Assembly: GCA_964652445.1 (NCBI GenBank)
Contig: CAZZCM010000001.1
Span: 1 to 28,659 of the forward strand
Length of the DNA: 28,659 nt
Origin: an uncultured Muribaculaceae bacterium
GTDB taxonomy: Bacteria; Bacillota_I; Bacilli_A; RF39; UBA660
Direction: 5' to 3'
In this document: positions 1-28,659 of the stretch, in pieces
How the letters are laid out: each line of letters starts with the position of its first letter
Numbering within the stretch: position 1 is the first letter of the stretch
Position numbers and translations under genes: made by a program
The notes under the pieces: model-generated
What the model was told of the DNA's origin: nothing
What the model saw: the letters and a program-made list of their open reading frames with translations, nothing else
The model's database searches: none

Positions 1-3
1 TTC

Positions 4-33
4 AAAAAAAATATAGACCATAGTCCATATTTT
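4..33 (-). terminator. Intrinsic terminator after ytxH
   Basis: Minus strand AAAATATGGAC-TATG-GTCTATATTTT followed by more Ts, just after the stop at 40-42. Confidence 0.75.
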
Positions 34-39
34 AGGCAC

Positions 40-444
40 TTATTTTTTATCATTAGAAAGTTTATCGATAGTTGCCTCTGAAACTTCTACAACCTTAGTT
101 TTAATTGCATTAGCCGATTTTTCAATTACTGGAGTTCCCTTTTCGATTGCATACTCAACTAATTTTTCGGCTTGTTCACGAAGATTTTTAGCTTGTTTTT
201 TGGCTTCGGCTAAAACAGTCTCTTTATCTAAATTATCGAGCCCTTCTTTAAGTTCTTCAATTTTAGCCTCAACGGTTAACTTAACATCCTCGGCGTCAAT
301 ACTTCTAACCTTTTTCATTAAATCATCAAACATGTTTTTCAAATCAGCTCTTGTTTCTTCACCTTTTTTAGGTGCGAATAACAAACCCAAAGTCGCTCCA
401 ACTCCTGCACCAAGTGCAAATTTCCCTAAGCCTTTTTTACTCAT
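40..444 (-). CDS. ytxH: YtxH-domain protein
   Basis: GLGKFALGAGVGATLGLLFAPKKGEETRADL is the YtxH signature (GxxxGAxxxLLFAPKxGxExR); overlaps the end of the upstream ytxG-like gene. Confidence 0.85.
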   Translation of the reverse strand: MSKKGLGKFALGAGVGATLGLLFAPKKGEETRADLKNMFDDLMKKVRSIDAEDVKLTVEAKIEELKEGLDNLDKETVLAEAKKQAKNLREQAEKLVEYAIEKGTPVIEKSANAIKTKVVEVSEATIDKLSNDKK

Positions 445-718
445 CTTTCTTATCCTTCTTTCTATTAATTAAATTTTCAATACTATTCGCAACAAACGAC
501 ACGATACTATCGCTAATGCTGGCAACAACATCTGTTGTATTATCTATAATATGAAATAAGCCATCCAATTTTGACGATTTTTCTTGAATATCATCAAGAG
601 TTGTATCAACTTTACTCAAAGTTTTAATTGCTTTAACCACTAAAACAATTAAAGCAATTACTAAAACAATTAGAGCTATATAGAAAATTGTTCCCATTAA
701 TTCTACTAAATCAATCAT
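437..718 (-). CDS. ytxG: DUF948/YtxG-like single-TM protein
   Basis: One N-terminal TM helix, then a coiled coil (KTLSKVDTTLDDIQEK); directly upstream of ytxH. Start moved to ATG at 718 (SD AAGGAG). Confidence 0.7.
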   Translation of the reverse strand: MIDLVELMGTIFYIALIVLVIALIVLVVKAIKTLSKVDTTLDDIQEKSSKLDGLFHIIDNTTDVVASISDSIVSFVANSIENLINRKKDKKDE

Positions 719-1559
719 TTTTATCTCCTTTTTCATACAAAGAATCAATCATTCCAAATAATTCAGTATCACTTATTTTTCTTGGAGTTTTCTCTTTTGT
801 TTTTTTCGTAGTAGGTTCATCTTTGCCTAGTTCTTCCTCGAGTAAATCAGTAAGCTCTAATTCTGCATTATCAGATACATGTCTAGGTTTTTCTCCAAGT
901 ATATCTTCACCCATAATTGCAGACTCATTATCAATCACATTCATAACGTCATCTTTTTTCGCATCTCCAACGGTCATATCTAAAGGTTCAATTTTTTCAG
1001 CTTCATCATCACCAAATAACGCACTATTATGACCAAACAAAGTAGTTTCAATATCATCTTCTAAGGTTCCATATGCCTTATTTCTGATTTCATCAACTGT
1101 GGCTTCTTTAGGATTATAGTAAGTCCGTGGTCTATCAGATTTAGTTCTAATATCTTCCTTTTGATAATTTTTGTCTAAAATTCCATAAACTGGTGAAATA
1201 ATTGGAGTTGGTTTAAACACCTTTTTTTCTTCCCTAGGTGGGCTGTAAACCTCTTTGGTATCTTTTTTATAAGCCGATTCCTTACGATAAGATGATTTTC
1301 TTTTTGGTTGCTTTATTGGTTCCTCAGCCTCTAAAGCACTAAAATCATCGTCGTCAAAAAATGGAAATTTATATTCTTCTTTTTTAGGTTCCTCTTGCTT
1401 CACTGCTACATCTGGAGTTTCTACAGGTTCAGTATCGCTCCTTCTAGCTGGCGAAGGTATCTCCACTTGAATAACTTCTTTTTTTATTGGCTCTTCTGGA
1501 ATTACTTCCTCCTCAACTTCCTCAGTAAATAAATTTTTAAACTTGTCCATTAGTCCCAT
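711..1559 (-). CDS. Acidic soluble protein resembling the N-terminal region of SftA, without an FtsK motor domain
   Basis: Motifs MGLMDKFKNLF, YKFPFF and FKPTPIISPVYG; no Walker A; start ATG at 1559 (SD AGAGGTG). Confidence 0.6.
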   Translation of the reverse strand: MGLMDKFKNLFTEEVEEEVIPEEPIKKEVIQVEIPSPARRSDTEPVETPDVAVKQEEPKKEEYKFPFFDDDDFSALEAEEPIKQPKRKSSYRKESAYKKDTKEVYSPPREEKKVFKPTPIISPVYGILDKNYQKEDIRTKSDRPRTYYNPKEATVDEIRNKAYGTLEDDIETTLFGHNSALFGDDEAEKIEPLDMTVGDAKKDDVMNVIDNESAIMGEDILGEKPRHVSDNAELELTDLLEEELGKDEPTTKKTKEKTPRKISDTELFGMIDSLYEKGDKND

Positions 1560-1570
1560 TTTAAACACCT

Positions 1571-2191
1571 CTAATCTTGATTGTCTTCGTTATCTTCATA
1601 ACGTAAAAAACTATCACTTTCTTCTTTTTTAGATGAAAATTCATCATACTTGTCTTCTTTAGTTTTTAAAAAGTCCTCATCTAATGATAATTTTATTATA
1701 TTGTCATTGTATTTTATTGTCGATAAAATGTAGGAGGAATTCAAAACTGTTTCTTCAATATCTTCCTTATATACTAAAGCTTCAATTTTCGCATAATTAT
1801 AAACGAACTCGACCAAATATTGATTATTAGATTTTTCTGTAATTTCCAAGTAACCAACACTATCATCATTATTAAGTTTCCTAGAATAATATTTCGAATC
1901 ATCTTCCTTATACTTAAGACTGTTATTATAATAATAACTAACTTCATCTAAATACAAATAATAATACACGCCATTAGAATAAAGCCTATCATTAGTCCCA
2001 TTGCTGTCGATATAAGTAACTCCCCTTGGAACATAATACTTATACCCGATACCAATACGATTATATAAAGCATTGTCTTTAGAGAGTACCACATCTACAA
2101 TGTTGTCAATGCTCGTGGTATCAATTCTAACAATCGTACACCCCGTCAGCATTACCATAAGCAAACAGATAATAATACATTTCTTTTTCAT
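1571..2191 (-). CDS. Putative lipoprotein, Tyr-rich, unknown function
   Basis: Basic N-terminus, hydrophobic core, lipobox LTGC (Cys18); SD GCAGGTG. Confidence 0.75.
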   Translation of the reverse strand: MKKKCIIICLLMVMLTGCTIVRIDTTSIDNIVDVVLSKDNALYNRIGIGYKYYVPRGVTYIDSNGTNDRLYSNGVYYYLYLDEVSYYYNNSLKYKEDDSKYYSRKLNNDDSVGYLEITEKSNNQYLVEFVYNYAKIEALVYKEDIEETVLNSSYILSTIKYNDNIIKLSLDEDFLKTKEDKYDEFSSKKEESDSFLRYEDNEDNQD

Positions 2192-2212
2192 ATAACACCT
2201 GCTTCATTATAA

Positions 2213-2221
2213 ATTATATCA
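2213..2221 (-). promoter_or_regulatory. Extended -10 promoter for the lipoprotein-to-ytxH operon
   Basis: TG-A-TATAAT about 20 nt upstream of the ATG at 2191. Confidence 0.55.
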
Positions 2222-2273
2222 AACTTTGTTTTATTTGGATAGTTTTTTAAATACTTGACATGTAAAGAAGTGT

Positions 2274-2900
2274 CTATTTTGTTACCTTAACCATATAAAT
2301 GGGATATCCCATACTAGAAAAACGCTCTTCATACTCCGTTTTCACATTAAAATAATCATCCTTATGAAGATCTAAAGATAACTCCTCTATCTTATATCCA
2401 TAATTAGTAAAAGTCTTAAGCGAGAATTCAAAAAAATGTCTATTATCAGTCTTTTGAATAATAACATTTTTACCAGCAAAAATACTATCATAACGTTTTA
2501 AAAATCTTTCACTGGTAAGTCTTCTATGGGTATGTCTTTTTTTAGGCCATGGATCTGAAAAATTCAAATATAAAACATCGATTTCATGGTCGAAAATATC
2601 TTCGATATTTGTCGCATCAAATTTAATCAGCTTAAGATTGGCAAGGCCCTCAACATCTTGTTTTTGAACTGCCCTAACAATTACACTATCATACATTTCA
2701 ATCCCAATAAAGTTAATATTTGGAAAAGCTTTAGCCATATTAATAATAAACTGGCCTTTGCCTATTCCTATTTCTAGGTGCAACGGATTATTATTATGAA
2801 ATAAACTTTTAAATATTCCCTTATAATCACTTGGATTTTCTATAACATATTTAGAGGCATCAATAATCAATGATGCCCCTTTAATGTTTTTTAAACGCAT
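2274..2900 (-). CDS. trmB: tRNA (guanine-N7)-methyltransferase
   Basis: MRLKNIKGA start, LEIGIGKG SAM motif, LNFSDPWPKKRH, KTDN, TEYEERF. Confidence 0.97.
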   Translation of the reverse strand: MRLKNIKGASLIIDASKYVIENPSDYKGIFKSLFHNNNPLHLEIGIGKGQFIINMAKAFPNINFIGIEMYDSVIVRAVQKQDVEGLANLKLIKFDATNIEDIFDHEIDVLYLNFSDPWPKKRHTHRRLTSERFLKRYDSIFAGKNVIIQKTDNRHFFEFSLKTFTNYGYKIEELSLDLHKDDYFNVKTEYEERFSSMGYPIYMVKVTK

Positions 2901-2924
2901 TTAATCACCCTCTTTTTATTTAAA

Positions 2925-3722
2925 CTACAAATCAGAATCATTTGGCTTTTTACTAAACGTATAGCCTTGACTTAAGCCAGCATAAATCAAATCATTGGCT
3001 ATTGTCATATCTTCTTTATCTAATGTAGAATAATCTATATCATTATTTTCTAGCATTTCCATAAGTTCTTGTTCAAGACGAGTTAACCATTTCTCACAAT
3101 AAATGATATTTTCATTAATATTATAAGAAAAATCCTTTTGGAGTTTCAAATCTAACTTTAAGGCTCTTGTTTCTTCAGTTAATTTTTCTCTTGGATCTGC
3201 ATTTTTTTTCTTTTCAAGCTCTAGCGATAAATCCTGTTTTTTATGTTCATGGATTTTTGCTCTTTTAGTAAGTATTTCAATATTTTCTTGATAATTACTT
3301 ATATTGATTTTAGCTGTTTTAACAAGGGCAATTGTCATAACAATATTGGCAAAACTTATAACTCCACTCAAAGCACCAATCAACCACTGTCCAGTAGTAA
3401 GCGTCATTACTCCAAGTAATGCGAATACTGCAGCTATAATTCCAAATGGAATCCATCTATATTTTTGTTCTTTTTTATTCTTATCAAGCATTCTCTCTTC
3501 AAATTTTATTGATTTTTTAGTACTATTCAAACTATTGTCTAAAATATCAATCTGCCTATTTAATGTCATCATTTCTTTTTCATAATTTCTTATTTCATCT
3601 GTTTCATTAATCATTTTCTCTAATTCGGATTGTATTTCGTCAGAAGAATTTTTCTCTATATATAACTTTTCTAATTCTTCCTTAGCTCCTTTTATTTCTT
3701 TAAAAATATCTTTGTTTTTCAT
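2925..3722 (-). CDS. Hypothetical coiled-coil membrane protein (2 TM)
   Basis: 265 aa; central hydrophobic hairpin flanked by Lys/Glu-rich coiled coils; SD GGAGG. Confidence 0.7.
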   Translation of the reverse strand: MKNKDIFKEIKGAKEELEKLYIEKNSSDEIQSELEKMINETDEIRNYEKEMMTLNRQIDILDNSLNSTKKSIKFEERMLDKNKKEQKYRWIPFGIIAAVFALLGVMTLTTGQWLIGALSGVISFANIVMTIALVKTAKINISNYQENIEILTKRAKIHEHKKQDLSLELEKKKNADPREKLTEETRALKLDLKLQKDFSYNINENIIYCEKWLTRLEQELMEMLENNDIDYSTLDKEDMTIANDLIYAGLSQGYTFSKKPNDSDL

Positions 3723-3746
3723 GGGTCAAAACCTCCATCGGAAACT

Positions 3747-3775
3747 AATATAACACATTTCGCACAAATTTTCAA
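3747..3775 (-). promoter_or_regulatory. SigA promoter for 2925..3722
   Basis: TTGAAA-N17-TATATT with TG at -15/-14. Confidence 0.6.
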
Positions 3776-3790
3776 CAAAAGCATATACTT
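3762..3790 (+). promoter_or_regulatory. Putative mother-cell sporulation (SigK-like, possibly SigE) promoter
   Basis: GCACA, with AC-N16-CATATACTT, resembling the SigK consensus AC-N16/17-CATAnnnT; lies upstream of the SD of 3819..4109. Confidence 0.45.
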
Positions 3791-3818
3791 TATTAGAAAG
3801 TTAAAGGGGGAATTTATT

Positions 3819-4109
3819 TTGAAAAAAGATCGTAATTGTGGAGGCACTACTCCATATCCAGTATATCCAATGTATAGTGGAGCTATGCCAGGGCCAATTC
3901 CAATGACTGGTGTAAATATGCCTATGCCCATAAATGCACCAACATGGACTACACAAGGTTTTGGAAGTACTCAAAACTACACTGACTCAGAAATCAATAC
4001 ATTAAGTAATCAAGTAAACTCGTTAGAACAAAGAGTTTCTAATCTAGAAAACATGATTAATAAAATCTATTCAAATAATTATAATTCATCTAATTTTCAA
4101 ATGATGTAA
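3819..4109 (+). CDS. Small Pro/Met/Gly-rich protein with a C-terminal coiled coil; possible spore coat/exosporium protein
   Basis: TTG start 8 nt after SD AAGGGGG; heptads LSNQVNSLEQRVSNLE; terminator immediately after the stop. Confidence 0.65.
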   Translation: MKKDRNCGGTTPYPVYPMYSGAMPGPIPMTGVNMPMPINAPTWTTQGFGSTQNYTDSEINTLSNQVNSLEQRVSNLENMINKIYSNNYNSSNFQMM

Positions 4110-4137
4110 AAAAGCTTCACAATTAAGTGAAGTTTTT
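4109..4137. terminator. Bidirectional terminator between the 3819 ORF and lemA
   Basis: AAAAGCTTCAC-AATTAA-GTGAAGTTTTT, with A/T runs on both sides. Confidence 0.75.
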
Positions 4138-4143
4138 AAATAA

Positions 4144-4695
4144 TTAAAATTGTACTTTTGGCACTTCTTTTTCAGCTTCTGGAGCTTCAAAGAATTCTTC
4201 AGGTTTAAATTTAAATATAGAAGCCACAATATTAGATGGGAACATCTCTAATTTATTCTTATAAACCATTACTGCATCATTATAAAATTGTCTAGCATAA
4301 GAAATTTTATCTTCTGTTTCTTTCAAATTATTTTGTAAATCTAAAAAGTTTGTATTAGCTTTTAAATCAGGATAAGATTCAGATAAAGCAAACAATCTTC
4401 CTAAAGCATTAGTAAGTTCTCCAGCTGCCGCCATTTCCTCATGAGGATTATTCGCATTTACAGATTTGTTTCTAGCTTCGACAACTGCATCTAAAGTTGT
4501 CTTCTCATGAGAAGCATAACCTTTTACAGTTTCAACCAAATTAGGAATCAAATCATTTCTTCTTTTAAGTAAAACATCAATTTGAGACCAACTATCCTTA
4601 ACTTTGTTTTTTAGGTTTATTAAACCATTATAAGTTCCTATTACGTACAAAATTAATAAAATTACAACTATCGCAATAATAATTAATGCTACCAC
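4144..4695 (-). CDS. lemA: LemA family protein
   Basis: SWSQIDVLLKRRNDLIPNLVETVKGY, SESYPDLKANTNF, ARQFYND, FPSNIVA. GTG at 4695 fits SD GGAGG spacing better than ATG at 4701. Confidence 0.95.
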   Translation of the reverse strand: MVALIIIAIVVILLILYVIGTYNGLINLKNKVKDSWSQIDVLLKRRNDLIPNLVETVKGYASHEKTTLDAVVEARNKSVNANNPHEEMAAAGELTNALGRLFALSESYPDLKANTNFLDLQNNLKETEDKISYARQFYNDAVMVYKNKLEMFPSNIVASIFKFKPEEFFEAPEAEKEVPKVQF

Positions 4696-4755
4696 ACTCA
4701 TTCCTCCATTCTATTAACATTATACACTATTTTTTCAGAAAAATATATATCTACT

Positions 4756-4785
4756 GTATAAAAACCAATATTTCTCGCCATAATG
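4756..4785 (+). promoter_or_regulatory. Putative SigG (forespore) promoter of sspI
   Basis: GTATA-N18-CATAATG versus SigG consensus GHATR-N17/18-CATHHTA. Confidence 0.55.
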
Positions 4786-4808
4786 AAAATGGAAAGGAAA
4801 GTGGGAAA

Positions 4809-5015
4809 ATGAATATAAGTATTAGAGGATATATAAAAGATAATTTTAAAAACACAAATGAACAAGAACTTAAAGATTCAATCGAAAGTTCTTTAAAAGA
4901 AACAGCTGAAGAAACTTTACCTGGATTAGGTGTTTTCTTTGAAGTGCTTTGGCAAAATAGTGATGAAGACCAAAGAAACAATATTATTAAAAATCTAACC
5001 AAGGGATTTAACTAG
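4809..5015 (+). CDS. sspI: Small acid-soluble spore protein SspI
   Basis: 68 aa, MNISIRGYIK...EETLPGLGVFFEVLWQ matches the SspI motif EEKMLPGLGVLFEVIWQ. True start is ATG at 4809, not 4686. Confidence 0.9.
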   Translation: MNISIRGYIKDNFKNTNEQELKDSIESSLKETAEETLPGLGVFFEVLWQNSDEDQRNNIIKNLTKGFN

Positions 5016-5034
5016 TTATTAAACTAGTTTTTTA
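5010..5034 (+). terminator. Terminator overlapping the sspI stop
   Basis: AACTAGTT-ATTA-AACTAGTT-TTTT. Confidence 0.55.
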
Positions 5035-5036
5035 TA

Positions 5037-5064
5037 TTAAAAACGTCCATAAGAACGTTTTTAA
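5037..5064 (-). terminator. Terminator for 5070..5819
   Basis: Inverted repeat TTAAAAACGT-N8-ACGTTTTTAA. Confidence 0.55.
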
Positions 5065-5069
5065 GGTGC

Positions 5070-5819
5070 CTATCTGTTACAAGCATTATACCCAACAAAT
5101 TGTGGGGCTGAGAAGGTATTTCCACTAAAAGTAACTTTATAAGTGGAGCCAATATTTGTTCCCACTTGACACTCTTTTTTAGTATCTGTACTAAATAAAA
5201 ATTCATTAGGTCCAAAATTAAATGAACTACTATCAATATTGGCGTTATTGACGATAGTATTTAAAGTTGAATCGGTTTTTGCAAGTTCGACAAAGGCTGG
5301 ATCAGAAATATTAGATTGTAATAAAGATGTTTTTAAATCATAAACCCTATTAATAGATGAATCATACGCTACTACATTAAGATTACTAGGATTTACTGAA
5401 AAAATAAATAACTTATTATCAAAAATTCCAAAATTATTTTTATAATCCGTAGAAGCATACCTGACCACACGTTTACCGTCAATATACACACCTGTACTGT
5501 TATCATTTTCGTCAATGGAACCATTATAATAATAAACTTCAATTTTTAATTCATTGCTATCTAAAATCATATCATTAATTTTAAGTTTATTTAGTCCTCC
5601 ACAAAGTGTTGAAGTTTCGCCATTCACAATGGTACCATAATCAGCATTATTAATATCAAAAGTACAATTATCAGAAATTGTATTATCAGTCTTTGTCTCG
5701 ATTTGATCTTTAGAATTATTAGTATTCATAAGGAAATTATAAATTAAATAACCGACTAGTAAAATAATTACTGCCACTAAAATATAAATAAATATAACTC
5801 GAACCTTTTCCCCTTTCAT
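5070..5819 (-). CDS. Hypothetical membrane-anchored extracellular protein (Asn/Thr-rich, 4 Cys)
   Basis: Single N-terminal TM followed by a beta-rich polar domain; start ATG at 5819 (SD AGAGGTG). Confidence 0.75.
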   Translation of the reverse strand: MKGEKVRVIFIYILVAVIILLVGYLIYNFLMNTNNSKDQIETKTDNTISDNCTFDINNADYGTIVNGETSTLCGGLNKLKINDMILDSNELKIEVYYYNGSIDENDNSTGVYIDGKRVVRYASTDYKNNFGIFDNKLFIFSVNPSNLNVVAYDSSINRVYDLKTSLLQSNISDPAFVELAKTDSTLNTIVNNANIDSSSFNFGPNEFLFSTDTKKECQVGTNIGSTYKVTFSGNTFSAPQFVGYNACNR

Positions 5820-5871
5820 TCTATCACCTCTATTATTCATAATAACATTTTTTATAACAAAAATATATAGT

Positions 5872-8763
5872 TTAATTTAATTTTTTCAAAATATTTGCCA
5901 CAACCTGCATTTGATCAAAACGTTTTTCAACCTTACCAATAACTTTAATAATATCACCGGGCTTTGTATCATAATAACGATTATAAACTTTAGGAAATAA
6001 GACAATATCAACTTTTGCCAGCTCATCGCTACCTGTAATAAACATCATTTTCTCCTTTTTCCTAGTGTCGATAACCTTAATTTTTTCAACATACACAACC
6101 ATTTCGACAATCCTATCAAAGTAAGAAGCTAGATGCCTTAAATCAATAGCTTTTTCCACCTTAAGCTTATATTCTGTGGTTGGATGATTTCTCAAATAAA
6201 ATCCATAAACCTTAAGTTCATAATTCATAATTTCACTCTTAGAAAACTCATCAACCACATTTAATTCTGGTTTCATTTGTTCGTCATCAAGTAAATCACC
6301 AATCTCTGCATAGTTCGCAATAAGTTCTAAATTATTAATTAATGTCTTTCGATTATAACCTAACTTATCAAAAGCACCAGCTAATATCAAATTCTCTAGG
6401 ACTTTAATGTTAACGGCTTTGCCATAACATCTTTTAACAAAATCAAAAATATCTCTAAAAGGTTTATCACCTCTAGCTTCTAAAATAGTTTTAACCGCTG
6501 TTATCCCCACTCCTTTAATATTTGTAAGTGGAAAAACGATGTCCTTATCACAAACAAAGTAATTATCCTTACTTACATTAATATTTGGTAAAATAACTTC
6601 AATTTTATTAAGTTTGCATTCATATATATATTCTTTAGTTTTAGACTCACTGTTAATAGCCGAAGAAAGCAAATTCTTCATAAAAATCAGTGGATAATGA
6701 GCTTTTAAATAGGCCATTCTATAGGATATCATTGCATAGGCAACTGAATGTGATTTATTAAATCCATACGAAGCGAAACTCAAAATCATATCATAAATTC
6801 TAGTTGCCAAAGCTCTATCATAACCCCTAGCTACACTTTGGTTGATAAACTTATCTTTTCCAGACGCTAAAACATCGGCTTTTTTCTTGCTCATTGCTTT
6901 CCTTAAAATATCAGCTTCGGCAAAGCTATAACCAGCCATCACATTGGCAATTTGCATAATTTGTTCTTGATAAATAATAATCCCATAAGTTGGTTTCAAA
7001 ATTCCCTCTAAACTCGGATGAAAATAGTTGATTTTCTCATAACCGTTTTTCCTTTTAATATAAGAATCGATATTTTTCATTGGACCTGGTCTGAACAAAG
7101 CTAGTGCGGCCCCGATATCTTCAAAAGTCGTTGGTTTAAATTTTCTTAAAAAGTTAATCATCCCTTCTGACTCAAACTGAAAAACCCCAACCGTATTAGC
7201 CTGATTAAAAACATCTAAAGCTAACGCATCATCCTCGGGGATATTATCAAAATCCAAATCGGGGATTTCTGATAGAATATTGTTAATTAAGGTTAAATTT
7301 TTAAGACCTAAAAAATCCATTTTAAGTAAACCAATTTCTTCTAAATAAGTCATATCATAACCGGTTGTATAAAAATTATTATGACCTTTATCAAGGGGAA
7401 TAACCTCATCTAAATCGCATTTTGACATGACAATACCTGCTGCATGAACTGATGAATGTCTTTTTAAACCTTCAAATTTTAAAGCAATTTTATAAACCAT
7501 ACGCAAATCTTCATTTACTTTAAGTAAGTCTTTGACTTGAAATATTTTAGAATTTTCCATTAAGGAAAGTCTAGGATCCATTTGCTTGCTGAGTAAGTCT
7601 AATTTCTTAGTGCTGGCATCTAAAACTCTTCCAACATCTTTTACTGCTTGTCTAGCTCCCATCGTTCCAAAAGTAATAATGGGCGCTACTTTTTTAAAGC
7701 CATACTTTTTAATACAATAATTCGAAACCTCATCACGTCTAGAATCCTCAAAGTCCACATCAATATCGGGCATAGTAACTCTTTCAGAATTCAAAAATCG
7801 TTCGAATAATAAATCATATTTAATTGGGTCAACTGTCGTAATATTTAGTAAATAAGAAACTAAGGACCCAGCCGCACTTCCCCTACCGGGACCAACTAGT
7901 ATTCCATTATCTTTCGCATATTTAATATAATCAGCAACAATTAAAAAATAATCACAAAACCCCATCTTATTAATAACATCGAGTTCATATTTAAGTCTAA
8001 TTTTATAATCTCGATGAACACTATCACCAAATATTCTCTTAAGTCCTTTAATACACTCTTTTTTTAAATATTCAAAGCTATTCATTTCGCATGGGTATGA
8101 TGGCATAAGTTTCTGATGAAAAAGGATTTCTAAATTACATAGCTCATTGATTTTATAATTATTTTCTTCATCAGTATGTTTAAGTGGGAATAAGCTCACA
8201 TCAAAATTATTTATAACTATTTCTGAAGCAAGTTTCCCATCTCTAATTGCGTATAAATATTTTAAATAAACTTCATCTTCTTTTTCCAAACATAAAATTT
8301 CATTAAAATAAACTTTGTTAGAACTTTTAATTAAAGCTTTTTCATCATCATTTTTATAACCAATGAATAAATACTTAAACATTTTTTTAACATCATTATA
8401 TAAAGTTTTGCTTTCATATGGTAAAACACATACATTGTCTGAACAATATTTCATAACATCATCCAAACTTAAATCTTTTTCTGATGAAATAGTCGTAAGT
8501 TTGATTAGGTTTTTATACCCGTTATAGTTCATACAATATAAAACTAATTTTAAGCCGTCTATCACAAGCTCTAAACCAACAATTGGTTTAATTTCATTTA
8601 ATGTGCATGCTTTATAAAAGTCAATCACACCATACATATTATTATCCGCAATACTCAGTGACTTAAGTCCATGTTCTTTAGCCATTTTAACAAGTTCTGG
8701 AATTTTAATCATACTAGAAAGTAAAGAATTACCCGTTTTAATATTTAACGGAACATAGCCCAT
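5872..8763 (-). CDS. dnaE: DNA polymerase III alpha subunit (DnaE)
   Basis: GPGRGSAAGSL, MPDIDVDF catalytic motif, SVHAAG, KMDFLGL, YGFNKSHS, C-terminal OB fold; start ATG at 8763. Confidence 0.97.
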   Translation of the reverse strand: MGYVPLNIKTGNSLLSSMIKIPELVKMAKEHGLKSLSIADNNMYGVIDFYKACTLNEIKPIVGLELVIDGLKLVLYCMNYNGYKNLIKLTTISSEKDLSLDDVMKYCSDNVCVLPYESKTLYNDVKKMFKYLFIGYKNDDEKALIKSSNKVYFNEILCLEKEDEVYLKYLYAIRDGKLASEIVINNFDVSLFPLKHTDEENNYKINELCNLEILFHQKLMPSYPCEMNSFEYLKKECIKGLKRIFGDSVHRDYKIRLKYELDVINKMGFCDYFLIVADYIKYAKDNGILVGPGRGSAAGSLVSYLLNITTVDPIKYDLLFERFLNSERVTMPDIDVDFEDSRRDEVSNYCIKKYGFKKVAPIITFGTMGARQAVKDVGRVLDASTKKLDLLSKQMDPRLSLMENSKIFQVKDLLKVNEDLRMVYKIALKFEGLKRHSSVHAAGIVMSKCDLDEVIPLDKGHNNFYTTGYDMTYLEEIGLLKMDFLGLKNLTLINNILSEIPDLDFDNIPEDDALALDVFNQANTVGVFQFESEGMINFLRKFKPTTFEDIGAALALFRPGPMKNIDSYIKRKNGYEKINYFHPSLEGILKPTYGIIIYQEQIMQIANVMAGYSFAEADILRKAMSKKKADVLASGKDKFINQSVARGYDRALATRIYDMILSFASYGFNKSHSVAYAMISYRMAYLKAHYPLIFMKNLLSSAINSESKTKEYIYECKLNKIEVILPNINVSKDNYFVCDKDIVFPLTNIKGVGITAVKTILEARGDKPFRDIFDFVKRCYGKAVNIKVLENLILAGAFDKLGYNRKTLINNLELIANYAEIGDLLDDEQMKPELNVVDEFSKSEIMNYELKVYGFYLRNHPTTEYKLKVEKAIDLRHLASYFDRIVEMVVYVEKIKVIDTRKKEKMMFITGSDELAKVDIVLFPKVYNRYYDTKPGDIIKVIGKVEKRFDQMQVVANILKKLN

Positions 8764-8854
8764 ATAATCACCTTCTTCTATTAACATTTTACTATAATTT
8801 GTTTTATTTGGAAATGTTTTATATGGTATTTCATATAATTTTAAGGAAAAATAT

Positions 8855-8883
8855 TTGACTTAAAGGCTATTTTATGGTAAAGT
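8855..8883 (+). promoter_or_regulatory. SigA promoter of rpmB
   Basis: TTGACT-N17-TAAAGT with extended TG; SD AAGGAGGT at 8905-8912. Confidence 0.75.
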
Positions 8884-8918
8884 TATAAAGCGAAGAAAAA
8901 ACTTAAGGAGGTATTAAA

Positions 8919-9092
8919 ATGGCAAAAAAAGCAACAACTAAAAAGAACCTAAAAGGTAATCGTCGTTCACACGCTCTTAATGCGACTCCTCATGCATTTA
9001 AACTTAATTTACAAACAATAACAATTAATGGTAAAAAAGTAAGAATGACTGCAAGAGAAATCAGAGCTTTAAAAAAAATAATGGCTAAATAA
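8919..9092 (+). CDS. rpmB: 50S ribosomal protein bL28 (not in the ORF track)
   Basis: Translated by hand, 57 aa: MAKKATTKKNLKGNRRSHALNATPHAFKLNLQTITINGKKVRMTAREIRALKKIMAK; GNxRSHAxN...NLQ signature; perfect SD. Confidence 0.95.
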   Translation: MAKKATTKKNLKGNRRSHALNATPHAFKLNLQTITINGKKVRMTAREIRALKKIMAK

Positions 9093-9118
9093 TATCTACA
9101 CTTGTAGATGTTTTTTTT
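9093..9118 (+). terminator. rpmB terminator
   Basis: TATCTAC-ACTT-GTAGATG followed by T8. Confidence 0.8.
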
Positions 9119-9134
9119 ATGTTAAAATTTCACG

Positions 9135-9164
9135 AAAAAACTACGCATACTTTTCGTAGTTTTT
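9135..9164 (-). terminator. Terminator for 9170..9718
   Basis: AAAAACTACG-N9-CGTAGTTTTTT. Confidence 0.7.
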
Positions 9165-9169
9165 ATAAA

Positions 9170-9718
9170 TTATCTTTTTCTTTTTTGATGTATTTTAGTT
9201 TTAATTTTTTGATAAGTAATCATTGTTCCTCCAACAGCCAATACACATAATGGTCCTATACTTGGCAAAATTATATACTCAGTTATTAAAAGCTTAATAT
9301 TAGAGTGATTCATTCCAAATGATTCTTCAGCTTTTAAACTAACCTCATTTAATACCTCGCTATTTACTTGAAAAGTATTAAAGTCATCACTTATAGTAAT
9401 GGTTTCGTCATCACTATTAAGTAATGTTTGAAATTCTTCATATGGAATTTCTATTTCTGCAGTTTGCTTCTCTATTTTAACATTTTTAATTTCGCCTTCA
9501 TAATCCCAAATGCTTCGATTAAACATAACTGTTAAATCATCATCAGGCACATCAAAAGTTACGTTTAATGGCAAGTTATCATTTTGCAATATTTGAGGAG
9601 ATTCCGTAGAGCAAGCCGACAAAGGCATAGCCACAGCTAAGGCAAAGGCACACATGGCGGGATACATTTTAAAATTTCTCTTTTCGTTGATTCTATCAAA
9701 TACTCTTAATTTTTTCAT
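9170..9718 (-). CDS. Hypothetical lipoprotein-like protein with a C-terminal hydrophobic segment and basic tail
   Basis: Lipobox-like LSAC (Cys36), acidic core, C-terminal TM plus QKRKR; SD AGGAGG. Confidence 0.7.
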   Translation of the reverse strand: MKKLRVFDRINEKRNFKMYPAMCAFALAVAMPLSACSTESPQILQNDNLPLNVTFDVPDDDLTVMFNRSIWDYEGEIKNVKIEKQTAEIEIPYEEFQTLLNSDDETITISDDFNTFQVNSEVLNEVSLKAEESFGMNHSNIKLLITEYIILPSIGPLCVLAVGGTMITYQKIKTKIHQKRKR

Positions 9719-9745
9719 TGGTAGCCCTCCTAAAAAACATGTGTT

Positions 9746-9774
9746 ATCATACTTGAAAAAAGAGTAAATGTCAA
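9746..9774 (-). promoter_or_regulatory. Near-consensus SigA promoter of 9170..9718
   Basis: TTGACA-N17-TATGAT. Confidence 0.75.
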
Positions 9775-9806
9775 ATCTCTTTTACTGTATTAATAAATCA
9801 TTACAC

Positions 9807-9835
9807 AAAAATAAGAGACAAGAAATCTCTTATTT
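9807..9835 (-). terminator. Terminator overlapping the histidine kinase stop
   Basis: AAATAAGAGA-N7-TCTCTTATTT-TT. Confidence 0.7.
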
Positions 9836-11089
9836 AATAATAAAACTAATTCCGGTCTTTTCGTTTTTAACACTAACTTCATAACCTAGTAGGGAAACGG
9901 TTTTTTTAACGATAGATAGTCCTAAACCAAATTGACCTTTAATTCCCTTTCTATAGGGGCTAAAAATATCGTTTAAAATAGTTTGATCAATATTTGGTCC
10001 ATCATTATAAAATATGATTTGGTGGTTATGAACCGTAATTTTTATTTTACTTTTCGCATAACGCATAAAGTTACTTAAAATATTATCGACTATAGCCTCC
10101 CACATATTTTGTGAACCATTAAATATAGTTTTTTTATCAGTGATATTTACTTCCCAGTGAATTTCTGGTCTGGTAACTTTAAACTTTTCCACTGATGTTG
10201 TTAAGATATCTACAATATTTATAGTTTCTTTTTTGTAGTTATCCATATCTTTAATATAGTTTAATTTATTTAAATATAGTAAGGAGTGTACTTTAATATC
10301 TAATTTTTTTATTTCTTGTTTTATGATTTTTAGTCCGCTTTTTTCATCTTGAACGCCATCCTCTATAGCCTCAACATACGATTTTATAACAGTGAGAGGG
10401 GTTTTAAAATCATGAGAAATATTTTGATACATTTGATTTTTATATTCATCTTGTTTTTTGAGAGTTTCTTTCATATCATCAATGGCGTGGGACAAATCCT
10501 CTATTTCGTCATCAACTTTATATGGATTTTTTGGCACATAAGCATCATTGTCTAAATTATCAACCTTTTCTTTCAAATGTTTGATTCTTTCAGCCAAGAC
10601 TTGTGACCAAATTGCTACTATTAATAAAATTATCAATAAAGTTATTAACAAAACTGGTAATAGGGATTTCAAAATATCAGCTTTCATTTCAGCGATATAA
10701 TTATTGTCAGTAATGGCTATTTTATAATCATTACCATCTTTTTTTGTATTATAGTAATATGTCTTTCCAAGGTAATTAAATTTACCATATTTGCTGTTTA
10801 TCTTTTCTAAAATTTTATTAGCTGGAAGTTTTATAACGTCGGATAAATTACTAGAAATATTTATGATGTTATCTTGAACGAAAATATATGCAATGTCATT
10901 ATTTAGTTCACTATCACTAATACTATTCTGTACAATATCCAAAGGTGCTTCTAAATTAAAATAAATATTTTTTTCATAAATCGGGATTAACAATTTTGGT
11001 AAAATAACTGCCACACTTACATAAATAATTGCAAATACAATTAATACAATGGCTATTAATTGACGATATAAATTATGCTTTAACTTCAT
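9830..11089 (-). CDS. cssS: Sensor histidine kinase, CssS-like
   Basis: 2 TM, HAMP, H-box QNISHDFKTPL, NDGPNI, and G2 box KGIKGQFGLGLSIVK resembling CssS KGKKGEFGIGLSIVK; ATGA overlap with the regulator. Confidence 0.75.
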   Translation of the reverse strand: MKLKHNLYRQLIAIVLIVFAIIYVSVAVILPKLLIPIYEKNIYFNLEAPLDIVQNSISDSELNNDIAYIFVQDNIINISSNLSDVIKLPANKILEKINSKYGKFNYLGKTYYYNTKKDGNDYKIAITDNNYIAEMKADILKSLLPVLLITLLIILLIVAIWSQVLAERIKHLKEKVDNLDNDAYVPKNPYKVDDEIEDLSHAIDDMKETLKKQDEYKNQMYQNISHDFKTPLTVIKSYVEAIEDGVQDEKSGLKIIKQEIKKLDIKVHSLLYLNKLNYIKDMDNYKKETINIVDILTTSVEKFKVTRPEIHWEVNITDKKTIFNGSQNMWEAIVDNILSNFMRYAKSKIKITVHNHQIIFYNDGPNIDQTILNDIFSPYRKGIKGQFGLGLSIVKKTVSLLGYEVSVKNEKTGISFIIK

Positions 11090-11739
11090 GACAATCTATA
11101 TCCATATCCATAAATGGTATTTAATCTAAGCTTTGGCATTTTTTTCCTAAGCCTTCTGACTAAATCATCGACCACCCTATCGCTACCAAAATAATTTTCT
11201 CCCCAAACCTTTTCTAATATCTGATTTCGGCTAAAAGATTTATTTCTGTTTTTAAGCAGAGTAACTAGTAAATCAAACTCCAAAGTAGTGAGAGAGATTT
11301 CATTAGAGTCGTCATAAACTAATCTTTTATCTAAATCAATCACATAATTTTCATATGATATTTTCTCGGTTTGTGTACTATAAGTCCTTTTTATAATATT
11401 ATTAACTCTTAAAACTAGTTCTTTAGGAGAATAAGGTTTGGTAACATAGTCATCACTTCCCAATTCCAAACCAATTATTTTATCTAAATCTTGATCACGA
11501 GCTGATGTAAATATTACAGGAACTTCACTAACTTCTCTTATCTCTTTTATTATGTCATATCCGCTGACTTCATCGCTAAGCATAATGTCTAATATCCATA
11601 AATCGGCTTTATCAGCCACGTGATTTAAAGCGTCAGAACCATTATAATATTGGACAACTTCGTAACCATCTCTTTCTAAATAAGACTTAATCAAATTATT
11701 TAGATTAACTTCATCTTCCACTAAACAAATTTTATACAT
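11086..11739 (-). CDS. cssR: OmpR-family response regulator, CssR-like
   Basis: LVEDEVNLN, LWILDIML, SARDQDLD, YFGSDRVVDDLVRRLRKKMP nearly identical to B. subtilis CssR as I recall it. Confidence 0.8.
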   Translation of the reverse strand: MYKICLVEDEVNLNNLIKSYLERDGYEVVQYYNGSDALNHVADKADLWILDIMLSDEVSGYDIIKEIREVSEVPVIFTSARDQDLDKIIGLELGSDDYVTKPYSPKELVLRVNNIIKRTYSTQTEKISYENYVIDLDKRLVYDDSNEISLTTLEFDLLVTLLKNRNKSFSRNQILEKVWGENYFGSDRVVDDLVRRLRKKMPKLRLNTIYGYGYRLS

Positions 11740-11757
11740 TACTATCGCCTCATTTAT

Positions 11758-11766
11758 AGTATAACA
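11758..11766 (-). promoter_or_regulatory. Extended -10 promoter proximal to cssR
   Basis: TG-T-TATACT about 19 nt upstream of the ATG. Confidence 0.5.
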
Positions 11767-11867
11767 CTATTTAATTGTCATTGCTACATCTATCGCCTCC
11801 TCCTTGGAGTCTTCTATCAACTCCACTAACATTGTACTAAAAGAATATGTTTAGATTTTGATAAAAG

Positions 11868-11885
11868 TATGGGAAATTGTGGTAA
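11868..11885 (-). promoter_or_regulatory. Putative CssR box (10-bp-period direct repeat) with a downstream TACAAT -10 (11831-11836)
   Basis: TTACCACA-AT-TTCCCATA resembles the TTTTCA(C/T)A repeats of CssR targets; poor -35 is consistent with activator dependence. Confidence 0.45.
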
Positions 11886-11890
11886 AGATT

Positions 11891-12361
11891 TTATAATAAT
11901 TTATTTATCATTTTTTTATCCATTTTATTTATAGCAAAACATTTCTTACCTAAATCCTTTAAGGATGCACCAACATTACCAGCAATAAACTTTCGCATTT
12001 CTACAAACGCATCCATAATAGATATGCTTACACTAGTAGCTACAGATGATTTTATTATAGTTGCAAGCATTGCCACACCTTGTTCTGTAAAAACCCTAGG
12101 GTTCTTATACTTACCACCCCTAGTTTCTATTTTTGGGGTCCCAATCTGGGACCTCAAAGTTTTCGCTTCTTCACTTGTCAATTGAAATCTAAATTTTTTT
12201 GGAAATCTTTCGATATTGTTTTTAACAGCCTGATTTATTTCTTTAGTTCCGTTCTTACAACCATACAATCTAGCTAAATCACTATCAAGCATTACTTGCT
12301 TTCCCCTAACTTCATATATCATTCTCTTTACATCGTTATTTTTAATTATAATTTCATTCAT
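11891..12361 (-). CDS. ORF6N-domain protein with an apparent internal in-frame deletion
   Basis: IYEVRGKQVMLDSDLARLYG, FQLT, VFTEQGVAML = ORF6N, fused directly to the C-terminal VGASLKDLGKKCFA motif. Confidence 0.75.
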   Translation of the reverse strand: MNEIIIKNNDVKRMIYEVRGKQVMLDSDLARLYGCKNGTKEINQAVKNNIERFPKKFRFQLTSEEAKTLRSQIGTPKIETRGGKYKNPRVFTEQGVAMLATIIKSSVATSVSISIMDAFVEMRKFIAGNVGASLKDLGKKCFAINKMDKKMINKLL

Positions 12362-12495
12362 TTGGTCAGTCCTTTCTAAAAATTAAAATGTTTTACCCCT
12401 CCGAATATATCATACGATTTTTATACCCCCATTTCCTTTTTTTTGTGAAAAAAAGTAACATAATCCAAAGACTTACAAAATTCGCGAAAATGTAA

Positions 12496-12520
12496 AGAAA
12501 AAGAGTAAATAATTACTCTT
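12496..12520 (-). terminator. obgE terminator overlapping its stop
   Basis: AAGAGTAA-TTAT-TTACTCTT-TTTCTTT. Confidence 0.7.
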
Positions 12521-13784
12521 TAAATTCAAAGACAAAGTCTAAAATACTGACATCATCACCGTTTTCAGCTCCAAGTGCTCGAAGTTCATCATCAATTCCA
12601 AGTTTTCTTAGTTTATTAGAAAATCTCAAAACTGCTTCATCTGTATCAAATCTACTCATTTTAAGTAACTTTTCAACTTCTTTCCCTCTAATAACCCAAG
12701 TACCGTCTTCTTTATTTATTGTAAAAGGTTTATCTTTCCTAAATTTATAAATAACATGACTTTCAAATTTTTCATCTTCATATAAGCTAGTCTTTTCTAT
12801 CTTATCAAGCATATCAGCTACTTTAAGTAAAATCTCATTAACACCCTCGCCAGTAATCGCTGACATTTCATAAACTGGAATATCAACTTTAGCTTTAAAT
12901 TCAGCTAAATTTTCTCTGGCACTTGGCATATCCATCTTATTAGCCACAACAATTTGTGGTTTTTTAAGTAATTTATCACTAAAAGATTTAAGCTCATTAT
13001 TAATAACTTCAAAATCATTATAAGGATTTCTTCCAGAATATCCGCTCATATCAATAATATGAATAATTACTCTCGTTCTTTCAATGTGCTTCAAAAATCT
13101 AATACCAAGGCCATGACCTAAAGAAGCACCTTCAATAAGTCCGGGTAAATCAGCTAAAACAAATGAACGACCATCACTAGTTCTGACAACACCTAAATTA
13201 GGTTTCAAAGTTGTAAACGGATAATCGGCAATTTTTGGTCTAGATGCTGAAACCTTAGAAATAAAGGTTGATTTACCAACACTAGGCATTCCAACAAGTC
13301 CAACATCGGCAATTAACTTAAGTTCAAGTTTAACCTTACGATACTCACCGGGCTCGCCATTTTCTGCAAAATCAGGAGCGGGATTAGTACGAGTTGCGAA
13401 AGCCATATTACCACGACCACCTCGGCCACCATAAGCTGCAATGACCTCATCATTAGGTTTAATTAAATCAGCAATTATTAATCCCGTTTCCATATCTGTA
13501 ATAACTGTCCCAACTGGAACTAAGACAACAACATCTTCGGCACCTCTACCGTGTTTCCCCTTACCAAGACCATTTTCACCACGGTCACCTTTAATCTTTC
13601 TTTTATATCTAAAATCAACTAAAGTATTTAAACCAGTATCAACTTTAAAAATTATATTAGCTCCTCTTCCGCCATTTCCACCAAATGGGCCACCAAGAGG
13701 AACGCATTTTTCACGTCTAAATGCTTTACACCCATTTCCACCATCACCGGCAAATAATTCAACAATTGCTTCATCGACAAACAT
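12513..13784 (-). CDS. obgE: GTPase ObgE/CgtA with C-terminal OCT domain
   Basis: Gly-rich Obg domain, GMPSVGKST, DYPFTT, DLPG, NKMD, SAIT. Confidence 0.97.
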   Translation of the reverse strand: MFVDEAIVELFAGDGGNGCKAFRREKCVPLGGPFGGNGGRGANIIFKVDTGLNTLVDFRYKRKIKGDRGENGLGKGKHGRGAEDVVVLVPVGTVITDMETGLIIADLIKPNDEVIAAYGGRGGRGNMAFATRTNPAPDFAENGEPGEYRKVKLELKLIADVGLVGMPSVGKSTFISKVSASRPKIADYPFTTLKPNLGVVRTSDGRSFVLADLPGLIEGASLGHGLGIRFLKHIERTRVIIHIIDMSGYSGRNPYNDFEVINNELKSFSDKLLKKPQIVVANKMDMPSARENLAEFKAKVDIPVYEMSAITGEGVNEILLKVADMLDKIEKTSLYEDEKFESHVIYKFRKDKPFTINKEDGTWVIRGKEVEKLLKMSRFDTDEAVLRFSNKLRKLGIDDELRALGAENGDDVSILDFVFEFKE

Positions 13785-13808
13785 ATTGTCACCTGCTTTC
13801 TTAAAATA

Positions 13809-13817
13809 ATTATACCA
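13809..13817 (-). promoter_or_regulatory. Extended -10 promoter of obgE
   Basis: TG-G-TATAAT. Confidence 0.6.
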
Positions 13818-13834
13818 TAAATACTAAAAACAAG

Positions 13835-13857
13835 AAAAAAGAACTAAAGTTTAGTTC
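13835..13857 (-). terminator. Terminator overlapping the stop of 13844..14572
   Basis: GAACTAA-ACT-TTAGTTC-TTTTTT. Confidence 0.7.
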
Positions 13858-14572
13858 CGCATAAAAAACAAACCGTGGCATCGGGTGCCAATCTAGCCCC
13901 ACATTTTGGACACATTTTAGGTCTCCCAGAAACTGCTGGCGTAATAATTGGTTTTTCTTCTTTCTTTTCTTCTGGTTTAACCTCAACATAGGTTGTATGG
14001 GTTTTATCGGGTTCCAAAGACTCGTTATTAAATACTGAATCTCCTTCAGGTACATTATTAATTGGCTCTTTTGTATCTCTTTGTTCCAAAGTATTCACAT
14101 TAGGTTGCGCATTAACTTCAGAAACTGCTGGTACTTCTGGAACAATTTCTTCCACTTCTTTAGGCTTGTCAAATAGAATATTTTGTGTTTCCAAAAATTC
14201 TTCTGTTAAATCATATTCGTTTAAAGCAAACTTTGGTTTTTTAAAAGCTAATTTAGGAAAATTATACATTGGAAAAATTATATACCATATAGCTTCCTTT
14301 GGATTTTCTCTAAATCCAATAAGCAACTGTTTAATAATCAAGTATAAATAGTATAACCCAGCAAATGGGATTAAAGATAGATAAAATGTTTTTTTTGGCA
14401 TTTCAAGCAAATCAACCAAAACATAAGTTGTATAAATAGGTACATATGCTTTCCAAGATTTTTCTTTAGCTCTTTTCAGTAAATAACCCAAAGATATCTT
14501 AACAGCAACATAAACAATTAAAAATACCAAAAATAACATCAAAAAATATTTTCCTGTACCCTCCATTAACAT
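13844..14572 (-). CDS. DUF5684-like membrane protein with a C-terminal zinc ribbon
   Basis: TM segments with WKAYVPIY, Pro/Glu-rich linker, CPKCG...CFLCG; extended -10 TGTTATAAT at 14597-14605. Confidence 0.7.
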   Translation of the reverse strand: MLMEGTGKYFLMLFLVFLIVYVAVKISLGYLLKRAKEKSWKAYVPIYTTYVLVDLLEMPKKTFYLSLIPFAGLYYLYLIIKQLLIGFRENPKEAIWYIIFPMYNFPKLAFKKPKFALNEYDLTEEFLETQNILFDKPKEVEEIVPEVPAVSEVNAQPNVNTLEQRDTKEPINNVPEGDSVFNNESLEPDKTHTTYVEVKPEEKKEEKPIITPAVSGRPKMCPKCGARLAPDATVCFLCGTKL

Positions 14573-14675
14573 ATCTTTAGCCTCCTATCATTATTCATTA
14601 TAACATTATAAATTAGAAAAATAAATATTATTTTACGTTCCCTACCTAGTAGTTGTAAAGTCCTAATATTTTTGT

Positions 14676-14891
14676 TTACTTAAATTTTGAAACATTTTTC
14701 ATTGCCTGTATTTTTTTATTTAAACTCATATCTGGTTTATTGTTTTGATTACCTTTAGCCATCGCTTGATTCAAATTAAAATTATCGCTTATATCCTTAG
14801 GTGTTTGATTGAATCCTCTTTTCATTTTGGCTGTACTAGCAATCTGTTTTTGAACTTCTTCAGGCGTCATATTATTAGGTCTTATTATCAT
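14676..14891 (-). CDS. Small basic Asn/Gln/Met-rich hypothetical protein
   Basis: 71 aa; ATGA overlap with the rnhB stop implies translational coupling. Confidence 0.6.
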   Translation of the reverse strand: MIIRPNNMTPEEVQKQIASTAKMKRGFNQTPKDISDNFNLNQAMAKGNQNNKPDMSLNKKIQAMKNVSKFK

Positions 14892-15496
14892 TTTAACAGC
14901 TCCTTTACTGGTCCATATGTTTTACGATAACCGCTTATTAAACCATACTTCTTAATAGCTTCCAAATGTTTTTTGGTTGGATAACCCTTATGGTTTTTAA
15001 ATCCGTACATCGGATATTTTTTGTCAATTTCATACATCATTCTATCACGAGTAACTTTCGCAATTACACTTGCTGCTGCAATACTCATACTCTTGGCATC
15101 ACCTTTAATTATTGGCATAACTGGAATATCTATATCAATTGGCATTGCATCGGACAAAACATACTCTAGAGGAACTTGTTTTCTTACTTTATCAATTGCC
15201 ACTATCATGGCTTTTCTACTAGCCTCATAAATGTTAATTTCATCAATTTCTTTGGCTGAAACGATTCCAACTCCATAAATGGCATGCTTTATAATATAAT
15301 CATAAAATAAATTACGTTTCTTTTCGGTGAGTTTCTTAGAATCATTAAGACCTTTTAGCTCAAATCCCTCAGGCAAAACTACACAAGCTGCAACTACAGG
15401 ACCATATAAAGGACCTCTTCCTGCTTCATCGGTCCCACCAATACTCTTAATGCCTTTTGATTTTAAATCATTTTCATATTGCCATAAATTAATCAT
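14888..15496 (-). CDS. rnhB: Ribonuclease HII
   Basis: GTDEAGRGPLYGPVVAA, LNDSKKL, LSDAM, KGDAKSMSIAAASVIAKVTRD, HKGYPT. Confidence 0.97.
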   Translation of the reverse strand: MINLWQYENDLKSKGIKSIGGTDEAGRGPLYGPVVAACVVLPEGFELKGLNDSKKLTEKKRNLFYDYIIKHAIYGVGIVSAKEIDEINIYEASRKAMIVAIDKVRKQVPLEYVLSDAMPIDIDIPVMPIIKGDAKSMSIAAASVIAKVTRDRMMYEIDKKYPMYGFKNHKGYPTKKHLEAIKKYGLISGYRKTYGPVKELLK

Positions 15497-15516
15497 ATTA
15501 TCACTGCCTTTAAATT

Positions 15517-15525
15517 ATTATACCA
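15517..15525 (-). promoter_or_regulatory. Extended -10 promoter of rnhB
   Basis: TG-G-TATAAT. Confidence 0.55.
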
Positions 15526-15533
15526 TGTATAGA

Positions 15534-15562
15534 AGAAAAAAAACACTAATTAAAGTGTTTTT
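15534..15562 (-). terminator. leuS terminator
   Basis: AAAAACACT-TTAATT-AGTGTTT followed by a T run. Confidence 0.75.
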
Positions 15563-15614
15563 CCGCTTATCTAGTTAAACTTAAATTATCTTTGATGTTA
15601 TTCAAAGTCTTTCC

Positions 15615-18011
15615 TTATTTAACAACAATATTTACTAATTTTCTTGGAATAACAACAACATTGACAATCTTTTTATTATTTACAAATTTCTTTACATTGT
15701 CGTTATCCATTGCGGTCATTTCCATTTCTTCTTTAGATGCATCTACTTTCATAACTGCTTTACCACGAACTTTACCGTTTACTTGAATTACCATTTCAAA
15801 AGTTGAATTAACCGTCTTACTTTCATCGTATTTAGGCCAATCGCTTTCACATAAAGGTTTACCTAAAGCACTTATCTCGTTAATTTCTTCGGTAATATGA
15901 GGCGCAATCGGGTTTAACAAATGAACAAGAACTCTTACATCATCTTTAGTAATACTATCGTATTTTTCATAATCATTAAGTAAAATCATAAGTGATGAAA
16001 CGGCTGTATTGTACTTCATATTTTCTAAATCATGAGATACTTTTTTAATCGTTTGATGAACTAAAGTCTCATTAGTATAGCCAGTCTTATCATTAAGTTT
16101 TTCTTGAATACGCCAAATTCTATCTAGAAATTTACTGCAGCCCTTAAGACCATTAGTACTCCAAGCTGCATCTTTCTCATAATCGCCAATAAACATCTCA
16201 TAAGTACGAAGAGCATCTGCCCCAAATTCATTAACAATGTCGTCAGGATTAATTACATTACCCTTAGATTTACTCATTTTTTCACCATTTGGGCCCAAAA
16301 TCATTCCATGGGATACACGAACATCAATTGGCTCTTTATTAGGAACTAAACCAATATTGTATAAAAATTGATTCCAAAATCTCGCATAAAGTAAATGACG
16401 AGCTGTATGTTCCATACCACCATTGTACCAATCAACTTTGCCCCAATAATTTAAAGCGTTATTCGATACAAATTCTTTATCGTTCTTCGGGTCCATATAT
16501 CTTAAGAAATACCAGCTAGAACCTGCCCAGTTAGGCATGGTATCAGTTTCTCTTTTTGCATGACCCCCGCACTTTGGACAAGTGGTATTTACCCACTCTT
16601 CAATGCCAGCAAGTGGACTCTCACCATCTTCTGTAGGTTCATAATTAGCCACATCAGGAAGTAATACTGGTAAATCTTCATCAGGAATAGGTACCCATCC
16701 ACATTTTTCACAATGAACTAGTGGGATTGGTTCACCCCAAAATCTTTGTCTAGAAAAGATCCAATCTTGAAGACGATAATTGGTTTTAGATTTTCCCAGA
16801 CCTTCTTCCTCCAAATATTCAAGCATTTTAGAGCATGCTTCGGCTTTTGAAGTCATTCCATTTAAAATACCTGAATTAATATATTCACCATCACCAGTAT
16901 AAGCTTCTTTATTAATATTGCCACCACTAATAACTGGAATAATATTAATACCAAATTTTTTGGCAAACTCATAATCACGACTGTCATGAGCAGGAACGGC
17001 CATAATTGCTCCAGTACCATAATTCATCATAACATAATCAGATATCCAAATTGGGATTTCTTCACCACTAATAGGATTAATCGCTGTAAGGCCATCTAAT
17101 TTAACACCTGTTTTATCGTAGGCAAGTTCGGTTCTTTCAAATTCAGTTTTAGTTTTTGCAAACTCTTGATACTCTTTCACTTCACTAATGTTTTTAATCT
17201 TATCACTATACTTAACTAGGATTGGATGTTCAGGCGCTACTACCATAAAAGTAACCCCATAAATGGTGTCTGGTCTAGTTGTATAAACTGTTAAAGCATC
17301 TTTAGTATTAGCTAATTTAAACTGAATTTCGGCTCCTTTACTTTTACCAATCCAGTTAATTTGACCTAATTTTACTCTGTCCGCAAACTTGGTATCATCT
17401 AAACCACGAAGTAAATCCTCAGCGTAATCACTCATACGAAGTAACCATTGCTCTTTTTCTTTTTGGACTACTTTTTCTCCGCATCTTTCACAAACACCAC
17501 CAGCAGAATCTTCATTGGAAAGTCCGGTTTTACATTTAGGACACCAATTTATAGCTTTTTTATCTTTATAAGCCATTCCATGTTTATAAAATTGTAAAAA
17601 TTGCCATTGAGTCCATTTATAATATTCGGGATCCGTGGTTGAAAATTCTCTACTCCAGTCAAATGATGCACCTATACTTTCAATTTGATCTTTAAAAGTT
17701 TTAATATTTTCTTTAACTGCTTCTTTGGGATGAATATGATTTTTAATTGCATACTGTTCAGCAGGTGCTCCAAAAGCATCCCATCCCATAGGAAATAGTA
17801 CATTATAACCTTTCATTCTTTTCATACGAGCCACAGAATCCAAGGCTGTATAACTACGAACATGCCCTACATGAAGTCCAGCACCAGATGGATAAGGAAA
17901 CTCTACTAAAATATAATATTTTTCCTTGTCTCCACCATTTACAGCTTTAAAAGTCTCATGTTCTTTCCAATAATTTTGCCATTTCTTTTCTATTTTCTTA
18001 AAATCATACAT
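15615..18011 (-). CDS. leuS: Leucine--tRNA ligase
   Basis: FPYPSGAGLHVGH (HIGH), KMSKSKGN, editing-domain YTTRPDT and GTGAIMAVPAHD. Confidence 0.98.
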   Translation of the reverse strand: MYDFKKIEKKWQNYWKEHETFKAVNGGDKEKYYILVEFPYPSGAGLHVGHVRSYTALDSVARMKRMKGYNVLFPMGWDAFGAPAEQYAIKNHIHPKEAVKENIKTFKDQIESIGASFDWSREFSTTDPEYYKWTQWQFLQFYKHGMAYKDKKAINWCPKCKTGLSNEDSAGGVCERCGEKVVQKEKEQWLLRMSDYAEDLLRGLDDTKFADRVKLGQINWIGKSKGAEIQFKLANTKDALTVYTTRPDTIYGVTFMVVAPEHPILVKYSDKIKNISEVKEYQEFAKTKTEFERTELAYDKTGVKLDGLTAINPISGEEIPIWISDYVMMNYGTGAIMAVPAHDSRDYEFAKKFGINIIPVISGGNINKEAYTGDGEYINSGILNGMTSKAEACSKMLEYLEEEGLGKSKTNYRLQDWIFSRQRFWGEPIPLVHCEKCGWVPIPDEDLPVLLPDVANYEPTEDGESPLAGIEEWVNTTCPKCGGHAKRETDTMPNWAGSSWYFLRYMDPKNDKEFVSNNALNYWGKVDWYNGGMEHTARHLLYARFWNQFLYNIGLVPNKEPIDVRVSHGMILGPNGEKMSKSKGNVINPDDIVNEFGADALRTYEMFIGDYEKDAAWSTNGLKGCSKFLDRIWRIQEKLNDKTGYTNETLVHQTIKKVSHDLENMKYNTAVSSLMILLNDYEKYDSITKDDVRVLVHLLNPIAPHITEEINEISALGKPLCESDWPKYDESKTVNSTFEMVIQVNGKVRGKAVMKVDASKEEMEMTAMDNDNVKKFVNNKKIVNVVVIPRKLVNIVVK

Positions 18012-18012
18012 A

Positions 18013-18357
18013 TTATTTAACCTCTTTCTTTTTATAAACTCTACCTAAAATATAATAACAAATTAAAATCAGTGGAATTAAAATAACAAATCCTACCACT
18101 AATTTAATAATTAGTGAGTCAAAAAACTCTAATAAAGTTACCGTAATGGCAATTATAAACGCATTAACCAAAGATAAACTATTCGCAAATTTTTTATGAT
18201 TCAAATTTTCAATATCTAGTTTATAAGCATTTTTAAAAAACAATAATTGCTTACCTGTTTTAAAAGCCTCCAATCCTTTTTTTCGACTTACAATAACTAA
18301 GTAATAAACTAAATAAACGATTACAAAACAAATTAAAAATAAATAAACAAGTTCCAT
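18013..18357 (-). CDS. Small hypothetical membrane protein (about 3 TM) between the T-box and leuS
   Basis: SD AAAGGAGG; three hydrophobic stretches; TAA-t-ATG junction with leuS. Confidence 0.8.
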   Translation of the reverse strand: MELVYLFLICFVIVYLVYYLVIVSRKKGLEAFKTGKQLLFFKNAYKLDIENLNHKKFANSLSLVNAFIIAITVTLLEFFDSLIIKLVVGFVILIPLILICYYILGRVYKKKEVK

Positions 18358-18374
18358 ATATTCCTCCTTTAACC

Positions 18375-18582
18375 AAAAAAGTATTATGTATAAGGGCGAT
18401 TTAATCGCGGTACCACCTTATTTCATAATACTTTATATTATCTCAAATGGTGTAACGTACCAAACGTCATATACTTATCATATAAGCAGCTCCTAAGTAA
18501 GTTCATAACCTATATTCAAAAGCTTTCACCAACCGCTTTTTCTCTAAAGAATAATCTAGTTACTACTACTCTTATTCATCGC
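18375..18582 (-). ncRNA. T-box leader, Leu (CUU) specifier
   Basis: Stem I with GA/K-turn (GAUGAA), AGUA/GAA S-turn, AGAGA and GGUGAAA motifs, specifier loop GAA-CUU-A (18499-18501), stem II, IIA/B pseudoknot (ACGU-UUGGU-ACGU...ACCA), T-box AAGG-UGGUACC-GCG. Confidence 0.92.
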
Positions 18583-18624
18583 ATTTCTTAAAACATTATA
18601 TTACATTTTTCAAATATGTTCAAT

Positions 18625-18653
18625 ATTGTATTAAAGTTTCTGATTTTTGTCAA
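18625..18653 (-). promoter_or_regulatory. SigA promoter of the T-box/leuS operon
   Basis: TTGACA-N17-TACAAT. Confidence 0.85.
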
Positions 18654-18665
18654 GACATAGTGGTC

Positions 18666-18690
18666 AAAATATAAGACATAAGCCTTATAT
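18666..18690 (-). terminator. Terminator overlapping the GH31 stop
   Basis: ATATAAGGC-TTAT-GTCTTATAT-TTT; short U tract. Confidence 0.55.
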
Positions 18691-21087
18691 TTCGTTAATA
18701 TATTCAAGTAACTTAATAAACATTTTAATAAACTTCTTATCAAGTCCTTTTTTCCCAAGTTTTCTAACTTCAATACGTTTCTTTTGAATTGTTAAATTAC
18801 TAAACAAAATGCCGTCTATTTCTTCTTTCATTTCCGTTGAAATTTGTAAGTCACTAATGATGCCTTCAATTTCACGATTAATTAAATGGACTGCATCAAT
18901 TTCAATGTCTTTCCCCTTACAATTTACAGTAAGTTGTCCAATCGTTTTAACATCATTGACTTCAACAATAAAATCAGGTCCATCAACATAAGTCTTAAAT
19001 GAAACTTTATCACGATTACTATAAACCTCAACATCATCTGTACGTTTAGTGTTTCTAAAAACAATCTTATAGTTTCTCTTTTCGGGAATAATTCCGCTTT
19101 TACCATCTTTCGCTCTAATAATTATACTGTAATTATTGGGCAAATAGTTGTATTCAATCTCTGTAAGCAAATAAAATCCCTTACGATATAAATCACTTTC
19201 GCCATCATCTTCAAATAATGTATAAGTATTACTTTTCCCAGGGAAAATTTGAATTTCCATATTATCTGGTGGTGTCGTATCATTTAAATCACTATTAGTT
19301 CCTAATGGAATAATCGCTCCTGACCTTGCGAATACGGGAAATTCTTCATCTCTAAAGAATGTAATATAATTTTTTCCACCAGGAAATTTCTTGCCCGTAA
19401 CAAAGTCGTACCATGTCCCTTCAGGAATGTAAAAGTTATGAACAACACGATTCATGACATAGTCTTTTCTCGATACTATTGGGCAAACAAGTAATTCTTC
19501 GCCAAAATAATATTCAGTACGATATAAAGCATCATCATAAAATTCTGGATTAGTCGCGTAAATTGGTTTAACTAAGGGCTTACCATATTTATGATACTTA
19601 TAAGCTTCACTATAAATATATGGAATCAGCTTATGACGTAACTGTAAATAATCTTTAACAATTGTATAAGTCTTAATATCCCAACGCCAAGGTTCACGTT
19701 TATAGTACTTACCTTTATCCACACCAAATTTCAAAATCGGTGAAAAAGTACCTAATTGAACAAACCTAATATAAAGTTCTTCATCCTCGACGCCTTTAAA
19801 ATATCCGCCAATATCATGGGACCAAAAACTAACGCCATTATTATAAGCTGAAGCGTTATAAAATGGAACTTTCTTTAAAGTACCCCAACTAACTACTGTC
19901 TTACCAGAGTATAAAACGGGATAACGATGCGCAGCCAAACGAACATCGGGCGCTAAAACCATTGGTCTACGCTTATAATCACGTTGCATGTCATAAAATT
20001 GATAATGTTTAAGCAAGGCATTCTCCGTCAAATTAACCTTATAATCGTAATCAAGCCAAAAGAAATCAATTCCCATTGTATCCAAAGGATGAATAAACAG
20101 TTTCAAATAAACATCAATAAATTTCGGATCATACACATTAAAAGGTATTTTCCCATCCTTATTTGCTTGTAAATATTTTAAGGCCTCTGCATAAAGTTTA
20201 TCATAATTATAAATTCCTTCGGTTGGATTAATATTGAGACCAAGTCTTATACCTTTTGAGTGTAAATAAGTAATCATTGCTGAAGGATTTTTAAATTTAT
20301 CATTATCAAAAGTAAAACCAGATTTCAAATGATATTTACCAGTATATGCCCTTTTATGCCAATCCTTATCAAGTAACAATATGGAAACTGGAATCTGCTT
20401 TCTATCGAAAGTATCAACTAACTCTTTAAGTTCCAAATCATCATAAGCCTCATTACGACTCCACCAATTTCCTAAAGCGTATCTTGGGATTAAAGCGGGA
20501 TAACCAGTAAGCTCATAATAATCTTTTAAAGCGTCTTCATAATCATTGCCATACATAAATAAATAAGTATCAATTACTCCTGGTTCTCTAGAGACTATTG
20601 TACCATCCTCGTTCCAAACAAAGTCAGTACTATCATCAATACTAGCCATACTATCAGCTGAATATAATCCTTTATCACTGGTGATGCCATCTTCTAAACA
20701 AATGGCTGGGATGCCAAAATTCCTAACTTCTGGATGACCATAATACCACACTTTGTCAGTTCCTAAAAGTTCAACTTTAAGATTCATTGTTGGATTAACT
20801 TTACTACCTTCAAATGGTTTTTCTTTAGTATAAGTAAGTTTAAAATATTCTGTTGAAATCTCTACAAAATGGTTATCATTTCTGGTTTTAAAATCTGGGA
20901 CCGCCAAATTTCTGTGTAAAATTAGCCCTGTCGGCTTATCTAAAAAACTGCCATTAGGATTATATTCAAGTCTAATCACTCTTGGTGATAAAACTGTAAA
21001 GCGATAGTTATTACCGCTTATAAGCGCACTATTATTAGGTACTGCACTTTTAAAATCAATTTTAAATTGTTCCCCCAAATTATACAT
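18685..21087 (-). CDS. GH31 (GH31_u1-like, DUF5110) glycosidase homologue with a degenerate active site
   Basis: PRYALGNWWSR, LDKDWH, FFWLDY, HRYP, WSHDIGG, REPW. Acid/base SGD is SGK and RLH is KFG. Start ATG at 21087 (SD AGGGGTG). Confidence 0.85.
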   Translation of the reverse strand: MYNLGEQFKIDFKSAVPNNSALISGNNYRFTVLSPRVIRLEYNPNGSFLDKPTGLILHRNLAVPDFKTRNDNHFVEISTEYFKLTYTKEKPFEGSKVNPTMNLKVELLGTDKVWYYGHPEVRNFGIPAICLEDGITSDKGLYSADSMASIDDSTDFVWNEDGTIVSREPGVIDTYLFMYGNDYEDALKDYYELTGYPALIPRYALGNWWSRNEAYDDLELKELVDTFDRKQIPVSILLLDKDWHKRAYTGKYHLKSGFTFDNDKFKNPSAMITYLHSKGIRLGLNINPTEGIYNYDKLYAEALKYLQANKDGKIPFNVYDPKFIDVYLKLFIHPLDTMGIDFFWLDYDYKVNLTENALLKHYQFYDMQRDYKRRPMVLAPDVRLAAHRYPVLYSGKTVVSWGTLKKVPFYNASAYNNGVSFWSHDIGGYFKGVEDEELYIRFVQLGTFSPILKFGVDKGKYYKREPWRWDIKTYTIVKDYLQLRHKLIPYIYSEAYKYHKYGKPLVKPIYATNPEFYDDALYRTEYYFGEELLVCPIVSRKDYVMNRVVHNFYIPEGTWYDFVTGKKFPGGKNYITFFRDEEFPVFARSGAIIPLGTNSDLNDTTPPDNMEIQIFPGKSNTYTLFEDDGESDLYRKGFYLLTEIEYNYLPNNYSIIIRAKDGKSGIIPEKRNYKIVFRNTKRTDDVEVYSNRDKVSFKTYVDGPDFIVEVNDVKTIGQLTVNCKGKDIEIDAVHLINREIEGIISDLQISTEMKEEIDGILFSNLTIQKKRIEVRKLGKKGLDKKFIKMFIKLLEYINEI

Positions 21088-21107
21088 GGCATTCACCCCT
21101 TATTATT

Positions 21108-22520
21108 CTATATTTCATCAATTTTCATAAAATTGGTATGTTTTACTTTCTTAAATGGATATCCACCGGTTACAATAACTTTATCACCTTTTTCAAGTTC
21201 CAAAGTCTTTTCCGCAATACTCATTGCCTTTGAAGCAATAGTATCAAAATCAAAGTCACCAATTGCGATTGGTAATACACCAAAATATAAATTTAAACTT
21301 CTAGCAACTCTTTCATTAGCTGCTGCCGCAATAATCATACATGGTGGCCTGAGTTTACTCATTCTTTTAGCTGTATATCCTGTATTTGTGGCTATAATAA
21401 TGGCCTTACAATCAAGGGTTATGGCCCCTAGTGCTACACTGCTTGCAATGGTTCCAGCAATATCCTTAGAATTAGTTTTCAAAGCTGAATTAAAATGATA
21501 ATCATAATCGATTGTGTTTTCAGCTGCTCTAACAATTCTTTCGACCTCTTTAACTGCTTCTGCTGGCTTAGTCCCGATTGTGGTCTCGCCAGTTAATAAA
21601 ATTGCATCAACACTTTCGGAAACTGAATTTGCTAAATCGGAAACTTCTGCACGACTTGGAACCACATCATTTGTTAAAAAGCTATCGAGTTCTGCGGTAA
21701 TAATGCTAATTTTCCCTTTTCCATGACATTTACGAATAATTTTACTTTTAATATTGGGTACTTCTTCAAGTGGTAGTTCAACAGCTAAATCACTACGGGC
21801 AAGCAAAATTCCATCAGCAACATCAATAATTCTGTCTAAAGATTTTACTGCTCTTTCATTTTGAATCTTGGCAATAAGTCCAATATGATCATTTTCTAAT
21901 TCAATAAGCATGTCATTTACTTCCATAATATCTTCAGCATCAGATACATTGGATATTTCAATAAAATCAACATCCATTTTATGAGCAAATAAAATATCCT
22001 CACAATCTTGCTTTGTTAAAAACTTACGATTAAGTTTTATTCCTGGTAAATACAGTTTAGAATGGCTAACAACTCGGCCCCCTTTAACTACTTCACAAAC
22101 GGCATAATCAAGGCCTTTTTCTACAACCTCTAATACAACTTTGCCATCCATAAGTTTAATAACTGAACGAAATCGTAAATCATCAATTAATTTCGGATAA
22201 TTTATTGAAAACTGAAACCCATTACAAATAGCTGGATTCATATACATTCTAATACGCTCACCAGTTTCAAAATCGGCGTAACCTCCTTGAAACTCCCCGG
22301 TTCTAATACAAGGTCCTTCTAAGTCAACCATAACCGAAATATTACTTCCCAGTTTTCTATTTATTTCATAGGTTTTTTCGATAACATCTCTACAAAATCC
22401 GTAATCAGAGTAACTCATATTAAGGCGAATTACATCAACGCCATTAGACACTAATTCCTCTAAAACTTCCATTTTATTTGAAGATGGTCCAATGGTTGCA
22501 ATTATCTTTGTCTTGTTCAT
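21108..22520 (-). CDS. pyk: Pyruvate kinase homologue with a degenerate catalytic site and a conserved allosteric C domain
   Basis: TKIIATIGPS, GPCIRT, AKIQN, ARSDL, SRAEVSD, TGET, TNTGYTA; colinear with PK over 470 aa. Confidence 0.85.
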   Translation of the reverse strand: MNKTKIIATIGPSSNKMEVLEELVSNGVDVIRLNMSYSDYGFCRDVIEKTYEINRKLGSNISVMVDLEGPCIRTGEFQGGYADFETGERIRMYMNPAICNGFQFSINYPKLIDDLRFRSVIKLMDGKVVLEVVEKGLDYAVCEVVKGGRVVSHSKLYLPGIKLNRKFLTKQDCEDILFAHKMDVDFIEISNVSDAEDIMEVNDMLIELENDHIGLIAKIQNERAVKSLDRIIDVADGILLARSDLAVELPLEEVPNIKSKIIRKCHGKGKISIITAELDSFLTNDVVPSRAEVSDLANSVSESVDAILLTGETTIGTKPAEAVKEVERIVRAAENTIDYDYHFNSALKTNSKDIAGTIASSVALGAITLDCKAIIIATNTGYTAKRMSKLRPPCMIIAAAANERVARSLNLYFGVLPIAIGDFDFDTIASKAMSIAEKTLELEKGDKVIVTGGYPFKKVKHTNFMKIDEI

Positions 22521-22537
22521 AGTATCACCTATTATCC

Positions 22538-22566
22538 ATTATACCAGTTTTCTCATAAATTTCCAT
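22538..22566 (-). promoter_or_regulatory. Extended -10 promoter of the pyk-like/GH31-like operon
   Basis: ATGGAA-N17-TATAAT with TG at -15/-14, downstream of the greA terminator. Confidence 0.65.
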
Positions 22567-22576
22567 AATAAAAAGG

Positions 22577-22602
22577 AAAAAAATAGACATTATGCCTATT
22601 TT
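22577..22602 (-). terminator. greA terminator overlapping its stop
   Basis: AAAATAGGCA-TAA-TGTCTATTTT-TTT. Confidence 0.75.
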
Positions 22603-23066
22603 ATTTCTAATACTTTTACTTCATATTCGCCATTTGGACTAGCTACTTTAGCAATCTCGCCAACTTTAAGTCCCATAATTGCATTAGCAATGGGTGATTC
22701 ATTAGAAATTTTATTTTCAAACGGATCAGCTTCAGTTCTACCAACAATCGTATATGTTTCTGTATCACCTTCGCCTACATATTCAACTTTAACAGTATTT
22801 CCAATTGACACTTCATCGGTATCTGCATCAGCAATAACAACTGCATTTTCAATCATTTGATTTAAACTTGCAATCTTAGCTTCAACTTCTGCCTGCTCAT
22901 TTCTAGCAGCATCATACTCAGCATTTTCGCTTAAGTCACCCAAAGCTCTAGCTTCTTTTAAGGCCTCTATTACAGCAGGTCTTTTTTCTTGTTGAAGAAA
23001 TTCAAGTTCGCGTTTCATATCTTCTAAACCTTGCTCAGTCACATAAACTTCTTCTGTATTTGGCAT
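22596..23066 (-). CDS. greA: Transcription elongation factor GreA
   Basis: EARALGDLSENAEYDAAR, KISNESPIANA; start ATG at 23066 (SD GAGGTG). Confidence 0.97.
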   Translation of the reverse strand: MPNTEEVYVTEQGLEDMKRELEFLQQEKRPAVIEALKEARALGDLSENAEYDAARNEQAEVEAKIASLNQMIENAVVIADADTDEVSIGNTVKVEYVGEGDTETYTIVGRTEADPFENKISNESPIANAIMGLKVGEIAKVASPNGEYEVKVLEIK

Positions 23067-23102
23067 TCTGCTCACCTCGCTTTACATTCATTAACTTACA
23101 AA

Positions 23103-23131
23103 ATCTTACTACACAATCACTCATTTGTCAA
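23103..23131 (-). promoter_or_regulatory. SigA promoter of greA, partly inside the upstream CDS end
   Basis: TTGACA-N17-TAAGAT. Confidence 0.7.
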
Positions 23132-24307
23132 GCACTTTTTTATCATATAGTTTTTAAAGACTTGTTTATCGGTTTTAATATAAACAATTTGTTTGGGATG
23201 ACGAACAATAGTGATTGGCTGCATATCCTCATCATATATCTCGGCTACAACCATATCAAACTCATCTTTGGGCCCAAAAACCGTTACTGTATCTCCTTTT
23301 TTGAAATAGTTTCTTTGCTGTACTTTCATAAGGCCATTCTCGTAACCGATAACCATTCCTAAAAAATCTTGATTAGTAATTTCCATTCTACCATTATAAT
23401 ATTGAGCTTCTTTACCAAATGAGCCATTAAAAAATTGTGGAACAGAATCTCGATTCGCACATCTTCTTAAGACCTGTTCATATTTTAAATTATATTCGTA
23501 ACTTTCTTTATTGTTCCAATATTTGTCAATAACTTGTCTATAAACTTTTATAATTGTCGCAATATAGTAAGCTGAACGCATACGTCCTTCAACTTTTAAA
23601 CTATCGACACCAAGGTTAATAAGTTGGGGAATATACTTAATTAAAGATAAATCTTTAGTACAGAAAGTAAATGGTTTTTCACCTTTTAAATGATTATCAT
23701 CTTCTATCAAATCAAAGTCCCAACGACATATTTGACTACAGCCACCACGGTTGGAATCTCTCGATGTTAAAAAATTAGATAAAACACAGCGACCACTGTA
23801 AGAAGCACACATTGCTCCATGAACAAATACTTCTAATTCTATATCTACGTTATCTTTAATATCTCTAATATCATTCATATGGCATTCTCTAGCTAAAACG
23901 ATACGATTTACTCCTTCGTTTTTCCAAAACATGGCCGCTTCTTTATTTAAAGTGGAAGCTTGGGTTGATAAATGGATAACCAAATTAGTATTTTCTTTGG
24001 CTAATTTGATAATGGCTGGATCACTAACAATAATTGCATCAACACCGGTTTTATCTAGTTTTTTCAGATAATTAATAATATTATTAAGTTCTTTATTATG
24101 CATGGCTATATTGACTGTGACATATACTTTTTTATTTAAAGAATGGGCAAATTCTACTCCTTTTTTTATTTCAGAAACTGTGAAATTATCTGCATTTGCC
24201 CTTAAATTAAACGTTCCACCTATATAAACTGCATCGGCACCATATAAAAGTGCGATTTTAAGTCTCTCTAAATCTCCAGCTGGAGCAAGTAATTCTGGTT
24301 TAATCAT
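23117..24307 (-). CDS. trhP1: U32 family tRNA wobble-U hydroxylation protein (YrrO-like)
   Basis: PELLAPAG, GADAVYIGG, intact Fe-S motif HGAMCASYSGRC...RGGCSQICRW, LKVEGRM. Confidence 0.8.
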   Translation of the reverse strand: MIKPELLAPAGDLERLKIALLYGADAVYIGGTFNLRANADNFTVSEIKKGVEFAHSLNKKVYVTVNIAMHNKELNNIINYLKKLDKTGVDAIIVSDPAIIKLAKENTNLVIHLSTQASTLNKEAAMFWKNEGVNRIVLARECHMNDIRDIKDNVDIELEVFVHGAMCASYSGRCVLSNFLTSRDSNRGGCSQICRWDFDLIEDDNHLKGEKPFTFCTKDLSLIKYIPQLINLGVDSLKVEGRMRSAYYIATIIKVYRQVIDKYWNNKESYEYNLKYEQVLRRCANRDSVPQFFNGSFGKEAQYYNGRMEITNQDFLGMVIGYENGLMKVQQRNYFKKGDTVTVFGPKDEFDMVVAEIYDEDMQPITIVRHPKQIVYIKTDKQVFKNYMIKKCLTNE

Positions 24308-25115
24308 TCTTCTTCACCCTATACACTGTTTCATTATATAAAAATCCATGATTAAATGGAAAACTATATTTACCTATATGGTTTTTGAAATTATCAAGAA
24401 CCGTTTTAAAATCTTCATCTGAAATTAAAATACTATTAAAAACTAAATAATCTATACTTGAAAAGTCTTCATCTAAAACATTTAAAATATAGTCAGAATA
24501 TACTGTGGTTCCATATTTGCCATCACTAATTGGATAATACTTTCCTTCTTTGTAAATGGCTTTATTTTGGCCATTATCTTTTAGATTAAAATAATCAATA
24601 TAATTGGTAACCAAATGTCTTCTTGACGTAAACATTGGGATATAACCAAAAACATTCATAAATAGTTTAGCTTTTGACTGCTTTTTTATATCTATAATTT
24701 CATCTTTAGTAATTTCTGAAGATAAATATGCATATTTAACTCCTTTGTCAAACCAATAATTAATTGTTCCATAATTGGTAACCATATGCTCCTGCGACCA
24801 AACTAAATCGGTTTTTAATCCCATTTCTGCTCTTAATTTAACTAAACTGACATCATAGTAAATAATACCCTTGATATTTAAAGTGTCTACTTTGATTAAT
24901 ATTTTTTTTAAGCTATCAATTTCACTATTATGAATATTTTTATTAATTGCTAAAAAAATCTCTTTACCTAATTTTTTGAAGTCTTCTATTTCACTTAATG
25001 TAAAAGTACTTTCAAAATTAATACTATAATCCTTAATTGGTAAAATAAAAGCATCTACTAAATTACTAATATCTTTGGCTTGATTATAATCTCTAACAAT
25101 GGCTACAATTTTCAT
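24300..25115 (-). CDS. trhP2: Short U32 family paralogue (YrrN-like)
   Basis: YAYLSSEIT, VFGYIPMFTSRRHLVTNY; 8-nt overlap with the YrrO-like gene as in the yrrN-yrrO pair. Confidence 0.7.
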   Translation of the reverse strand: MKIVAIVRDYNQAKDISNLVDAFILPIKDYSINFESTFTLSEIEDFKKLGKEIFLAINKNIHNSEIDSLKKILIKVDTLNIKGIIYYDVSLVKLRAEMGLKTDLVWSQEHMVTNYGTINYWFDKGVKYAYLSSEITKDEIIDIKKQSKAKLFMNVFGYIPMFTSRRHLVTNYIDYFNLKDNGQNKAIYKEGKYYPISDGKYGTTVYSDYILNVLDEDFSSIDYLVFNSILISDEDFKTVLDNFKNHIGKYSFPFNHGFLYNETVYRVKKND

Positions 25116-25134
25116 AAACTCACCTGCTGCAAAA

Positions 25135-25143
25135 ATTATACCA
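25135..25143 (-). promoter_or_regulatory. Extended -10 promoter for the U32 pair, abutting the upstream terminator U tract
   Basis: TG-G-TATAAT immediately after T8. Confidence 0.6.
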
Positions 25144-25169
25144 AAAAAAAGTAGAAATTTCTACTTTTT
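25143..25169 (-). terminator. Terminator of the DUF975-like gene
   Basis: AAAAAGTAGA-AATT-TCTACTTTTT-TTT. Confidence 0.75.
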
Positions 25170-25175
25170 AAATAC

Positions 25176-26078
25176 TTATTTAGCTTTTTTAACAGTTGTT
25201 GTTTTCTTTGACGTTGTAGCTTTTCTTGTAGTTTTAGGTGTTGGCTTTTTGGTTCCACTTTTTACCGTTGTTTTAGAAGTTGTAGTCTTAGTAGAACTAG
25301 CTGTTCTTGTAGTTTTAGACTTACTAGCTTCCTTTTTAGGAGCTTCTAATGTAGCTTCTTCTGTTCCAGTAGTGGCTTCGTAATCTTTTCTCACCTTATC
25401 ATAGAAAATCGCTAATGATACTAACATATAAGGGGTTAACCATAAATATAAAATTCCAAGTGTAAATATACCAAGTATAGCCCAACCAATAAAGCTTATA
25501 ACTAATATAAAGTATTCTAAAATATAATTTTCCATCATGTCAAAGCTTTTTTCTAAGACTCTCATAACATTTAACTCAGGTTCATCATATAAAATGAAAT
25601 ATGTTTGTGATAAGGAAATAGCGATATATATTCCTACCAAAATAATAGCTACGGTTAATAATAAACCGAATATAACTAGTAAAATAGCTAAAAATAAATT
25701 TAATTCAGCTTGATATAAAATTATCATAAGTAATGATTTAAAAGATAAATATCCAAGTAACCATATGATAAAACCAGCAAGTCCTAATAAAATTGTGATA
25801 ATAATATACTTACCAAAAAAATCAGTTTGAGAAAATAAATCATCAAGCGATACTTTCTTCCCTCTAGAAATATTTAAAATAATTCCTATAAATCCCATAA
25901 CTAATAATGAAACAACAATGAACATTAAAAGTGATGAAATCCATGATGCATTAACTGCTAACGCAATAAACGAGCAGCAGCCCCCAAGTACCATGAATAA
26001 TAATAAGCTAAGAACAACTACAGAATAATTACCTTCTAAACGTTTTCTTGCTGTAGCCTTTATTTTTCCATTATCCAT
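25176..26078 (-). CDS. DUF975-family membrane protein with a Lys/Thr-rich C-terminal tail
   Basis: IKATARKRLEGN, YFILYDEP, SFDMMEN, WAILGIFTLGILYLWLTPY; start ATG at 26078 (SD GGAAGGAG). Confidence 0.8.
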   Translation of the reverse strand: MDNGKIKATARKRLEGNYSVVVLSLLLFMVLGGCCSFIALAVNASWISSLLMFIVVSLLVMGFIGIILNISRGKKVSLDDLFSQTDFFGKYIIITILLGLAGFIIWLLGYLSFKSLLMIILYQAELNLFLAILLVIFGLLLTVAIILVGIYIAISLSQTYFILYDEPELNVMRVLEKSFDMMENYILEYFILVISFIGWAILGIFTLGILYLWLTPYMLVSLAIFYDKVRKDYEATTGTEEATLEAPKKEASKSKTTRTASSTKTTTSKTTVKSGTKKPTPKTTRKATTSKKTTTVKKAK

Positions 26079-26101
26079 TTTTTTACTCCTTCCTATTATT
26101 A

Positions 26102-26110
26102 AGTATACCA
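26102..26110 (-). promoter_or_regulatory. Extended -10 promoter of the DUF975-like gene
   Basis: TG-G-TATACT. Confidence 0.55.
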
Positions 26111-26182
26111 CAAAACTTTATATTTTTAACAAAAAGATAAAAGATTATTTTAATTCTTCTATTTCCCTTTTAATTAAACAGA

Positions 26183-26752
26183 TTAATTCTTTTTACTAAT
26201 CGCCAGGCCATCACCAATATCTAAAAACTCGGTGGAAAATTCTTTGTTATTTTCTAGAAATTCTTTATAACCATTAATTTTTCGAACAAGCTGACGTAAA
26301 TTACGACTTTTTATAACCACATTAGGTTCCGTCAAACCATGAAAAGATAGATTATCAGAAATAATAGCCCCATTTATCGCTAAATTAACCTTATATTTTT
26401 CAAAAAATTTTATATATTGAGCTTTAGCTGCGTCAATGAAAATTAAATCAAATTTTCCATCAACTTTAGTCTCTAAAGCATCACCTAAAATAACATTAAT
26501 TTGTTTTTTTAAACCAAATTCACTAATATTTTTTATGGCTTCATTATATCTAGACTCGTCTCTTTCAATTGTTATTATCTTAACGTTTTTATCTACAAGT
26601 GCCATTTGAATAGATGAATAGCCGATGGCTGAACCAATTTCTAAAACATGCTTCACTTTATTTTTTCTAATATAATCTTGTAAAAACAAAATTCCATCTT
26701 TTTGCATAATAGGAATCTTGTTTTTCTTGGCATATTCCTCTAATCTATCCAT
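26183..26752 (-). CDS. trmR: O-methyltransferase YrrM/TrmR (ho5U to mo5U in tRNA)
   Basis: LEIGSAIGYSS, TIERDE, FDLIFIDAAKAQY, SDNL, IGDGLAIS; follows mltG as in yrrL-yrrM. Confidence 0.78.
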   Translation of the reverse strand: MDRLEEYAKKNKIPIMQKDGILFLQDYIRKNKVKHVLEIGSAIGYSSIQMALVDKNVKIITIERDESRYNEAIKNISEFGLKKQINVILGDALETKVDGKFDLIFIDAAKAQYIKFFEKYKVNLAINGAIISDNLSFHGLTEPNVVIKSRNLRQLVRKINGYKEFLENNKEFSTEFLDIGDGLAISKKN

Positions 26753-27825
26753 TTGCCCTCTTTTTTAAGTTTATTAATTATCGCTTGATGTTCATTGGCA
26801 TTTTTGGTGAAATAAATTTTTTTCTCACTATCGGCAACAAAATAATAACAATCTGTATCAGTTGGATAAATAGTGGCGGTTATCGCACTCAAACTTGGAT
26901 TCGCAATTGGACCTACTGGAAGTCCTTTCATTGAAGTACATCTGGTATTATAACCATTACATGAGTTAAGCTCTGATTTAGTCAAACTTTCTGTCATTGA
27001 CTTTTTAGCAGCATAATAAGTTGTAACATCACTACCTAAAGACCACTGATTATTTAAACGGTTATAGAACACGCCAGCCACTTTCGCACGATCACTATCA
27101 GTAACTGCCTCTAGTTCAACTAATGAAGCCAAGGTTAAAATTTCATGAACGCTGTAACTACTACTTTCAATATCACTTTTTAAAGGTGTTAATTTTTGGT
27201 TGGTGTTATCTAAAATCTTTGTTAAAATATTATCCAAATTAAGTTCGTCTTTTTCAAAAATATAAGTATCTGGAAATAAATATCCTTCTAAATCATAATA
27301 TATTTGTGAATTTTTTACCTCATCGGTAATAAACCAATATTTACTTTTTAAAGTGTCAACATAACTTTCTTCAGAAATTTTAGCTAAAAATTCTGAAGAT
27401 TGGATACCTGTCTTTTTTTCAATAATATCGGCCATTTGACGAGCATTTAAACCTTCCCTAAAAGTAAGCTTAACACTTGTATCTTTTATATTATCCTGAT
27501 TACCTAATGTTTCGACAATTTCTGCAACTGTCATAGCTTGATTTAATTCATAAGTTCCAGCATCTATATTTGATGGCTTATGAAACTTTAAAAATATTTT
27601 ATAAAACAATTCTGATTTAATTAATTTTTTTTCTTTCAGTATTTCAGCAATAGTGTAATAGTTATTACCTTTATCAACGGTTATGGTGATAGGATCTGTA
27701 TTATTACTAACAGAGTCCGTTTGTAATTTATAAAGGCCTAAAAAAGCAACTATAACTAAAATAATAAGCACTATTATAAATAGTGCAAATTTCTTAATTG
27801 AAAACTTACGTCTTTTAACTGTCAT
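26740..27825 (-). CDS. mltG: Endolytic transglycosylase MltG (YceG)
   Basis: N-terminal TM, TFREG, LEGYLFPDTY, LASLVELEA, VAGVFYNRL, YNT...GLPVGPIANP, YYFVAD. Confidence 0.95.
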   Translation of the reverse strand: MTVKRRKFSIKKFALFIIVLIILVIVAFLGLYKLQTDSVSNNTDPITITVDKGNNYYTIAEILKEKKLIKSELFYKIFLKFHKPSNIDAGTYELNQAMTVAEIVETLGNQDNIKDTSVKLTFREGLNARQMADIIEKKTGIQSSEFLAKISEESYVDTLKSKYWFITDEVKNSQIYYDLEGYLFPDTYIFEKDELNLDNILTKILDNTNQKLTPLKSDIESSSYSVHEILTLASLVELEAVTDSDRAKVAGVFYNRLNNQWSLGSDVTTYYAAKKSMTESLTKSELNSCNGYNTRCTSMKGLPVGPIANPSLSAITATIYPTDTDCYYFVADSEKKIYFTKNANEHQAIINKLKKEGKWID

Positions 27826-28140
27826 TTACTGTTGTTGGGTTTCCTCAACTTGATTTTGCATCTCTTCAAGAATTGTTTCAATAATTTTCCATTCTTTTTC
27901 GGTTTCAATTGGGATTAATTCTAAAGCTGCTACATCTTCACCTTCAGACATTTTTAATTCTTCAGGTTTGTAAATTGAAGCATATACTCTTATATTACCT
28001 TCTTCATCGATTGAATTATCAGTATAAACAATATAATTCTTTCCAGTTTCTGGTGATTCAAACATAAATAGTGTATCACAATCAATTTGTCTTCCTTCAG
28101 CGTCTACAGCTTTAAATTTTAATTCGTCTTTTCCTTCCAT
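27826..28140 (-). CDS. DUF1292 (YrzB-like) acidic protein
   Basis: DAEGRQIDCDTLFMFESPETGKNYIVY, LIPIETEKEW; follows ruvX as yrzB does. Confidence 0.85.
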   Translation of the reverse strand: MEGKDELKFKAVDAEGRQIDCDTLFMFESPETGKNYIVYTDNSIDEEGNIRVYASIYKPEELKMSEGEDVAALELIPIETEKEWKIIETILEEMQNQVEETQQQ

Positions 28141-28565
28141 GATTTCTCATTCCTTTCTTTATCCAAATATGTCTGTAAAATTATATTAGCTGCCAAACTG
28201 TCAATCTTCTTTTTACGTTTCTTTCTTGACATATCGGCCACAATCATATAACTACTAGCCTCTTTTGTTGTTAACCTTTCATCTTGCATCACTACTTCAA
28301 TATTAAATGCATTTTCTAACATTTTTTTAAATTCTAAAGTAGTAAGTGCCCTATCCCCAACTGTATTATTCATGTTTTTAGGTAATCCTAAAACAATCTT
28401 TTCAATTGGTTCTTTTTCAATAATAGAGGAAAGTTCTTTAATCGCACTTTCATAGTCCGAGTCTTTAAATCTAATAGTCGTATAGGTTGTAGCTACTAAT
28501 TTTGTTAAATCAGAAATCGATACGCCAAGTGTACGAGTTCCTAAATCTAAGCCTAAATATTTCAC
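28119..28565 (-). CDS. ruvX: YqgF/RuvX family nuclease (pre-16S rRNA processing)
   Basis: YLGLDLGTRTLGVS, VLGLPKNM, QDERLTT, IDSLAANIILQTYLD; GTG start at 28565 (SD GAGGGTGG). Confidence 0.93.
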   Translation of the reverse strand: MKYLGLDLGTRTLGVSISDLTKLVATTYTTIRFKDSDYESAIKELSSIIEKEPIEKIVLGLPKNMNNTVGDRALTTLEFKKMLENAFNIEVVMQDERLTTKEASSYMIVADMSRKKRKKKIDSLAANIILQTYLDKERNEKSWKEKTN

Positions 28566-28659
28566 TAAACCACCCTCTATTACATACAATATAATTTTAT
28601 CATTTATTTTAAAATTTGTACACCCTTTTAAGAGAAAAATGTCGGAAGAAAAAATTATG

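What the first reader, a model, noticed from the sequence alone, without database searches (positions are those of the whole stretch)
18666..22566. Dedicated two-gene operon pairing a catalytically degenerate pyruvate kinase with a catalytically degenerate GH31 glycosidase: candidate pseudoenzyme system
Seen: the pyk-like gene (21108-22520) and GH31-like gene (18685-21087) are 20 nt apart with a good SD. They have their own extended -10 promoter (22538-22546) after the greA terminator and their own terminator (18666-18690), so they form an insulated bicistronic unit. Both ORFs are full length with no frameshift or stop, yet each has lost several canonical catalytic residues while keeping its fold and non-catalytic domains (PK effector C domain; GH31 C-terminal domains). 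Established: pyk normally sits with pfkA and GH31 genes with sugar transporters or regulators, and neither partner is here. Inference: the pair is kept for a shared non-canonical function. Options are (a) a sensor complex coupling energy state (AMP or sugar phosphate at the PK C domain) to alpha-glucan binding, (b) a structural oligomer or filament built from PK tetramers and GH31 oligomers, possibly sporulation-related, or (c) new chemistry, since the GH31 keeps only its nucleophile and could act on activated donors. I know of no described system like this, but novelty needs a database check.
Basis: partly seen in the sequence, partly recalled or inferred. Interest (0 to 1): 0.92.

Follow-up and report, generated by a model that had tools for sequence, protein, structure and literature searches.

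The report
Dead glycosidase paired with pyruvate-kinase paralogue
A small-genome gut bacterium of the RF39 order carries a conserved two-gene unit: a spare copy of pyruvate kinase in front of a glycosidase-like protein that has lost its catalytic machinery; both are kept by selection, so they probably do a job other than their ancestral chemistry.

Summary
The two genes are real, adjacent and intact. Neither the pair nor the substitutions are assembly artefacts.

**GH31-like protein ("GH31*").** It descends from GH31_u1 alpha-1,3-glucosidases. It has Lys at the acid/base position (D394 of LlGH31_u1). It is a near-core gene of this RF39 family, found in 259 of 299 genomes. The acid/base Asp is missing in 85 of 86 orthologues, and the nucleophile is also lost in about 11. 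It is still under strong purifying selection (dN/dS about 0.07).

**Pyruvate kinase.** It is not the housekeeping enzyme but a paralogue, "PK-B". PK-B moved in front of GH31* once and has stayed there in 24 of 60 sampled genera. In that clade the constraint on nucleotide- and K+-site residues relaxed.

**This genome.** The canonical PK-A is not found, and a bona fide PPDK is present. PK-B carries a Gln at the Mg2+ ligand (E271Q) but keeps K269, D295, R72 and R119.

**Binding.** A complex prediction gave only weak support (0.34 against a best control of 0.00). Its PK face is a helix conserved specifically in PK-B.

**Verdict.** This is a conserved, probably non-canonical module. However, GH31* degeneration predates PK and does not depend on it, and loss of PK activity in this genome is unproven. 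The scan noted similar pairs in other genomes.

The parts
22538..22565 (-). promoter-like site: -35 TGGAAA, 16-nt spacer, TG-extended -10 TATAAT
   Evidence: 10 of 12 matches, TG present; consensus match only, function not shown
22580..22602 (-). hairpin after the greA stop codon, followed by a U run: likely greA terminator
   Evidence: 10-bp stem, -10.2 kcal/mol, z -3.75; not found by the G+C-dependent scan
21108..22520 (-). PK-B: pyruvate-kinase paralogue, 470 aa. It carries E271Q, T113L, K114E, E117C, H77Y and S361T. The core residues R72, N74, S76, D112, R119, K269, D295 and E363 are kept, and so is the effector-site loop.
21088..21107 (-). 20-nt spacer with ribosome-binding site AAGGGGTGA
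18685..21087 (-). GH31*: GH31_u1-derived protein, 800 aa. The nucleophile D349 is kept (numbering from the upstream GTG at 21096). The acid/base is K399, the R-x-H His is G458, and H290, W258, W346, W350 and Q351 are replaced. It has a family-specific G-K-Y-Y-K-R-E-P-W motif and a helical C-terminus.
18665..18694 (-). 13-bp AT-rich hairpin spanning the GH31* stop codon, with a 3' arm ending in UUUU: possible weak terminator. The leuS T-box promoter lies just downstream (18653-18625).

Best explanation
**What it is.** This is a conserved bicistronic module of RF39 gut bacteria. The window's genus holds Firmicutes bacterium CAG:822 and Ca. Coprosoma.

**Gene 2, GH31*.** It is a cytoplasmic descendant of GH31_u1 alpha-1,3-glucosidases. 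It lost the general acid/base and much of the sugar-binding site at the base of the family. It is nevertheless a near-core gene under strong purifying selection. It most likely works as a non-hydrolytic binding or scaffolding protein, not as a glycosidase.

**Gene 1, PK-B.** It is a paralogue of pyruvate kinase. It was placed directly upstream of GH31* once and has been kept there since. After that move, constraint on its nucleotide and K+ sites relaxed. A surface helix (residues 196-212) became conserved, and the effector-site loop stayed invariant.

**This genome.** The housekeeping PK-A is not found, and PPDK is the likely PEP/pyruvate enzyme.

**Inferred mechanism.** PK-B acts as a metabolite-binding accessory subunit, sensing PEP or pyruvate and a phospho-sugar or AMP. 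It docks through helix 196-212 onto loops at the rim of the dead GH31* active site.

**Shown.** Paralogy, a single origin of adjacency, purifying selection, and erosion of catalytic residues.

**Inferred.** Loss of activity in this particular PK-B, physical binding, and the sensing role.
For: **GH31***
- Its closest solved relative is LlGH31_u1 (7WJ9, E 7e-112). D394, whose Ala mutant is inactive, aligns with K399 (PMC9061262).
- An orthologue is present in 259 of 299 family genomes and 109 of 127 genera.
- The acid/base Asp is absent in 85 of 86 orthologues, replaced by K, S, R, Q, E, H and others. The nucleophile is lost in about 11.
- Residues that are 90-100% conserved in canonical GH31_u1 (H290, W258, W346, W350, Q351, H458) are replaced.
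- dN/dS is 0.06-0.08, against leuS 0.09 and greA 0.08-0.11.

**PK**
- The family has two PK clades, PK-A at 100 and PK-B at 99 SH-aLRT. All adjacent PKs form one subclade (97-99).
- Many genomes hold both PK-A and PK-B.
- Among adjacent PK-B outside the genus, R119 is kept in 13 of 26, S76 in 12 of 26 and K114 in 8 of 26. PK-A keeps all three in 16-17 of 17.
- Two sister lineages (G109, G349) have PK-B degenerate in every motif yet with intact ORFs.
- Unlinked basal PK-B copies keep canonical motifs.
- PPDK is present in this genome (1321 bits vs a cut-off of 843) and in 88 of 100 genera.
- PK is absent from 10 of 60 and 13 of 20 family genomes.

**Co-loss.** G018 and G002 lack both GH31* and PK-B.

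**Complex.** ipSAE was 0.38, 0.34 and 0.30 against a best control of 0.00, rated 'weak support'. Three of the 13 PK contact residues are clade-specific conserved sites, against 20 of 457 elsewhere (Fisher p 0.02). Five of the 23 such sites lie in helix 194-212. GH31* positions 432, 434, 456, 458 and 460 differ between the PK-adjacent and non-adjacent clades.
Against: - Within the genus, PK-B keeps R72, N74, S76, D112, R119, K269, D295 and E363 in 17 of 17 orthologues. It evolves as slowly as PK-A in the same genomes (median dN ratio 1.1) and passes TIGR01064. It may therefore still be a kinase.
- E271Q is confined to a subclade (8 of 17).
- GH31* keeps its function-defining conservation with or without PK. 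Thirty-six of 60 genera have no adjacent PK, and G032, G231 and G179 lost PK-B but kept GH31*. PK-B is thus at most an accessory.
- The complex score is at the threshold, and the calibration says such passes are more often wrong than right without a good prior.
- On the GH31 side the overlap with clade-specific sites is not significant (1 of 9, p 0.28).
- No expression data were available.
- The nucleophile Asp is retained in about 87% of GH31* orthologues, which leaves room for residual or altered chemistry.
Confidence: 0.45

Rival explanations
1. Operon hitch-hiking. PK-B is simply a second working pyruvate-kinase isozyme, and the only one left in this genome. It happened to be inserted upstream of GH31* and stays there through operon inertia. 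The two proteins have no shared function.
For: - The catalytic core is invariant in all 17 genus orthologues.
- The TIGR01064 score is above the cut-off.
- PK-B is as constrained as PK-A within the genus.
- The effector loop is intact.
- GH31* is conserved equally well without PK.
Against: - The Mg ligand is Gln in exactly the subclade that lost PK-A.
- R119, S76 and K114 are lost in about half of the adjacent PK-B copies.
- G109 and G349 have fully degenerate but intact PK-B copies as the sister group of this genus.
- Adjacency has been retained across at least 25 genera while the flanks change.
- A surface helix is conserved specifically in PK-B.
- PK-B shows 1.6-fold faster change than PK-A on the branch to the window's subclade.
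Confidence: 0.3
2. New chemistry. GH31* is still an enzyme that uses its retained nucleophile on donors with a good or anionic leaving group, such as glycosyl phosphates, so that no acid/base is needed. PK-B supplies or consumes a phosphorylated partner.
For: - The nucleophile Asp, the preceding Trp, the Arg of H-R-Y-P and the Asp of H-D-I-G-G are kept in most orthologues.
- Lys or Arg is the commonest residue at the acid/base position (56 of 86).
- The barrel domain is basic (pI 9.2).
- New invariant Tyr, Lys and Arg residues lie near the pocket (Y464, Y465, K466).
Against: - The residue at the acid/base position is not conserved (K, S, R, Q, E, H, N, T, I).
- The nucleophile is replaced by N, K, E or T in about 11 lineages that keep intact, conserved ORFs.
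- Canonical -1 and +1 subsite residues are lost family-wide.
- No sugar transporter, kinase or phosphorylase is linked in any context examined.
Confidence: 0.12
3. Recent decay or assembly artefact: the two genes are pseudogenes in the making.
For: One relative (G208) has stop codons in its adjacent PK-B, and a few GH31* hits carry single stop codons.
Against: - The ORFs are intact in dozens of genera.
- dN/dS is 0.04-0.17.
- GH31* is near-universal in genomes of 0.6-1.6 Mb.
Confidence: 0.01

Closest known systems
LlGH31_u1, alpha-1,3-glucosidase of Lactococcus lactis (PDB 7WJ9; PMC9061262)
   Same: Closest solved relative (E 7e-112 over residues 15-646). It shares the domain order: N-domain, (beta/alpha)8 barrel, two C-terminal beta domains and an extra helical C-terminus, which in LlGH31_u1 builds the hexamer. 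The nucleophile Asp, the W-x-D Trp, the Arg of H-R-Y-P and the Asp of H-D-I-G-G are retained.
   Different: Acid/base D394 is Lys, and D394A is inactive in LlGH31_u1. The R-L-H His is Gly. H290, W258, W346, W350 and Q351 (equivalent to Q343, a +1 subsite contact) are replaced. There are about 45 new family-invariant residues, many of them Tyr, Lys or Arg. No ABC/PTS/LacI sugar cluster lies around the gene.
Canonical bacterial pyruvate kinase (S. aureus 3T05, G. stearothermophilus 2E28; the family's own PK-A)
   Same: A/B/C domain architecture. K269, D295, R72, N74, S76, D112, R119 and E363 are retained, as is the effector-site loop T-x-x-G-x-T-A. It passes TIGR01064.
   Different: It belongs to a separate paralogue clade, PK-B. 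It has no C-terminal PEP-utiliser extension. It carries E271Q, T113L, K114E, E117C, H77Y and S361T; A-R-G-D-L-G reads A-R-S-D-L-A; and the A-T-Q/E-M-L segment is rearranged. The Pfam barrel score is 243 bits, against 345-393 for PK-A.
Chitinase-like lectins of GH18 (from my own knowledge, not tested here)
   Same: A glycoside-hydrolase fold that lost its catalytic acid and is retained by selection as a binding protein. This is the closest known analogue for how GH31* may work.
   Different: A different fold family, eukaryotic and secreted, with a known glycan ligand. Here the sugar subsites are also eroded and the ligand is unknown.
Dead-paralogue regulatory subunits such as HisZ with HisG (from my own knowledge)
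   Same: A catalytically eroded paralogue of a housekeeping enzyme, kept next to a partner gene and acting as an accessory or regulatory subunit.
   Different: In this case the partner is itself a dead enzyme of an unrelated family, and no activity for the pair is known.

Membership tests
Glycoside hydrolase family 31 (fold) | GH31 (beta/alpha)8 barrel plus C-terminal beta domains recognised by family profiles | tested here: met
   PF01055 175 bits, PF21365 59 bits, PF17137 47 bits; 7WJ9 E 7e-112
Glycoside hydrolase family 31 (active enzyme) | catalytic nucleophile Asp in the W-x-D motif | tested here: met
   D349 in F-F-W-L-D aligns with D341 of LlGH31_u1. It is lost in about 11 of 86 orthologues.
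Glycoside hydrolase family 31 (active enzyme) | general acid/base Asp (D394 of LlGH31_u1) | tested here: not met
   K399 in the window. The Asp is absent in 85 of 86 family orthologues and present in 60 of 60 canonical representatives.
GH31_u1 alpha-1,3-glucosidase | -1 and +1 subsite residues (His of R-x-H, His of L-N-x-H-P, Trp residues, Gln343) | tested here: not met
   H458G, H290N, W258K, W346F, W350Y and Q351D relative to residues that are 90-100% conserved in canonical sequences
GH31_u1 alpha-1,3-glucosidase | hexamer built through the C-terminal helical domain | not tested
   A helical C-terminal region (about 690-803) is present and partly invariant (726-750, 773-799). Its oligomeric state was not modelled.
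Pyruvate kinase (TIGR01064 equivalog) | profile score above the curated cut-off | tested here: met
   390.7 vs 306.4 bits; the Pfam barrel score is only 243 bits, against 345-393 for PK-A
Pyruvate kinase (active enzyme) | catalytic Lys269, Mg2+ ligands Glu271 and Asp295, Arg72 and Arg119 | tested here: inconclusive
   K, D, R and R are kept, but Glu271 is Gln in the window and in 8 of 17 genus orthologues. The effect on activity is not testable in silico.
Pyruvate kinase (active enzyme) | K+ site and neighbours (N74, S76, D112, T113, E117) | tested here: inconclusive
   N, S and D are kept; T113L, K114E and E117C are fixed in the genus. L113 also occurs in K+-independent PKs (own knowledge), but those carry K117, which is not present here.
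Pseudoenzyme (operational definition) | catalytic positions vary among orthologues while the ORF stays under purifying selection | tested here: met
   GH31*. Adjacent PK-B clade. For PK-B of this genus alone the test is inconclusive.
Operon / functional module | adjacency conserved across lineages with changing flanks, and co-transcription | tested here: inconclusive
   Adjacency was found in 18 of 19 genus loci and 24 of 60 genera, with overlap or gaps of 8-20 nt. Co-transcription could not be tested because no run was listed.

The most novel reading that the evidence does not exclude
PK-B and GH31* form a hetero-oligomeric metabolite-sensing assembly that is specific to a subclade of RF39. 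A pyruvate-kinase paralogue has become a ligand-sensing subunit, using its PEP/pyruvate pocket and its phospho-sugar or AMP effector site. It plugs through helix 196-212 into the remodelled active-site rim of a hexameric dead glycosidase. That glycosidase has a new, still unknown, near-essential role in these reduced genomes.
Probability: 0.3. Interest if true: 0.8.

Novelty: new variant of a known kind. Interest (0 to 1): 0.62.

Why it matters
RF39 bacteria are abundant, uncultured gut organisms with genomes of 0.6-1.6 Mb, so genes they nearly all keep are probably important to them. One such near-core gene is a glycosidase with no working catalytic pair. In a large subclade it is welded to a diverging pyruvate-kinase paralogue, while the housekeeping PK is dispensable and PPDK is the norm.

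Three consequences follow:
- It would be a natural case of two unrelated enzymes recruited together into a non-enzymatic role.
- Automatic annotation as 'pyruvate kinase' and 'alpha-glucosidase' would mislead metabolic reconstructions of these organisms.
- The proposal comes with a defined, testable interface.

Tried and rejected
- **Expression and co-transcription.** Two searches for public runs listed none.
- **Terminator scan.** The consensus scan found 0 sites; only AT-rich hairpins were seen by folding.
- **Complex prediction.** It could not take both full-length proteins because of the 1000-residue limit. GH31 residues 196-725 plus full PK gave 'weak support' only (0.34 vs 0.00). It was run without alignments and without the native oligomers.
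- **Interface enrichment.** Clade-specific sites are not significantly enriched on the GH31 side of the predicted interface (p 0.28).
- **Differential conservation.** Comparing GH31* between PK-adjacent and non-adjacent genera showed only a few sites (432, 434, 456, 458, 606-609) and no new large patch.
- **Sugar-utilisation context.** None was found around GH31* in any of nine distant contexts.
- **Literature.** A search for GH31 pseudoenzymes returned nothing. A search for inactive or paralogous PKs returned nothing relevant among the 12 of 30 papers listed, judged from titles and abstracts.
- **Sporulation or filament reading.** No evidence was sought or seen beyond context, so it was dropped.
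- **Recent decay.** Rejected by dN/dS.


Full report
**What is in the window.**
- On the minus strand lie a 470-aa pyruvate-kinase homologue (21108-22520) and an 800-aa GH31 homologue (18685-21087; an in-frame GTG lies 9 nt upstream). They are 20 nt apart, with AAGGGGTGA before the ATG.
- Database relatives start at the ATG (800 aa).
- Upstream is greA. It ends in a 10-bp hairpin plus a U run, followed by a TG-extended -10 promoter-like site.
- Downstream, a 13-bp AT-rich hairpin spans the GH31 stop codon. It is followed by the TTGACA/TACAAT promoter of the leuS T-box leader.
- The consensus terminator scan found nothing, so insulation is plausible but not shown.

**The organism.**
- The window is contig 1 of a 945-kb, 94%-complete MAG.
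- Its genus includes 'Firmicutes bacterium CAG:822' and Ca. Coprosoma intestinipullorum. This is GTDB genus CAG-822, order RF39 (PMC8035907).
- Relatives come from human, rabbit, ruminant and chicken guts.

**The GH31-like protein.**
- The closest solved structure is LlGH31_u1, a nigerose-specific alpha-1,3-glucosidase (7WJ9, E 7e-112).
- The paper assigns D341 as nucleophile and D394 as acid/base, and D394A is inactive (PMC9061262).
- In the window protein the nucleophile is kept (D349), D394 is K399, and the His of R-L-H is Gly.
- The change is not local to this genome. An orthologue (50-89% identity) is present in 34 of 36 genus genomes. It is also in 259 of 299 genomes of the family, in 109 of 127 genera, with genome sizes of 0.6-1.6 Mb.
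- Across 86 orthologues the acid/base Asp occurs once. Otherwise the position holds K, S, R, Q, E, H, N, T or I. The nucleophile is replaced in about 11.
- Residues that are 90-100% conserved in 60 canonical GH31_u1 representatives are replaced family-wide: H290, W258, W346, W350, Q351, D399 and H458.
- About 45 new invariant residues appear, including G462, Y464, Y465 and K466, and many Lys, Arg and Tyr in the C-terminal domains.
- In a search of 1.8 billion representatives, the nearest ~20 clusters (40-51% identity) all lack the acid/base. Canonical F-S-G-D / R-L-H sequences begin at about 38% identity.
- dN/dS to the nearest relatives is 0.06-0.08, like leuS and greA.
- I call this protein GH31*. 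It is a dead, or at least non-canonical, glycosidase that is a near-core gene.

**The pyruvate kinase.**
- It is the only PK hit in this genome. A full-length PPDK sits on contig 60 (TIGR01828 1321 bits vs a cut-off of 843).
- PPDK is found in 88 of 100 genera of the family.
- PK is absent from 10 of 60 GH31*-bearing genomes and from 13 of 20 GH31*-lacking genomes. PK is therefore dispensable in this family.
- A tree of 66 PKs resolves two paralogue clades. PK-A (100 SH-aLRT) sits elsewhere in the genomes and has strictly canonical motifs. PK-B (99) contains every GH31-adjacent PK as one subclade (97; 99 in a second tree).
- Unlinked PK-B copies are basal and still have canonical motifs.
- In the genus sample of 46 genomes, 22 have PK-A plus PK-B and 21 (including this one) have only PK-B. 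One has only PK-A and two have neither.

**Erosion in PK-B.**
- In adjacent PK-B outside the genus, R119 is kept in 13 of 26, S76 in 12 of 26, K114 in 8 of 26 and T113 in 12 of 26. PK-A keeps all four in 16-17 of 17.
- G109 and G349 are the sister group of this genus (97-99). Their PK-B is degenerate in every motif yet has an intact ORF, and they also hold a canonical PK-A.
- Within the genus the core is invariant in 17 of 17: R72, N74, S76, D112, R119, K269, D295 and E363. T113L, K114E and E117C are fixed.
- The Mg ligand E271 is Q in 8, E in 7 and D in 2. Gln occurs in the window's subclade, most of which has lost PK-A.
- The effector-site loop is invariant in both paralogues.
- In genomes holding both copies, PK-B changes as slowly as PK-A within subclades (median dN ratio 1.1). 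It changes 1.6-fold faster on the branch leading to the window's subclade, where GH31* shows no acceleration.

**The link between the two genes.**
- PK lies directly upstream of GH31* in 18 of 19 genus loci and in 24 of 60 sampled genera.
- All 24 are among the 28 genera whose GH31* is at least 54% identical to the window's. None of the 32 more distant genera has it.
- The pair also occurs in two distant metagenomic lineages, with an 8-nt overlap or a 10-nt gap.
- Flanking genes change while the pair stays together.
- The older and wider synteny is GH31* - T-box - small ORF - leuS.
- GH31* of the PK-adjacent clade differs at a few fixed positions: R456K, H458G, K434, Y432 and D/E460.
- Losses: G018 and G002 lack both GH31* and PK-B. 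G032, G231 and G179 lost PK-B but kept GH31*.
- GH31* therefore does not need PK-B. Members of the adjacent PK-B subclade were never seen without GH31*; the unlinked basal PK-B copies of g100 and G117 sit in genomes without it.

**Do the proteins bind?**
- One complex job (GH31* 196-725 plus full PK-B, no alignments) scored 0.38, 0.34 and 0.30 against 0.00 for three controls, rated 'weak support'.
- In the calibration this mark was reached by 51 of 78 solved pairs and 2 of 108 mismatches. Passes at or under 0.60 are more often wrong than right unless the prior is good.
- The predicted PK face is helix 194-212 plus residues 230-234. That helix is variable in PK-A. In PK-B it is conserved: L199, N202, D203, L205, I206, N210 and H212 at 0.84-1.0.
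- Three of 13 contact residues are clade-specific sites, against 20 of 457 elsewhere (p 0.02, uncorrected, and the sequences are related).
- The predicted GH31* face (256, 433-436, 460-462, 464) lies in the most conserved stretch, next to the clade-specific 432, 434, 456 and 458. The overlap there is not significant (p 0.28).

**Conclusion.**
The pair is an old, selected module built from a dead glycosidase and a diverging PK paralogue.
- However, GH31* became non-canonical before PK-B joined it and independently of it. Whether this genome's PK-B still turns over PEP is open.
- No expression data could be obtained, and no paper on such proteins was found.
- Earlier first-stage notes of this scan saw the same pairing in other genomes.

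Noticed in passing
window 18013-18357 (-): A 114-aa ORF with no Pfam or NCBIfam hit sits between the Leu T-box leader and leuS, and its end overlaps the leuS start. An ORF of 114-127 aa holds the same place in most genera of the family and in distant metagenomic relatives, so it is probably a real gene under T-box control.
   Followed up: partly
window 15615-18011 (-) vs L028-L030, L032 and many of L055-L114: In the same syntenic position, leuS falls into two classes: 62-89% or only 42-53% identical to the window's. This occurs even inside the genus and suggests xenologous replacement of leuS in situ.
   Followed up: no
L054:1369-2298 (G018): G018, the genus member that lacks both PK-B and GH31*, has a 309-aa PK-barrel-only ORF (29 bits to PF00224). 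It overlaps the start of an adjacent 458-aa ORF that looks to me like an adenylosuccinate synthetase (read by eye from the sequence; no profile search was run).
   Followed up: no
family genomes: PK is not found in 23 of 80 family genomes examined, while PPDK is found in 88 of 100 genera. PPDK, not PK, appears to be the standard PEP/pyruvate enzyme of this RF39 family.
   Followed up: partly
G208:C2:35221-36182: The GH31-adjacent PK-B of G208 is interrupted by TAG and TAA stop codons while its PK-A is intact, a case of ongoing loss of PK-B.
   Followed up: no
window 23117-25115 (-): Two tandem U32-family genes (396 and 271 aa) overlap by 8 nt upstream of greA. The first resembles TrhP/UbiU-type U32 proteins but scores below the cut-offs.
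   Followed up: no

Follow-up and report, generated by a model that had tools for sequence, protein, structure and literature searches.

Several proteins with a glycosidase fold, including the GH18 chi-lectins, the GH13-like ectodomain of CD98hc/rBAT, the GH1-like Klotho and alpha-lactalbumin with its lysozyme fold, have lost a catalytic carboxylate, are kept under selection and work by binding, as lectin, transporter subunit, co-receptor or regulatory subunit. Most known examples of a catalytically dead glycosidase fold with a new job come from eukaryotes. In the papers searched, no mention was found of a GH31 pseudoenzyme, nor of one that is bacterial, cytoplasmic and retained as a near-core gene. 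Regarding active GH31 enzymes, the closest described system is LlGH31_u1, the alpha-1,3-glucosidase of Lactococcus lactis (PDB 7WJ9-7WJF), a homohexamer built by its C-terminal helical domain which hydrolyses nigerooligosaccharides, with His280 binding the 6-OH and Gln343, His427 and Tyr99 forming the +1 subsite; its D394A mutant (7WJC) is inactive (Ikegaya et al., 2022; PMC9061262).

Family assignment and active site

The window (the whole stretch of 28,659 nucleotides that was analysed) contains a relative of this enzyme, for which public annotation offers only 'DUF5110 domain-containing protein' or 'alpha-glucosidase (family GH31)'. The gene and its main parts are as follows.

18685..21087, minus strand: coding sequence of the putative GH31_u1-like pseudo-glycosidase (ORF list with translation, Pfam, 7WJ9 match and homologue length)
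19609..20499, minus strand: TIM-barrel (A) domain with degenerate active site, residues 200-496 (PF01055 match and AF2 model)
18691..18894, minus strand: C-terminal four-helix domain, residues 735-802 (DSSP on the AF2 model)
21096..21100, minus strand: Shine-Dalgarno sequence AGGGG, 8 nt before the ATG (direct reading of the sequence)

The stop codon lies at 18685-18687, and 800 aa are counted from the ATG at 21087, while the ORF (18685..21096, minus strand) opens at a GTG (21096) and encodes 803 aa. The ATG is taken to be the real start since it is preceded at 8 nt by AGGGG, since the GTG falls within that Shine-Dalgarno region and since the database homologues have 800 aa. Residue numbers throughout are those of the 803-aa ORF; an earlier sequence-only reading of this DNA used the same numbering, and the interval it gave, 18685-21087, is the coding sequence.

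The GH31 TIM-barrel model of Pfam (PF01055) matched residues 200-496 with 175.3 bits (cut-off 23.5), and the C-terminal beta-domains were also matched (PF21365, 59.3 bits; PF17137, 47.1 bits). The best solved relative by sequence was 7WJ9 (LlGH31_u1; phmmer E 5e-112, residues 15-646), which was also the top fold match of the AF2 model (pLDDT 93; Foldseek TM 0.82/0.90 over about 795 columns) in a search that returned GH31 structures exclusively. The five-domain GH31_u1 architecture is wholly retained, in the same order as in LlGH31_u1 (N, TIM barrel, proximal C, distal C and C-terminal four-helix), and both proteins are cytoplasmic; the extra four-helix domain after the distal C domain, a GH31_u1 feature, is present in the AF2 model, where DSSP places helices at 735-749, 754-764, 770-783 and 787-802. 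The assignment to the GH31_u1 type with a helical C-terminal domain, already suggested from the letters, is supported by phmmer, the AF2 model and Foldseek. Scores stayed below the cut-offs of the NCBIfam equivalogs for alpha-xylosidase (NF007940, 175.6 against 606), MalA (NF040948, 138 against 800) and alpha-glucosidase (NF007746, 55.9 against 553).

Alignment to 7WJ9 located the following codons of the active site.

20050..20052, minus strand: D349, catalytic nucleophile position (Asp341 of LlGH31_u1)
19948..19950, minus strand: P383, in place of the Arg of LSRY/FSRW
19900..19902, minus strand: K399 (AAG), catalytic acid/base position (Asp394 of LlGH31_u1)
19723..19731, minus strand: K456-F457-G458, in place of R-L-H of FSPxxRLH

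The GH31 nucleophile Asp on beta-4 is retained as D349, in FFWLDY (from 345), as are the -1 subsite residues D243, W347 and D428 together with the motifs HRYP, WSHDIGG and FSP, whereas the acid/base Asp on beta-6, part of the xSGD motif, is absent, with K399 of YSGKT (from 396) aligned with Asp394. The alignment is anchored by the invariant flanks HRYP..xSGx..SW, and the deposited wild-type (fsgD) and D394A (fsgA) sequences of LlGH31_u1 differ exactly at the column of K399. The AAG codon is two changes away from GAT or GAC, so that a single-base error does not account for it. Further differences from LlGH31_u1 include the replacement of the LSRY Arg by P383 and of the RLH residues by K456 and G458, the latter entailing loss of the -1 subsite His, a 4-residue gap where WQQG should follow the nucleophile, and, in the -1/+1 subsites, N290 for His280, D351 for Gln343, Y432 for His427 and T113 for Tyr99'. 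N215 falls on the Tyr after WWSR (WWSRNE from 211, canonical WWSRYW); in NINP (from 288), the D and H of LNDHP are represented by I289 and N290. All details given in the sequence-only reading (D349, K399 with its AAG codon, P383, K456, G458, WWSRNE, NINP and the missing WQQG-type segment) are confirmed.

D384 or D428 had been named beforehand as carboxylates that might stand at the acid/base position in a normally active enzyme; the alignment puts neither there. D384 lies in a variable column (G56/D28/N25), D428 is the ordinary Asp of WSHDIGG common to all GH31 proteins, and no other conserved carboxylate was found at the acid/base column of the family alignment. With K399 on the acid/base and no conserved substitute, the canonical two-Asp retaining mechanism would be impossible, as had been proposed. 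On sequence grounds, the protein is a relative of the GH31_u1 alpha-1,3-glucosidases without the catalytic acid/base and without much of the sugar pocket.

Distribution and constraint in the family

Canonical GH31_u1 homologues from other Bacilli and from metagenomes are 33-39% identical to the query, of similar length and of the same Pfam architecture, but the motifs WWSRYW, IDMDWH, LNLHP, WW.DWQQ, FSGD and RLHS were intact in every one of the 14 homologues examined from other families of Bacilli, and a single branch of the tree (SH-like support 93) divides these canonical sequences from the set that resembles the query. One intact copy was detected in 131 of 149 genomes of one family of gut Bacilli (RF39/CAG-822-like, 0.6-1.6 Mb), spanning 74 of 86 genera; since the remaining 18 genomes are without the gene, it is not indispensable. 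Among 265 distinct sequences the acid/base column holds Lys in 214, Glu in 10, Arg and Ser in nine each, Asn in six, His in five, and Gln and Asp in four each; a residue other than Asp thus occurs in 261 of 265 relatives, which argues that K399 is neither chance nor a sequencing slip. The nucleophile column has Asp in 235 members and Asn, Ser, Lys or Glu in 30.

The dN/dS ratio was 0.062, compared with 0.118-0.132 for three neighbouring genes. As far as these comparisons indicate, the protein combines the loss of an essential residue, purifying selection and phylogenetic persistence expected of a pseudoenzyme, and since almost every member of the family keeps the gene under strong selection, it probably has a new, non-hydrolytic job. 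That a genome of 0.6-1.6 Mb spends 2.4 kb on this gene, under tighter constraint than its glycolytic neighbour, likewise suggests that the function is probably important.

At matched divergence (sequence pairs at 38-50% identity, which are not independent of one another), pocket identity was 0.47-0.51 in the pseudo family, a value of about 0.5 being background, and 0.965-0.974 in the canonical enzymes, a group picked partly by four pocket columns but giving the same result without those columns. The C-terminal helical domain showed identities of 0.44 in the pseudo family vs 0.16 in the canonical enzymes, and the distal C domain 0.44 vs 0.27; conservation in the canonical homologues is concentrated in the pocket and barrel rather than in the C-terminal domains. 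Unlike its counterpart in LlGH31_u1, to which it is not alignable by sequence, the C-terminal domain of the query is basic and far better conserved within its clade, with clade-specific conserved residues including K773, R774, K779, L780 and F793. Over the last 39 residues the net charge is +7 in the query, with a median of +6 in the pseudo family and of 0 in the canonical enzymes.

Family-wide, the old sugar pocket is no better conserved than the remaining barrel, the mean entropies among the more distant orthologues being 1.80 and 1.86 (P 0.39), and K399 and K456 are swapped for many residue types in these sequences. Within the query subclade, pocket residues D243, W347, D349, K399, D428, K456 and G458 had an entropy of 0.64 vs 0.99 for the barrel (P about 0.05), with K399 conserved in 95%, K456 in 97% and G458 in 96% of 79 close orthologues; even there, hypervariability is seen at positions 351 and 383 of the old pocket, with an entropy of 2.8 at 383. 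The best reading of these sequence comparisons is that constraint has moved from the pocket to the C-terminal domains.

Genomic context and the pyruvate-kinase paralogue

The surroundings of the gene include the following features.

21108..22520, minus strand: pyruvate-kinase (PK) paralogue, 470 aa, upstream gene in the same transcription unit
22538..22565, minus strand: promoter-like site upstream of the PK-like gene, TGGAAA-16-TATAAT with TG (consensus scan only)
18389..18588, minus strand: T-box leader of the next unit, which comprises a small membrane ORF and leuS (Rfam RF00230)

The GH31-like gene apparently lies directly downstream of the PK paralogue as part of a two-gene unit, its Shine-Dalgarno sequence sitting in the 20-nt spacer that follows the stop of the PK-like gene. 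The promoter-like site at 22538..22565 is likely to be the start of this unit, judging from its match to consensus, and the T-box leader (136.7 bits, gathering score 93) together with another promoter-like site at 18625-18653 (11 of 12 consensus matches in the same kind of scan) marks its end. The catalytic motifs of the PK paralogue are altered, with KIQN for KIEN, DLEGPCIR for DTKGPEIR and ARSDLA for ARGDLG. A sugar-utilisation gene context is lacking, in contrast to LlGH31_u1.

A PK homologue was directly upstream on the same strand in 97 of 97 loci with a near-full PK homologue in their flanks, and in 95 of these the GH31-like protein was more conserved than the adjacent PK. The partnership is not obligate, as upstream genes vary at 20 more distant orthologous loci (VanY, class I W/Y tRNA synthetase, GT4 glycosyltransferase and unknowns); at two of the distant loci the upstream ORF has about 450 aa but is no PK relative, and most of the listed genomes without any PK homologue still keep the GH31-like gene. 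A complex prediction for the PK-like protein with residues 500-803 of the GH31-like protein scored 0.00 ('no answer'), which speaks neither for nor against binding.

Proposed function and alternatives

The preferred reading, with a probability of roughly 0.7, is that the protein is a cytoplasmic pseudo-glycosidase derived from GH31_u1 which would have lost catalysis once and been kept as a near-core binding or scaffold protein. The loss would have occurred in a GH31_u1 alpha-1,3-glucosidase of the ancestor of the RF39/CAG-822-like small-genome family, followed by vertical inheritance of a near-core, single-copy gene whose cytoplasmic product would no longer hydrolyse alpha-glucosides. The protein may instead act by binding, most likely as an oligomeric scaffold or regulatory particle with its functional surface in the C-terminal half and basic tail, where the partner could be a protein or something anionic (nucleic acid, membrane); in the query subclade, it may be co-expressed with the PK paralogue. 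Unlike the glycosidase-fold pseudoenzymes listed at the outset, which are eukaryotic and mostly extracellular, it would be a bacterial, cytoplasmic, GH31-derived one encoded by a near-core gene of reduced genomes.

The functional proposals of the sequence-only reading fare unequally. The GH31_u1 assignment and the loss of the canonical two-Asp mechanism stand, and among the roles suggested a scaffold fits best, because constraint has moved to the C-terminal domains. Glucan binding finds no echo in the family-wide conservation of the pocket, which is no higher than that of the barrel, and PF00128 (GH13) and PF00343 (GT35) were not found in the query's 94%-complete genome. A glycoligase- or lyase-like variant that needs activated donors may apply to the subgroup with D349 and K399, and is weakened by the drift of both catalytic columns across orthologues.

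The host lineage consists of uncultured, widespread gut bacteria, and automatic CAZyme counts will enter an alpha-glucosidase for these genomes, which almost certainly have none. The pseudo clade and its canonical sisters also make a good system for studying TIM-barrel repurposing, in which the pocket is released while the C-terminal domains gain constraint. In a further step, speculative and on balance doubtful, RF39/CAG-822 gut bacteria would possess a new cellular machine with this protein as its shell, an oligomeric particle that uses its conserved, basic C-terminal helical bundles to attach to nucleic acid, to membrane or to a client protein, forming in the query subclade a two-pseudoenzyme metabolic-sensing or structural system with the degenerating PK paralogue.

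Regarding alternatives, the pocket may have been remodelled in the D349/K399/K456 subclade to bind an anionic sugar such as alpha-glucose-1-phosphate, another sugar phosphate or a nucleotide sugar; K399 and K456, the newly acquired lysines, would contact the phosphate, and the protein would report the metabolite level, perhaps to the PK paralogue. The strong conservation of K399, K456 and G458 among close orthologues, the lower pocket entropy in that subclade, the retention of D243, W347, D349 and D428 and the PK homologue upstream in 97 loci all speak for such a sensor, but it is unlikely given a pocket at background in distant orthologues, where both lysines are replaced by many types, the hypervariability of positions 351 and 383 among close ones, and the retention of the gene in most listed genomes without a PK homologue. 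A non-canonical enzyme, in which a glycosyl-enzyme would form at D349 when the donor carries a good leaving group (Glc-1-P or glycosyl fluoride-like natural donors) for a phosphorylase-, transferase- or lyase-like reaction, with K399 stabilising the anionic leaving group or a residue such as E437 serving as relocated acid/base, has a precedent in a GH3 enzyme turned phosphorylase through replacement of its acid/base carboxylate by His. D349 is kept in 235 and K399 in 214 of the 265 sequences, and E437 is clade-specific and present in 262; however, 30 intact, conserved orthologues have Asn, Ser, Lys or Glu as nucleophile, both the Arg and the His responsible for holding the -1 sugar are missing, the pocket is conserved no better than background family-wide, and E437 would, by alignment, fall nine residues past D428 at the helix alpha-7 N-cap, all of which makes this reading improbable.

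It is extremely improbable, nothing having been found in favour, that the protein is an ordinary active alpha-glucosidase with residues mis-assigned by alignment, or that the gene is a decaying pseudogene or its sequence an artefact of sequencing or assembly. Mis-assignment conflicts with the invariant flanks and the wild-type/D394A pair that anchor the alignment, artefact with the occurrence of the same substitutions across hundreds of independent assemblies, and decay with an intact ORF at a dN/dS of 0.06, a single in-frame stop being present in only 2 of 132 genome copies.

Gene, fold and active-site columns of the GH31-like protein

At about 30% G+C the window is AT-rich. Nearly every gene in it, including those listed here, is on the minus strand.

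Features around the GH31-like gene
22565-22538, minus: promoter-like site, probably opening the apparent pyruvate kinase (PK)/GH31-like unit
22520-21108, minus: PK homologue, the upstream gene
20-nt spacer, minus: between the PK homologue and the GH31-like gene, carrying a Shine-Dalgarno sequence
18685..21096, minus: GH31-like ORF, 803 aa counted from GTG
18685-21087, minus: GH31-like CDS, with ATG at 21087
18653-18625, minus: near-consensus promoter-like site opening the next unit
18588-18389, minus: T-box leader (Rfam, 136.7 bits) opening the next unit
18013-18357, minus: predicted membrane ORF of 114 aa between the T-box and leuS, abutting leuS

The motif AGGGG is placed 8 nt before ATG 21087, within the spacer 3' of the upstream stop codon (21108-21110), the GTG start of the 803-aa ORF falls within this ribosome-binding site, and homologues in the databases have a length of 800 aa; these points fix the CDS as 18685-21087, in agreement with the sequence-only reading (residue numbers here follow the 803-aa ORF). 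Neither a signal peptide nor a hydrophobic N-terminus was detected in the translation. Three Pfam domains match: DUF5110, the C-terminal domain of GH31 and, with 175 bits over residues 200-496, the GH31 TIM barrel. Scores against the NCBIfam equivalogs for alpha-xylosidase and alpha-glucosidases were far under the cut-offs.

The closest solved structure is the Lactococcus lactis alpha-1,3-glucosidase LlGH31_u1 (7WJ9/7WJC; phmmer E 5e-112, residues 15-646). The AlphaFold2 model, built from an input alignment of 75 sequences (pLDDT 93.2, pTM 0.93), has an N domain, the barrel, two beta-domains and four C-terminal helices over residues 735-802, and its Foldseek search placed four LlGH31_u1 entries on top (TM 0.82/0.90, about 795 aligned columns), with other GH31 enzymes well behind. 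Both the assignment to this family and the helical C-terminal domain had been proposed from sequence alone and are upheld by these comparisons.

Alignment to LlGH31_u1, in which Asp341 is the nucleophile and Asp394 the acid/base (PMC9061262), likewise agrees with the earlier motif reading: the nucleophile is retained as D349, a 4-residue gap follows at the WQQG-type segment, and the acid/base position is occupied by K399, whose codon (AAG at 19900-19902, minus) and residue positions were checked directly in the sequence. The LSRY Arg is replaced by P383, the Arg and His of FSPINRLH by K456 and G458, the Tyr following WWSR (canonical WWSRYW) by N215, and the Asp and His of LNDHP by I289 and N290. 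His280 of LlGH31_u1, which contacts the 6-OH of Glc-1, corresponds to N290, and the +1 subsite residues Gln343, His427 and Tyr99, the last contributed by the adjacent protomer (PMC9061262), correspond to D351, Y432 and T113. Mis-alignment or artefact as the explanation for the missing acid/base is effectively excluded: the flanks are invariant, and the K399 column is the sole one that differs between 7WJ9 (fsgD, wild type) and 7WJC (fsgA), the inactive D394A mutant used for complexes (PMC9061262).

Distribution of the catalytic changes

In the closest 120 database clusters (64-100% identity) column 399 is K (116), N, R or Q and never D, and the nucleophile column is S or N in 11 of 121 sequences, query included. 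An exhaustive search for distant relatives among 50%-identity representatives revealed many residue types in both catalytic columns at about 39-51% identity; fully canonical GH31_u1 proteins (WWSRYW, IDMDWH, LNLHP, WW.DWQQ, FSGD, RLHS) start at about 38%. Named relatives include 'Firmicutes bacterium CAG:822' and Candidatus Coprosoma intestinipullorum, Coprosoma being GTDB genus CAG-822 of family CAG-822, order RF39 (PMC8035907), together with many 'uncultured Bacilli/Tenericutes' gut MAGs of humans, rabbits, ruminants and chickens.

The gene is single-copy in the window's assembly (0.94 Mb, 94% complete), and within the same order it has one match in 131 of the 149 genomes (0.6-1.6 Mb) of one family, in 74 of 86 genera. 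Among 265 distinct family sequences the acid/base column is K in 214, E in 10, R and S in 9 each, N in 6, H in 5, Q and D in 4 each, with a few others, and the nucleophile column is D in 235, N in 16, S in 7, K in 4 and E in 3. Across class Bacilli, 29/34 genomes of this family have a match compared with 21/266 of other families, and all 14 homologues fetched from other families are canonical at every motif. A maximum-likelihood tree divides the pseudo and canonical sets by a single branch (SH-like support 93), which fits one ancient loss; since the groups in the tree are partly defined by the catalytic trait itself, more weight lies with the taxonomic contrast.

All but two of the family's genome matches are stop-free; a single in-frame stop occurs in 2 of 132 copies (G120:C37:2314-4746 and G093:C2:158998-161418) and two stops in one adjacent PK paralogue (G149:C2:35221-36182), for which local decay or errors of assembly are possible causes. 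In one genus (loci L024-L026, genomes G107, G079 and G114) the orthologue is very divergent (33% identity) and retains both Asp columns but has almost wholly lost WWSRYW, DMDWH, WSHDIGG and RLH, so the route to degeneracy differs among lineages.

Constraint has moved to the C-terminal domains

Against a 90%-identical homologue (L044) the GH31-like gene has a dN/dS of 0.062 (dS about 1), compared with 0.118 for the PK homologue, 0.131 for greA and 0.132 for the U32 peptidase. In 95 of the 97 loci with a near-full PK homologue inside their flanks, the GH31-like protein is closer to that of the window than the PK is (mean 67% vs 54%).

Regional identity in pairs matched for overall divergence (38-50% identity)
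Region: canonical; pseudo-clade
N domain: 0.36; 0.43
Barrel (A domain): 0.54; 0.43
Proximal C domain: 0.41; 0.54
Distal C domain: 0.27; 0.44
C-terminal domain: 0.16; 0.44
17 pocket positions: 0.97; 0.47

Without the four columns used to select the canonical group, pocket identity is 0.965 in canonical proteins vs 0.51 in the pseudo-clade. Pocket entropy is indistinguishable from the barrel average in distant orthologues (1.80 vs 1.86, P 0.39) and is slightly lower in close ones (0.64 vs 0.99, P 0.05), where positions 351 and 383 are nevertheless hypervariable. Clade-specific conserved residues concentrate in residues 462-501, both C domains and the helical tail (including G728, E732, D749, L750, T754, K773, R774, K779, L780 and F793), and the last 39 residues carry a net charge of +7 (clade median +6, canonical median 0). 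E437 (19786-19788, minus; by alignment at the start of barrel helix alpha-7) is retained in 262/265 pseudo-clade sequences and variable in canonical GH31_u1; it may pair with K399 or K456.

The protein combines a GH31_u1 fold without the acid/base, a drifting pocket, strong purifying selection and a shift of constraint to the C-terminal domains, and is near-universal in one reduced-genome lineage. We infer a pseudoenzyme that acts by binding, most plausibly as an oligomeric scaffold or regulator working through its C-terminal half and its basic helical domain; the helical C-terminal domain of LlGH31_u1 mediates hexamer contacts (PMC9061262). Two other explanations stay in contention. In the K399/K456 subclade a remodelled cationic pocket might bind an anionic sugar. 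An unusual enzyme might instead use D349 with activated donors. The pseudoenzyme would belong to a known kind, the glycosidase-fold pseudoenzymes; no report of a GH31 pseudoenzyme was found in the literature searched, and public records list such sequences as 'DUF5110 domain-containing protein' or 'alpha-glucosidase'.

The pyruvate kinase neighbour and genome context

The GH31-like gene is apparently the second of a two-gene unit with the PK homologue, which lies immediately upstream on the same strand in all 97 loci whose flanks contain a near-full PK homologue. In many relatives (G130, G025, G022, G050, G075, G118, G127, G146, G143, G149 and G076) the adjacent PK is a paralogue (151-366 bits in Pfam vs 340-393 for a second PK elsewhere); the window's copy (243 bits) is the sole PK found in its genome. 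Its catalytic motifs are altered: it reads KIQN, DLEGPCIR and ARSDLA (the last in place of ARGDLG) where Staphylococcus aureus PK (3T05) has KIEN, DTKGPEIR and ARGDMG. PK motifs are canonical in three family genomes lacking the GH31-like gene. A profile search of 151 genomes of the order gave no PK match in 56, and most of those listed retain the GH31-like gene; across 20 orthologous loci at greater distance, the gene upstream varies, with the small ORF and leuS still downstream in most. The PK link is therefore real in one subclade but not obligatory, and an obligate partnership is excluded.

Neither GH13 (PF00128) nor GT35 (PF00343) was found in the window's 94%-complete genome, nor a sugar transporter or regulator in the flanks of the gene. 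Downstream, many relatives conserve the small predicted membrane ORF at its place between the GH31-like gene and leuS, and the T-box ahead of it appears to control this membrane protein along with leuS. In a 68%-identical relative (1.39-Mb contig) the GH31-like gene and the leuS unit are separated by an inserted IS605 OrfB/TnpB-like gene (L021:10763-11881).

Follow-up and report, generated by a model that had tools for sequence, protein, structure and literature searches.

The gene studied here encodes a divergent pyruvate kinase (PK) paralogue, best explained as a catalytically crippled PK kept for a ligand-binding, non-glycolytic role. It may act as a regulatory or sensor pseudoenzyme, or as a very slow control enzyme. 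Judged from sequence, this reading is given a probability of about one half. The loss of ordinary PK catalysis in the query's sub-clade is well supported, though only indirectly. The paralogue lineage of the query open reading frame (ORF) is called PK-B below, and G000 designates the query's own genome.

PK-B is an old PK paralogue lineage, located directly upstream of a GH31-like gene and probably co-transcribed with it. The query's sub-clade has Gln in place of the glutamate that ligates Mg2+ (E272 in human PKM). Clade-wide changes add to this at the cation site (E118C), on the nucleotide side (H78Y, K207S/G208K, N210Y) and near the substrate carboxylate (G295S, T328A), so that the PEP + ADP to pyruvate + ATP activity is most likely little or none. 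In the query organism, pyruvate,phosphate dikinase (PPDK) can perform the PEP to pyruvate step instead. PK-B is nonetheless intact and under purifying selection. Of its functional residues it keeps the Arg and Lys for phosphate binding, one metal ligand (Asp) and the ligands of K+; its sugar-phosphate effector loop is present as well. Since the metal residue is lost and the gene is yet strongly conserved, the role in ordinary glycolysis has probably gone. Residual or metal-shifted activity is possible, because the carbonyl oxygen of Gln remains able to coordinate Mg2+ or Mn2+.

The PK-B gene and its fold

The initial annotation had described a PK homologue in the window, that is, the whole stretch of 28,659 nucleotides analysed. 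The ORF is indeed real and full length, on the minus strand, with a confidently predicted fold. The gene and its surroundings are as follows.

22,538–22,565, minus strand: promoter-like site, TGGAAA and TATAAT 16 nt apart, with an upstream TG (extended -10); consensus match only
22,525–22,530, minus strand: ribosome-binding site AGGTGA, 4 nt ahead of the ATG, read from the sequence
21,108–22,520, minus strand: PK-B (P0001), divergent PK paralogue of 470 aa with A barrel, B lid and C effector domains (ORF and translation, Pfam, TIGR01064, AlphaFold)
18,685–21,087, minus strand: GH31-like gene (Pfam), probably co-transcribed, 800 aa from the ATG at 21,087, beginning 20 nt past the PK-B stop and with its own ribosome-binding site

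PK-B matches the Pfam PK barrel (E 1.5e-71) and PK_C (E 5e-28) families, with 241.6 bits for PF00224 (cut-off 30) and 97.8 bits for PF02887 (cut-off 28). It also scores 390.7 bits against the TIGR01064 equivalog (cut-off 306.4). In a family-wide comparison its barrel scores 243 bits, near the bottom for full-length copies, for which 340–390 bits are typical. The AlphaFold model (pLDDT 93.5, pTM 0.91) has the three-domain PK fold, and Foldseek aligns it with PKM1/PKM2 structures at TM 0.95–0.96 and rmsd 1.7–2.0 Å. The best sequence matches are the PKs of S. aureus (3t05) and Geobacillus stearothermophilus (2e28), with E 1e-83.

Active-site and effector-site residues

The query was aligned by HMMER to the S. 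aureus (3t05) and Geobacillus (2e28) enzymes, and by MAFFT to E. coli PykF. In human PKM numbers, R32 of the query corresponds to R73, K218 to K270, Q220 to E272, S243 to G295 and A276 to T328. Counts below are out of 119 sequences for the query clade, 32 for the query's sub-clade and 77 for its sister sub-clade. All the substitutions listed beforehand (RLNMSYS, DLEGPCIR, HSKLY, SNVS, KIQN, ARSDLA and ITAELDSF) are present in the HMMER and MAFFT alignments, and the CAA codon of Q220 does lie at 21,861–21,863 on the minus strand. The residues said to be retained, namely R32, N34, S36, D66, R73, K218, D244, R290, E312 and the loop T378-x-x-G381-x-T383, are found in the alignments as well. The altered motifs, read from these alignments unless stated otherwise, are the following.

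22,410–22,412, minus strand: codon of Y37 (human H78 to Tyr), Tyr in 116/119 clade members
22,302–22,325, minus strand: D66-LEGPCI-R73, monovalent-cation motif, with T114 to L67, K115 to E68 and E118 to C71; D66 and R73 are kept
22,050–22,064, minus strand: H153-S-K-L-Y157, B-domain lid (canonical KKGVN), with K207 to S154, G208 to K155 and N210 to Y157
21,942–21,953, minus strand: S190-N-V-S193 (canonical SFVR), with F244 to Asn
21,858–21,869, minus strand: K218-I-Q220-N221, catalytic Lys kept, Mg ligand Glu to Gln (alignments and codon)
21,783–21,800, minus strand: A241-R-S243-D244-L-A246 (canonical ARGDLG), with G295 to Ser and G298 to Ala, metal ligand Asp kept
21,678–21,701, minus strand: I274-T-A276-E-L-D-S-F281, T328 to Ala and a one-residue deletion in the post-strand loop (DSSP comparison of models)

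Most of these changes are shared by nearly the whole clade. In the cation motif, L is found in 119/119 sequences, E in 116/119 and C in 117/119; in the lid, S in 114/119, K in 117/119 and Y in 116/119. The pairing of T328 depends on the alignment, with T275 given by phmmer against 3t05/2e28, and A276 by a canonical-profile hmmsearch and by MAFFT. Two AlphaFold models, one for the query and one for the canonical PK P0131, both have a strand at 271–275 by DSSP, and the next helix starts at 279 and at 280, respectively. Since the helix begins one residue sooner in the query model, T328 is read as Ala with a one-residue loop deletion, which favours the loss first proposed. A retained Thr at T275 was dropped after this secondary-structure comparison of the two models.

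According to the established structural literature on PK, Glu272 and Asp296 are the ligands of the enzyme-bound divalent metal. Only the second of these carboxylates is found in the query, as D244, Glu272 being Gln220. G295 and Thr328, which line the substrate carboxylate/enolate, are replaced by S243 and A276. In canonical PKs, the monovalent-cation site is formed by Asn75, Ser77, Asp113 and the carbonyl of residue 114, with Glu or Lys at 118. The first three are kept in the query as N34, S36 and D66, and residue 118 is a Cys, neither Glu nor Lys. The segment IGLIAKIQNERAV departs from the PROSITE PK active-site signature by Gln in place of Glu and by Arg at the [DEQHS] position. The phosphate-binding Arg73 and the catalytic Lys270 of PK (PMC10338316) are both present, as R32 and K218.

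The allosteric site was also described as kept, and its two loops are indeed conserved.

21,372–21,389, minus strand: T378-N-T-G381-Y-T383, phosphate-binding loop of the allosteric effector site, predicted from sequence conservation
21,132–21,164, minus strand: G453-GYP...H-T462-N463, C-terminal loop adjoining the effector site, at least 90% conserved (G453, T462 and N463; alignment A1)

The T-x-x-G-x-(T/S) pattern of the first loop is found throughout the clade, with T378 in 118/119, G381 in 119/119 and T383 in 119/119 sequences. Ordinary PKs keep this loop too, so that its presence does not single out a sensor.

Rarity, conservation and selection

Compared with a reference set of 134 PK cluster representatives retaining the core catalytic set, the pattern of substitutions goes beyond chance. 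Position 272 is Glu and position 295 is Gly in 134/134, and position 328 is Thr in 133/134, the lone exception being a fragment from the query's clade. F244N occurs in 0/134. E118C and T328A are confined to the query's clade, Cys at 118 not being seen in other PKs. Other substitutions are common in otherwise canonical PKs (Leu at 114 in 72/134, Ser at 246 in 17/134, Ala at 298 in 11/134), and further tolerated changes are the replacement of K207 (27/134) and Tyr at 78 (5/134). As judged from this set, T114L, G298A, R246S, H78Y and the K207 changes are not diagnostic of lost activity.

K+-independent PKs, including the crenarchaeal ones, generally retain the Mg ligands and the Thr. As in PK-B, position 113 (rabbit numbering) is Leu in these enzymes and position 117 is not Glu or Lys (PMC4374775; PMC8835810). 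An unusual 113/114/117 signature is compatible with activity, because crenarchaeal PKs that carry Ser or Val at 117 are active (PMC4374775). The mixed signature of PK-B, with Cys 117, Glu 114 and Thr 120 in rabbit numbering, is found only in the query's clade. The changes first listed at metal-, PEP-, K+- and ADP-binding residues are real, but only some are out of the ordinary: E272Q, G295S, F244N, T328A and E118C are exceptional, whereas the K+- and ADP-site losses lie partly within the range of normal or active PKs (134-member set; PMC4374775).

Q220 is found in 29/32 members of the query's sub-clade, across sequences down to 62% identity. The sister sub-clade keeps all the core catalytic residues (77/77) and shares the H78Y, L/E/C, SK.Y and T328A changes. 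These changes alone do not make a dead enzyme, since the sister combines them with its 77/77 core and a dN/dS of 0.02–0.04. Extra independent losses of essential residues are observed only in the query's sub-clade, namely K270C, E272G, R73C/K and R120C/K in human numbering, with K270C in P0028 and P0032, E272G plus R120C in P0047, and R73C in P0128 and P0126. R32, N34, D66, R73, K218, D244, R290 and E312 (query numbering) are unchanged in 26/32 sub-clade sequences, and the query genus has an A/C identity ratio of 1.09, its barrel being not relaxed relative to the C domain. Such unchanged residues and such a barrel are what a working active site would be expected to look like.

PK-B could accordingly be viewed as a working PK isozyme that has atypical preferences for cation and nucleotide and binds its metal through Gln, the sole PK beside PPDK. 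This would explain why it passes the TIGR01064 equivalog cut-off, why R73, K270, D296, R120 (human numbering) and the K+ ligands are kept and conserved, and why its dN/dS is low. The sister sub-clade, sharing most changes with its core residues at 77/77, points the same way, as do the Ser or Val tolerated at 117 by verified active PKs (PMC4374775) and the L114, A298, S246, Y78 and non-Lys 207 found in canonical PKs. We nevertheless consider it rather unlikely. E272, G295 and T328, all altered here, are invariant across the 134 representatives apart from the own-clade exception at T328 (133/134); side lineages of the query's sub-clade lose K270, R73 and R120 yet retain the gene; and PK is dispensable in the family, 40/119 high-quality genomes lacking it.

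Purifying selection is observed on close PK-B pairs (dN/dS 0.02–0.04), close pairs of the canonical paralogue giving 0.04–0.10. Within the Q sub-clade, PK-B values are at most 0.09–0.22, with dS saturated. With an essential residue lost (E272, Glu in 134/134 canonical representatives) and selection purifying, PK-B is a candidate pseudoenzyme. Over all 78 genome pairs, the divergence of PK-B is 1.4 times that of the canonical paralogue. Its rate relative to the neighbour gene is 1.39-fold in the query's sub-clade vs 1.08 in the sister one. P0126, P0128 and P0135 are shortened and on long branches, and the PK copy of a relative (genome G188) is interrupted by stop codons. Together with the dispensability of PK in the family, these signs could indicate a gene in slow decay, its function gone and its ORF still undisrupted. 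Such decay looks very improbable: intact 470-aa ORFs occur in 26 or more distinct sequences of the sub-clade, with identities as low as 62%, and none of eight catalytic positions has changed in them. The dN/dS lies far under 1, and a good promoter-like site and ribosome-binding site are present. Small genomes, moreover, tend to shed unused DNA, and those of these bacteria measure 0.6–1.6 Mb. A look for expression evidence turned up no sequencing run for the gene.

Metabolic context, neighbour gene and known systems

G000 encodes an 883-aa PPDK and a single PK homologue; a second PK was not found in this draft assembly (93.8% complete, 133 contigs). The canonical second PK is missing from 4/5 Q sub-clade genomes (92–95% complete) and present in 11/15 sister sub-clade genomes. 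Family-wide, PPDK is found in 110/119 high-quality genomes and PK in 79/119, 40/119 being without any PK. These counts suggest that PPDK is the core enzyme between PEP and pyruvate in the family. The initial annotation had proposed a pseudo-kinase acting as a sensor or scaffold, or a changed reaction. The loss of ordinary PK catalysis which this implies is supported indirectly by E272Q, by Q220 in 29/32 sequences, by the extra losses, by a PPDK without a second PK and by an effector loop conserved even in relatives with 1–2/14 catalytic residues; the K+- and ADP-site losses had been over-read. A role as substitute nucleoside-diphosphate kinase, as proposed for Mollicutes, was rejected in view of the ordinary NDK of G000. 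A PTS as PEP sink was rejected too: no enzyme I was found in G000, since its sole PEP-utilizers_C match is PPDK.

The PK-B lineage is always directly upstream of the GH31-like gene, and both are probably co-transcribed. The structure closest to the GH31-like protein is 7wj9 (E 1e-111), with FSGDS aligning to YSGKT. In the GH31-like protein, Lys (codon 19,900–19,902) stands in place of the general acid/base Asp, and this Lys is conserved in the genus. A dedicated two-gene pseudoenzyme system is unsupported as stated. The GH31-like gene is near-core and single-copy (131/149 family genomes, 74/86 genera), 28/40 sampled loci are without a PK upstream, the acid/base position is variable family-wide, and canonical PKs too occupy the upstream slot.

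In the family tree, which contains two anciently diverged PK paralogues with differing cation-site signatures, the GH31-adjacent PKs form a single clade (98 SH-aLRT). They span from 14/14 down to 1/14 core catalytic residues; the other PKs sampled (n=30) all retain 13–14/14. The effector T-G-T is present in every GH31-adjacent PK, even in members with 1–2/14 catalytic residues. The C domain of the most degenerate members has the same identity (0.52) as that of canonical ones, the barrel falling to about 0.4. A tentative and rather doubtful extension is that the whole GH31-adjacent lineage is a PK-derived metabolite sensor. Catalysis would have been given up independently in several genera and the effector domain kept, the query genus also keeping a metal-poor PEP-type pocket, and the protein would report the glycolytic state to a partner, possibly the GH31-like protein. 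If the sensor reading is true, PK-B is a bacterial pseudo-pyruvate-kinase.

The pocket might instead belong to a neofunctionalised enzyme, in which the PEP/phosphoryl core would be reused and the acceptor or carboxylate pocket reshaped, so as to act on another substrate or run another reaction. The replacement residues are indeed near-invariant (Y37, E68, C71, S154, K155, Y157 and A276 each in at least 114/119, Q220 in 29/32) and homology places them on the nucleotide and carboxylate side of the active site. Close-pair dN/dS is also no higher than in the canonical paralogue (0.02–0.04 vs 0.04–0.10), despite the 1.4-fold divergence over 78 genome pairs. This reading is distinctly unlikely, as it has no candidate substrate, nor does any conserved neighbour suggest one; the GH31-like gene stands without a PK across most of the family. 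Losing a metal ligand would moreover be an odd path to a new phosphotransfer reaction, and related lineages decay to 1–2/14 catalytic residues.

The preferred reading, a crippled PK kept for ligand binding, can be compared with several known systems. The Bacillales PKs (3t05, 2e28) share with PK-B the A/B/C order, the effector-loop motif and the C-terminal loop, the model having TM 0.92–0.96 to PK structures. They carry an extra C-terminal PEPut-like domain (PDB chains of 587–606 aa), absent from the 470-aa PK-B, which also differs at E272, G295, T328, F244, E118, K207 and H78. Two-isozyme systems (E. coli PykF/PykA; Vibrio cholerae, PMC5501398; Pseudomonas, PMC8637920) likewise have two paralogues with differing cation-site signatures. 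However, both isozymes are catalytically complete there, whereas the PK-B lineage repeatedly sheds catalytic residues and the canonical paralogue was not found in G000. Clostridium thermocellum converts PEP to pyruvate by PPDK without PK (PMC7380578; PMC8863071), and is thus a precedent for a dispensable PK; it has no PK homologue whatever, whereas the query organism retains a modified one. In Drosophila, PK has six paralogues and pseudoenzyme paralogues of glycolytic enzymes are predicted, so that duplicated carbohydrate-metabolism enzymes persist there too despite active-site loss, according to the text consulted (PMC11836677). These paralogues are eukaryotic and testis-restricted, and in that text their pseudoenzyme status is predicted only and not specified for the PK paralogues.

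Literature searches returned no described bacterial PK pseudoenzyme, nothing on RF39 plus PPDK and nothing on Glu271/Asp295 mutant data. PK-B may be a first bacterial example of a PK pseudoenzyme. Within this one family, PKs grade naturally from fully canonical to almost wholly degenerate forms, with the effector domain kept throughout, and the PK-B lineage is a good system for asking why a glycolytic enzyme persists once its reaction is unneeded. The NCBI records of PK-B relatives bear the name 'pyruvate kinase'. Because of these names and of the TIGR01064 score, automatic annotation says 'pyruvate kinase', and in metabolic reconstructions these abundant, uncultured gut Bacilli with small genomes would be credited with a PK step that the query's sub-clade probably lacks.

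Active-site substitutions in the pyruvate kinase homologue

Both its fold and its scores place the pyruvate kinase (PK) homologue P0001 in the PK family. It matches the Pfam PK barrel (1.5e-71) and PK_C (5e-28), scores 390.7 bits against TIGR01064 (cut-off 306.4), and has the S. aureus and Geobacillus PKs as its best solved relatives (E 1e-83). Its AlphaFold model is confident (pLDDT 93.5, pTM 0.91) and aligns with the structures of human and rabbit PK at TM 0.95–0.96. Of the defining catalytic features tested, two are lacking: the Glu that ligates the metal, and the pair G295/T328 (human PKM numbering).

The initial annotation had listed changes in the metal-, PEP-, K+- and ADP-binding motifs, and alignments recovered every one of them, including the Q220 codon, CAA at 21861-21863. 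The catalytic-site Thr is paired with query T275 by phmmer against 3t05 and 2e28, and with A276 by canonical-profile hmmsearch and MAFFT. A canonical PK, P0131, was therefore modelled for secondary-structure comparison: residues 271–275 form a strand in both models, and the next helix comes one residue earlier in the query. This disfavours T275 as a retained catalytic Thr and fits T328 to Ala with a one-residue loop deletion, as originally aligned.

The rarity of the substitutions was estimated among 134 representatives of 50%-identity clusters, all with the core catalytic set intact.

Query residues at human PKM positions, and their occurrence in the 134 canonical representatives
E272: query Q; E in 134/134
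G295: query S; G in 134/134
T328: query A; T in 133/134, the exception being a fragment from the query's clade
F244: query N; N in none
E118: query C; Cys confined to the query's clade
T114: query L; L in 72/134
G298: query A; A in 11/134
R246: query S; S in 17/134
H78: query Y; Y in 5/134
K207: query S; replaced in 27/134

The proposal of impaired catalysis rests on E272Q, G295S and T328A. It does not lean on the cation-site and ADP-site items: several of these changes occur in canonical PKs, and crenarchaeal PKs of verified activity, which are K+-independent, carry Ser or Val at position 117 in rabbit numbering (PMC4374775).

Two sub-clades and the PEP–pyruvate context

Within the genus, 122 metagenomic and genomic sequences of the query's paralogue lineage, PK-B, were compared. 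Y37, L67/E68/C71, S154/K155/Y157 and T275/A276 are common to all (each in at least 114/119). The sister sub-clade keeps R32, N34, D66, R73, K218, E220, R242, G243, D244, R290 and E312 in 77/77 sequences; its proteins may well have remained enzymes, the nucleotide side being remodelled. At residues 9–13 of its members (L007-L013 and other loci), the invariant N-terminal T-I-G-P, by homology a putative part of the nucleotide pocket, has become T-V-C-E (G11C in 59/77, P12E in 55/77), whereas the query's sub-clade retains G-P.

The latter comprises 32 sequences (100% support), with Q220 in 29. Further losses of essential residues (K270C, E272G with R120C, R73C/K) are found only there, as are shortened long-branch forms. 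The remaining catalytic residues are unaltered in 26 of the 32. A still-working, unusual PK looks rather unlikely, and an enzyme of a new reaction is less probable again.

The query's genome is a 0.94-Mb draft (30% GC, 93.8% complete), in which P0001 is the sole PK homologue found. Enolase and an ordinary NDK are present, together with an 883-aa pyruvate,phosphate dikinase (PPDK; contig C60:1149-3698, loci L046-L048) in which a single frame carries PPDK_N and PEP-utilizers_C; the draft yielded no PTS enzyme I. The canonical paralogue, PK-A, is absent from 4/5 genomes of the query's sub-clade (92–95% complete) and present in 11/15 of the sister sub-clade, a contrast between related, non-independent genomes that is descriptive only. 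Among 119 high-quality family genomes, 110 have PPDK and just 79 have any PK, leaving 40 without; PK is thus dispensable in the family, as in Clostridium thermocellum (PMC7380578, PMC8863071). The family counts suggest that PPDK-based glycolysis is the norm there.

Because the query's sub-clade has lost an invariant metal ligand, has side branches that do without the catalytic Lys or Arg, and appears to live with PPDK and without canonical PK, we give a probability of roughly 0.5 to conventional PK activity being gone or vestigial in P0001, the protein being kept for ligand binding or regulation. Literature searches found no description of a bacterial PK pseudoenzyme. A study of Drosophila, which has six PK paralogues, reports predicted pseudoenzymes among the paralogues of glycolytic enzymes (PMC11836677).

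Degeneration in the GH31-adjacent lineage

Most genomes of the genus have both PK genes, PK-B orthologs being 52–78% and PK-A 35–39% identical to the query. A tree of 62 PKs resolves two old family-level clades, and all PKs directly upstream of a GH31-like gene make up a single clade (98 SH-aLRT). This gene comes next after PK-B in 21/21 loci of the genus, and the order holds in remote metagenomic relatives too. An obligate system was considered and rejected: the GH31-like gene is near-core (131/149 family genomes, single-copy) and has a PK upstream in only 12/40 sampled loci, so the pairing is ancestral synteny of one sub-lineage. On one metagenome contig (L054:380-3301), a canonical PK-A-type gene, a degenerate PK-B-type gene and the GH31-like gene stand in tandem.

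Degeneration was scored as the number kept of 14 core catalytic residues. Outside the GH31-adjacent clade the score is 13–14 in each of the 30 PKs sampled; within it, scores run from 14/14 (G048, G064, G041, G170) through 11/14 and 9/14 (query) to 2/14 and 1/14 (G089, G061). Near-canonical copies are mostly the only PK of their genome, and strongly degenerate ones mostly accompany a canonical PK; G096 and the query's group depart from this, the degenerate copy alone having been found there. The effector-loop T-G-T is kept in every member, and in the most degenerate ones the C domain has lost none of its identity to canonical relatives (0.52), against a drop to about 0.4 in the barrel; on this basis, a catalysis-independent, C-domain-dependent function appears to have been selected.

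The homologues at L113 (G061:C6) and L060 (G089:C10), intact at 467–470 aa with 1–2/14 core residues, an intact effector loop and normal C-domain conservation, are the family's clearest pseudo-PK candidates. The GH31-adjacent PK of G188 is a true pseudogene: TAG and TAA stops cut off its N-terminal part (L061, G188:C2:32346-36451), and the contig also bears a canonical PK at a distance of about 36 kb.

Selection and gene organization

Slow decay of the query gene is very unlikely. Its lineage diverges 1.4 times as much as PK-A (78 genome pairs), and its rate relative to the adjoining GH31-like gene is 1.39 in the query's sub-clade versus 1.08 in the sister; dN/dS in close pairs is 0.02–0.04 for PK-B and 0.04–0.10 for PK-A, and at most 0.09–0.22 in the query's sub-clade, where dS is saturated. 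PK-B is clearly no pseudogene, and its active-site pocket, judged by residue conservation, is still constrained.

Features of the PK-B locus
22565-22538, minus: promoter-like site of PK-B (TGGAAA, 16 nt, TATAAT, upstream TG; consensus scan and sequence read)
immediately 5' of the PK-B ATG, minus: AGGTGA ribosome-binding site (sequence read)
21108-22520, minus: PK-B ORF, 470 aa (P0001), sole ORF at these coordinates
18685-21087, minus: GH31-like gene, 800 aa, own ribosome-binding site, start 20 nt past the PK-B stop

PK-B and the GH31-like gene are probably one transcription unit, because a scan of the interval found no terminator-like site between them and a consensus scan placed a strong promoter-like site beyond the GH31-like gene.

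The GH31-like protein has Lys at the general acid/base Asp position (codon 19900-19902, minus; YSGKT versus FSGDS in 7wj9). This Lys is conserved within the genus; family-wide the position is variable (K, N, S, Q, E, T, R, H, rarely D), and some members have Asn for the nucleophile Asp. The gene is nonetheless single-copy and near-core, and its product is therefore probably no ordinary glycosidase. Between the T-box leader and leuS lies a 114-aa ORF without a Pfam match (18013-18357, minus; 1 nt from leuS), with counterparts of 114–115 aa at the same position in the distant relatives L051, L053 and L115.
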